Positions 1-64,000 of a stretch of DNA of 64,000 nt are shown here, in pieces. Both the position numbers and the translations under genes were made by a program. Below the pieces are notes generated by a model. That model saw nothing but the letters and a program-made list of their open reading frames with translations, ran no database searches and had not been told where the DNA came from. The first letter of the stretch is position 1; every line of letters begins with the position of its first letter. The DNA is from Setoptus koraiensis (Eukaryota; Animalia; Arthropoda): the NCBI GenBank assembly GCA_048013815.1, contig CM106585.1, positions 8,680,001 to 8,744,000 on the forward strand, written 5' to 3'.

Positions 1-443
1 AAGCAGTTGATATTTCCATCACTGCCACATGTGATCACAGTTTTTGTGGGCGAACAAAATAGCATATCGTTACAGTGATATCCTGGATGTAAATTGGAAG
101 TTTTTGAGATGGGACTGAGAGTATTGTCAATGCCGTGATCTAAATATTCATACAACATAACAGTGCCGTTGGCCAAAGAGATGAAAGCGACCTTGCCCAC
201 CAGAAGTGCCTGGGTGACATCAGTGTCGACATTGATGCTGGCCGCCTCAATCATGGGCAACTGTTCGAATGTTTCCGAAGGTGAACTGAGAAATTTCCAA
301 ACGGTAGCATTGTTTTTATTGCCATGATTACAGCTTCCGGATATGAGCAATGAGCCTTGAGTCTCTGATGTGAATCTAGCGATGTCCTTGGCAGTAGTTT
401 GCCACGATACCCTTGATATCATCTGATCTACGAATTCAACCAT
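1..443 (-). CDS. NUP43: Nucleoporin Nup43 (WD40), 5' portion; the gene runs off the left edge of the window
   Basis: Hand translation from the ATG at 443 gives MVEFVDQMISRVSW...ISGSCNHGNKNNATVW...VITCGSDGNINC with no stop to the window edge. This matches recalled Nup43 segments FVSQKISKTRW, ATGSWDNEENYISLW and IVTVGEDGRIN. It is absent from the ORF track because it has no stop inside the window. Confidence 0.8.
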   Translation of the reverse strand, partial: MVEFVDQMISRVSWQTTAKDIARFTSETQGSLLISGSCNHGNKNNATVWKFLSSPSETFEQLPMIEAASINVDTDVTQALLVGKVAFISLANGTVMLYEYLDHGIDNTLSPISKTSNLHPGYHCNDMLFCSPTKTVITCGSDGNINC

Positions 444-1470
444 TGTTGGTGATGCTGTTTGACGACGATGACAGCCGGTGTTATTTGAGGGCCGACACTA
501 CAGTGAGGCGAATGTCGATGATGTACGAATGTAGAGAAAAACACGCGATGTCACTCATATGGTGATCTGTTTGTTCACTTTGACCGTTTCTTGCAGCGAT
601 TTCGCCAGTGTGCAGTCGAGAAGATCTGCGAAAATTGCATTTTGCAAACACGATGTTACTCCCGCAAACAGCGTGCGCATTTGATCACATACCCAACTGT
701 ACCATCGTTCTACCAATAGTTCGATGCCGCTTCTATTGCTGCGCCCGTTTAGGCTAAATGAGCGCGACGGATAACGCGCGGCGCGGCCACGCATTCGCAT
801 GGAATTTTTTCACTGTGCGCCGTCAGTTGTGCTACCCGACTACACTTCTGCAATGTGCAAGGGTATTTTGTTCCCCCTGCTCACACCCCCACTTATCCAC
901 TCTTCGATCTTCGTTGTTCACTGGCCGTTCGTTCGGCCCATCATTTGCTCTGTCATAGTCGTCACCTATCTGTGTATAAATATTATATCTGGTGTCGTAC
1001 TAGCGATATTCGTACACTGTATGCACCTACGCCAGGTAGTATTTGTATTTTTTTTTATCTATACACACTGTTGTTATTTCTAATTGTTTCTATATCGGAT
1101 TCAAAAATCAATGGGAAAGTAATAACTAGATTGACTTATTGATATCACAACAGCAAGATTCTTTGTAAGCGCTTTGTCAGCGCTCATCTATTTACACGCA
1201 CCATCTGGATACTACGTACACACACACATCCACTGGAAACATGTCAGGATTAGGCTAGGATTATCGCATTGCTATCATCATCTTACACTGACGAATCCAT
1301 TCTAAACAAAAAGAAGTCACTCGATAATAAATATCAAACTTCTGTCCAAGTGCCTTTCGTCTCAATTAGCCTATTTATGACTAAAATTTTGGGCTCAAAT
1401 AGAGTCTATTCACCGCCACCGACCCAGTCCACGTTCTATGAGGCTTCCCACCGTTCTGTTATTATTTTAA

Positions 1471-4154
<2,684 letters not shown>

Positions 4155-4257
4155 TTTCACTTCAAAAGCTGACGAAAATTGTGTCGAACAATAAATGATT
4201 GATCTTTATAACAGAATTTTATCCATTGAGGACATCAGTTGTTGAGTGTGAACGTTC

Positions 4258-5619
4258 CTATTCTAAAGTTATGATTTCGATTTCTTTATCAATATTTGCT
4301 TTAGCCGAAATATCACTGTTATCTCGTAAGACCATTCTAGTAATTAGAATTAAAAGTTGAGTTCTCTCGACTCCCAAGGCTCTAACTAATCGTCGTCTCA
4401 TTTTTATAAGCAGTCTTCGGACAATTGGAAATTGCAACTGCACTAATCTATAGGCGATCCTAGAGCACTGTAGTGGACTTAGGTTTTTTACATGCTTGAT
4501 GACATTTATGTCTTCCTTGGTCATGCCAAGTTTTTCGAACGCTTTACTTCTGTTCTCTTTCTTTTCTAGACATGCAGCTCCTATAAATTTACTGAGCCAA
4601 TTGAGTAAACGTCTTTTGTTTGGCTCGGCTTCGACCCTAGACATTAGTTGATCGATAAGTACATCAACACTATCACTTTCAAATATCATCCTAAACAGTG
4701 TTGAGACATTTTTTCTCTTGTTGTTCTTTATCGAGTCTCTTTCTAGGAACTCTACTATCACTTGAATTGTTTCAGTTTTGTGCAGTCGCAGCATTGTCCT
4801 CAAGTTTTGTTCGCGTGAGATTCTAGATTGTTGACCACACCAAGTCACATATCTACTCATGACATGCTGATTTAGATCATTTTCTTTGTCCTTCTTATCT
4901 TTGCCTCGCTTCTGTTTCTTATCCGGGGAGTTTTTGATGTCGTTGACGATAAAATTAACTGAATTGTGACATTCGTGTGCATTGAACGTCTTTAGCTCTA
5001 GAACAGGTGACCAATAGACTCGTTCCATGTAATTCATCGACTTTTCGACAAGAACATATAAGATGCTAGAGCATGGTCCCTCGGTTGATTCGTGGCAGAT
5101 CATGTTTCTATAATGAGAAAGCCAAACCGGCAATTGTGCTATTTTGGATATGTCACGCAAAGTCCACTTCTTACTTCTATTGTAAACAACGGAATCCCCC
5201 AATACGTTACTGAAGTACACCAAAGCCAAACTGCAGACCTGATGGAGCTCGACTCCGTCACATTGACCCAGAATGTATTCAATTAGTTTTATTTTTGCTG
5301 AAATCATGGCGATGGTGGTGTCCAATTCCTTTATACTCTTTCTGACATTCCAGGCAATAATTTTATCTCTGGCCCAGTGTAATGATTTTGATAATTTTTT
5401 TAGGAGTTCATTGTTATAATTTGTGTCGTTACCACTATTGGTCAATTCAACCAATTCCGACAATGGATCGCCGCTGATCTTGTTTCTGAATCTCTCATTG
5501 AGACCAAAATTTGCTTGTAAATCGAACAAGACATCGTAAACTGATTGTAATTCTAGTACGTTTTCGACCACTGGCATAGACACATCTGGACGCTTGTGGA
5601 TTTTGTCCCGTCTGCTCAT
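4258..5619 (-). CDS. LAS1L: Las1-like HEPN endoribonuclease (pre-rRNA ITS2 processing), copy a, intronless
   Basis: ORF track 4258..5751; the likely ATG is at 5619. Las1-type region SLALVYFSNVLGD...LPVWLSHYRNMICH (HEPN R-x4-H)...YWSP. Confidence 0.75.
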   Translation of the reverse strand: MSRRDKIHKRPDVSMPVVENVLELQSVYDVLFDLQANFGLNERFRNKISGDPLSELVELTNSGNDTNYNNELLKKLSKSLHWARDKIIAWNVRKSIKELDTTIAMISAKIKLIEYILGQCDGVELHQVCSLALVYFSNVLGDSVVYNRSKKWTLRDISKIAQLPVWLSHYRNMICHESTEGPCSSILYVLVEKSMNYMERVYWSPVLELKTFNAHECHNSVNFIVNDIKNSPDKKQKRGKDKKDKENDLNQHVMSRYVTWCGQQSRISREQNLRTMLRLHKTETIQVIVEFLERDSIKNNKRKNVSTLFRMIFESDSVDVLIDQLMSRVEAEPNKRRLLNWLSKFIGAACLEKKENRSKAFEKLGMTKEDINVIKHVKNLSPLQCSRIAYRLVQLQFPIVRRLLIKMRRRLVRALGVERTQLLILITRMVLRDNSDISAKANIDKEIEIITLE

Positions 5620-8600
5620 GGTGATTAATGATTGAATGTGACTAATGATACTAATGAAGAACCCCAGTTCAGCTGAATCAAACAAATGAAAGGACCGGAT
5701 GATTAGTTTAGAAATGGTGTGGACACAACGTGCTTTCAATCGACCCTTCATTTACTTGACGAATCAACACTTGAGGGCGCTCTCATCGCGTTTCCAATCT
5801 CTATCGAGTGAAACAGTAAACTAGAGACAATTTTAGTTATAGATTTAGCCTGTTGGCGTTCTGTTCTTCGCGCAAGCACCGTTGTTGAAATACAAAATCA
5901 TCCAATGCGTGTTGCTTGCAACTATTTTCTCACACAGTCACTGGTCGCACACAAACAATGCTGGCACACAGGCAAAAGTTGCCGTTCATTGATAGGTGCT
6001 AAAAGTTTGGTAGATATACCAAAGCATCCATCGGGAGGCCGCGCTCCCACCCAATCTGGTAGTTTTGTTATGTTTGGTTACATAATAACATTGCTGCAAC
6101 AGCATGATAAGAGTGAGCTCAGATTTCTGATTTGAGTGGGCTATCAATGCTTCACTGATTCCGTGGGATATCTTTGGTGGTTATCAACGCGCTGTTGTTG
6201 CGCCCATAGCTACTTCCTATAACTTGAATTATTCTTCATATTTGATGATACTCTTGGTCGATTTCGATCTTTCAATTATTCACCAATCACATGCTTCGTG
6301 AGTCCATTGTGAACTAATTGCACCAGGATGCAAATTTTCATTAATTTAAAGAATTTGCAATTTATTTTGGTGGTATTTGCTACAATTATAGTGACAAGTT
6401 TAGTGCAGCCATATCATGGAGAGTCACAATTGCTAAGACAACATAGTAAATACAACAATAGTTCGCTCAATCCATACAACAAAATACAGTTCAAAGGGTC
6501 ATCAAATTCAAACCTCTCATTGAATGCAGCAAGTCGTAAATCAGATAAACTCAAAAAATCCAATGCCACTAGAAAGAGGGGCACCAGCAACGATCAACAT
6601 CTCTCGTGCAACTCCACATTGATTCCACTGACAAAGAGTCAGGCTAAACTGTGTCACTTGTACAAAGATCACATGCCATTCGTTGATCAGGGCGCGAAAA
6701 TTACCATAGAAGAGTGCCAATATCAACTTAGAAAAAATCGTTGGAACTGTTCGACAATTCGCGATGTCCAACCAGTCTTTGGTCCAATAGTCCAAACAGG
6801 TCAGTCAAGATTTATCTCTATCCATGACAGTTTTAAAGAAATACAATCTTATGATCATATCGATAAATCTCTGTCTAAATTCATCCGCAATCACAGGTGT
6901 CAAGGAGACGGCTTTCCTGAGTGCGCTATCTTCCGCGTCCATAGTTTACACAGTAGCGAGAGCATGTCGAGAAGGTCAATTAACCAATTGCGGTTGTAAG
7001 TATGATGAAGTTCTGTGTGTATCGTGTCATGCAACACATTGTCGAGCCCCTAAGATTCATTCTGAACATTTTCTTTAATATACAACTTACAGGTAGTACA
7101 TCCAAAAAACCTCAGAACATAAAAACAAATTGGAATTGGGGGGGATGTGGAGACAATATCGAGTATGCGTATAGATTTTCCGAGATTTTCGCAGACTCTA
7201 AAGAGAGCGACACACTTGGGCCGCAAAAACTGCCTAAGTTTGGAAACAAATCAGATGTACAAATAGCGAAAGGTAAAAGACTGTGAATTGTTATCGGAGT
7301 TCAGTTCTTCTATAGATTCAAACGAAAGACAATGAAACTAACACACTTACTTGCACTCTGTTCTAGCTAAACTCGATCGCAAAAGATTGATGAACATACA
7401 CAATAATCAAGCAGGTAGAAGGGTATGTAGTTCAATCAAAACTGATTAGATCAAAAAGTGCAGTCAATACAATTACAGTCTTACTAATAACACCTTATCA
7501 ACAACAGGCAGTCTTGAAGAAGACGAAAATTGTTTGCAAATGCCATGGAGTTTCTGACAGTTGCTCGATGGTCACATGCTGGCAGCAACTACCTAGCTTT
7601 CGTGACATTGGCGATCTAATAAAAACACGTTACGACATTGCAACAGAGGTGAAATTTAGTCAACAGGATGGAAAGATACAGATCAGAAATAAAAGACAGA
7701 ATGATGTAGGAAAGCCCACTGTCGACGACCTCATCTACATAGAACAATCTCCAGATTTTTGCAACAAAATTGACAAACTAAAACATCCTGGCACCTCAGG
7801 TCGATTTTGTAATTCTAGCGAGCCTGTGCTAGCAGTTCAAAGAATCAGTCCAATGCAGCGTATGGCCGAGGGCAGTTGCAGCCGGATGTGCTGTTCTAGG
7901 GGATTCAAAACTGTTCGAGTTATTCGAACTTTCAAGTGTAACTGCAAATTTAAGTATTGCTGCAAGACCGAGTGTCAGAGTTGCTACAAGGTTGAAATGC
8001 GCTCTGTTTGTAACTGATTTTAGTCAAAGATTGCAAGATGTCAAGATTTTTATAGTCCCAACAATAGTACTTTCAGTGTATTTGACTCAATTGTCATTCT
8101 AGTCATCTGAATTAAAAGTTGAGTTCTCTCGACTCCCAAGGCTCTAACTAATCGTCGTCTCATTTTCATAAGCAGTCTTCGGACAATTGGAAATTGCAAC
8201 TGCACTAATCTATAGGCGATCCTAGAGCACTGTAGTGGACTTAGGTTTTTTACACGCTTGATGACATTTATGTCGTTCTTGGTCATGCCAAGTTTTTCGA
8301 ACGCTTTACTTCTGTTCTCTTTCTTTTCTAGACATGCAGCTCCTATAAATTTACTGAGCCAATTGAGTAAACGTCTTTTGTTTTGCTTGGCTTCGACCCT
8401 AGACATTAGTTGATCGATAAGTACATCAACACTATCACTTTCAAATATCATCCTAAACAGTGTTGAGACATTTTTTCTCTTGTTGTTCTTTATCGAGTCT
8501 CTTTCTAGGAACTCTACTATCACTTGAATTGTTTCAGTTTTGTGCAGTCGCAGCATTGTCCTCAAGTTTTGTTCGCGTGAGATTCTAGATTGTTGACCAC

Positions 8601-9149
8601 ACCAAGTCACATATCTACTCATGACATGCTGATTTAGATCATTTTCTTTGTCCTTCTTATCTTTGCCTCGCTTCTGTTTCTTATCCGAGGAGCTTTTGAT
8701 GTCGTTGACGATAAAATTAACTGAATTGTGACATTCGTGTGCATTGAACGTCTTTAGCTCTAGAACAGGTGACCAATAGACTCGTTCCATGTAATTCATC
8801 GACTTTTCGACAAGAACATATAAGATGCTAGAGCATGGTCCCTCGGTTGATTCGTGGCAGATCATGTTTCTATAATGAGAAAGCCAAACCGGCAATTGTG
8901 CTATTTTGGATATGTCACGCAAAGTCCACTTCTTACTTCTATTGTAAACAACGGAATCCCCCAATACGTTACTGAAGTACACCAAAGCCAAACTGCAGAC
9001 CTGATGGAGCTCGACTCCGTCACATTGACCCAGAATGTATTCAATTAGTTTTATTTTTGCTGAAATCATGGCGATGGTGGTGTCCAATTCCTTTATACTC
9101 TTTCTGACATTCCAGGCAATAATTTTATCTCTAGCCCAGTGTAATGATT
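4347..9149. repeat. Direct repeat pair 4347-5387 and 8109-9149 (1041 bp, offset 3762 bp) bracketing Wnt5
   Basis: Base-by-base comparison found 9 substitutions and no indels. Confidence 0.95.
6328..8017 (+). CDS. Wnt5: Wnt ligand, Wnt5-like. Exons 6328-6799, 6897-6995, 7093-7272, 7367-7422, 7508-8017
   Basis: Hydrophobic signal peptide; [73 protein letters not shown] and a C-terminal Cys cluster. GT-AG junctions keep the frame. ACREG and WGGCGDN are Wnt5-type. Confidence 0.9.
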
Positions 9150-9261
9150 GTGACAATTCCTCATTAACCAGCAAATTTTCTTGTTGATTGAAAAGGACGT
9201 CGTAAACTGACTTCAATTCCAATATGTTTTCGACCATGGGCATGGACACGTGTCTGACCAT
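8050..9261 (-). CDS. LAS1L: Las1-like HEPN endoribonuclease, copy b, intronless, with shorter N- and C-termini
   Basis: ORF 403 aa whose core is nearly identical to copy a, including YRNMICH. Confidence 0.75.
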   Translation of the reverse strand: MVRHVSMPMVENILELKSVYDVLFNQQENLLVNEELSQSLHWARDKIIAWNVRKSIKELDTTIAMISAKIKLIEYILGQCDGVELHQVCSLALVYFSNVLGDSVVYNRSKKWTLRDISKIAQLPVWLSHYRNMICHESTEGPCSSILYVLVEKSMNYMERVYWSPVLELKTFNAHECHNSVNFIVNDIKSSSDKKQKRGKDKKDKENDLNQHVMSRYVTWCGQQSRISREQNLRTMLRLHKTETIQVIVEFLERDSIKNNKRKNVSTLFRMIFESDSVDVLIDQLMSRVEAKQNKRRLLNWLSKFIGAACLEKKENRSKAFEKLGMTKNDINVIKRVKNLSPLQCSRIAYRLVQLQFPIVRRLLMKMRRRLVRALGVERTQLLIQMTRMTIESNTLKVLLLGL

Positions 9262-9421
9262 GGTAGTTCGAGTAGAATTTGCCGTATGTATAATATATCC
9301 TTAAATTCTAATATAACTGATTGGAGTAATGCCTTCTCCCGAGGCACACCGCCTGTAATGAACGATTGATGTATTAAATCTAATATATCTAATCCAGATT
9401 GTAGTTATGGTAACTATCGAT

Positions 9422-9512
9422 ATGTGCGAGCTAAACGAAAAAGTTTGCAAGAACCACTATCGTGTGGGTCGTGTTATCAGCAACTCTATATGCGCATCGT
9501 GCATCAACAAAT
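9422..9512 (+). promoter_or_regulatory. Copy A of a ~90-bp dispersed promoter element (between divergent LAS1L-b and eIF4E2), abutting a DRE-like TATCGATA at 9415-9422
   Basis: Aligns by eye to 13660-13747 and to the reverse complement of 17765-17856. Regulatory function is inferred from position. Confidence 0.6.
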
Positions 9513-9838
9513 GGCATTTGTCAAATTCAGCCGCTCTCATATGTTTAGCGAAAGGGAATGACAAAATTTATCCCCCTCTGTGCGCAGATTCTTCTTTTCT
9601 GAGGCCGAACATCTGATGTTCTGTTCGTTTCAAATTCGCGCTCTGTTCTGCGCACGGGATCGCACCCTGCCGCTACCCCCTGTACCGAACATTATTGCCT
9701 CGATTGTTTATTTTTGTTATTGAATGTGATGAATGAGATGAAATTTATTAATAAAACAATTCAAAATAATAAGACGATAAAATTTGATAATAAAATTTCC
9801 CATTGTACAACTAATATACATACAAATCGACGATAATT

Positions 9839-10662
9839 ATGAGCAACTCTAGACAGGAGAATAGACTCCAGCATTCTTACAGCTTTTGGCACTCTTCGAG
9901 GGCAGGAAAACCGTCAAGTTCTCAACCATACGACCAACAATTACAACAAATAGTTGCATTTGACACCGTTGAAGGCTTCTGGCGAGCCTACTCTCATATG
10001 AGTAAGTTGCAATTATCTACATGATAATATAATGTTAAAACCTACTCTAAGTACGTACTACAATAACGTAAATTTCTGTATATTTCTAGTTCGACCATCA
10101 GACCTTCAAGGACATTACGACATTCATTTATTCAAGACTGGTATCAAACCTATGTGGGAGGTAAGCCAAACATTGTATTATATGCTAGTTATATTTCTAG
10201 AACAAGAAACTAAATCTCATTTGTCTTTTCTAGGATGAGGCCAATTGTAGGGGAGGTAAATGGATAGTTAGACTAAGAAAAGGCCTCGCCTCAAGATGCT
10301 GGGAAAATCTCATTTTGGCCATACTCGGTGAACAATTCATGGTAAACGATGAAATTTGCGGAGCAGTTGTTTCTGTAAGATACCAAGAGGATATTATTTC
10401 GATATGGAACCGAACAGCCAGTGATGAAAGTACCACGACACGTATACGTGATACATTGAAAAGAGTTCTGAACTTACCACCAAACATAATTCTAGACTAT
10501 AAGGTAATATCATTCTAAGAACAACAATATGCCACATAGTTTTTTTTCAACAATTTCTAATATCACCTTTATTCGCTCTCATAATAGGTTCACGCGGACT
10601 CTCTAAGGTATCAAACTTTTATACAACCTTATAGAAGTAGCGAGGTTTTTGTACGATCCTGA
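9839..10662 (+). CDS. EIF4E2: Cap-binding protein eIF4E2 (4EHP). Exons 9839-10001, 10090-10160, 10234-10503, 10588-10662
   Basis: LQHSYSFW, QPYDQQL (Tyr at the W56 position, as in class II eIF4E), FDTVEGFWRAYSHM, LFKTGIKPMWED, GGKWIVRLRKGLASRCWENLILAILGEQF, ICGAVVSVRYQEDIISIWN. Confidence 0.93.
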
Positions 10663-10679
10663 AAAATAAATCTCGTGCC

Positions 10680-11951
10680 TCAATTCCAAGACAAGTGCTT
10701 GCGTCGTCTTTTGATGGGTAGTTTTTCGGGTAAATAATTATCCATTTCTTGGAATCTCCGAGGTCTTTTCTCAAATATTATGTTATCCAGATCGACATCG
10801 GCAAAGTTGGATGCACCTGGCACCCTGTCAGTTTGATCCACCAAAGGGGATCCTTGCTCAGGCGTGAGGAATATATCTTTGAATGGAACATGCCGCCTCA
10901 CTGAATTCCCACCGTGGTTGTACTCTACGTCGAACATCAAACTTCCTTGATTCTGAGAATGTTGGCCATAAACTATAGCGTTGACGCATAAATTTTTAGA
11001 TATGGCAACACGTACGTTCTTTTTGTTAACATTCATCACTGGAATCAAATCAATAACAGTTGATGCCTTCGTGCCGCCGTCACAAAAATTGACTATGTAT
11101 TTTTTATCTCCAGTGGGTTTCTGAACAGTGCCAGGGTAAAAGTGTAAATCAGTCCATTTAGCGAACACCTTTGCGTTATTCGTCCGAGTAATTTGACTTT
11201 CCAGTAATAAAGAATCAGAAGAAACTGTGCTCAATCTTTCGGGAGGAGCAAGAGTCAAACAAGACTTTTCTTCTATGCTTCCAATACTAGACGGACCCGT
11301 ATCAGATATCTCTTGTATTGCCATGGTGTTTTCATCCAACATATCAGGTAACTTTTTAGCACCAAGGGAATCATTGGGTGGCGACTGGGGTTGTTGGTCT
11401 GTCAGAGATGGTGAAGTCTCTCCCATCATATCAGGTGACTTTCTAGCATCAAGGGAATCACTGGGTGGCGATTGGGGCTGTTGGTCTGTTAAAGGTGGTG
11501 GAGTCTCTCCCATCATATCAGGTGACTTTATAGCATCAAGGGAATCATTGGGTGGCGATTGGGGTTGTTGGTCTGTTAAAGGTGGTAAAGTCTCTTCCTT
11601 CTGACTAGAGAGATCAGGACATGGAACCGATTCAGTAGGCATTAAATCGTCTTGTGCTACTACAGTACTTTTGATAACTTCAATAGTAGGAATAGTTGAA
11701 CTGTTAGTGGTCTCCGCGATCTTTTCATGTTTGAGGGTAGTGGAAGATTTTTCATAGCCGGCCAGCTGAGTTTCGCTCAAGGCTATCTTACTGACTATAC
11801 GGCTAATTTCCTCGCTTTCAAGGGGTGTCCGGTCCAAAATTTTACCTCTAAAAAAAATTTGCTCTTCTACTATGAATTTTACAACTAGACGAACTTCGGC
11901 TTGCTCGCAACTCGAATCATTTTCGGTTTCTGAAACTTCTGTAATTACCAT
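10680..11951 (-). CDS. TP53BP1: 53BP1-like protein: oligomerisation domain, tandem Tudor, UDR and NLS, with no BRCT; a 5' exon is possible
   Basis: VRLVVKFIVEEQIFFRGKILDR (resembles the oligomerisation domain), VFAKWTDLHFYPGTV...KYIVNFCDG (Tudor) and ADVDLDNIIFEKRPRR (compare human UDR ADISLDNLVEGKRKRR). Confidence 0.8.
   Translation of the reverse strand: MVITEVSETENDSSCEQAEVRLVVKFIVEEQIFFRGKILDRTPLESEEISRIVSKIALSETQLAGYEKSSTTLKHEKIAETTNSSTIPTIEVIKSTVVAQDDLMPTESVPCPDLSSQKEETLPPLTDQQPQSPPNDSLDAIKSPDMMGETPPPLTDQQPQSPPSDSLDARKSPDMMGETSPSLTDQQPQSPPNDSLGAKKLPDMLDENTMAIQEISDTGPSSIGSIEEKSCLTLAPPERLSTVSSDSLLLESQITRTNNAKVFAKWTDLHFYPGTVQKPTGDKKYIVNFCDGGTKASTVIDLIPVMNVNKKNVRVAISKNLCVNAIVYGQHSQNQGSLMFDVEYNHGGNSVRRHVPFKDIFLTPEQGSPLVDQTDRVPGASNFADVDLDNIIFEKRPRRFQEMDNYLPEKLPIKRRRKHLSWN
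11341..11598. repeat. Three tandem 87-bp coding repeats (29 aa, PPLTDQQPQSPPxDSLxAxKSPDMMGET) in the 53BP1-like gene
   Basis: Units start at 11341, 11428 and 11515 (atatcagg...). Confidence 0.95.
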
Positions 11952-12759
11952 TGCTGCTGCATTGAAGCAATAAGTATATCTACAAATATATATATTTTTT
12001 TCTGTGTCTTAGTTATTATTGCTCAAATGGAGCACAGTCGATGAGTGGTCTGGAAAATGTATCCCTAATAAGTGTTTGTGCGCAAATGATTTCTTTTAAA
12101 TGGTAGTTGTACCTTGGAGACGAAAGATGTTGCTTTTATATGTTGCTGATACTTGATGTCATTGATTACATTGCCAACAAATTGAGTCATTCGATGGAGG
12201 ATAAGAAGAATGTTAGTCTCAAATAAGTGATATTTACTATCAAGTAGCAACATAGTAGTTCGCGTAGTATTTGCTGTATTTATATTTTAAATATTATTTA
12301 CCAAAAATAATTGTAGCGAACCGGCTAGTCAATATTTATCTCTAGCTTGAAAATGTAATATGGTGGTAACTTGTTAGCTGCTGCAATCTACTGCTATCAT
12401 TGGTCTATTGGTGGGTGTAAGATAGAGGTATACAGTAATGCGAAACGCATAAACACATCCTAACAATTACACTATGATAATAGTATTGATATTGATAATA
12501 ATAGCAGTAATAATAGTGGTAATAGTAGTCGTTGCAGTAATAGTGGTGATGGTGTCGATGGTGGTGGTGGCGGTGGTGATGATAATATATAAACAACAAT
12601 ATCAATAGCAGCAATTTAATATAAATGATTAAAGTAATGTCTCCTCTTGTGGCATGCCGTGTGTAATTGACGATTAATGCATTAAATCTGAGTTGCTCCT
12701 TTTTAGATTGGCGTCCCACTCTGTAGTAATGCTAGTTATTAATATGTGTGAGTGAATGT

Positions 12760-13355
12760 GTGTGTATGTGTATATATATTATATATATATATATACATAC
12801 ATGCACACATGCATGTATATATAAATATATATCTATAGTGTTTGAGTATGCTTGATTTTGATAATATATCTAGATGGATATATCAGTGCATCTGTGTATC
12901 GGTCTAGATTGCTATTGCCGCGATGGAAAATAGTAATGTGTTGTTGTTGTTGATATCCCTCAGACTGGATGTTGCCGCCGCGTTTGGTGCTGCTACTGAT
13001 GGCAGTATTACTCAATCTCTATATCGCCAACTATATAGAATATGGTTGCTAAATTCCTGTTGGCATTTAATATAGTCGTGGTGGCATAGTGAGTGGCGAA
13101 TATTATGGCATAATAATGATGGCCTGTACATGTATATTGATGGTATGTGTAGTAATATGTAACGCTACTTGATAGATATGTACTAATATTATATAAATAT
13201 ATATATATATGTGAGATATATGTGCCTTTTGGCCTATTATTATCGTTTGCTTGCCTACAGCTCGTATGCAGACTTTACATTGTGGAGCCCTCTCACTCAC
13301 TCTCTCTCTCTCTCTCTCTCTCCCCTCTCCCTCTATCTCCTCTCACTCTCTTTCT
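12760..13355. repeat. (TA)n, (TG)n and (CT)n microsatellite tracts
   Basis: TA runs near 12772-12795 and 13195-13210; CT run at about 13295-13355. Confidence 0.85.
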
Positions 13356-13659
13356 CTCGCTGTTTCCCTTGCTGCTGCAACTCTTCGCAGTTTATAGACC
13401 AAGCAGCACTGCATAAACTGTGCTGATGCTCCTGCTGCGTGCAGTCTAAACAGTGTGGATATGCTGCACTGGAATTATTCACGCACACAATGCGCCCACC
13501 ATCACTATGCATTCTCTTTCGGAGGGCGCGAGACTGTGCGCCAAACGTGCACGCTGCACAGGCGTCTAGACGATTGATAAAGCAGCAGCAGCGGCAGCAT
13601 TGCCGATGCGTTTGTGCTGCATGTGATGTGTGCACACGATGCAGGTGCGTGTACAATGT

Positions 13660-13747
13660 ATTCGCGCCAAAAGCAAAGCGTGTGCAACAACTATCATCGT
13701 GCGGGTGGCGTTATCAACCATTCTATGCGCATCGCGCATCAACAAAT
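13660..13747 (+). promoter_or_regulatory. Copy B of the ~90-bp dispersed promoter element, 30 bp upstream of tRNA-Asp
   Basis: Its core ATGCGCATCGCGCATCAACAAAT (13725-13747) matches 9490-9512 at 22/23. Confidence 0.6.
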
Positions 13748-13777
13748 ACGTTCTTTTTCCCTTTCACCTCATCAGAT

Positions 13778-13849
13778 TCCCGGATAGTATAGTGGTTAGT
13801 ATCCCTCGCTGTCACCGTGGAGACCCGGGTTCAATTCCCGGTCCGGGAG
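13778..13849 (+). tRNA. tRNA-Asp (anticodon GTC)
   Basis: Acceptor stem TCCCGGA/TCCGGGA with G discriminator; A box TAGTATAGTGG; anticodon loop CTGTCAC; T arm CCGGG-TTCAATT-CCCGG. One T:T mismatch in the anticodon stem. Confidence 0.95.
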
Positions 13850-13855
13850 AAAAAC

Positions 13856-13861
13856 TTTTTT
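13856..13861 (+). terminator. RNA polymerase III terminator (T6)
   Basis: TTTTTT begins 7 bp after the tRNA 3' end. Confidence 0.8.
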
Positions 13862-14092
13862 CTATTTGTTTTTTTTCTTTTCTCATATTCATTTGCCTCC
13901 ACACGGTCGACAATGCCGAATCGGCATGACCATAATATTGCAGCGTGATCTATTACAGTACTTCAGCCTACTAATGAGTCAATTCTTTTCATCATTCTTC
14001 TACTTATTATTTCACCATTGAAATTTGTTGTTTTACCCCTGAATACACTATTAAAAAACATTGGTCTGTCCAGGGTGACCAGCGCACGGACG

Positions 14093-15640
14093 ATGGCATC
14101 GCCGGCCCAACGTGAACTATGTTGTGCTCTAATAAAACAATATTTTGGCAGTATTGTCGAGACAGTGGGCCGGGCACTATTCAATTTTGATCAAGCCAAT
14201 GTTAGCCAGCTGTGTCACTCTACGAAACTTCATCCGTCCAACGTCAAGAAGGCACTCCTTGTTATGATCAAGCATCAATTAATTAAGTTTTGTAAACAAA
14301 ATCCCTTCTCGGATCATTATGAGTATTCCATCGAACCCAATACTATTCTAGCCTTTTTTCGTCACTCCAAATACATCGCATTGGCCAAATTTAAATACGG
14401 CGACGAGGCCTCAATCATCATAAAGAATCTCATAGCATATGGACGAATGAAGTTGAGTAATTTAGTTCATTCCACTTGGGAGCACATGTTGCGCGAGTCG
14501 AAAGAAACAAAAGGCGACGCAACTAAAATATTGTTGACATCAATACAGTCGAAAACGTCTATACTCATTAAGGAGCATTATATTAAAAGCTCAGCTGAAG
14601 TCACCAAAAACAACGACCCAGAAAATGAAGACCGGAACCAGGATAAAAAATTTTCAACTGACAATCTAGATCAAAATACATTTTGCCAACTAAATATTGA
14701 TCGTTTCAATCGTGATATCAGGGACGAGTTTGTCACGGGTGCAGTCTTGAAGCATTATGGTGATGACCCGAAGATAGGCAAAATATGTCAATCACTATTA
14801 GAGTTATCAAGAGATTCTACAGAAGATCAGGCTCCTATGACTTGTCCTGTCTCTGCTGAAGATCTATTTAATCATTTGAATCTCAAATCCTCTTTATTCA
14901 CAGACAGACAAGAGCTTGAAGTCTATCTAAGGATATTAGACTGTGACACAAATAGATTCATCTTCAATCATGGATTTCGCATAGGACGAGGAAACATGTA
15001 TAGTATTAATGTTGGTAAAGTTTTGGATCGACTTGTTAGAGAATTGTTAGGCACAATAGTGTCTTGTCGTTTTGGACCAAAATGTTGCAGGATATTTCGT
15101 CTACTCATGTCTAAAAAATATCTGTTATCAAAGCAAATTGAGGATTCGGTAATGTTACCTACTCGTGACGTGCGAGAGTATACTTATATGCTTATTAAAG
15201 AGGGCTTAGTGAGAAACCTACAAATACCCAGGACTGCCGACTATGCGCCTAGCAAATCCTTATTTATTATGGGTGTTGAGATTGACCAAGTAGTTCTTTC
15301 TATCATTGACCGTTGTTGCAAATCTATGAATAATACAATACTGCGCCATGATCATGAAACTCAAGAAAATATTCAGCTCTTGGACCGTGCTAAAGCTGTG
15401 CAAAATCTAATAAAATCAGGCAAGTCTACAAACGATCGAATGGATACCGATGATAATGTGGACTACTCGAATATCTGGGATGAATACTTCAGCGAGCATG
15501 AACGTCAGCAACTAGAGCTCATCAAGAAGAGGTTAAACACTTTAGAAGTAAGTAGGCTCCAGATAGATGACACGTTGCATCAGCTGTCGCTCTGGTTAGA
15601 TGTATGGCCCAACATGCAAGCTATCGAGGAAGCTGCGTAG
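14093..15640 (+). CDS. POLR3C: RNA polymerase III subunit RPC3/RPC62, intronless
   Basis: ELCCALIKQYFGSIVETVG; RFGPKCCRIFRLLMSKKYL...QIEDSVMLP...LQIPRTADYAPSKSLF. First ATG at 14093. Confidence 0.9.
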   Translation: MASPAQRELCCALIKQYFGSIVETVGRALFNFDQANVSQLCHSTKLHPSNVKKALLVMIKHQLIKFCKQNPFSDHYEYSIEPNTILAFFRHSKYIALAKFKYGDEASIIIKNLIAYGRMKLSNLVHSTWEHMLRESKETKGDATKILLTSIQSKTSILIKEHYIKSSAEVTKNNDPENEDRNQDKKFSTDNLDQNTFCQLNIDRFNRDIRDEFVTGAVLKHYGDDPKIGKICQSLLELSRDSTEDQAPMTCPVSAEDLFNHLNLKSSLFTDRQELEVYLRILDCDTNRFIFNHGFRIGRGNMYSINVGKVLDRLVRELLGTIVSCRFGPKCCRIFRLLMSKKYLLSKQIEDSVMLPTRDVREYTYMLIKEGLVRNLQIPRTADYAPSKSLFIMGVEIDQVVLSIIDRCCKSMNNTILRHDHETQENIQLLDRAKAVQNLIKSGKSTNDRMDTDDNVDYSNIWDEYFSEHERQQLELIKKRLNTLEVSRLQIDDTLHQLSLWLDVWPNMQAIEEAA

Positions 15641-15812
15641 TATCTCATGATGGTAAAGAATCCTCAAAAGAATATTGTTCTACTATTACTAATTAATAAT
15701 GTTCTATTACAAACCTATAAACGCCATGGGTAATGTAGCGGGGAAGTGTTATAGAGTGACGGAGAAACTTTCAGTCCATTTTGTTTAACTATCAGTGTTT
15801 AATAATGTTCTA

Positions 15813-16403
15813 CTACAAATCTCTCATCGCCCTTGGTAATATCGGAGGAGGCTCTCTTAGTTCAAGACCTGACTTGGCCAGTGATTGGAAAAACGTTCCT
15901 CTTTTTTGTTTGAGATCCTTGTCTGACATAACATGTGATCCTTGAGCATAAAGGTATCCAGATTGCAGGCATCTTCTAGCCAATACCTCGCCTAGTAGAG
16001 TAGCTGCGTTTGTGGTACTTGTCGATTTTAAATATTTGGCTAGAACGTGCTCTGAGGTTGAAGCAGCCAAAATAACCTTACCCGTCCAATGTACGAGAGC
16101 TGCATTGAGATATTGACCAGATTCTTCGAAGGTTATCCTGTTCCAGTGAGTTGGTGGTGATTTGTCTAACCAGTAGCCCATTGGTTTCATCTCATAGGCC
16201 ATCTGTTCTAAGTTTCTAGGGTTTCTATTGATAAGACGCGATTTAAACTCACAGTCCTCGAGTTCAATATCTGATTCTAATCGTGTTATCTTCTTGTTGC
16301 TCACAATAGGTGATGCAGACGTGGAGAAAGCCACTCGAAGCAAGTTATGAGCTAGCTGGGTCCTCGGGCCCAGAAGGGATAGAGACGACTTTATGGCGAT
16401 CAT
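15813..16403 (-). CDS. MRPL18: Mitochondrial ribosomal protein L18 (uL18m)
   Basis: NRNPRNLEQMAY, ASTSE, AATLLGEVLARRCLQSG; basic and hydroxylated N-terminal presequence. Confidence 0.9.
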   Translation of the reverse strand: MIAIKSSLSLLGPRTQLAHNLLRVAFSTSASPIVSNKKITRLESDIELEDCEFKSRLINRNPRNLEQMAYEMKPMGYWLDKSPPTHWNRITFEESGQYLNAALVHWTGKVILAASTSEHVLAKYLKSTSTTNAATLLGEVLARRCLQSGYLYAQGSHVMSDKDLKQKRGTFFQSLAKSGLELREPPPILPRAMRDL

Positions 16404-16698
16404 CGGAATTTTGTATGGTACAAAGGCTAGAATTTCACAACAACGAATGAAGAACTTCAGTTGAGGTGTATAATAGATTCAATTTTTTGTCTCATGCAAT
16501 GATTTAATTCTGACAATAACGATGTTGTTTGTTTTAACATACTGTAATAGAAAGCAGGCCTTCATGCTTTTGTTGTTTACATGTGCGCTTTGAGGCGCGC
16601 TTATTGAAAATCTTTTCCCAAACAGAAAACATTTAATTTATTTGCTTTTTTTTTAATATAACTAATATTATCATATTTTGTTCACTGTATTGCACAAC

Positions 16699-17676
16699 TC
16701 ACTGTTGTTCATTGTTCACTCGATTATATTGGTGTGTCATGCCCCTGAAAGCACGTCCAACTTTTGAATTTGGACCTTTCTTCAAATGTTTACAAATATA
16801 ATCACCAGCGTCCAAAAGTTTTATAAGATCGACACCTGACTCGATCTGCATACCTTTCAACATAAAAACCACATCCTCAGTTGCAACATTTCCCGAGGCC
16901 CCCTCCGCGTATGGGCACCCGCCAAGACCGGATACGCTGGCATCCACAGTTGAGATGCCCATTTCGAGAGCTGTCAAAATGTTGACTAGTGCTTGGCCAT
17001 ATGTGTCGTGGCAGTGAACCGCGATATTATCAGCTGGTACAAATCGTAGTACCTCTTTGAGCATTTTTCTAAATGTGACCGGGGTGCCTACACCAATTGT
17101 GTCTCCAAGACTGACCTCGTAGCAGCCCATGTTGTAAAATCTATATGCCAATTCTGCCACCTTGCCCGGTTCCACGTCTCCGTCGTAAGGACACTTGATT
17201 ACGCAAGAAACGTAGCCTCTCACTTTGACATTGTGCCTAAGAGCGGTTGACACCACATCGTTAATAATTTCTAAACTTCTGCTAATGGAACAATTTATAT
17301 TTTTCATACTAAAACCCTCGCTAGCTGAACCAAACACAGCTATTTCCTTACATCCAACACTTAGAGCCGCTTTGAGTCCCTCTAAGTTGGGCACCAGCAC
17401 GGGATAGCTGATATGCTGATGCTTGTGAATATTTGCATACACTTGAGCATTGTCTTTCATTTGAGGAATCCATTCCGGGGACACGAACGATGTGGCCTCT
17501 ATGTTCTTGAGTCCTGTCTGGCTTAGCAGGTCAATAAATTGCGTCTTAACATCAGTGGGTACAATCATTTTTTCGTTTTGCAATCCATCTCTTGGTCCTA
17601 CCTCGACTATCTTGACAGCCTTCGGGAGATTGACACTATCTGTTATAAAGTTCATAACTCTCCTCATAAGTCGCAT
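16699..17676 (-). CDS. HMGCL: Hydroxymethylglutaryl-CoA lyase, intronless
   Basis: VKIVEVGPRDGLQNEK, EATSFVSP, HCHDTYGQAL, GLGGCPYAEGASGNVATED. Confidence 0.96.
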   Translation of the reverse strand: MRLMRRVMNFITDSVNLPKAVKIVEVGPRDGLQNEKMIVPTDVKTQFIDLLSQTGLKNIEATSFVSPEWIPQMKDNAQVYANIHKHQHISYPVLVPNLEGLKAALSVGCKEIAVFGSASEGFSMKNINCSISRSLEIINDVVSTALRHNVKVRGYVSCVIKCPYDGDVEPGKVAELAYRFYNMGCYEVSLGDTIGVGTPVTFRKMLKEVLRFVPADNIAVHCHDTYGQALVNILTALEMGISTVDASVSGLGGCPYAEGASGNVATEDVVFMLKGMQIESGVDLIKLLDAGDYICKHLKKGPNSKVGRAFRGMTHQYNRVNNEQQ

Positions 17677-17764
17677 AATGTGTAAGTAGGATTTATGATG
17701 CAGTTTGAATATAATTGATACAAAATGGAATGAAGACTAGTGGTTGTTGTGGTGGTTTGCGTGA

Positions 17765-17856
17765 CGTGATGTTTACGATGCTGCAACACAATTATGCAAC
17801 AGTAACTGTGCAAGCGATGATGGCTCTTGCACACGCTTTAGCTTTAACTCGCACAT
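17765..17856 (-). promoter_or_regulatory. Copy C (reverse orientation) of the dispersed promoter element, between divergent HMGCL and TSFM
   Basis: The reverse complement of 17815-17856 matches copy A at about 32/42; its last 31 columns match copy B at 27/31. The rest is more diverged. Confidence 0.55.
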
Positions 17857-18062
17857 TTTAATAAATGGCATTACAATGGAGTGGAATGCAAGTCCAAGAA
17901 GGAGCGACTCGATCCTCGGTCACACATGGTATGCCACGAGACTACTATTTATAAGACATTACTATTTATATTACCATTTATATTAAATTGCCGCTATTGA
18001 TATTGTTGTTTATATATCATCATCACATATTACCGTTATTATTGTCAATATTATCCAGTGAA

Positions 18063-19007
18063 ATGGCCACAAAATCGCCCCTATTCCTGCTGCGCCAAAG
18101 GACCCGGCTGGCTTACAACTTATGCCGAGAGGCCCTTGTCAAGTACGACAACGACGTGGATAAGGCAGAGGCCTGGCTTCAGGCCGAATCTATGCGCCTC
18201 GGATGGCAGAAGGCCGCCAAATTACAATCACGCCTAGCCAAAGAGGGCCTAATTGGATTGGCCCTACACTCCAGCAGACGGGTGGCAGCCATGGTGGAGA
18301 TAAATTGCGAAACCGATTTCGTCGCTAAAAACGCAGCATTTCAAACCTCAGCCCAGGCACTGACACAGAAAATAGTCACCAGTTTGGAGAGAAAATATTC
18401 GGAGGCAGGAGAACAGCAAAAGAATTTTGTGACAAAAATTGCCTTGGCCAGTGAGGAGCTCACTGAATTCAATGACGAACTCGTGCCCATCATTAGTAAG
18501 ATGGGCGAAAATGTTCGTTTGGGTCGTGCGGCTCTCTTTACATCCATGCAACCAAGTGTGGGCCTCTACGGCGACGTCCATGGATCCTTGAGCAAGGCTT
18601 ATGCTGATGATGCTGATTACAACATCCGTACGGGTAAATTTGCCTCAATCATCGGCTTACAATTTTTAGAAGGTCGTCCAACCGATGATAAAAGTAACAA
18701 AATTGCTGCCCGCTTGTGCAAGCATATCATTGGTTACGATCCTACCTACATTGAGATGCCCGAAGCTATTAGAGAGAAATTCATGGAAGCCAAAAAGGCT
18801 CAAGAGGAAGAGGAGAGATGTAAAATCGAAAAAGTCGACAATGCAGAGGAAAATGTTGAGGATGAGGTACCTTATATAGAGGAGCCTCCGTCCATGGTAG
18901 ATCAGACACTGATCATGTCGAATGACAACCAAAAGGTTGGCCAATACTGCGATAGTCACAAAATTAAAATAGTAGACATGTATAGGTTCGAATGCGGACA
19001 AGTGTAA
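18063..19007 (+). CDS. TSFM: Mitochondrial elongation factor Ts; the 5' end may be incomplete
   Basis: UBA-like LLRQRT...CREAL...DVDKAEAWL, AAKLQSRLAKEGLIG, MVEINCETDFVAKN, LCKHIIGYDP, YRFECGQ. Confidence 0.93.
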   Translation: MATKSPLFLLRQRTRLAYNLCREALVKYDNDVDKAEAWLQAESMRLGWQKAAKLQSRLAKEGLIGLALHSSRRVAAMVEINCETDFVAKNAAFQTSAQALTQKIVTSLERKYSEAGEQQKNFVTKIALASEELTEFNDELVPIISKMGENVRLGRAALFTSMQPSVGLYGDVHGSLSKAYADDADYNIRTGKFASIIGLQFLEGRPTDDKSNKIAARLCKHIIGYDPTYIEMPEAIREKFMEAKKAQEEEERCKIEKVDNAEENVEDEVPYIEEPPSMVDQTLIMSNDNQKVGQYCDSHKIKIVDMYRFECGQV

Positions 19008-19783
19008 ATAAATATTGTTAGATGTCAATAAACTAAATAATTGTACAATAGTGACAGCATCGGCACGTAACGTCAGCGTTAACGTGTCGATTTAGTGACA
19101 CTAATAGCGGTTAGGCTTGATAATCTCGGACACTTGTCTGTGTGGTGCAACAACTGGTGAAGAATTGGAGCGTCAGACTTCTTTTTCTGTGTTTTTTTGC
19201 ATCACATTCTTTTTTCATAGTATGCACCGTGTAGTGTGTGCGGCGTGTGAGAAACAAAAAAAGGAACATTACAACATGGAAGCTTCTCTGGCTTGAGAAG
19301 GTGTTTAGATTTTTTCGTTCTTCTATTCTTCTGTTGTCTTTCTCACAATAATTGGTGTAGATGTCGCCGAAGAAGCCTGGGAACATGAAAGCGAGAGAGT
19401 GGGACACTTATACAGTGTTTTTCGCTTCGACAATTGTCGACCACTCGCAGCAACCTTGGCCGGCACACTGTATAGCATCCATTGCATAGGCTTGTAGATT
19501 GAGATCACATTTGACAATCGACAACAATCGACAATTAAAGTCGGTCAGTCAGTCGGTCGGTCATTTTCGTCCTGGCGACATGGCGCCTGAGCGTTTTCAG
19601 TATCAATGTCTCGGCAGAACCACGCCTGCGGGCAAAGAACGATCAAATCTAAGAATAGACATGGAAGAGATTCGCAATTGAGAGAATCAGTCACAGTTTT
19701 ACCTGGTGCAAACTTATTTATCTAAAACTTATTTGGCCAGCTACTAACTGTGAGTTTGTGTGAGCCGAAAAATAGAATCAGTT

Positions 19784-22700
19784 ATGAGTGATTATAACGT
19801 TATGTTGCTCGATAGAGTCATTGACTATCGTGAAAGAGAAAATTGCAATATGTTTGACAGCGAAGAAGACCACGAAGAGATGGTGGTGCTCATTAATGGG
19901 GATCAATTGGGCGAAACAACAAGTTCAATGTTGCAACCGGTGGAAATGACAACAACTTCAAGTTATACTCCTCACATTGTTGACCAACGAAAATTACAGT
20001 CAGTTATGGACAACTATGAAAATGAAGAGGCAAAAATCAAGTGTACGCCCGATAAAGAAACTATGAGAATAGAATTAGATGAAGCGCAACTAATTCATCA
20101 ATTAGGAATGAGGGATAAACAGGCACAAGTGAAGACAAGTGAAGACACATCAGGTGTATCATCAGATACTAAAAAGATTGAGTGTGCAACTTTCACAAAG
20201 CGAAACACAGACGACAAACAAACCTTTATAACAAACAATTACAAGACTGGTCAGTTATCAACAACCACCGCAACACATGCTCGAGATCTATCGTCTCCAT
20301 CATTGAGTGATGCCAGCAGTAGCGATAGTAGTAGCCTAGAGACAAATAGTGGCTCGTCTGGCAAAACTTTCAAATACGAATTTGTTACCACTTCAAATGA
20401 ATCGCAACTTCAACTTGAATACACTGCTAGTGGAGGTGATTCAACAAAAGCAAATCACTACTATTATGATGATTACGTTAGCCTTGTGCCACCCATTATC
20501 ATCAGTGATAATTGTGCCTCGCCGCGGAATGATGATGACAATGGCGGTGATCATCAGAAAACTATCAACAATGATCATGCTGGTCAGTTGTCGTTCAAGT
20601 CAAAATTAAATCTAATCAAAGACATAATTGCTTCCGCTGAGCCACCGCCCAATGCGTCGGATAATGGAAAGCTTGAGAAGCCTTCAGTGTGTTTGTTGGA
20701 CACTCTGCAACAAAAGTCGGACATTGACAACGGTAACCACAATAACGGAACTGATTGTTGTGCGATAGTTGCAAACAATGTTGACGATTGCATCGAAGAA
20801 GAAGAGGCCAATGGCGAATTCGATTATCATCAAAATTCATTATCATCATCAAGCCAAGTTAGTACAAACAAAACAAATGAAACTGTCGCCACTGCCACAA
20901 CTGCTACTAACGGTGACAATAACAACAACAACAACAACAATTATCAGTTCAGTATAGCTAGACCAGATCAATATGATTTGTATCACGCTATCATGGCCAC
21001 TACGGCCACCACGGACACATCGCTAGCAGCGTCGTCAGCCGATTTGCTGTTGCAACAACAACAATCTCAACAATTGACCAGTATTGCAATGCTGCCGCCG
21101 AGATCGTTAGCCGTTGCATCGCCAATTAATGAAGAGGACGAACTGTTGTCAGCAGCGTTATGCAATAATACAGATAATTCAGATCATCGCATTCAAATCA
21201 AGGAGCAGCCACCTAAATACAACAGTGAACATCGGGCTACTGCTGCAACTAATCACCGTCAATTTGCATCGACGACACAACGACAGACATACGCAGATAA
21301 ACAGGACCGAAATCCGACAGCAGAGGGCCCAAATAATCAGCACAGTAATCTGCAACAAGTTGCTAGTGACAGTAAAATAGCGCTCACTGGGACTCTGTCC
21401 TCTTTTCAAACATTATCTGCCTGTCAGCACGAAAACGACAATTTGATTGAAGAGTACTCAATGGGCGATAGTCAACACTATCACAACTCCATCGTGGCTC
21501 ATCAACAAAAAATTATGATCGACAGTTCAGATACAGATAGATTACAGCCAAAAAAAAGTGCCCAAATGCGACTGCAGCACCAACCACAACAACATTACGC
21601 AAATCAAGTGTCTCTGGCAGTGGCATCGGCAGCGAAGCAACAGCCAACAACGGCTGCTCCTCGGCAAAAAAACGATAATCGCTCCAACATTAGAAGGCCA
21701 ATGATGAGACAAACAACAAACACTCACCACCAAGACAACACTGACAGTGCACCAAAAGCTGGTGCAACAAAGTTTTACAAGCACTCGAATAAAAATCAAT
21801 TGTTGGCCAGTAGAAAATCTCAATATCCCGCGACGAGCCAGAAAAGTGTCGTCATGGCGAGCATCGATTTTGGTGCAAACAAATGCAAATATACCCTTGT
21901 TAAGAGTACCTCATCATTAAACGGCGATCACCACAACAACAGAGAAGAGAAGCCATCGCTTGAGATACGTTTGCACGAAGAGGAGCCCATGGCGCTCCTA
22001 TTGAAAGTTGTCACGAGTACCTCAAAGCAAGACAATTCACTACTCGAAGAACCGAGCAGCGAATTCGTTTCGTTTGGGCAAGCGGCCCTAAACAGTTATT
22101 TTCAAGTGCAACCAAATACTGATGGCAAGACAGATAGTGGGCCCAAGGATTGCATGCTCTTTTATCAGTTTAAACATCAACTATTAGAGATGAGCAATCG
22201 ACCCATTGAACAGATATCATTGAGGTCCGTGAATAGTCTCTATGAACTGAACGGTGTGCTCGTGCTTGCTCACTGTTTACGTTACATAGCATCGAGATTG
22301 TTGATGCATCTGAAAGGAGAGGAAAAAGTCAGGTAATTAGATACGATAAATGACATAAATGAACAAACATGATAAAACAAATACATAAATACTGACGTAA
22401 ATACTTCTAAAATAACTGTACTCATGACACACAAATTCGCTCTACAACAAATACCAATCAGGTGGATAATTGTTGTGCCCAATGAATGGCCCGTGATATT
22501 ACGTCAAATGACGAGAATGGCGGCACAAGAGGCTGGAATCACTGACTGCAGGATAAAACAACAAGCGCCAACCAGCGACAGCAACCTATCGCTTCTAGGC
22601 GACATTGAGGCCGCTTCATATCATTGCATGTCAAGTGTGGTGCCCACATTTGCAAAGCCCAGATTGGATTTAGTCATTTTGTGCAACAGTTTTTCATTGT

Positions 22701-24088
22701 CTTGGAGTCTTGTCAAATGGACAAAGTTTGATCATGTTGAGTATGTTTGCATTGAAAATTGGAGCGAGCATTCTGTTAATTTAACCAATGAATTCTTGTC
22801 CCTCATAATCAATCTTTTCGGAATGCAATTTGTTCAGTATTACAAATACTCTCAACCCATGGCTTTTTTACAGTTGTTAGAATCGTTTGAGCTATCAGTT
22901 AACAGAAACCATGGTGACGGCGATGCAACAAGCGAGTGCAAATTGAAACGAAACAACGTCTTTGCGCCAGCCGAAAACAACCGAGCAACAAGAAGTATTT
23001 GTGAGCAAATTGATTTAAGTAGGCACTCTATCGAAATCAAGGTGCCCGCTATGTTTGCAGAAACTTTCAAAAAATGGACCTGCTACATGAACGAACGAAA
23101 ACAGGAGCAGCAGCATCATCATGACGAAGAAGATGCTCATGTTTTTCTCTCACAATATCTAATTAACTCAAATCAGAATAACACCGGCATAAGGTATGAT
23201 CCCGATGCCAAGACCATTCATTTGAATTTTGAGGCCATGATTGTAATTTATGCACCACTCATCGACGCAATGACAGACTTGATAGCAAAAGCACATTCGA
23301 CTTACACAACAAACACAAATTTGGGTAACATTGAAAATGTTTTTGTTGTTGGCTGTGAGCTGATCAAATATGAGCCTATCGTCAGATTGAGCATCGAAGA
23401 AAATCTTCAGTCTTATCATTCGAACGAGCCACTGAAATCTGTCGGGTCGACAAATCTGCATATGATCGCATCTGAGGCAGTCACGATGGGCGCCTGTATC
23501 TTTCATTTGGCTATGACCGATATCATATCATCGCCAACTAGCAATATCAGAAACAATATTTTCATCAACGGATGGCCATGTCTAAACAGTTTGGGTGTGG
23601 GCGTTATAAGTTATTCAGAATCAGCGCAATTAGGTGAAAATTCAAAGAAGGGCAAACTACCAATCGATATATTAGATAGAATGATCCATGTAGGCGAAAT
23701 AGTCACCAGAGGTCAAGTTGTCTTTCGAAATTACTATAAACGAGCGCTAGCGGAAAGTGACGAACCCATTTTGTTGAACATTTACACAACTCAAACGAAA
23801 GATGTGCCTATTAACAATGGCCTAAGTGCAGACGCCGGAATTGTACAATGTCTGACAAGCTTGAAACTCAGATCACATCCACACAACGACAACAATAACT
23901 TTCGAAGCAGCAATATGGAGCCTCTTTTTGAGCTTGAGTTAACTGTCCAAGACAGAGCGCAATTTGAATTGAGGGTGTATCAGGTGAGGATTGCAGCATC
24001 GCCAAAAACTGATAATTGTTCTACATTTAATCTCATGAGAGTTGGAGATCATTGCCTAGAGTCGCTCATCATTGACATGAACGTCTGA
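19784..24088 (+). CDS. HSPA12-like (atypical Hsp70) protein with a ~690-aa low-complexity N-terminus and degenerate ATP motifs. Exons 19784-22332, 22462-24088; start uncertain
   Basis: SIDFG, LFYQFKHQL, VLAHCLRYI; the splice gives KVRWIIVVP...AAQEAGI; IEAASYHC; NLFGMQFVQYYKYSQPMAFLQLLESFE; DILDRMIHVGEIVTRGQVVFRNY; ILLNIYTT. All are collinear with recalled HSPA12A/B segments. Confidence 0.75.
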
Positions 24089-24673
24089 TTACCTGTTGAT
24101 TGGGTACGCACCTCAGACGTGTCTCATGTTGGACGCGAGGTATCGAAACTCTTCGGAATCGAACTTCAAATTGGGTGGCACTTGTTTTGATGGCCATATT
24201 TGGGTCTTGGAAGTCTGGTAAAGTTCATATTGTGCAACAACAACAGTTATCAGATTTGTGGCATACGAATCAGCATCTGCTGTCAAGAGAAATTTCCTTA
24301 AGGAATCCAGGATAAAATTTTGAGGCCCACAAAAATTATGAGGCAGATCATTGCTTGCAGTTTCCGAACTGTTTGACTCCATAATTGAAATTTGAGATCG
24401 ATCGACAAGATTGAACGGCCCCCCCACCAGAGTGCATCGCCATAGAGCCGACGGTTGTATGCAAGAGAAGGAAAGTGCACAATTTGAGACAATTTGTGGC
24501 CACTCTTTGGACGATCCCTAATCCAATTCAAAATCTGATTCTCTCGCTGAAAAGATTCCGTCAAACTATTGTCTTTGGACGTGCCAGATCAAAACAAGAG
24601 CTACTCTCAACTGTTGACGAAATCATGGATCCAGCAAAAAGAAGTCCGTAGAACGCACTGTGAGCCTGATAGA

Positions 24674-24810
24674 TTTTCGAGCTTGAGTTGACTGTCCAAG
24701 ATAGAGCGCAATTTGGATTGAGGTGCGAATTACATCATCGCCGAAATTGGATGAGCTCTCATTTTGACAGAAATTCAATCTCAATTGCGCCCATCATGGA
24801 ACAAGCTGTT
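24674..24810 (+). pseudogene. Degenerate tandem duplicate of the 3' end of the HSPA12-like gene
   Basis: TTTTCGAGCTTGAGTTGACTGTCCAAGATAGAGCGCAATTTGGATTGAGG is about 90% identical to 23926-23975. Similarity continues with deletions toward the stop region. Confidence 0.7.
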
Positions 24811-27800
24811 TCAATGAATATGTTGCATCTCATGTTGCAGAGAATAAAAATACAATTATTACAACTGACTGTTGAAGTATTTGTTGTAAAAGCAAAGACA
24901 TCCATTCATAAATACGTTAGTTCCAGCATTAGTTTTTGTGCGTTTCTCTTTGTGCGTTTTTCGTGTTTGTTAGCCAAAGATGAGAATCTAGTTTGAAATA
25001 TTTTGGCAAATTGATTTGCTTGACAAGCTAACTACGTTTGTGTCCGGTATTTTGCCAAGCTTGTCAAGGTTATGTTTATCAGGAGAGTCGTTGAGTCGTG
25101 AAAAGTGACGCTTGAATGACAATAATCGAATTGTTTCTCTCTAAAATCTTCTTCACTTATCTCGTCCAAAAATCTCATCTTGCTAGTTAGTGAGGACGGC
25201 AATCATTGCACTCTAAACACTCTATAGGCACAAGAGAAATGGTGCGCCAGTCAGTCAGTCAGTTAGTCAGTCAGTCAGTCAGAGATAGAGAGAAGAGTCG
25301 CGAACGGGTTATATGTACCCGTCATAATCGCCTTCACTTCACTTCATTTCTTCTCATTTCGGTTCAGTTAAGTTCGGCTCGGTTTGCGTCAGTTTCAACA
25401 CTCCTGTCGCGTTATAAGCGGCCCGACTAACTCTATCTACGGCCCAATTAAGCACAGCAGCGATAAACTGGCAATAATATCCATCTATCCGTCTATCTGT
25501 TCCACTGTATCAGAATAGTTAAACTGTACAAGTAGACGAGAGACGAGATATCATCTCAATCTCAGCAGGTTCACTTTTGACAGCGGCTCCTAAAACAAAT
25601 GTAGTTGCCAGAGAGCGCATATTGAGTTTTAGTTTTTCTTTGTTGTTTTTCAACTATTTGATAACAGGATCAACTGTAGTGATAATAATAATAATTATTG
25701 CCAAGACAACAACGAGTTATTATTTGCGTTTGTTGCCAAACTATCATTGTACATGTAGGTTGTTGTTGTTATTATTATTATGCAACAGCATGCAATAACA
25801 ATTAGCTGTACATCTCTGTTTTGAGGGTGCTATTCTTCGGATACGGACTACAATACAAATAAACTCGACGATATCTGTCTGTCTTTGCTTGGCGTCTATG
25901 TCAGCATTGGTCTATTGCGTCTGTGATATTTTCGCTTCCTTCGCGTATCCCGCGTTATCCCGTCAAAAGAGCTCGCACTGTTTCGACGAGTGCCAGTCGA
26001 GACATGGCTGACATCAGCAGAGAGTACAACAACGACAAAACAAAAAGCGACAAAATAATAATATAAAAAAATAAAAAGTACACTCCACTCATGATGACTA
26101 TAGTGACTATCTACGTTACGTCATTGGCTCATTAATGCGTATCGCAACCCATTAGATGATCAACAGTATATACACTCGCAAGTGCCCTATGTGCCTAGTT
26201 GATTCGTTGGCGACCTATGCGCGCATTCTAGGCTTACATTTTCACCAACACGTTTCTTCTTGATATACTCTATCAAATTATAATATTCTCACATATTGCG
26301 TGCGGTGGTTTTATAGCAACTATGATATCACAACTGTGTATAGAAACACATGGATATTGTTGGATGAGATATCGTGATTAACTGCTATTTATAAATATAA
26401 ATACAAAATAAAATAAAATAAAATAAAGAAAAACTGCAGCTAGCCAAGTCAGTTGCTCGATGATACATGAGCGGACCGATAGGCGCGCATGTACGCGATA
26501 CTAACGACGAGCATTAGATTATATCTATTATGTAATAGATTATAGAATGAGAAATCACGATTATAGAATGTGTGCTCTCCTCGAGAAATGTTCTCCTCCC
26601 GTCTCGTGAGTTTTGCGCCGTGATATACATGTATCACAATAAATATGCCGAGCTATATCTGCCTCGAGCTCATGCAAAACATTTGCGCATATTGATAGCT
26701 ATACAGTTATGCACAATTTTACGCATTCGGGATAGACAACAAAACTGAATGGAGGCGCCCGGGATAATAACGAGACAGGCGCTGTCCTGTTTTAACTACT
26801 GTTTAAATTGTTGCTACTGCTGTTATGTAATAACTATATATAATAACCATATACAATAACCATGCTCGCCGCTCGTGATTCCGTTGGGCAACTCGCTCTC
26901 CATCTTTATTGTCATTGCACATTGTAAAATTTACACCGAATTTGCACACAGTTTTTTGTTTGCACTTCAGTTGCAGTTCGAGACGACTAAGACTTTTAAT
27001 TTGCCCCCAGACGCCGCACACAAACAATAGACGCCGAGCAGCCTCTCATAAAATATATACGTTTTTAAGCTTTTTGCTGGCTTGCCAGTGGCACACATAT
27101 ATAAACTAGCTGGGTTCGGCTGGACACGTTGCATCCAGTGGCATCACATAATAATAATAATAATAATACTAATAGCAAAACTCAATAAGTTGTGACATAA
27201 TAGTGAAGTTTGGCATCGCCGTCATCGCTATAAAAGTCTCAACTGAGGCCGCTAACTAGAACTAGAAAATTATAAACAAAAGCAAAAGTAGTCCGCAACT
27301 TGATTGACAACATACACGAAAACACATAATGAACATATTTCCATGTTTCAATCAATTTTACATGCCTACCATTAGCTGTGCTGCTACATGTTACAAATTG
27401 TACCTTTACATCTGCATATGAGCCCCAGATAACATTTTCAAGCGGATGAGAGCGCCTACGTTGCCCATGTCAACCTAATGATGTTGTGCGGCCTATCCGT
27501 TGATCATTAATTGACTTTTGTATTGTCTTGTCTTGTCACCAATGCAACCAATTTAACAAATCAACTCAGCAGCAGCAGCAGCAGCAGTTGCAGTACCAAT
27601 CCCTCAAATCTAGCCGAGCCAAGTCGGAAGTTCATCGATCACATCAGACACATGGGCGCCCAAAACAATATAGCACACACATAGGCCAGTATCAATTTCA
27701 TATCATGCGTGTTTCATCCCAGATCTGAGATGATAGTGTTAAATGCATGCCATGTGCGATGTTACGAGCTTTATATCATCATTAGTGTATTACATAATAT

Positions 27801-28397
27801 TGCATAACATAACAACATCACGGAGATAAGAAGAAATGTTGTTGTTCGAAAGTATCAAGTCGTGTCTTAATTGATCGTTTGTTTGATCTCATCGCCAGCC
27901 AGCCAGGGAGCCAGCCCACAGTGTTGTTGTTGTTAATATTTTTGTGTGGTTGTGTTTGCTGCATCGGCCCGTTCGAACTTCGAAGGCATAATTTACATAA
28001 TGTGCATTTGCATATACAGTGCGATCAGTAGCAGCAGTGCCCACATTAACAGCAGCAACAGCTTAACGATGTGGAATAAGTCACACTGACCTCATTTCTC
28101 AGTGACAGCTTGCTGCTGCAAGACTCAACATCTAGTGAAATAAGCAATCATCGTAGTGCAAAACATAGCGGATAATCATTGCATGATACACAAACACAAA
28201 CAATAATAGTATTAATAGTAATAAAAACAATAACAGTAAAAGTTATATTTCTATATTATATAAAGACGTCAAATAATAGCAGCAACAAGAGTTGACACCA
28301 TTCGTCGTTGTCGTTGTCGTTGTTGTTGCTGTTGTTGTTTGCAGCCAGCCAGTCAGACAGTTTCTTCGAGAGCCAACATTACACAATAACATTCATT

Positions 28398-31642
<3,245 letters not shown>

Positions 31643-31917
31643 TTTTGTCTTTTAATCAATTTCTTGTTGAAAACCAATCATCAGTTAGACAAATAAACTC
31701 ACTAAGACTCAAATAATGACATGTGGTCCTCATTTAAAACCCGACACCGACAAGTTTGTGTCACAAGGAAGAAAAATCGATTCGGTCATAGGTGTAATGG
31801 TACTGAAAAGACCCAAATCAATGCGACAAGTGCACGGGACTGGGTGCTTGGCATCGATGGCCCCTCTAATTAGCCTAATTATAACACTATTTATTTATTC
31901 ATTATTATTTTAAACAT

Positions 31918-34839
31918 TTATACGGCGATTGGTTGAATGCCACCATGAATGTATTTGATACAAACAGTTGAATTGTGCGACTCGCCTTTTAAGTAACGGC
32001 ATAAAAACGCTTTTCGGCATTCACTATCACACTCGGCGTATTGCTTGGGCCCAAACACGTCACTATAACTATTGTATAATCTGTACAGTTTGTAGAGATC
32101 GTCATCATTTCCGGGCTCTTTTTTCAAGTTTTGCCGTTGTTCCTCCTCTTCTGACACGCGGCTCATGAGACTTTTCAATGAATCTGAGACTCGCTCTTTA
32201 AAGAACATCTTCTTAGCCATGCTAGTGATCAATTTGTGCATACTCTCGGGCGTCGTATCGGGTATGTTGAATGTTTGCGCGAAGGATCCCGCGTGCACCC
32301 ATTGCAATCCGGTTAGATCCGTCAGATCGGAATTATCGTGCAGACTGCTCTTCTGTAGACTGTCGCCGTGGTGATGGTGGTGATGGTGACCGTGGCTGTG
32401 GTGACCACTGTGGTGATGGTCGCCGTGGTGGTGATCGCCGTGGTGATGTTCGCTGTGGTTGTGATGGTCACTATGGTGGTGGTGGTGGTGGTGGTGGTCG
32501 CTGTGATTGTGCTCGCCGTGGTGGTGGTGGTGATGGTGGTCGCTGTGATTGTGCTCGCCGTGGTGGTGGTGGTGATGGTGGTCGCTGTGATTGTGCTCGC
32601 CGTGGTGGTGGTGATGGTGGTGGTGGTGGTGATCACCGCGATCGAGATACTGATCGGCGAGGCGCTGTTCGGCGAGGCGCTGATCGACGAGGCGCAGATC
32701 GCTGTAGTTTAGGTGATCGGCGTGGTGGTGATGGTGATGGTGGCCGTCTCCGTGATCGTGATGATGCTCGCCGTGGTGGTGGTGGTGATGGTGGTGATCA
32801 CTGTGGTTGTGGTGGTCGCTGTGGTTGTGGTGGTCGCTGTGGTTGTGGTGGTGACCACTGTGGTGGTGGTCGCCGTGGTGGTGGTGGTGATGGTGATGGT
32901 GCTGGTCACTGTGCGGGCTGGTACTGTTGTCGTTCCTCTTGACACGCGGCGTTGAGGGCGCCGGAAGCTCGTTTGCCGCCGTCAGGTTCAAATAGTAGGT
33001 GTCGAAGTCTACGGGCATGAACGACAGCGTCGGATCTATCGTGTAAATGCGATAGCTGGGATTCAACCCGATAAATGTTGTCGACGACGGTCCGATGAAG
33101 CCGATGGAGATGGGCTCCACGGTGGCCAGCGAGGCCACCTCTAGCAGCTCTTCGTTAGTGGGCTCGCTGTGGGCCACTAGCGGCGCGTCGATGTAATTGG
33201 ACATGTCCTGTTGGGGCGCCATCACCAATTGGCTGACATTTGTCAGGGTTTGCTTGTCGTAAAATATCTCGAATTCGTTGTAGTGAGTGTGGCCGTAAAA
33301 TTGTGCTGTCACCGTGCTCTTGTATCGCCTTATGATGCGATTGAAATTTTTCGACCAAACCTTCATACAGTCGTCTGCTCCGGGCGGAATGTGACCAATG
33401 ATGTGCACCTTCTCTTTTAGCAATTCCGATATCTGTAACTCGTACACTAGCCACTGCAACTGATTGCCCGGATCAGTGGAATTGATGAACAGCCAGAAAT
33501 TTTTGTCGTGACAATAGTTTGTGTTCAGCGATATTATCTTCAAGCCTGGCCTGACAATGGCCGCATAATTGCCGTCCTTCAATATTGTCGACTCCGTTGA
33601 ACGAGGCAACCATTGGCGCCAAAATTTGTCAAATTGCCTGTACACCCATTTGGGCGACTCATCTTCATCGGCAATATTCCACAAGTTGCTAGGTGCGAAA
33701 CTGTCAACAGGTACCATTTCGTGATTGCCCAATGTGGGAAATATCTTCACGCCAGGCAGATGCTGGTGCACCAGATCGTAGACCGCGTCAAAGGTGCCCA
33801 AAGCGGTCGTGTTGCTCTGTTTCCAAACATCGTGCGGCTGTATGTCGCCAGTCCATATTATGTAATCAATGTCGTGATTCTTGCGCAGCGTGGCATTCAG
33901 GTTCATGAGGAGCTGCTCGAACGTTCTCACGGGTATATCACACTTTGAATAGGAGCCCCAGTAGCCCGCTTTGCCGTCTTTGTCGGCCGTTCTGTAGTCG
34001 ACGTTTCTGAATGTCGGTCCCGAATTGTCTAGTACCTGGTCGAGCCTGTTGAGAGTGTTGCTGGCCCGCGTAGAGCTAGCCTGGCAACATAGGGGCTCCT
34101 CGCAGTCGCTTATGGATCCCTCGAGATAGTTTAGATCGACATGAGTGTCGGATATGTGAATAACTTTGTATTTTGAGGCTTGCGACTTGCTATTGGCATC
34201 CAATTGATGCAGTTTCTCGTCGATGCCATACTCGTGCAGAATTTCCATGTCCAGATGCTCGCTTGCCTCCAGCGACACCGACCAATCGGCAAACGGGTCG
34301 TACATTTTTCCGCAGTGATTGTCCGACAACAAGCCACATATTTGATCTGGCGTAAACAGTGCGTACGCGAGCACCTTGCTCACTTCACCCGAAAACAGTT
34401 TTGCTATCGAGGAGCAAACGAGCTCAGATTCGTATTTGGCATTGGTGCATATGGTCCTGGCTATCTCCTCTATTTTTGTCCGTCCCCTGGTGGTCTGAAG
34501 GGCGTACTGAACTATGCTGGCCGAGAAGCGACACAACAGACAGTCTTTGGTGGAGAATTTTCTGTTGAAATTCAAATTCCTCAAAAATGACTCCTTCAGG
34601 CTGTCGAAGGCCACGTTGGTCGCGTTCACGCCAATCAAATTGGTCAGCATTCCTCTGGCCGTGTTCGAGCCGTTTCCGGTTGCGGCTTGCTGCTGCTCGC
34701 CATACTTGGCGATCTTTGTTCTGAAGGTGGTTGTTGCGAATACGTCGTTCGGGTCGCCGGTATCTTGTGACAGCGCCACTTGTATTACTAATAGGACTGA
34801 CAAAGTGCTGAATATAAGACAATTACGAATAGTAGCCAT
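31918..34839 (-). CDS. SMPD1: Acid sphingomyelinase (saposin-B plus metallophosphoesterase) with a His-rich insertion, intronless ORF
   Basis: Signal peptide; saposin Cys pattern (CLLC...IC...VC...QICG...C); HISDTHVD, WTGDIQPHD, LGNHE, IGHIPPG, FYGHTH; YNPSYRIY-like LNPSYRIY; C-terminal C...C...LC. Confidence 0.92.
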   Translation of the reverse strand: MATIRNCLIFSTLSVLLVIQVALSQDTGDPNDVFATTTFRTKIAKYGEQQQAATGNGSNTARGMLTNLIGVNATNVAFDSLKESFLRNLNFNRKFSTKDCLLCRFSASIVQYALQTTRGRTKIEEIARTICTNAKYESELVCSSIAKLFSGEVSKVLAYALFTPDQICGLLSDNHCGKMYDPFADWSVSLEASEHLDMEILHEYGIDEKLHQLDANSKSQASKYKVIHISDTHVDLNYLEGSISDCEEPLCCQASSTRASNTLNRLDQVLDNSGPTFRNVDYRTADKDGKAGYWGSYSKCDIPVRTFEQLLMNLNATLRKNHDIDYIIWTGDIQPHDVWKQSNTTALGTFDAVYDLVHQHLPGVKIFPTLGNHEMVPVDSFAPSNLWNIADEDESPKWVYRQFDKFWRQWLPRSTESTILKDGNYAAIVRPGLKIISLNTNYCHDKNFWLFINSTDPGNQLQWLVYELQISELLKEKVHIIGHIPPGADDCMKVWSKNFNRIIRRYKSTVTAQFYGHTHYNEFEIFYDKQTLTNVSQLVMAPQQDMSNYIDAPLVAHSEPTNEELLEVASLATVEPISIGFIGPSSTTFIGLNPSYRIYTIDPTLSFMPVDFDTYYLNLTAANELPAPSTPRVKRNDNSTSPHSDQHHHHHHHHHGDHHHSGHHHNHSDHHNHSDHHNHSDHHHHHHHHGEHHHDHGDGHHHHHHHADHLNYSDLRLVDQRLAEQRLADQYLDRGDHHHHHHHHHHGEHNHSDHHHHHHHGEHNHSDHHHHHHHGEHNHSDHHHHHHHHSDHHNHSEHHHGDHHHGDHHHSGHHSHGHHHHHHHGDSLQKSSLHDNSDLTDLTGLQWVHAGSFAQTFNIPDTTPESMHKLITSMAKKMFFKERVSDSLKSLMSRVSEEEEQRQNLKKEPGNDDDLYKLYRLYNSYSDVFGPKQYAECDSECRKAFLCRYLKGESHNSTVCIKYIHGGIQPIAV
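32368..32913 (-). repeat. In-frame His-rich repeat (about 182 codons, about 100 His) built from DHHHG and GEHNHSDH7 units
   Basis: CAC/CAT-rich tandem units counted in the translated ORF. Confidence 0.95.
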
Positions 34840-36027
34840 TAGTTGAGATTGTTGTGATGCCTAAAATGGGTTAGCGATGCCTGCTGATATGTTGATAGGA
34901 AGCGCTCATAGGTGATTAAAATGATCTGTGGACGTGCTGGTGTGCGTATACATAAATGATTACATAATCATGATGCTAATCATTAGCTTGTTTCTCGAGA
35001 ATTGGCTCAATGTTGATGCACGCGCATCATTTGTAAACTAATTGTGCTGCGTGCGCATCTGTGCGCCAATTTTGTGCCATGCCGCGCGTAATACCCACTC
35101 TTGTTTTTCAATGCCTTTAATTGGCGAGACCGTTGGCAAGACCGTTGGCCTCCTCTTGCATACTGGCAAGGCGCTATACTGGCTATCATATCATGATTAT
35201 CCATACGACGGCTTAGAAACACAGAGACATCCACAAACTGTCAATAAGTTATGGAGTGCCCATCGAGCGCCCGTTCTAAATTTGAATGCTGCTCGACGGC
35301 GATTGCCCGACACAACAATCGGGTATTTGTGTCGGGTACCCGTCTGCATAATCGCTCGCTGTGATGCAAATCGTAGAGAGTGCTCGCTTAATGCGAGCAA
35401 GCAAGACTGTGCCGATGTGAGCTATGGTGCCAATATACCCAATTTGTTGTTGTTGTTGTTGTTAAGGTTGCAACCACAAGCAACAAATTGTGCTGTTGTG
35501 GTTGCCACCAATTGGCCCATTGGAGACTATGTGGCAAGTAGGTGGTCTCGTTTGTTTGTTTTGTCTGACATGTTTACAAATAATGCCGATAGATGTGTTT
35601 GCATAGGCAAATGGATACACACGGTGCACAGTGTGTTATGGATTGTGATAGTATCATCATCGTATCATGTCATTTAATTTAATCACCCCATGGTCGTGTT
35701 AATTGGCTTATCGTGACTACTCGTTTACTATGCCATATTCGCACATCTCACGAGGCCTTTGCGTTCGTCAAACTGGCACAACAGCGCGTATTGTTATCGC
35801 TACTACTGACTGAATATATGAGAATATTGGTCTAGGCACAAACAAACTATCGATATATCTGTATATCGCACAATTATCAGCAATTATTCAGCACTCGCAA
35901 CTCGCGAGTTATTGTGAGATATTGTTGTTTTGAGAGTGATGAAATTGGCGCACATTCGCCAATCGATGTATTTGTTGTGTGTATCGACTTGGATTGTCAG
36001 CAAATACTTGGCGACTTGGCAAGCCCG

Positions 36028-36072
36028 CCGACTATCCACGACCCGACTATCCACGACCCGACTATCCACAAT
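36028..36072. repeat. 15-bp tandem repeat x3 (CCGACTATCCACGAC)
   Basis: Units at 36028, 36043 and 36058. Confidence 0.9.
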
Positions 36073-39000
36073 ACGCACCTAAAGTGGCAATGGTGAACCA
36101 GAGATGGCGCTCCCTCCGCTGTCGTCTTGACGATGGTGTCGCAGTTGCCCTGACACTAGCACCGACACTGGAGGCGACACTGGAACTGACACTGGAGTCG
36201 TGAACTATATCGTTGTGTATATTGAATGTGTTGAAGTATATTGTTGTGTTTAGTCGCTGTAATTTAGTTGTTTGGGTCGTTGGGCTGGCTGTCGTTCAAC
36301 ATGACACTGGGCTAATAAATTACAATTGATAGGTCACCCATTTATGCATGTGATGTGTCTGTTGTCGTTGTCGTTGTCGTTGCTAGGAGCATCGGCGCTC
36401 GTGAACGCACAATCTCGACACTAAATCTAAACGATGGTGCCGATGATACTGGTTGGCTAGGCAACAACGACACCAATGACAACAACAACAACAAAGACAA
36501 TAACGACAACGACAACAACAACAAGCTGTCCGGCAGCCGCTGTGGCAAAGAAACAACAGATATGCATTCCGTATAGTCCGTCGGAACACACGACATGGCG
36601 ACATGGACACACGGAGTCAGCGATTCCGATCTTGCCACACAAATCTAATCGCACACATGATCACGTTGATCCCCTCCGTTGAGAGTCCACGACAGGTCAT
36701 CAGCATCTCGTCTTGCCTGCTTTACACACACACACACACACACTGTATTATCGCGTATCATCATTAGGGTCGGTATCTCCATAATCGTCAGCACGAACAT
36801 GATCGCCAGTATCATCATTATGGCGCTTATCGCGCACACAAACTAATGCAATTAGAGTTGATTGATAGTTTTGCTGTTCGTTAATCGACCGCAGTTCGAT
36901 TTGCACAAATCGAACCGAGTGTCAGCAAGCCAAATTCGGCGACATCGGGCCCAATTCGGCCCGAATGCAAACGTCACGGCCCCGCCGAGAGCATGCCGAT
37001 TGTCGCGGCGCCGGATTGTGCCAATTGTCAAGGTCGCGCTCTGGTCACGGCCAAGCGGCGCTCGCTCGGCCACCATTGCGACAAACACACATTAGCATGG
37101 GCCCGAGCTGGTGCACATATCCCATACCCGTAAAGTATATGCCACGAATAGTATACACGGCGTATACAGTGTACGTAGTATGTGCCGTGTGTAGAGTGTA
37201 TAAAATGTGTCCTCCCCGGGGCCCCTCTGGCCGGTTGGCCGAGGCGAAACAACAGACAGCGCACTCCAACCAAATTGACTCAACTTGAACCTTTTTTTCG
37301 TGCCAGCTCGGGGGGCCCAAACAGTTAAGTGTGTGTCCTTCAGCGAGAATTGTTGATAGATACACACGAACGCTAATGTAGTCTAATGTGATCAATCTAT
37401 TACGAATCGAGTCGATTCGAATGTGGGCACACACACACACACATTCTAACAACTGTCAGGCGGGCAAACAACGCAACCACTATCGTGCGCAAATAGATTT
37501 AACAAACAATAATATCAACCAAAATAAAGTAAAGGGTGCTTGGGGGCGCGCGCTAGGGTGGGGGCCGGTGAAAATCCTGGCGCTGCCAGCACAATGGCGA
37601 ACTCGTGGACAAACAAATAAAGTGAGCCGCTAACGCCGCCAACGCCGCCAGACGGCAACTACACCGCCAGCTACCTGAGTGCCTGGCCGACACCACAAAG
37701 GGGCTTGTGCCAATTTGTTCGCCCTTGGAACGTGCAGATCGCCCAGGATAAGGCACTGTTCGCACACTGTTATGTAACGGCCAGCCAGTGACGGCAACAA
37801 AAGATGACACGACACGAATTTGTGTCAGTCAAGGTTGCCAAATTGTCGTTTGCCCAGTCTAGAGATTGTAGCCGCTCTACAATGTAGAGAAACACTCGCG
37901 GCTGTTTATGTGTGTGTGTGTACCCGCGTATCCGTGTATCTGCCTAGATTGAGTCTGTGATCGGTGGGCCTCCTCGCTAGCCGCTCACAATCAGTCAGCC
38001 CAGGTCGCGCGAGCTGGCTGACTGGGGCTGGCTGTGGGCTGGCTGCAAGAGGCCCGCCGATACAGTGATGTAGCGATAGGGCCGATGTTGTGATAGAGCT
38101 GATGCAGTGACAGAGCCCAGAGTATGGCGACTTGATCATTATCTGCGCTGATACAGTTATTAAATGTTGTTGTCGTGGCTGCGGGGGCGACATTCTCGTT
38201 CGCACGCCCGCCACAAGCCCCACAAGCTGTGCAAGCTCGGCCCACAAGTTAGTCATAACGTCATAATGCTGTCATGTTGCTGGGGCTTGAGTCGCCCCAG
38301 AAACCGTTACAGTGACCATAATGATACTGCCATTGGACTGTCTGGTACTTCGCAGCGTCCGCCGGCGAGCTGACCTCGGGCCAGCTCGCCGGCACAGCAG
38401 CTCGCCAACAACTGGCCAACAGCTCGCCGGCAGCTCGCAAGCTGGCAAGTGTAAGCCAAGTGTGAGCATATGTGGAGCAACAACAAACACTCGTACATTC
38501 ATCACACATTGTCATTGTGTTGCAACATTGCAAAGCTGTTGAAGGTCATTGCTGCCGGGGCATTTGTCTAACATTTGTTGTTGTGTGGTGCGTCTCGGCA
38601 GCATCTCGCAACCAATGTCAGCCAATGGATAATCGAGTCACATGCGCACCGCAAGCGAGCCTGTCGGAATAGGTAAACAGCAGACTGCCGACTCGTAATC
38701 GCATCGTGCTCCCATTATGTCACACAGAAGCATAATTCTTGTTGTTTAAGTGAAGTGTGATAATTCTCTCAATGAGCTAACAGCTACTCATTAGCTGAGT
38801 GGATTGAGTTGCTTGCGTAGAGAAATAAATGGTTAATTGATACGCCAATAAACGCGATGTGCCGGTAACGCAGCCAACCGCACAAGCTCGCCCGTGACGA
38901 AATATTCATACTGTAACAATCATTCCCTAACAACGCCAAGAATGATGATTGTTGACAATGATAGCGACGTTGGCAATTCTGCTTGAGTTGCCTCTTCTGC

Positions 39001-39222
39001 CTACCGCTTAGCTATCGTCGTGTCGTTTTGTAATGCGCCGTTCGCATGACTTTCAGTCGGGCCAGCCAAGCGGATGACAGAGCTAGCGAAAGCCAGCGAA
39101 CGCTAGCGAAGAAAGAATCGATGACGACACACAAGTTATGCCCAGAAAGTAGCAGTTGGCAGAAGGAGCTAGCGACTTCTTCGAAGAAAGGGCCCACAAG
39201 CTCGCCAAGCTGTGCAACGGCC

Positions 39223-39332
39223 AACATGCACACGCAATAGCGAACATGCATACGTAATAGCGAACATGCTCACGCAATAGCGAACATGTACATGAAATAG
39301 CGAACATGTACATGCAATACGCGGAACATGCA
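39223..39332. repeat. 20-bp tandem repeat x5-6 (AACATGCACACGCAATAGCG consensus)
   Basis: Units at 39223, 39243, 39263, 39283, 39303 and a partial unit at 39325. Confidence 0.9.
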
Positions 39333-39520
39333 CGCACACAATATTGCACAATATTGAGCGGGGCCCCTGCCATGGCCATCGCTCGCGAGTGCACAGCATG
39401 TGCTTGTGACTGGCGCGCGGCACATAAACACACACACGCACGCACGCAGCGTGGGCTGTGGCCATTAATGGCGAGCATGCTCGAGCGCCCCTATGCGCTA
39501 GTGGGTGTTAGCGGTGCTTC

Positions 39521-40299
39521 GTTGTGACTCACAACTTGTGAGCCAGCAAACGACTGTGTGTCGCTGGTGCGCATACACCAACGGTATAATTAGCTTGCCC
39601 AAGTGAGTGGTGGTCGGGGGCACTGGAGGGGCGCCACTGGCGCCGCCGCCACAGCAACGGAACATCGTCGAGATTCGTCCTATATCAGCCATTGTGTGTC
39701 TATTCGCGATTTGTGTTACTCGCTGCCGGAGAGCCTCTCGCTGCGAGTGACTCGCCGCGAGTGTGTTTGTGCGCATAGAGCACGTTGGTTGGCTGGTTCT
39801 GTGTGTTCTGTGTGCTATGTATGCTATGTGTGCTATGTGTGTTCGGTGTGGTGAGTCCAGAGTCGAGACTTTGCGCGGCCCGCTCGAGCGGTACCCGCGC
39901 TCTAGCCGCCACAGTCACACTGCAACAGTCTCCCCAATGTGCGGTGCGGTGCGGTCCGTATCTCGGCGCTGTGCGCTGCACACGCATTGTGGATGCTCGC
40001 TGACTCAACACAATAACGACCGGACTCAAAAGCGATGCCCATTCTTGTCAGCGGCGCCGAGTCGAAAGTGCACAGTGCCGCCCCCACACGTATTAACGTA
40101 TTAACGTACTAACGTGTATTACGTTGCTGGAATGGCGAGCGAGCGAGTTGTCGTTGCAACTATTTACGTACGCACTGCGCTATATTATAGCGGCTATAGT
40201 GACTATACTGACTGTGTGGCGATGGCGTGTGTGCGCGCGCAAATAAGTTTTCTATGGCCGGCGCAGTCACTCTGTGGCTCACAAGTTGTGAGTCACAAC
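39521..40299. repeat. Perfect 25-bp inverted repeat pair (39521-39545 and 40275-40299), each internally palindromic and containing TGACTCA
   Basis: GTTGTGACTCACAACTTGTGAGCCA and its exact reverse complement TGGCTCACAAGTTGTGAGTCACAAC; no target-site duplication seen. Confidence 0.85.
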
Positions 40300-41641
40300 T
40301 GTTGTCAGTGTGGCCAGCGTGGCTAGCCACACTGCGCAGGAGCTTGCGCCAAGATTGTCGCTACTCGACATACGTGTGCACACCGTGCGCAAATGTAACA
40401 GCGACATGCAAACATAATGGCCACCATAAAAAGAGTAATACGCAAAGAGTAATGCGTTTGCACTGCGCTCGCCTGTGCCCGGGCCGCTCGCAAGCGCGAT
40501 CTCACAAGCCCGAGCTCGCAAGCCCGAGCTCGCGAGATTGGACTGGCAGCGGCGGTGCACAAACTGATTGGATGTGCGATATGGAACGGGGGGGCAGAGC
40601 AGTGCATCATGCGCCACATTGCGCATGATACATTGCGCCGGCGAATGTTCAGTGCGAGGCAGTTTGGGCGAACTTATATCATCGCCGTGTGTGTGTGTGT
40701 GTGTGTGCGTTGCCCACTCACAGTTGTCGCTGGGCAGACTTCCCAAGAGTTCGCCCAAGAGTGTCTGGCCGCGACGGCCGATAACCAGACACAACTGTGC
40801 ACGCATGCACACGCATTAGTGGCATTGGCCATGGTGCTGCGGCGGCGGCGGCATTGGTTCTATTTCAGATCGCAAATGTTCGAATTCACTGGCAAGTTGG
40901 GTCTGAGTCGCCAGTTGAGTCGCCGGAGTCGCAAATGCTGCCGCTACGTTGTGCTGCTGTGGCGGCAGCAGCACTAGGCCACACTGAGATGTGCGCAACC
41001 GTGTGTATAGCAGTATAGTAAATAAAGGGACACGCGCGCAACTTTGACTTGAGCCCCGAGCGAACTAACGCTCATTTTAGAGTTGGTCGCTGGAGTTGGT
41101 CGCTGGAGCCGAGTTGAGGCAGCTAGGTCTGCTGTGGCAGGAATAAGGCGACGGCGGCATTAGCAAGCACAGGCATAGTTACAGCGGCAGCAATTTCAAT
41201 TTGTAGCTAGTAGGCAGTACGCACAAGCAGCATTAGCGTGCACACTAGTAAACAAGCAGCAGCAGCAAGTTCATGAAATAGGAGAAGAGCGACTCGCTCA
41301 GGTTTCAGCAGGAATATAGCATTTCATTATTGAATCATTAATTATTCTTCTAGTTTCACTTGAAGACGTAATACTCTTCTGGCAAACTTATCGTCATTTT
41401 GTAATCATCATTTATTGTTATCATTATTATTATTACATCTCATCGCCACACACACACGCACTGCACACTTATCAAGTTTTTAGTTATTGTTCCACACAAA
41501 ATCATCATCACAAACGATTGTGTATTTTTCGTTTTATCCTATCAATTAATTCACTCATCATCTGGCAGAGTATTTAAAATAACAACAACATAACGCAACA
41601 AAGCAACATACACGTAACAACTTAGATACCATTTCAGTACC

Positions 41642-44600
41642 ATGGCTTATGCTACCAAATTCAGCATGAAGCAGCAGCGGCATGCAGAACAAGACAGCGG
41701 CGGCAGCACTGTGCCGTCGGAAAAATCATCTATAGCCAGCTCGTCGGCGTCAGCGCTCAATATAGTTGCTGCTAATCGTGCCTCACTATTTAACAAAACA
41801 TTGGAAAAGGCCGCCTGTGGAGTCGGTTTCATTGTCAATATCAACGGAGTTGCATCACACAAAGTAAGTTGTCAACAACGCAGCACACAACAACAACAAC
41901 CACTATGCTCATGTCAAGCTTATCGCGCCATCGTAAACTTGATTCGTCGCTGACATGTTGTGTGTGTTACACATTTTATCCATTTTATTTATTCGTTTGT
42001 TTGTTTGTTTTTTTCTCTCTTCCTTTGTTATCTATCGTGTCATCGACGTGCCCTTTGCCTCTGCGCCAGCTCCTCGAAGATGCATCTACTATCAGCAAAC
42101 GAATGACACATCGAGGAGCCTGCTCCTGCGACAACCTCACTGGCGATGGTGCGGGCGTTATGGTTGCAATACCCGATCAATACTATCGTGATATACTCAA
42201 GCGAGAGCATCACATTGATCTGCCACCGTTCGGCCAGTACGCCACTGGCATTCTGTTCATGGACGCGCAATCAGATAGTGAACGAGCTACAATCACCAAA
42301 TTGTTCAATTCCATGGCGCAACAATTAGGATTGATTACTATCTTATGGAGAGATGTGCCAAGAGATAATTCGTGTCTAGGTCAAGTTGCCATTGAATCAG
42401 AGCCTAATATCACGCAAATATTTGTTGTTGACTCAACGGGAACAACACAAAATTTCAATCAAAGGATATATATCTTGCGAAAGCAATCTTCGCACAGGCT
42501 CATAGCGGGCGGTCTTCGGTACTATTGTTGTAGTCTTTCGTGCGATACCATTGTGTATAAAGGTCAATTTACCCCAAATCAACTATGGGAGTATTATGAT
42601 GATTTGAAACATCAACAATTCCAAACACATTTAGCCATTGTCCATGCAAGATTCTCCACAAACACCTACCCAAGCTGGGAAAGAGCCCATCCCATGAGGT
42701 TGCTTGCGCACAATGGAGAAATTAATACATTACGAGGCAATGTCAATCTTATGCGAGCCCGTGAGGGTGTCATGAAAAGCAAAAAATTTGGTGATCAACT
42801 TAAGGAACTATATCCTGTCATTGAACCAGACATGTCAGACTCTGGCTCTGTTGATAATGTCTTGGAATTCCTTGTCAACGCCGGTGACAAATCTCTGCCA
42901 GAGGCGGTTCTTTGTATGGTTCCAGAAGCTTGGCATCATGATGAGATGATGCACCCTCTCAAAAGGTCATTCTACAAATGGTCCAGTTGCACAATGGAGC
43001 CATGGGACGGCCCAGCACTGCTAACTTTCAGCGATGGTCGCTTCATTGGAGCTATATTGGATCGCAATGGACTACGACCATCTAGGTTTTATCATCTTAA
43101 AGATGGACATCTAGTCATGGCCAGCGAAGTCGGAGTTTTTGATCACAATCCAGAGGACATCATTCAGAAAGGACGTTTGCGACCAGGTCGAATGTTGCTT
43201 ATAGACACTAAAACACATGTTGTCAAAGATGACGAAAGTATTCGCGACTTCATTGCTTGTAAGAGACCCTTCCAAGAATGGACCAAACAGTTGTTCACTC
43301 TCGATGACATAAGACGCGCCAGCCAAACACCCAAAATGGACCACAATGGCACTCTCGACGGCAATAACAATTCTGGAAATAACCAGGATAGTTTTGGTGA
43401 TAGCATCACTAAAATATTCGAGGACAAACGCTTACCATTATTTGGATATACAACTGAAATCATCAATTTACTTTTGCTACCTATGATAAAAACTGAAAAG
43501 GAAGCATTAGGATCCATGGGTAATGACACTCCTTTGGCTTGTCTTTCACTTTATCAACCTCTTGTCTACGACTATTTCAAGCAATTGTTTGCTCAAATTA
43601 CAAATCCACCAATTGATCCATTCAGAGAGAAGATCATAATGTCACTCGAATGTCCTATCGGTCCTGAACACAACATTCTCGAGGCCAGTGCCAAGCAGTG
43701 TAATCGCATGTGGTTAGAGCAACCTGTATTATCAATATCCGACCTTGAAGTCATTAAAGCTACAAAATACAATGGATGGAAGACGCGGGTCATAGACTGT
43801 ACTTTTCATCCAAGTCGTGGTCGCCAGGGACTCGTCGAAGCTATCGACAGAATTTGTGATGAGGCCACAACCGCTGCCAAAAATGGATATACTTTAGTAG
43901 TATTAAGTGACCGTAAATCAGGACCTAACAACGTACCCGTGAGCTCTCTTTTATCACTCGGCGCTACTCATCATCACCTCATAGTTGAAAGACAACGCAT
44001 GAAAGTTGGCCTTATTGTTGAAACAGCTGAAGCCCGTGAAGTTCACCATATCTGTGTCCTTCTTGGTTATGGTGCTGACGCTATTTGCCCATATCTTGTC
44101 TTTGAAACCATGTCTGCATTACGTTGTGAAGCAAATCTGAAATTGTCGGACGAAGACATATTCAAAAACTATGTTGCTGCAATGGAAAGAGGTATATCAA
44201 AAGTCATGGCTAAAATGGGAATATCAACTTTGCAAAGCTATAAAGGAGCACAAATATTTGAAGCTGTAGGACTTGCCCAGGATGTCATTGACAAATGTTT
44301 TAAAAATACACCCTCTCGTCTCAGTGGATCTAATTTTGACGTTCTTGCAGCCGAAGTGCTGAATCGTCATCAACAAACTTTCGCCAGAGATGTTGGAAAT
44401 GACAGTCTAGTTCTAAGAGATCCCGGTTACTATCATTGGAGATCTGGTGGTGAAAAACACATCAATGACCCGGAAGCCATCGCAAACCTGCAGGATGCAT
44501 CAAAGACTAATTCAATGAAATCCTACAGAAGCTTTTCGGATGCCACAGTAGCTATGTTGAAAAAGTGTACGCTACGTGGTCAGCTGGACTTTAATTATGC

Positions 44601-47600
44601 ACCTGAGCCAATTCCGCTTGATGAAGTTGAAGAAGCCAAAGAGATTGTTAAAAGATTCTGCACCGGGGCCATGAGTTTTGGATCGATATCCATAGAGGCA
44701 CATCAGACCTTAGCTGTCGCTATGAACAGGCTGGGAGGCAAATCCAACACAGGAGAGGGCGGAGAGGATGCTGATCGATGGCAAGTTGAAAATCCTCAGT
44801 TCAATAGAAGATCAGCGATCAAGCAAATAGCTTCAGGCCGCTTCGGTGTTACAGCAGCTTATGTTGCCAACTCCGATGAACTTCAAATCAAAATAGCTCA
44901 AGGAGCTAAACCAGGAGAGGGCGGAGAATTACCTGGTCATAAAGTCAGTAAAGACATTGCCAAAACCCGTCACTCAATTCCAGGAGTTGGTTTGATTAGC
45001 CCACCGCCACACCATGATATTTATTCTATAGAAGATATAGCTGAGTTGATCTATGATTTGAAATGTGCCAATCCTAACGCCAGAATATCAGTAAAACTCG
45101 TCTCTGAAGTAGGTGTTGGAATAGTAGCAGCTGGTGTTGCCAAAGGTAAAGCAGAGCATATAACTATATCAGGTCACGATGGTGGAACTGGGGCTAGCTC
45201 TTGGACGGGTATAAAGAACGCGGGATTACCTTGGGAGTTAGGCTTGTCAGAGACACACCAAGTTCTAGTTGCGAACGACCTTCGATCTAGAGTTGTACTC
45301 CAAGTTGATGGACAACTCCGTACAGCATTTGACGTGATTGTCGGAGCGTTATTGGGAGCTGATGAGTTTGGCTTCTCAACGGCTCCGCTCATATCACTAG
45401 GTTGCATAATGATGCGTAAATGTCATCTCAACACTTGCCCAGTCGGAGTTGCGACTCAAGACCCTGTACTGCGCAAGAAATTCGAAGGAAAACCTGAATA
45501 TGTCGTTAACTACCTATTCTTGTTGGCAGAAGACATCAGATTGGAAATGTCAAAATTAGGCGTGCGAAAGTTTCAAGATCTTGTTGGTCGCACTGATTTG
45601 ATGAAATTCTCACCAGATCCTACAAACCCCAAAGTATCCTACCTAAATTATGATGCCATTTTATGTGACGCACGAAGCTTAAGACCCAATACCAACATCA
45701 TTGGGGGCAGTTTGAAGCAAGACTTCCAATTGGAAAAACGTCTAGACAACATCCTCATAAAAGAGGCGAAAGGATTTCTAGCAGGAAAATCATATAATCT
45801 TGCGAAGCCAATAAACATATCATTGAAAATAACTAACACTGACCGGGCTTTTGCCTCTACATTGAGCTACCATATTGCTAAACTTTATGGAGAGCCTGGT
45901 TTGCCGCTCGACAATCTCATAAACATAAACCTCGAGGGAACTGCTGGACAAAGTTTCTGTGCGTTTCTGCCTCATGGCGTTACCGTTAAACTAGAAGGAG
46001 ATGCCAATGACTACGTCGGTAAAGGACTGTCAGGAGGTAAAATAGTTGTATACCCACCGAAGTCTGTGTCACCCGAATTTAAATCCCATGAAAATATCAT
46101 AGTGGGCAATGTTTGTCTATACGGAGCGACAACTGGTAAGGCATTCTTTAGGGGCATAGCTGCGGAGAGATTTTGCGTCAGAAATTCGGGAGCTTCTGCA
46201 GTGGTTGAAGGAGTTGGTGACCATGGTTGCGAATATATGACTGGTGGAACTGTAGTTATACTTGGAGGCACCGGTAGAAACTTTGCTGCTGGAATGTCTG
46301 GCGGTCTTGCCTATGTCTTCGACGAGTCCCACAATTTCGCTAACTACTGCAATACCTCCACAGTCGAACTTGTTGCAATATCATCCGAAGAAGAATACGC
46401 TTCGCTATTTGCAATTATCCAAGAATTTGTAACTGAAACAGGCTCAGTTAAAGCGTCACTAATTCTTGAATCTTGGGCGGTATCTCGAGCGAAATTTGTT
46501 AAGGTTTTTCCAATAGAATATCAGAGAGCATTGAAACAAATGAAAGAAGAGTCGCAACAGAAAGAAAACGTACCTACAGATGACTCGTCGATTGAAGTAG
46601 ACTCAGTCCAAAATGGTAACTCCAACGGAATTAATGACGAGACCAAAAATGGATCAAACAAGACTGAAGCTGGAGACAAGCCTGCACCGGATATAGAAGA
46701 CTCACTTACTAATAACCTTGACAAAGTGAGAGGCTTCATGAAGTACAAGAGAATCAAAGGCTATTACAGGGAGCCTAAACTGCGTATGACTGATTGGAAT
46801 GAAATTTTCGACCAGAAATTCATCAGAGATAATGTAAGAGTCCAGGCGACCCGTTGTATGGACTGCGGTGTTCCATTGTGTCAAACCTCCTACGGTTGTC
46901 CTCTGGGCAATATCATCCCAAAATGGAATGATTTAGTGCATAAAGACGATTGGCAACAAGCAATATTGCAGTTACTGCAAACCAATAACTTTCCAGAGTT
47001 TACAGGTAGAGTCTGCCCTGCTCCTTGTGAAGGAGCTTGTGTTCTTGGAATCAATGAATCTCCCGTAGCGATCAAAACGATTGAAGTTTCAATAATCGAG
47101 GTGGCTTTTGAGAGGGGTTGGATACAGCCTAGACCACCGGCAACTAGGACCAACAAACGTATCGCAGTGATCGGCTCAGGACCGGCCGGTTTAGCATGCG
47201 CTGCCCAACTGAACAAAGCTGGGCACAATGTAGTCGTATATGAAAGAAATGATCGTGTTGGTGGACTTCTTCAATACGGTATACCGAGTATGAAGCTTTC
47301 TAAGCAAGTGGTACGACGTCGCATTGATCTGATGGAAGCTGAAGGTATTGAATTTAGAACCAAAGTAAATGTTGGACAAACAATATCTGGGCAGGAACTA
47401 CTTCAATCGCATGATGCGATCTGTATTACAACAGGTGCAACATGGCCTCGAGATCTCAAAATTCCCGGCCGTGAGCTTAACGGAATTCACTTCGCAATGA
47501 CATTCTTGGAAACATGGCAGAAGCAACAAATGTCATCTATACAACAAAATTCGAACAGCATTAATGGTAACTCGACACCGACTATTAGCGCTCGTGGAAA

Positions 47601-48270
47601 GAAAGTGATTGTAATAGGTGGTGGTGATACAGGATGTGATTGTATTGGTACTTCGTTACGTCAGGGAGCCAAAAGTATAACTTCATTCGAAATCTTACCT
47701 CAGCCACCCAGCTCTCGAGCGGACGACAATCCTTGGCCTCAGTGGCCGAAGATACTCAGGACTGACTACGGCTACGAGGAAGTTAAGCTCACAGATGGAG
47801 CGGACCCTCGTAAGTTTTGTGTTAGCAGCAAAAAGTTTGTAGACGATGGGCAAGGAAATGTCTGTGGTATTGAAGCTATATCAGTACGCTGGGTACAAAA
47901 TGACAAAGGCCAGTTTACTTTAGAAGAAATACCTGGTAGTGAGAAGTATTACGAGTGCGACCTTGTTTTGATTGCCATGGGCTTCTTGGGCACTGAAAAC
48001 TATCTAGCTAAAGAATTTGGACTTCAGATGGACCCGAGATCAAACATACTCACAGCGCCTGGATCATACAAGACAAGCCTAAACAAGGTATATTCGGCTG
48101 GAGATTGCAGACGCGGTCAGTCTCTGGTGGTGCACGCAATAAATGAGGGCAGACAAGCCGCTCGACAGATAGATTCCGATTTGAATGATGGTCTTTCATA
48201 TTTAGCTGGTCCAGGTGGAGTTGTTCCACCACCCACATTGATAGGCGTAAAAGTATCCAGTACTGATTAG
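41642..48270 (+). CDS. GLT1: NADH-dependent glutamate synthase (single-chain GOGAT). Exons 41642-41863 and 42070-48270
   Basis: ACGVGFIV (N-terminal nucleophile Cys), HRGA...[59 protein letters not shown] (3Fe-4S), [36 protein letters not shown]. Intron GTAAGT...CAG at 41864-42069. Confidence 0.97.
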
Positions 48271-48725
48271 TAGTCAAGTACATCGTTGAAAAACAAAAAA
48301 ACAAAATATATGTGCTTGAATCGCCTTCTTTGTGCAAACTTCTAGGATGCACTGTGCAAGGCACGTAGCAAAAACGTGTAGAATTTGGCGGTTTGCTCTT
48401 TGCACCTTATGGCAGGAACAGTAGAGGAGCAGTACAGTAGCAAGTTAGCTAGCGCAGCTCGTGAGGAGTAGAGCAGCTCGCTGAGTTTCATCGACATATA
48501 TCACCTCATTTGAAGATGTAGCAGTCTTGCGACTTACGTCTGTATTCAACATTATTGTTATTATCACTACAATTACTATACAAATATATCATCAAATCAT
48601 CTGGAATTATTTAGTTTTGATTCTCACGCGACACAATCACCATTGAACTGGCACATTTATTTTTTGTTTTATCTAGTTAATACAAACACAACAACTGAAA
48701 AGTTTATTTGTCGAAACGCAATACA

Positions 48726-49544
48726 ATGAACGACCATCAACCGGATACATCGGACACGAACAACAATGATACCAAGTTAGTTCATATTGTACCACTGAAA
48801 CATGCTCGGTCAAAAGTTTGGGCCTATTTTGGTTTTGTTGCTAACTCACATGGCGACATTTTGGATAAGAAGAAGGCTATATGCAAGATTTGTGCATCTA
48901 CAATGGCCTATTCTCGTAATACAACAAATCTTTTTGCCCATTTAAAATCGATGCACCCAACTATAAAACCTGCCAAATTAGTACCGAAGTCAACATCATC
49001 AACAACTAATAAGGTTGGCCCCGCAACAACTAGTCAGTGTTCAGTCAGTACATCAATGGCTTCGTGCTCAACGCAAGCCGATATACCGCTAGAGCACGAG
49101 CCGAGATGCATGGTCACAGAACCAAGTTCAGTTCCATCAACGCCCAATAGTTCAATTAGAGTTTGTACGTCTCCGGATGATCAGGATAGTAACTACACTT
49201 ACGCCAGCTCATGCTATGTAAGCGATTACAGTGCGCACGAAAGTGACACTATGTCAAATAGTTTATTAGAGTTAGAAATCAAAACGGAACCATTCTCACC
49301 GTCTATGACCCTGCCACAAGATAAAATTACCAACTCAATCGTAGATATGCTTGTTAAAGATTGTAGACCAATCGCACTAGTTCACTCAGATGGATTTAGA
49401 AATCTCATAGATACGTTAGCTCCCGGTTACAAAGTTCCAGATGATACGGACTTACAAAAACTAGTCGATGAAAGATATAAGGAATTGAGGATGGAGTTTT
49501 ATTCGGCCACATCAACAACCAAAACTTATGTTGATTTAAAATGA
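48726..49544 (+). CDS. BED zinc-finger protein derived from an hAT transposase (BED plus Hermes-type DNA-binding region, no catalytic core)
   Basis: RSKVWAYF...AICKIC...NTTNLFAHLKSMH (BED finger); KITNSIVDMLVKDCRPIALVHSDGFRNLIDTLAPGYKVP; stop before any DDE domain. Confidence 0.85.
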   Translation: MNDHQPDTSDTNNNDTKLVHIVPLKHARSKVWAYFGFVANSHGDILDKKKAICKICASTMAYSRNTTNLFAHLKSMHPTIKPAKLVPKSTSSTTNKVGPATTSQCSVSTSMASCSTQADIPLEHEPRCMVTEPSSVPSTPNSSIRVCTSPDDQDSNYTYASSCYVSDYSAHESDTMSNSLLELEIKTEPFSPSMTLPQDKITNSIVDMLVKDCRPIALVHSDGFRNLIDTLAPGYKVPDDTDLQKLVDERYKELRMEFYSATSTTKTYVDLK

Positions 49545-49611
49545 CCAACTTCGTCTTCATTATTTCGGACTGTTATGTAATATTAATGAAAAATAAAGTG
49601 TAATCTTTAAT

Positions 49612-50613
49612 TTACTGAACATCTCCCATATCTACAACTTGATTTGTTGCACCGCATCTAGGCGATGTCTGTAAGTGTCTTTGAAGAAGTGCAGGCATAA
49701 GAAAACCTTTATGACAGTTGTTACACATGTGAGGGTACTCTTTGGTATGAATGGCTATTACATGATTTCTCAAGGATGAGCTTTGATTAAATTTACCACC
49801 GCACCGATTACAGTGATATGGTTTTTCACCAGTATGTGTTAAAATATGTCGTTGTAAATGAGATTTAGTCTTAAATGATTTACCACAGTGACAACATTGG
49901 AATTTTCTTCTTATGTCTCCATCAGTGGTTAGTCGAGCCTTCCTATTGCCCTTTCCTTTTCCAGTAGACCTAGATGGGCGTGAAGACTTAGAGGCCCTTG
50001 TAGATGGTGCGTTTACAGTGTTAATGGTGTTATTACTGATGCAAATACTATTAGTAATATTGATGTTGTTAGGTGCATTATTTGCAATCATTTGGTCAGG
50101 ATACATTGAGGTCTCATCAATTTCGCCATCATCCTCCTCATCTTCTTCTTCGTCTTCTTCGTCATCGTCCTCTTCTTCTTCGTCGCCCTCTTCTTCTTCT
50201 TCATCCTCACTTTCCTCGTCTTCATCGTCGTCTTCCTCTTCTTCTTCTTCCTCTTCTTCGACTTCTTCTTCCTCTGGTGTATCTTTATTTTTATGTAATA
50301 ATGTCACATTAGTAAAGTACAAATCATCATTAGTGGCAGTACCAATAGATCTCCGTGATTCAAATAATTTCTCATCACTAATACTATTATCGTTTTGTTG
50401 GCAGATTTCGCAACGGTGTTCCTGTTCATTCTTATGTGTAATAACATGCCAATTCATTTTGAATTCATCTTCGTGAGTTTGTGGACAATAATTGCAAGTT
50501 TTTAAAATTTTACCTCCTTCTTGAGCGTGCATCCGCCGATGATCTTGAAAAAATTTTAGACAGGTAAATAGTGCGTTACATGTCTCACACTTGAACACAG
50601 TCCTACCCGACAT
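49612..50613 (-). CDS. C2H2 zinc-finger protein with a central Glu/Asp tract
   Basis: FKCETC...H...H, CNYC...H...H, FQCCHCGKSFKTKSHLQRHILTHTGEKPYHCNRC...HVIAIH...CNNC; about 50 acidic residues in a row. Confidence 0.88.
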   Translation of the reverse strand: MSGRTVFKCETCNALFTCLKFFQDHRRMHAQEGGKILKTCNYCPQTHEDEFKMNWHVITHKNEQEHRCEICQQNDNSISDEKLFESRRSIGTATNDDLYFTNVTLLHKNKDTPEEEEVEEEEEEEEEDDDEDEESEDEEEEEGDEEEEDDDEEDEEEDEEDDGEIDETSMYPDQMIANNAPNNINITNSICISNNTINTVNAPSTRASKSSRPSRSTGKGKGNRKARLTTDGDIRRKFQCCHCGKSFKTKSHLQRHILTHTGEKPYHCNRCGGKFNQSSSLRNHVIAIHTKEYPHMCNNCHKGFLMPALLQRHLQTSPRCGATNQVVDMGDVQ

Positions 50614-52240
50614 TGTAAGCTGCTGTTAATGGTGACGCAAATTGGTGTGATAATAATAATGGTTGTGATGGTGGTAGTGGTGGGCTGCTGCTGAAATGAT
50701 AATGGTTTATAAATTTATATATTGATAATATATAATAATCCAATCTTGTGTACCACTGATCATTGTTGTGTTGTTTATTATCAAACAATGGACAACAGCA
50801 TCAGCAACAACAGCAGTAGCAACATTTAGCATTAGTATTATACATGGTAGGCAATGGATCTACATTAACATTGGTTATATTGGCGTTCGATTCTGCTGCT
50901 GCTTGACTCACCCTTTACACTGAAATGTTCTATGCCAACTTAGACAGTACATTCTATGCCGAAAAAGCATTGTGAAAGGCACACGTACTGGACAGAGAAA
51001 GTACTGGATTTGTCCACTAGGAGGCGACAAAATTTTACCATGAAATTTGACGCAAGCGGGACGGGCAAATGTGCGCGTCCCGCTGTTCGTTGTCTGTTGT
51101 GTGTCTGGCAATGGACAAAGCAGCAGCAGCAACTTTGCAACTTGCTGCCTAATCAAACATCATCATTGTGCGCACGTATATGTGAGAGAATCACACTCAC
51201 GGTGTGTGTGTGTGTGTGTGCGTGTGTCAGTGTTATGGAGGGTCAGGCGGACACAAGCCGAGAAACAAAGCGCACGCAAGCGGGTTGCGCGCCACGTCGC
51301 GGTGATTAACTGTACTAATCAAAGTAAGGAATTTCCATGGGGTGAGCGAATGGAATTGTAAGAATGAAAATCTGTGCAGCCTCAGCCTCAGCAGCAGTGT
51401 GCCGCTCCACAAAGAACTCTCGCTGCTGCTGCTGTCATTTTCTCTGTTTGACTGTGCCCTGCTCTGCTTTGCCCCCTCATGTGTGTCTGCACCGCCGTGC
51501 ACCGCACACTGCGTGAGCAAGCCGCTTGCTGCAAGCGTGAGTGTGTGTGCTGCTGCTTGCAGCAGCGCCTATGTGCGTGCAACTAGCACGGTGCAAGTGA
51601 AAAGCGTTGGGAAAGCGGCCACCATCTCACGTTGGTGCACACTGCAGTGGTCGGTCGGTACAGTGCGGCGCGCGGCGAGAGGGCACGCACGTCCGTGAGT
51701 GGGGCACGGCGAGGCCGGACAGTTCAGTCGGGACACCCTGTACGCGGCGAGCGAGTGTGTGTGGCAGCATTCATGTGCACATGAATGTGCACATTAATGC
51801 GCTGCTGCATTGCATACAATTTGTAAGTGTGCAGTGTGACTCTGTGAACAGTCGCACGGCGGCGCACACGCCACACAACTGATGCGGTGCCTCGCCCGAT
51901 CGCGGCGCCCTGGCGGCGCAAATGGGCACTTAGCTAACGTTTATTTGTAAGGTGGTGATGATGATGATGATGATGATGAAGATCAAGAATCCGAAGAACT
52001 ATCGCAGAGCGATTACACCCCGTCGCAGGGAATTCGCTTCGGCCGACGCTTGTCCAATCGGCGCGGTCGTTGTCACTGCGTAATCGTTGCATTTAGTTGC
52101 CAATAATTATTATTATTATTACTATTATTATTATCATTATTATTATTTTGTTTTATTCTCATCACCTTTGTTCTTATTATTGTCAGCAGCAAGACGTTAT
52201 TACGCAACAATTGCCTTAGAGACAGTAGCGCCGCAGCAGA

Positions 52241-53548
52241 ATGAAGAGCGCAGCAGGAGCGGCCACCGTCCGACCGGGCGACCTAGCCGTGTGGGCAACC
52301 GCCACACTGTTTGTCACCATAGTCAGCTGCTGCTCGCTAATTGGTGTCTCCATTATGCCCCTCATATCCGGCCCCTCATACAAGATATTCATAACGCTGT
52401 TCACGGGCCTCGCCGTGGGCAGTCTACTGGGTAGTGCAATATTTAGTTTAATACCGCAAGCCTTCAATTTACACACCATACACAACGATGGTCACGCTTA
52501 CCTGTGGAAAGCGCTGGTGATATTTTTTGGCATTTATCTCTTCTATTGCTCCGAGCGACTAATGAGAATCTATTTCGAGCGACGAACGCAACGCAGACTA
52601 AAGAAACACAACAACAAAACGGGCCCGCCAAACAACTCTGCACAATCACAACAACAGGCTGCTGTCGATGACGAAAAACAACAGCAGCAGCAGCAACAAG
52701 ACGGTGGCAGCAAGTTACGTGACATAGAAGAGGGCGCCGGTAAGGCGCCCGCGCCGCAAGGCGGCAGCACCGCAGACCCGCTGCTCATGAGACGTGTCAA
52801 AAGCGAAGACAACAGAGCCGTCAGCGGCGCAAAACGTGACGCAGCCGACACAACCGGCCCCAACCAAGATAACGGCGACAATCTGGCCATGAGGCCCGTG
52901 AAGCCGGCCAGCGATAAGGCCATTGAGCCGGCAAACAACAAGCAAGAGCCCAATGACGCGCCTGGCCTGCACGGCCATCAGCATGTGGGCCACCATCACA
53001 CCCACCTGAATCCGCACGACATAATCACTAGCGCCGCAAACAATCCTAATAATAACAGTGCAATGAAACAAGCTATCGCACCTGTCGCCTGGATGATCAT
53101 CTTTGGCGATGGCCTGCACAACTTCATAGATGGCCTGTCCATCGGGGCCGCATTTAAAGAGTCTATTTATTTTGGCATAAGTACCTCGGTTGCGGTCATT
53201 TGTGAAGAGTTTCCCCATGAGCTGGGCGACTTTGCCGTGCTCATATCATCCGGCATGAGAGTTAAACAAGCGTTATGTTGTAATTTTTTTAGTGCATGTA
53301 CCTGTTACGTGGGCATGGTATTTGGCATTTTACTCGGTGATACGACCCAGTCGGCGTCATACATTTTTGCATTGGCAGGAGGCATGTTTTTGTACATAGC
53401 TCTTGTAGATATGATGGGCGAGCTCAGTGCCACTTTAGATGAGCCAAATCAATCTACAAAAGAAACATTGAAACTCTTGATCATGCAAAATATTGGCCTA
53501 CTCACTGGTATAATAGTAATATTCTCATTAGCTTGGATTGATGTTTAA
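52241..53548 (+). CDS. SLC39A14: LIV-1 family metal transporter, ZIP8/ZIP14-like; 5' end uncertain
   Basis: GLAVGSLLGSAIFSLIPQA, His-rich TM3-4 loop, AWMIIFGDGLHNFIDG and CEEFPHELGDFAVL (the EExPHE variant typical of ZIP8/14). Confidence 0.88.
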   Translation: MKSAAGAATVRPGDLAVWATATLFVTIVSCCSLIGVSIMPLISGPSYKIFITLFTGLAVGSLLGSAIFSLIPQAFNLHTIHNDGHAYLWKALVIFFGIYLFYCSERLMRIYFERRTQRRLKKHNNKTGPPNNSAQSQQQAAVDDEKQQQQQQQDGGSKLRDIEEGAGKAPAPQGGSTADPLLMRRVKSEDNRAVSGAKRDAADTTGPNQDNGDNLAMRPVKPASDKAIEPANNKQEPNDAPGLHGHQHVGHHHTHLNPHDIITSAANNPNNNSAMKQAIAPVAWMIIFGDGLHNFIDGLSIGAAFKESIYFGISTSVAVICEEFPHELGDFAVLISSGMRVKQALCCNFFSACTCYVGMVFGILLGDTTQSASYIFALAGGMFLYIALVDMMGELSATLDEPNQSTKETLKLLIMQNIGLLTGIIVIFSLAWIDV

Positions 53549-53660
53549 TGTTTGATATATTTTTTTTTTCTAAGATTCTAATTTACTAAGTAATAATAAT
53601 AAAAAAAAATGTGTAAACATTGCTCAATCAAACGAAAAACGGCAATTGGAAGTCTAGCGA

Positions 53661-55808
53661 TCACAAGCTGGTGGTCACCTGCTCAAGGTCCGGAAATAGC
53701 TCTTGCAGGGCCGATTGGTCGGCCATTGTTGATATATCGCCCAGATCACTGTCGCCGCACGAGGCCTTCTTCAATATTCGGCGCATTATCTTGCCTGATC
53801 TAGTTTTTGGTAATTGTTTCATGCTTTTTATTTGGTCCGGCAAAGCGAGCGGTCCTATTTTGGTTCTTACTAAATCCCTGAGATCCGACTCAATATCCTC
53901 ATTATATTCAGCGTCGTTTTTCATAACCACGTAACAAGACAGCGCCTCGCCCTTGATAGGGTGAGGATATGACACGACAGCCGCCTCGGCGACGTCGCAA
54001 TGTTCCGCCAAGGCACCCTCCACTTCTGCCGTGGACAATAGATGACCGGAAACGTTGAGCATGTCGTCGGCGCGTCCCAGTACCCAAAAGTAGCCGCTTG
54101 AGTCGCGTTTAGCTCTGTCGCCCGTTATATAGTACGTATGAGATGAGTCTTTTGAGAAATATGTAGACTCAAATCGGTCATGGTTTCCATTAATTGTAGT
54201 CAGCATACCTGGCCAGGGTGCCTTAAATACCAAATTGCCCGCAATGTCCGATTCTGTGATCTCGTTGCCGTTATCGTCCACAATAGAGGCATCGACACCA
54301 AAAAAAGGTTTTGTGGCCGAGCCGGGCTTAAGCGGAGTTGCGCCAGGCAATGGCGTCAACATTGGGGCGGCCGTTTCCGTTTGAAAGTACGTATCTACTA
54401 TGGGACAATTTTTGTTGCCAACAACCTCATAAAACCACCTCCAGGCGTCCGGATTCACTGGTTCGCCCACTAGGCCCAATAGTTTTAGGGACGATCTACT
54501 GCAACTTGTTACATACTCGTTGTCGTATCGCATCAACGATCTCACCACTGTCGGAGCGGAGTGCATTATGGTCACCTTGTACCTGTCGACTATTTGCCAG
54601 AAACGAGCCGGCGTGGGATAAAATGGGGTGCCTTCAAACAGTACGCAAGTGGCCCTGTTGCACAAGGCCCCATAGACGCTCATGGTGTGACCAGTGATCC
54701 AGCCCAAATCGGCAGTACAAAACATAATATCGTCATCGAAATAATTAAATACATACTTGAACATAGTGGCCGCGTATAGCATGTAGCCACCCGTTGATTG
54801 AACGATGCCCTTTGGTTTGCCAGTGGAACCGCTAGAGTACAACACAAACAACGGGTGATTTGAGTCTACCCAAGTGACGCCGCAATCGTCGCTGGCATCC
54901 TCCATCGCGGTGGCCCAATCAACGTCTAGCTGCTCGTTCCATGTAATGGTGTCCGTCAGAAGCCCATTGCTGTTGATGGTGATCTTAATCATGGATTCAT
55001 CTAGAGAGTTTTCCTCACTTCCGCTTGCGCCCGTTTTGCGCAAACCCATTCTGGCCAACACTATGCACGCTGTGATTTCTTTGTATTTTTTCATTGCCAT
55101 ATCGGCTATGTTCTTCAAATTGATCAGTTTGTCGCCGCGATAAAAACCGTCCGCTGTCACCAAAACACTACTGCCGGCGTCTTGCATTCTGTCCGCCAGA
55201 GCGTCGGCCGAAAAGCCGCCAAATACTACTGTGTGAATGGCGCCCAAACGGGCGCAAGCCAACATGGTCACCACCAGCTCGATGGTCACCGGCATATAAA
55301 TAGCAACATTGGAGCCAATTGTCACGCCGTACCTCTTGAGAACATTGGCACATTTGCACACCAGACTTCTGAGGTCGTAATAGCATATTTGTTTTGTTTC
55401 GTGCGGTTGGTTTCCCTCCCAAATGTAGGCTATCTTGTCGCCGTAACCATCGCTGATGATCCTGTCTAGACAATTATAGCTGATGTTTGTGAGAGCGCCG
55501 CGCATCCATTCGACAAATATTGGTCCGCTTTTAGAGTTGAAATTGTAGCGCAAAAAGTCGCTTGCAAGCGGCTCTCTCTTCCAATAGAAATCCGTTATGG
55601 CAATGCTGCGCCAAAACGACTCAGGATAATCTATTGAGGTCTTATAAATGGACTCGTACTGTTTCTCTGACGATATTCGCGCATTGCGACTGTACTCCTC
55701 TGGCGGATAATACACCGAGTTGATGTTTTTTGCGCTATCTACGTCGTCGTTGTGGTCTGCAATGTTGTTGTCGTTGTTGTTGTTATCCTCATCGGATATT
55801 TGTAACAT
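53661..55808 (-). CDS. ACSS2: Acetyl-CoA synthetase, cytosolic type, intronless
   Basis: FLRYNF...IFVEWMRGALTNISYNCLDR, YSSGSTGKPKG, ADLGWITGH, QTET, GRADDMLNVSGH, LPKTRSGKIMRR. Confidence 0.95.
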   Translation of the reverse strand: MLQISDEDNNNNDNNIADHNDDVDSAKNINSVYYPPEEYSRNARISSEKQYESIYKTSIDYPESFWRSIAITDFYWKREPLASDFLRYNFNSKSGPIFVEWMRGALTNISYNCLDRIISDGYGDKIAYIWEGNQPHETKQICYYDLRSLVCKCANVLKRYGVTIGSNVAIYMPVTIELVVTMLACARLGAIHTVVFGGFSADALADRMQDAGSSVLVTADGFYRGDKLINLKNIADMAMKKYKEITACIVLARMGLRKTGASGSEENSLDESMIKITINSNGLLTDTITWNEQLDVDWATAMEDASDDCGVTWVDSNHPLFVLYSSGSTGKPKGIVQSTGGYMLYAATMFKYVFNYFDDDIMFCTADLGWITGHTMSVYGALCNRATCVLFEGTPFYPTPARFWQIVDRYKVTIMHSAPTVVRSLMRYDNEYVTSCSRSSLKLLGLVGEPVNPDAWRWFYEVVGNKNCPIVDTYFQTETAAPMLTPLPGATPLKPGSATKPFFGVDASIVDDNGNEITESDIAGNLVFKAPWPGMLTTINGNHDRFESTYFSKDSSHTYYITGDRAKRDSSGYFWVLGRADDMLNVSGHLLSTAEVEGALAEHCDVAEAAVVSYPHPIKGEALSCYVVMKNDAEYNEDIESDLRDLVRTKIGPLALPDQIKSMKQLPKTRSGKIMRRILKKASCGDSDLGDISTMADQSALQELFPDLEQVTTSL

Positions 55809-56638
55809 GTCTACACCTGTCTAACGTATTTGACTTGCTTGAGTGTGACGATTGATTTCTGTTGTTTCTGCAGCCACAAAGTCGTCGTTTGGCACTTTAA
55901 TGTGTGTTTATTGAGTGATTAATCTCGAATCGTCGGGATTGGGTTGAGGCGACACCGAATGTGACACTGGCAACTGGCACACGAGCAACAACAACAATGG
56001 GCACCAGCAAATGCAGCGGCGGTTGTAAAATGCAAAATGGCGAACGAGTGCATGTATATTTGTGTAAAATGTTGGTGTTATTTTTGTTCAATCTTTTTAC
56101 ACGTCTGTCAATATTGGCTGGCGTACCGCGCTAACAGTGGAACTGGCGGAGTGACACTCTATTGAATGGATAGATATTTTGCGGTTTTTCCGCCAAGACA
56201 GCCAGTCGACTAGTTGCCGTTGGATAGACGAGGCAAGTGTGATGTTTTTGGCAAGCCCGAGACGATCACGTTGAGTGAAATGATGGAAAAATAGGGAGAG
56301 AGAGCGGGCGAGTGTGTGTGCGGAGAAGAGAGCTCTTCTCGGATCTATTGATTCATTCAATTCCAACAAAAAGTATAATTCATTATTAGCGATAATAATT
56401 GAACATGGATATGCAAATATGACGCCTGAAGATTCTGCAAGCGAGCGCGCCATCATGGCCAACATGCGGAGCATTAGTCTAGCCATGAGCTATCGTGATG
56501 ATACGATGCCAACATGCTGATTCAACTAGTGCCGACAGCGGTTGTATCTGGCTGGTTGTATGGCGCGGTGGTAGTAAAGTGTTAATCTGTTCTGATCATC
56601 ATCACGCCACTATTTATGTTTAATTCATTGACAAATAA

Positions 56639-56641
<3 letters not shown>

Positions 56642-56671
<30 letters not shown>
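56642..56671. repeat. (GA)n microsatellite
   Basis: About 15 GA units. Confidence 0.9.
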
Positions 56672-56674
<3 letters not shown>

Positions 56675-57773
56675 TGAGTTGATTGTGATAGATAACGATG
56701 CCACAAACATGTGGCTGCCCTCGTCTTCCATTAGCTTCTCCATGATAAAATCAGCCGAGTCCACCTAGCCGAGACAATCTGTTTTCGGGCCGACGCACGC
56801 CACTCATCTGACCAGCTTATCGGCTGACTTGTGTCCCCAAATAGTGCCCACATGATGCCATCCCAAACGAAGCCAAGGCGACACGATCGAGTCTGTTCAC
56901 GACGACGGCCATGAACGTCGCAACTTATAACTCAAACTTGTACTCAATAAAACGGTATGAGCGCCATCAAATCAACACAACAAAACACAACAGACGAGCA
57001 GCCACGTTATTTGATAGCTGATATCTGACCACGCTTTCCGCTATCATCAACAGTATATTCACACCAGTGACGCAATCATATCTCATTGTTTGTTTGTAAG
57101 AGCGGAGTGAGAGTTTGATGCCCACGAAGAGAAGCCCAGAGAGAAACTCTATCGCCAGTAGTATCGCCAGTAATATCGCTAGCACTATCACTAGCACTAC
57201 CACTAGCGTTTTCCTACTTCCCTTAGGTGATAAAAAATGTCTCCTACAACAACAACGCATCTTGTGACGTCGGCGCGAATGAATAAGAATATGTAATGCA
57301 TACGCGTCGATGATATTCAAATGTCATCGCGGCAGACGCCACGACAATAAAAGCAAACGCAATTATGCCGTCTAGCCAGTGGATTAAATCCATTGGCTGA
57401 AATGGATATAAATTGGCTGAAATGGATATAAATTGGATAAAATGGCCAATTTGCAGCGCAGTATTTACGGAATGGATGACAACAATAGTAATAATAATAT
57501 TAGATGCTTTATTTAATGCTGATTTTAAATCCACGAGGGACGAGGTGCGGACGCATTTGACTATTTAGACTATTTACTGTGATGGGGGACACAACGCTGA
57601 TGTGACACTCAACTTGAACGTTCACACGTTACTGGTGCGTGCGCTTTCATTGATCAAATTGATTGTTTCGATTCAATTGTTTCGAGCCAATTAGTTCAAT
57701 CAATTCAATAATTTACTAATTTGCTAATTGAGATACCAAATGAGAGGAGCGAATCAAATGAGAGACGGTTGTG

Positions 57774-59126
57774 TCAGAGGGCCTGGTTAGACGATTCGGT
57801 GATGGGTTCGCTTACCACGGAAAAGCTCGTTCTGTGGTAAATGTTTTTTGGTGTTATTAGTGGCGATGTTGTTCGCGACGACGAATTGTCGTCATCTGGG
57901 CTGATTTGATTTATCATGGCATCATGATGTTGGTTGTATTGATTGTTGAAGTTTGATATTAGATTACCAGAGAAGTAGTGACCAATGGCCGCTGTTGTTT
58001 GCTGCAATGCAACGTTTGTTGGACTTGACTGGCCACTAGGGGGACTGCTGCCGGCAGTTTGCAGCCAGCTATTATTACTGTTGCTGCCCTGAAATGGCTG
58101 CTGGCTCCCATTTACTCCGGGCGGCGGTGATATTGGCGGGGGCGGATTGTTGCCGGGATTGTTGAAGACAGCATTAATGTTGTCCACCAACAATTGATGC
58201 TTGTCTGCCATGGAGTGACTGTTCTGCAACGAGCTAACCGCTCGCTTCATAATGTTGGCCTGGTCGCTCCAGCCCGTGTTATATTTCCATTTTGTGACAT
58301 AATATTCGCTGTTGTATTTAAGCATGTGAAAGTCAATCTCTTTTCCAATCATAACGCAGCAACGCTCAACTACCTGTTCGGTGGGCAACGGTTCGAGATT
58401 TCTCTGCGAGGCGCCGGGCAATTTGTTGTTTATGCGGCACTTGTAACTGGCGGCCACCTCAACCAGCGGCGCGCACCTAACAACGCACCTGAAGCCGCTG
58501 GGCACCCAATTGGGCAGCAAGCCCCTGGGGGTCACATTGCCCGAGTTATTTCCCAGGGCGGAAGTTGAGGCTGCCCTGTTTCTGTGCTGGCTGCTGCCGT
58601 GTGCGTTATTGGTTATTTTCAGATTGTTGTTGTTGTTGTTGTTGTTATTATTGCAATAGAATATTGATGACTGGGGCGGCGGTGTGGCCGAGTGCTGCTT
58701 GCTTCTGGTGTTTTTGTTTTTGTTGTTGCTGCTGTTGACGCTGATGTTGATATTGATGTTGTTGCTGGTGCTGGTGCTCATGTTGTTGTTGCAAATGTTG
58801 CTGTTGTTGTTGATGTTGTCGTCGCTGTTGCTGGTGGCGCTGACGGTGGCCTTGTTCTCTTCTTGAATCCTCTTCTGCTGCCCACTCAATCGCTCGCCCG
58901 AACCTCTGTGCATGCCACTCGCCACCGTGTCCGACTGGCTATCACTGTCCGTTTCCGGTTCGGTCACATACACAATGTTGCCGTTGCCGATGTGAATTGC
59001 AAATTTGCTAAAAATGACCATATCGATCTCAACAATGTCTCCATCTTGTGCAATCTCACTCACTTCCCAAGCGCCCCTGAAGGGCCCCAGTTCGTATTCA
59101 TCGAATGTTTGCGCTTGATTTTTCAT
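57774..59126 (-). CDS. LRAT/PLAAT (NlpC/P60-permuted) domain protein, predicted catalytically dead, with an Asn-rich insertion
   Basis: GDIVEID..FSKFAIHIGNGNIVYV, YKCRINNKL, PLPTEQVVERC..MIG and YNSEYYVTKWKY, which align to PLAAT GDLIEIF..HWAIYVGDGYVVHL, VNN, PLP..II.RA and NCEHFV. Confidence 0.8.
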   Translation of the reverse strand: MKNQAQTFDEYELGPFRGAWEVSEIAQDGDIVEIDMVIFSKFAIHIGNGNIVYVTEPETDSDSQSDTVASGMHRGSGERLSGQQKRIQEENKATVSATSNSDDNINNNSNICNNNMSTSTSNNININISVNSSNNKNKNTRSKQHSATPPPQSSIFYCNNNNNNNNNNLKITNNAHGSSQHRNRAASTSALGNNSGNVTPRGLLPNWVPSGFRCVVRCAPLVEVAASYKCRINNKLPGASQRNLEPLPTEQVVERCCVMIGKEIDFHMLKYNSEYYVTKWKYNTGWSDQANIMKRAVSSLQNSHSMADKHQLLVDNINAVFNNPGNNPPPPISPPPGVNGSQQPFQGSNSNNSWLQTAGSSPPSGQSSPTNVALQQTTAAIGHYFSGNLISNFNNQYNQHHDAMINQISPDDDNSSSRTTSPLITPKNIYHRTSFSVVSEPITESSNQAL

Positions 59127-59144
59127 CTTGACCTATGATCGTTT

Positions 59145-59234
59145 ATCCAGTACGATGATATCCAGTACGATGATTTCGAGTGCGATGATACCGAGTGTGA
59201 TTATACCGAGTGTGATTATACCGAGTATGATGAT
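59145..59234. repeat. 15-bp tandem repeat x6 with a gradient of divergence
   Basis: ATCCAGTACGATGAT x2, TTCGAGTGCGATGAT, ACCGAGTGTGATTAT x2, ACCGAGTATGATGAT. Confidence 0.9.
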
Positions 59235-59761
59235 ATATTCAGATGATAAATAAATGTCGTCATAATTAGTTAGTATAAATAGTAAACAAACAAATAGAAG
59301 TACATATAACAACTATAACTACTTATAACAACTATAACTACTTATAACAACTAGACGACGAGATTGATATGCTGTAAATGTAGTGTAATGTAATGTGAGA
59401 TTATTGTTGTTATTATTAATAGTGACACAAGTCAACTGGTGCCACTCATTGCTAACAATTCTGCTCTGTCTAAACGGCGTGGCTTGGCGTTGATCTGATT
59501 GTTGTTGATTCGCTTGGTGTTGGTTGTTTAAATAATCACAGTGATTGTGTGGCTTTGGCCATCTTACATCCACATTTCATTGGCTGATTGCTCTAGATGA
59601 ATAGTTGTTGATATAATCAAATCAAATTGTTGTCGATGCCAACTGGCCGCTAGGCGAAACATAAATCATTATCATAAAGTAATTATGTGATTCATTGATG
59701 GGATTCATTGCTGTTTCACTAGCTCGTTGTACTGTACGTTGTATCTGCTAGTCTCATCTCG

Positions 59762-60170
59762 TAGTGATCGGGGGAGGTTGGGAGGTGACCTCCCCCTCCC
59801 GCCTCCCGGCACCTCCCAGTCGACCTCCCGCCTCCCACCTCCCGCCTCCCGCTTTTCAGGCGGGAGGAGCTCGACCTCCCAGAAAAAAGAAAATACTGTA
59901 AAGTAGTTTCTAGGAAGCGAAATTTATGTAATAGAACAATTAATAAGTTTTACATATATTCTTGATGAATTCATCCAAATTACATCCGGTTTCAGTTGTC
60001 TTAACCAAAGTGGGAGGTCGAGCTCCTCCCGCTTTTTAGGCGGGAGGCGGGAGGTCGACTGGGAGGTGCCAGGAGGCGGGAGGTGGGAGCCAACTGGGAG
60101 GGGGAGGCGGGAGGCCCAAGACCATATAGCGGGAGGTGGGAGGCGGGAGGAATACCTCCCCCGATCACTA
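59762..60170. mobile_element. 409-bp non-autonomous hAT-type DNA transposon (MITE)
   Basis: Perfect 17-bp TIRs TAGTGATCGGGGGAGGT (59762-59778 and 60154-60170); exact 8-bp TSD TCATCTCG (59754-59761 and 60171-60178); GGGAGG/CCTCCC subterminal repeats; AT-rich centre. Confidence 0.93.
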
Positions 60171-63100
60171 TCATCTCGTTTATATTTATATCTGCCGCGG
60201 TTTATATTTATACCAAGTACGACAGCGACAGGTATGGCAAGGGCAGTGCAGTTTTATTTAATCATTTATCATTTATTACTACCAATGGATCGTCGTCGTT
60301 CACTATGTTTATCTTTGCAACAAATGAACATAATTGACTAACCAATTAACTAACAAGTTGTAAGTTGTATCAAAGCTGGCCTGCTTAACAATGTACAGTG
60401 TACAAGTAGTGTAGTATCTCTAGTAGTTTATTCTCTTACCTGACTCACTTTTATCTCACTTTATTTTGACACAGTCATCACTCATCAAATTGATTTTAAT
60501 TGTTTGTCAGTTAAAGGTGCACGGATTATTGTTATCCAAACAGCAAACGTATCGCTGTAACTTTGTTGTATTGTTGCTGCTAGTAATGAAAGAGTTATTT
60601 GCAAACAGATGAGTCTTGTCTAACAATTTGTAAAACAATTTACAGCACAATAAATAGCTATAATCAAATAATTAGCTTTTGTGAGTCACTCTCAAAACTG
60701 CTAGATTCTTCTGACGATTAACTAAATTTCTAGATCTTTTTCTTCTTTTCTAATTCACTTAGATCACTGTGTTTCTCGCCGTGCATTCGTGTTGTGATGA
60801 GAGTGAGATGTTGCGTCAAGTCTGTATAAGTCTGTATGTATCATATGATAAGATATTTGTAAGATTCCGGGACTATGCGCGAGATATTCACCTGCGGATA
60901 TGATTGGTCTGGTGTGATTGTTGCAGGTTGAACAGTGTGCAAAGATGAGCTAAATTTATTGATGGATATTTTTGTTTTTGTGGTGGGCTGTTCACATATT
61001 AGTTGATACTATCAACTTGATAAAATCGAATCGGTGTTGTTGTGAATTATTCATGAAAATCATCTGTAGGGTGTCGAGCAAACGAAGCCAATTGTTTGTA
61101 TATGTGTGGCTAGTTGATAAATTTACGAGTGTCCTTGTACTTTTGCACCAAATATCTCGAAATTGAATCTTTCTCTATTGTGAATAAATGTTATCAACTA
61201 ACTCAACTATTGATACACTTCTTGGATATTTGCATATCGATTGCTGGCTTGCCTTCTTACGTACTATATTCAGCCCTCAACACTAGTTGGTTGGATTTGT
61301 CAATATATTCTCACATATATATATTCTCTAATTTCCATTAACAAATTCTTCGTAAATTGTTTTAGATCATCTGTTGTTCTAAATGATGTTACGGCTCACC
61401 GATCATGAGTGGCTAGCGTGATTTTGCGGACATTGCAAGCCTGTTTTGTCTGCCTATATATGTACAGCTGTATAATACATATTATTAGATAGCTTGTATT
61501 AGTGTATTGATTGTCAGCGTTATTTGTTATGTATTCGTATTGCGTAATAGTAGTGCGTGTTGGCTATGCGCATTCATTAGGAGATATGTGCCAACAGTAG
61601 AGCGCATATCGTATAGCGACGATACAGTTAGAGTCGTCACATAACAGCGTAGGTGATGATGATGACGACAACGATGTGGTTGCATAATGTTTACTTTTTC
61701 AACAGCTACTCTAGCACGATATTATCGACCCAATCGACTGCGAGTGTGTCAAATTGAGTGTGTCAATTCGCAGCAACAGCAAACAGCAGCAGCAACAACA
61801 ACAACAACAACAACAACGACGACAACAACAACAACAACGACAACAGCGGCCGTTTGATTGAAAGAAGAAGCGAATTCCTCTCCTGTCTAGACTATAGTAT
61901 TTGGATTGTTATTATTGGTGTCGCTGTTGTTGTTGTTGCGCCATGTTACCTAGTGCCTTTGAGGTCAGGTATTGGATAAAGAAAAGCACAAATAACACGG
62001 ATAAAGAGAATGTTTTTCCGCGGCGGCAAGTCGCTATTATTGGCTGCTGATTGTGTTGTCATTTAATTGGATGTTGCATGTGGCCAGACGCACGTAGACG
62101 CACTTGATATGTTTAGTCACGTTTGAGAGGGCCCACAAACAAACGCTTTGTTGCAACAATATCGCTATGAATACGTCGCTGCAAACCGCGTTCTGTGCTG
62201 TGTACCATTTTAGCAACAACAACGACGACAAAAACAACAACAACAACAAGGACAGAAACGGCAACAACAACAACAACATCAACAAATGAGCTAGAAAAGA
62301 AAGAGGCTATAGAGACCTTGGCATAGCGAGTTGTCACAAACGAGCCAACTCATCATAATTGGATTGTTTGTGAATACTGGTGTCTGCGGATGCCGGGCCC
62401 ACGCAATAGTGACCCGACAACAAATCAGCAACCATTTCGGCGCCATTATTGTCACAGCGGTACAGCCGTCAGCCGGGCCCCACTTCGGGGACCTTGATTT
62501 CTCGAATTGGTGCCTTGGGTTAGTGCCCGAAATTGGCGTGTCTAGGCGCACAATAACTCACTGTGGACTTGCAGCGTTATAACAGCATCATTTGTCACTA
62601 GTGTTTACGCTACTATTGCCATCACAACAAATGTCACTTACAATAAATCTTTACTTACTGTTATGACAGGCCTATGAATTCGCCTTGGGCACAAGAATCC
62701 TCACGAGATTGGCCACTCGCTTTTTTTCTAGACTTCAATATAGAGTCTAGCAAGATTCTTATTCCGGACAGTGTCTTCGTTTGCTTACATGGCGCCTCTA
62801 TTTTAACAATCCAGTCCAATGATATGTTTATCAGACCAAATTTGTCATATATTTTCGGCGAATTAGAGTGCCTGCTCGATGTCAGTTGCTCTGTTTGTTT
62901 TTTGGTATCGCTGCTTGTGTTTATATTTGCTCCTACGAGACAGCCCTCTCGACCTGATGGAGACGTTTTGGAAACGATTGCGGCCGACCGATCAATTTAA
63001 TATTTTGTGTACCAGCACACCGACAATTGTTAATCTGAAATCAGCTATTATTCACGGCCTCTGAGCTATGAAACTGTGGATACTTGAATTGCAGCCAAAT

Positions 63101-63560
63101 GGTAGCCAAATTGTGGCCGATATATAGCCGAATAGTAGCGTATGGGCGCTTGCCAGTGACATGAGCTGTTGTTTTAACCAATCCTAGATATTTTTCAGTT
63201 TTAAATAGCGATCTAATGTTTCAATGTCTAATTGTTTTGCGATGATGTGTCTACTGCATGTTTGTCAGGAACCTTTTTAGTTGCGTAGTAAGTGGTGCTC
63301 CACATATTGTTATTTTCGCTAGAGACATTGATTAATAATGATTGATATTTTGGAGTTTTGCTCGAAATTTATCCTTATTGGATTGCTCACATTGAATACA
63401 AGTGCACACACTCAGACTCACTTGCGATATAAAAAAAAATTGTTGAAAGATAGTGATAGAAAGATAGCACCTAATAATTTGGAGAACTCATCACACATCA
63501 ATGAACTGGCACATTGTCAAATTGTTGTTCAGCTTAATAGACAACAATCATATAGAATAC

Positions 63561-63608
63561 AGAAAACAGAATAGAAAACAGAATAGAAAACAGAATAGCA
63601 AACAGCAA
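63561..63608. repeat. 12-bp tandem repeat (AGAAAACAGAAT x3 plus a degenerate unit)
   Basis: Read directly from the sequence. Confidence 0.85.
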
Positions 63609-64000
63609 ATGAAATGGAAACAAAAATGTTTGCCTTCTCTGCTACTGCAACCATAATCCTCTAATTATCGAGTAGGCTTTTCCCAATGAATCACGCTCAA
63701 TTATACAAACACAGACACTCTCTGTACAGTATGCCTGTTGTATTATTATCGCGCTGTCGAGCTTGATAATAATGCATTTTAAATAATAGTAACACTCTAC
63801 TAGAGATGATTAGCAATATAGTGACACGGCCGTCATTGAAGCAACATTTTTTCGCAAAGCACTACATCGTCAATAAAGCGTCGTTCGTCTATCGAAAAGA
63901 ACGACTTTCCTAAAAAGAATGTTCTTTTTCAAGAAAGCTGCACCATGGGAAAAAACGTATAATGATTTCAAGTGTGATTTAGAACTGTTGTTTTCTGTCA

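What the first reader, a model, noticed from the sequence alone, without database searches (positions are those of the whole stretch)
32345..32950. Sphingomyelinase with a furin-gated, ~100-His, N-glycan-studded insert: a possible built-in metal sponge
Seen: an in-frame insert of about 200 aa between YYLNLTAAN and LQW in the C-terminal domain of an otherwise intact acid sphingomyelinase. It opens with R-V-K-R (32935-32946), has about 100 His in 182 residues, and carries 7 N-H-S plus N-Y-S and N-S-T sequons. Its middle (DQRLA EQRLA DQYLD) is the same 15-bp DHHHG unit mutated toward a His-free sequence. Established: ASM is a secreted or lysosomal Zn2+-dependent enzyme, RxKR is a furin site, and poly-His binds Zn/Ni/Cu in a pH-dependent way. 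Inference: a cis-acting metal reservoir or pH switch, or a cleaved metal-chelating glycopeptide. If the host is a plant-feeding mite, it could be a salivary effector combining sphingolipid hydrolysis with metal sequestration.
Basis: partly seen in the sequence, partly recalled or inferred. Interest (0 to 1): 0.75.

Follow-up and report, generated by a model that had tools for sequence, protein, structure and literature searches.

The report
Mite acid sphingomyelinase with poly-histidine loop
An otherwise normal, well-conserved lysosomal/secreted lipid-cleaving enzyme (acid sphingomyelinase) of a tiny plant-feeding mite carries a species-specific, repeat-born floppy loop of about 220 residues containing 104 histidines; the loop should bind metals and switch charge with pH, but nothing yet shows that this serves a purpose.

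Summary
Window 31918-34839 (-) is one uninterrupted 973-aa ORF. It encodes a complete acid sphingomyelinase (ASM): signal peptide, saposin domain, di-zinc metallophosphatase domain with all metal ligands, and C-terminal domain. Between the conserved N-L-T sequon and the C-terminal domain lie 221 extra residues with 104 His, an RVKR motif, 7 NHS sequons, one NYS and one NST.

The insert is built from 15-, 18- and 42-bp tandem units of His codons, some 97% identical. AlphaFold2 models it as disordered. It is absent from the syntenic orthologue (76% identity, 38-aa loop) and from 120 other homologues (the 32 loops measured are 6-38 aa).

The enzyme itself is under strong purifying selection. I found no splice signals in the insert, and assembled contigs from four runs in four studies read into the repeat from both sides. 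No RNA data were available.

Best reading: a lineage-specific repeat expansion in a tolerant surface loop. It would have intrinsic metal-binding capacity and a large pH-dependent charge switch (about -6 at pH 7, about +79 at pH 5). An adaptive "zinc sponge" role is possible but unsupported. A released glycopeptide is unlikely because there is only one dibasic site, and the salivary-effector idea has no support. Unchecked notes from this scan report other His-rich proteins in this genome.

The parts
31918..34839 (-). Complete single-exon gene for a 973-aa acid sphingomyelinase (stop codon 31918-31920)
   Evidence: The ORF is uninterrupted. phmmer against PDB finds human and mouse ASM at E 1e-97. 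Pfam Metallophos, E 3e-12. There are 531 homologues. pN 0.14 against pS 0.75 versus the orthologue.
34768..34839 (-). Predicted signal peptide (aa 1-24)
   Evidence: Hydrophobic N-terminus MATIRNCLIFSTLSVLLVIQVALS, read directly. Modelled as helix 2-23. Conserved in P0001. No signal-peptide predictor was run.
34267..34554 (-). Saposin-like domain (aa 96-191) with six conserved Cys
   Evidence: Aligns to residues 42-133 of 5i81. C100, C103, C131, C142, C168 and C176 are invariant or nearly invariant across 50 sequences.
32980..34170 (-). Catalytic di-zinc metallophosphatase domain (aa 224-620). It includes a mite-specific variable loop at aa 534-574 and ends with the conserved N-L-T sequon (aa 618-620, window 32980-32988).
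   Evidence: Invariant D231, H233, D332, N372, H373, H483, H517 and H519 correspond to human D206, H208, D278, N318, H319, H425, H457 and H459, as listed in PMC5062611. pLDDT is above 90.
32308..32970 (-). The whole insert (aa 624-844, 221 aa, 104 His), placed in the loop that is 6-12 aa long in most homologues
   Evidence: pLDDT is below 50 for aa 633-836. GC is 0.60-0.61 against 0.34-0.40 in flanking non-coding DNA.
32935..32946 (-). R-V-K-R (aa 632-635), the only RX[KR]R motif in the protein and a candidate proprotein-convertase site
   Evidence: V-K-R is kept in orthologue P0001, but P4 is Met there. About 10% of shuffles of the rest of the protein contain such a motif somewhere. Cleavage was not tested.
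32701..32907 (-). 5' His arm (aa 645-713): 18- and 36-bp units encoding DHHNHS and H8-type runs
32635..32700 (-). His-free middle block DLRLV-DQRLA-EQRLA-DQYLD-RG (aa 714-735), a 15-bp unit in 3.5 copies, probably a mutated and re-duplicated HHHAD unit
   Evidence: TRF reports 32650-32701 at 89% matches. The match to the adjacent His unit is 12/15 nt, and the Q, R and L codons are each one step from CAC. A few short low-confidence helical turns fall in or just before it in the model.
32362..32634 (-). 3' His arm (aa 736-826): a 42-bp unit GEHNHSDHHHHHHH in 3.5 copies at 97% identity (32476-32624), followed by 15-bp GDHHH units
31921..32307 (-). C-terminal helical domain of ASM (aa 845-973), intact
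   Evidence: Aligned with eriophyoid and spider-mite ASMs, with conserved Cys and the SD motif. pLDDT is mostly 81-98, with one dip to 66 and a low-confidence tail. pN is 0.096 versus the orthologue.

Best explanation
The gene is the functional acid sphingomyelinase orthologue of an eriophyoid mite, a secretory-pathway enzyme that may be lysosomal, secreted or both. In this lineage, short in-frame units made almost wholly of His codons (CAC/CAT) and their one- or two-step derivatives (Asp, Asn, Ser, Gly, Glu) expanded inside a surface loop. The likely process is replication slippage or unequal exchange. The loop joins the catalytic domain to the C-terminal domain, directly after the conserved glycosylated N-L-T site.

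That loop tolerates length change in the family (6-38 aa in relatives). Here the expansion produced a roughly 220-residue disordered tether.

Shown: the tract exists; it is in frame; it is repeat-built and partly very young; it is lineage-specific; the enzyme around it is constrained.

Inferred: it is translated. If so, it will chelate Zn, Ni or Cu, and it will switch from about -6 net charge at pH 7 to about +79 at pH 5. Its effect on the enzyme is most likely near-neutral or mildly modulatory, not a dedicated evolved module.
For: - ASM identity and intact active site.
- Tandem architecture, with 97%-identical 42-bp copies.
- In the His arms, 128 of 160 codons are His or one base change from a His codon. 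The middle block is derivable from the HHHAD unit.
- The syntenic orthologue L001/P0001 lacks the tract: 76% identity, Pkinase_C neighbour conserved, synonymous sites saturated. It carries an unrelated 38-aa loop instead.
- None of 120 homologues is His-rich. In the 32 loops that could be measured, length varies from 6 to 38 aa (examples).
- Other eriophyoid ASMs carry Ser/Thr/Glu-rich low-complexity inserts in two other loops.
- The insert is modelled as disordered while the domains stay confident.
- pN is far below pS, and 6 of 7 differences between samples are synonymous.
- No donor-like splice site or T-rich acceptor occurs in the insert, and its GC is 0.60.
- 83.7% of genes are intronless in the sequenced eriophyoid Aculops lycopersici, and its remaining introns are 5'-biased: PMC7738191.
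- Contigs from four runs in four studies enter the repeat from both flanks, with no joint that skips it.
- Unchecked scan notes list further His-rich low-complexity proteins in this genome, some intracellular.
Against: - Composition: the non-His residues in the arms are almost only Asp, Gly, Ser, Asn and Glu. The equally reachable Pro, Arg and Leu codons (CCC, CGC, CTC) are absent from the arms, and Tyr and Gln occur once each. This hints at compositional filtering, as in genuine metal-binding or soluble disordered regions. Unit duplication makes these counts non-independent.
- Extremity: at 56% His over 182 residues, the tract is extreme for an enzyme, and it sits in a zinc enzyme whose secreted form is zinc-limited.
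- No expression data: there is no RNA or protein evidence, so translation of the tract is inferred.
- Distant comparison: the only close orthologue is separated by saturated synonymous divergence, so the age and distribution of the tract within the genus are unknown.
- Possible sampling bias: short-read assemblies break inside the repeat. Orthologues that carry such a tract could therefore be under-represented among full-length database proteins. A search for C-terminal fragments was blank and uninformative.
Confidence: 0.6

Rival explanations
1. Adaptive cis-acting metal reservoir or pH switch. The poly-His/Asp loop captures Zn2+ in the secretory pathway or extracellularly. It then hands the zinc to, or buffers it for, the di-zinc site of an ASM form that would otherwise need exogenous zinc. 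Alternatively it gates activity through protonation.
For: - ASM requires two Zn ions, and the secreted form needs exogenous zinc (PMC5062611).
- There are 104 His together with 31 Asp/Glu, and no Pro, Arg or Leu codons in the arms.
- The calculated charge switch is large.
- A tether this long could reach the active site.
- From memory: bacterial Cu,Zn-superoxide dismutases with His-rich N-terminal extensions, and the His-rich loops of ZIP/ZnT transporters, are precedents for cis metal capture.
Against: - The tract is not conserved. It is absent from the syntenic orthologue and from 120 homologues.
- The repeat copies are very young.
- The anchor point is next to the N520-equivalent glycan. PMC5062611 describes all glycans as far from the active-site cleft.
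- A high-capacity chelator could just as well compete with the active site for zinc.
- His-rich low-complexity segments seem common in this genome, including in non-metalloproteins (unchecked notes).
Confidence: 0.2
2. pH-gated membrane tether. At lysosomal or otherwise acidic pH the tract becomes a polycation of about +80. It would clamp the enzyme to anionic membranes and release it at neutral pH.
For: - Calculated charge is -6 at pH 7 and +79 at pH 5.
- The tract is a disordered, exposed loop.
- From memory: mammalian ASM is held on anionic inner lysosomal membranes electrostatically, and cationic amphiphilic drugs displace it.
Against: The lack of conservation applies here as well. No membrane or localisation data exist. 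The pKa values inside a dense His run will be depressed, so the real switch is smaller and shifted to lower pH.
Confidence: 0.1
3. The tract is not part of the mature protein. Either it is removed from the mRNA as an in-frame intron or exitron, or its length is an assembly artefact.
For: - All three frames of a CAC repeat are open, so an ORF across it proves little.
- No run on record as RNA was available.
- Short-read contigs break inside the repeat, so its assembled length is not independently confirmed.
Against: - No GT site in aa 600-860 matches at least 7 of 9 positions of MAG|GTRAGT, and no acceptor has a T-rich tract.
- GC is 0.60, unlike the AT-rich non-coding DNA here.
- Eriophyoid genes are mostly intronless.
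- Contigs from four runs in four studies read 55-234 nt into the repeat from both flanks, and none joins across it.
- Both flanks of the loop are coding in the orthologue.
Confidence: 0.07
4. Salivary effector. The enzyme is injected into plant cells, and furin-type cleavage releases a metal-chelating glycopeptide.
For: The protein has a signal peptide. An RVKR motif sits at the start of the tract. The host is a plant-feeding mite.
Against: - There is only one RX[KR]R site, so nothing is released. The tract would remain fused to the C-terminal domain.
- The gene is the conserved, syntenic, strongly constrained orthologue of the general arthropod ASM, not a lineage-specific secreted family.
- The Aculops lycopersici genome paper never mentions sphingomyelinase, in its secretome section or elsewhere.
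- From memory: plants contain no sphingomyelin.
Confidence: 0.03

Closest known systems
Mammalian acid sphingomyelinase SMPD1 (PDB 5i81, 5jg8, 5fi9)
   Same: The architecture is the same: signal peptide, saposin domain, di-zinc metallophosphatase domain and helical C-terminal domain. All metal ligands and the N-L-T sequon equivalent to human N520 are conserved.
   Different: The human loop after N-L-T is short, going by the other homologues (6-12 aa in most) and by the human sequence as I recall it. Here it is about 230 aa with 104 His. There are two further mite-specific variable loops, at aa 534-574 and in the C-terminal domain.
Eriophyoid mite ASM orthologues (Aceria tosichella A0A6G1S708 = P0003; unnamed P0001 on locus L001)
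   Same: Identity is 50-76%. Synteny with the Pkinase_C-containing neighbour is kept at L001. The same three loops are length-variable and of low complexity.
   Different: Their low-complexity inserts are rich in Ser, Thr, Glu and Asp, or mixed. None is His-rich. P0001 has a 38-aa non-repetitive loop at the same site and shares only V-K-R.
His-rich metal-binding segments: histidine-rich glycoprotein, Helicobacter Hpn, Plasmodium HRP2, ZIP/ZnT transporter loops, and the His-rich N-terminal extension of some bacterial Cu,Zn-superoxide dismutases (recalled from memory, not tested here)
   Same: The composition is similar: His with Asp, Glu, Gly and Ser in short tandem units. The segment is disordered and is expected to bind Zn, Ni or Cu in a pH-dependent way. 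The SOD and transporter cases are cis-acting metal-capture elements attached to a metalloprotein.
   Different: There is no sequence homology, because similarity is compositional only. Those segments are conserved within their families and their metal binding has been measured. This tract is unconserved and untested, and it is far longer than the transporter or SOD segments.
Poly-His and other single-amino-acid repeats generated by replication slippage (for example the human His-repeat proteins of PMC2644819)
   Same: It is a codon-repeat array with near-identical DNA copies, lineage-specific and located in a disordered region (paper listed).
   Different: The human His tracts are short. [quoted passage not shown] This tract has 104 His and sits in a secretory-pathway enzyme.

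Membership tests
Acid sphingomyelinase (SMPD1-type ASM) | Metallophosphatase catalytic domain with the seven di-zinc ligands plus the catalytic His | tested here: met
   D231, H233, D332, N372, H373, H483, H517 and H519 are invariant in a 50-sequence alignment. They lie in the DxH, GD, GNHE, GH and GHTH motifs aligned to 5i81. The human ligands are listed in PMC5062611.
Acid sphingomyelinase (SMPD1-type ASM) | N-terminal saposin domain with six Cys | tested here: met
   aa 99-191 align to 5i81 residues 42-133. C100, C103, C131, C142, C168 and C176 are conserved. The model is helical there with pLDDT 80-91.
Acid sphingomyelinase (SMPD1-type ASM) | Helical C-terminal domain after the conserved N-L-T sequon | tested here: met
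   aa 845-973 align with relatives that carry Pfam PF19272. pLDDT is mostly 81-98. PF19272 itself did not score on the isolated 134-aa piece, probably because the insert splits the model.
Acid sphingomyelinase (SMPD1-type ASM) | Zinc-dependent phosphodiesterase activity on sphingomyelin or a related lipid at acid pH | not testable with these tools
   This needs an enzyme assay. The natural substrate in mites is unknown. From memory, many arthropods use ceramide phosphoethanolamine in place of sphingomyelin.
Functional His-rich metal-binding module | High His density with measured metal binding | not testable with these tools
   The density criterion is met (102 of 182). Binding is a chemical inference only.
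Functional His-rich metal-binding module | Conservation of the His-rich segment among orthologues | tested here: not met
   The segment is absent from P0001 and from 119 other homologues, none of which exceeds 5 His per 30 aa.
Proprotein-convertase (furin-type) substrate | R-X-K/R-R motif in an exposed region of a secretory-pathway protein | tested here: met
   RVKR lies at aa 632-635, at the start of the disordered segment. A signal peptide is present by inspection.
Proprotein-convertase (furin-type) substrate | Actual cleavage, and a second site that would release the peptide | tested here: not met
   There is no second RX[KR]R anywhere in the protein. The P4 Arg is not conserved in P0001, which reads M-V-K-R. 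Cleavage itself cannot be tested here.
Spliceosomal intron or exitron | Consensus GT donor, and a YAG acceptor preceded by a pyrimidine/T-rich tract | tested here: not met
   No donor reaches 7 of 9 matches to MAG|GTRAGT. Acceptor candidates have at most 29% T upstream, and those inside the tract have 0-14%. GC is 0.60. No contig joint skips the insert. RNA evidence is lacking.

The most novel reading that the evidence does not exclude
The poly-His/Asp loop is a selected, built-in zinc buffer and acid-triggered polycation. It would make this mite's ASM self-sufficient for zinc, or pH-gated for membrane binding. That would be a natural example of a giant 'His-tag' recruited as a cis regulatory module of a metalloenzyme. 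It might also be part of a genome-wide use of His-rich secreted proteins in eriophyoid mites.
Probability: 0.2. Interest if true: 0.65.

Novelty: new variant of a known kind. Interest (0 to 1): 0.4.

Why it matters
If the tract is translated, this is one of the most His-dense natural segments I know of in an enzyme: 56% His over 182 residues, inserted into a zinc enzyme of the secretory pathway. It offers a natural experiment in three respects. The first is how much disordered, metal-chelating, pH-titratable sequence a lysosomal or secreted hydrolase can carry. The second is whether such tracts are drift products in the streamlined genomes of eriophyoid mites or are recruited for metal handling. 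The third is practical, since the native protein should be purifiable on immobilised-metal resin. If the tract is only a neutral expansion, the lesson is more modest: it documents how tolerant this ASM loop is, and how a His array can decay into a new non-His repeat (QRLAD).

Tried and rejected
- Pfam on the full protein returned nothing, probably because of compositional bias. The pieces had to be scanned separately.
- The ESM Atlas feature search with the insert gave no usable hit.
- I searched with a C-terminal fragment to find orthologues broken inside such a repeat. Only 2 candidates came up and neither was significant, so the result is uninformative.
- The sequencing-run search found no run on record as RNA. 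All runs are kept as contigs, and the reads tool skipped 32467-32913 as repeat. Neither mRNA retention nor the exact repeat length could therefore be checked.
- Run X7 has short, patchy, low-depth contigs confined to the gene. One starts 35 nt past the stop codon and extends 234 nt into the repeat. That would fit RNA, but the kind of run is unknown, so I did not use it as evidence.
- Literature searches found no report of ASM with a His-rich insert and no eriophyoid sphingomyelinase study.
- A second His-rich hit in the six-frame scan (12486-12635, minus strand) is a His/Tyr-type microsatellite inside a non-genic-looking 104-aa ORF. I rejected it as a gene.
- The ORFs on the + strand across the repeat (Gly/Arg- or Val-rich) are by-products of the repeat.
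- I did not use the large representative-protein search. The word search and the family scans left no doubt about the enzyme's identity.
Full report
**What is there**

Window 31918-34839 (minus strand) is one uninterrupted ORF of 973 codons.

- Its first 620 residues match human and mouse acid sphingomyelinase structures at E 1e-97. The saposin domain, the catalytic domain and the strand leading to the N-L-T sequon all align.
- Pfam finds the metallophosphatase domain once the biased insert is removed.
- In a 50-sequence alignment the di-zinc ligands and the catalytic His are invariant: D231, H233, D332, N372, H373, H483, H517, H519. So are the six saposin cysteines. The human equivalents are listed in PMC5062611.
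- An AlphaFold2 model built on that alignment gives pLDDT above 90 for the catalytic domain and mostly 81-98 for the C-terminal domain. Residues 633-836 are below 50, so they are modelled as disordered.

**The insert**

Between YYLNLTAAN (aa 615-623) and LQW (aa 845) lie 221 residues (window 32308-32970) with 104 His. The core, aa 645-826, has 102 His in 182 residues.

RVKR sits at aa 632-635 (32935-32946) and is the only RX[KR]R motif in the protein. Seven NHS sequons, one NYS and one NST are present.

At the DNA level the tract is a nest of tandem units:

- 15-bp units encoding GDHHH;
- 18- and 36-bp units encoding DHHNHS;
- a 42-bp unit encoding GEHNHSDHHHHHHH, in 3.5 copies at 97% identity (32476-32624);
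- a separate 15-bp array (32650-32701) encoding the His-free middle DLRLV-DQRLA-EQRLA-DQYLD.

The middle unit QRLAD matches the adjacent HHHAD unit at 12 of 15 nt. Its Q, R and L codons are each one step from CAC. Only 0.7% of random 15-mers from the gene match the arms that well.

The seven NHS sequons come from duplication of about three founder units, so they are not independent.

**Whose gene it is**

The closest named homologue is the ASM of the wheat curl mite Aceria tosichella (Eriophyoidea), at 50% identity. About 35 unnamed proteins at 47-54% follow, and spider mites and other arthropods come in at about 38%.

One unnamed protein, P0001, is 76% identical. Its contig L001 keeps the same neighbour, a gene with a protein-kinase C-terminal domain in convergent orientation. 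In the window the corresponding kinase gene lies at about 28858-31486 (+).

Against this orthologue the proportion of synonymous differences is saturated (pS 0.75) while pN is 0.14, falling to 0.10-0.11 in the saposin, catalytic and C-terminal domains. Six of seven differences seen between samples are synonymous, and the seventh is Ile to Leu in the signal peptide.

The enzyme is therefore a constrained, functional orthologue and not a decaying or freely evolving copy.

**Is the tract shared?**

No.

- P0001 has a 38-aa non-repetitive loop at the same site. It shares only V-K-R with the query, and its P4 position is Met, not Arg.
- Among the 120 best homologues none has more than 5 His in any 30-aa window.
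- The loop could be measured in 32 of them. It is 6-12 aa in 29, 17-18 aa in two, and 38 aa in P0001.
- Other eriophyoid ASMs owe their extra length to Ser/Thr/Glu/Asp-rich inserts in two other loops, after the FYD strand and inside the C-terminal domain.

The family thus tolerates low-complexity expansion in three surface loops, and this species filled one of them with His.

One caveat applies. Short-read assemblies break inside this repeat, so orthologues with similar tracts could be missing from full-length protein sets. A search aimed at C-terminal fragments returned nothing and settles nothing.

**Real DNA? Retained in mRNA?**

I laid contigs from four runs in four studies on the gene; one of the runs may be the source of the assembly. 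All read into the repeat from both flanks, by 55-234 nt, and none joins across it. The tool skipped 32467-32913 as repeat, so the assembled length is not independently confirmed.

No run is on record as RNA, so mRNA retention is untested. The indirect evidence argues against an intron:

- no GT in aa 600-860 matches at least 7 of 9 positions of the donor consensus;
- acceptor candidates lack T-rich tracts;
- GC is 0.60 against 0.34-0.40 in neighbouring non-coding DNA;
- in the sequenced eriophyoid Aculops lycopersici, 83.7% of genes are intronless and the remaining introns are 5'-biased (PMC7738191).

**How it most likely works**

The best-supported account is a lineage-specific expansion of His-codon units by slippage or unequal exchange. 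It happened in a tolerant, glycan-flanked surface loop of a functional ASM. The reading frame is policed simply because the essential C-terminal domain lies downstream.

If translated, the tract must behave as poly-His does. It will chelate Zn, Ni and Cu, and it will titrate. A simple model (His pKa 6.3) takes the insert from about -6 at pH 7 to about +79 at pH 5. Real pKa values in dense His runs will be lower.

Whether this matters to the mite is open. Two observations keep a functional reading alive:

- In the arms the non-His residues are almost only Asp, Gly, Ser, Asn and Glu. The equally reachable Pro, Arg and Leu codons are absent, and Tyr and Gln occur once each. Duplication makes these counts non-independent.
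- Secreted ASM is known to need exogenous zinc.

Against a functional reading:

- there is no conservation;
- the copies are very young;
- the anchor point is next to the N520-equivalent glycan, and the structure paper places all glycans far from the active-site cleft;
- earlier unchecked scan notes list many His-rich low-complexity proteins in this genome, including an intracellular one. That points to a genome-wide tendency and not to an ASM-specific device.

- 'Furin-gated': the motif is there and exposed. A single cut would split the enzyme between the catalytic and C-terminal domains and leave the tract on the latter. No second site exists to free a peptide.
- 'N-glycan-studded': the sequons are present, but their occupancy is untested.
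- 'Salivary effector': I found nothing to support it. The gene is the general, syntenic arthropod ASM orthologue. Sphingomyelinase is not mentioned anywhere in the Aculops lycopersici genome paper, including its secretome section. From my own knowledge, plants lack sphingomyelin.

**Verdict**

The feature is real and striking. It is a new variant of a known enzyme, produced by a known process. Its metal-binding and pH-switch capacity is inferred from chemistry, and an adaptive role remains unproven. I put that role at about 0.2-0.3, counting the zinc-reservoir and membrane-tether readings together.

Noticed in passing
window 33118-33240 (-), aa 534-574; and about 32100-32200 (-), aa 880-912: The ASM has two further eriophyoid-specific variable loops. 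In Aceria-like relatives (P0002, P0003, P0005) they are expanded into long Ser/Thr/Glu/Asp-rich low-complexity stretches, which account for those proteins' 811-831 aa length.
   Followed up: partly
window 28858-31486 (+): The downstream neighbour is an AGC/PKC-like kinase gene split by introns. It has a roughly 400-aa Ser/Thr/Lys-rich low-complexity N-terminal ORF that runs into the glycine-loop motif. Its convergent arrangement with the ASM gene is conserved on orthologous contig L001.
   Followed up: partly
window 12486-12635 (-): A His/Tyr-coding-like CAY/TAY microsatellite lies inside a 104-aa ORF that does not look genic. His-codon-type repeats therefore also occur outside genes here.
   Followed up: partly
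window 31883-32466 and onward (run X7): Run X7 (a different organism label, low depth) has short contigs only within the gene. One starts 35 nt past the stop codon and extends 234 nt into the His repeat. The pattern would fit a transcript in a host-plant or mixed RNA sample, but the kind of run is unknown.
   Followed up: no
window 11336-11595: An 87-bp tandem repeat, 3.0 copies at 90% identity. It falls inside the region that another first-stage note describes as a repeated ~90-bp promoter element.
   Followed up: no
window 34815-34816 and 33066-34480: Seven single-base differences between samples. Six are synonymous and one is I9L in the signal peptide. At least three haplotypes of this gene exist in public data.
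   Followed up: yes
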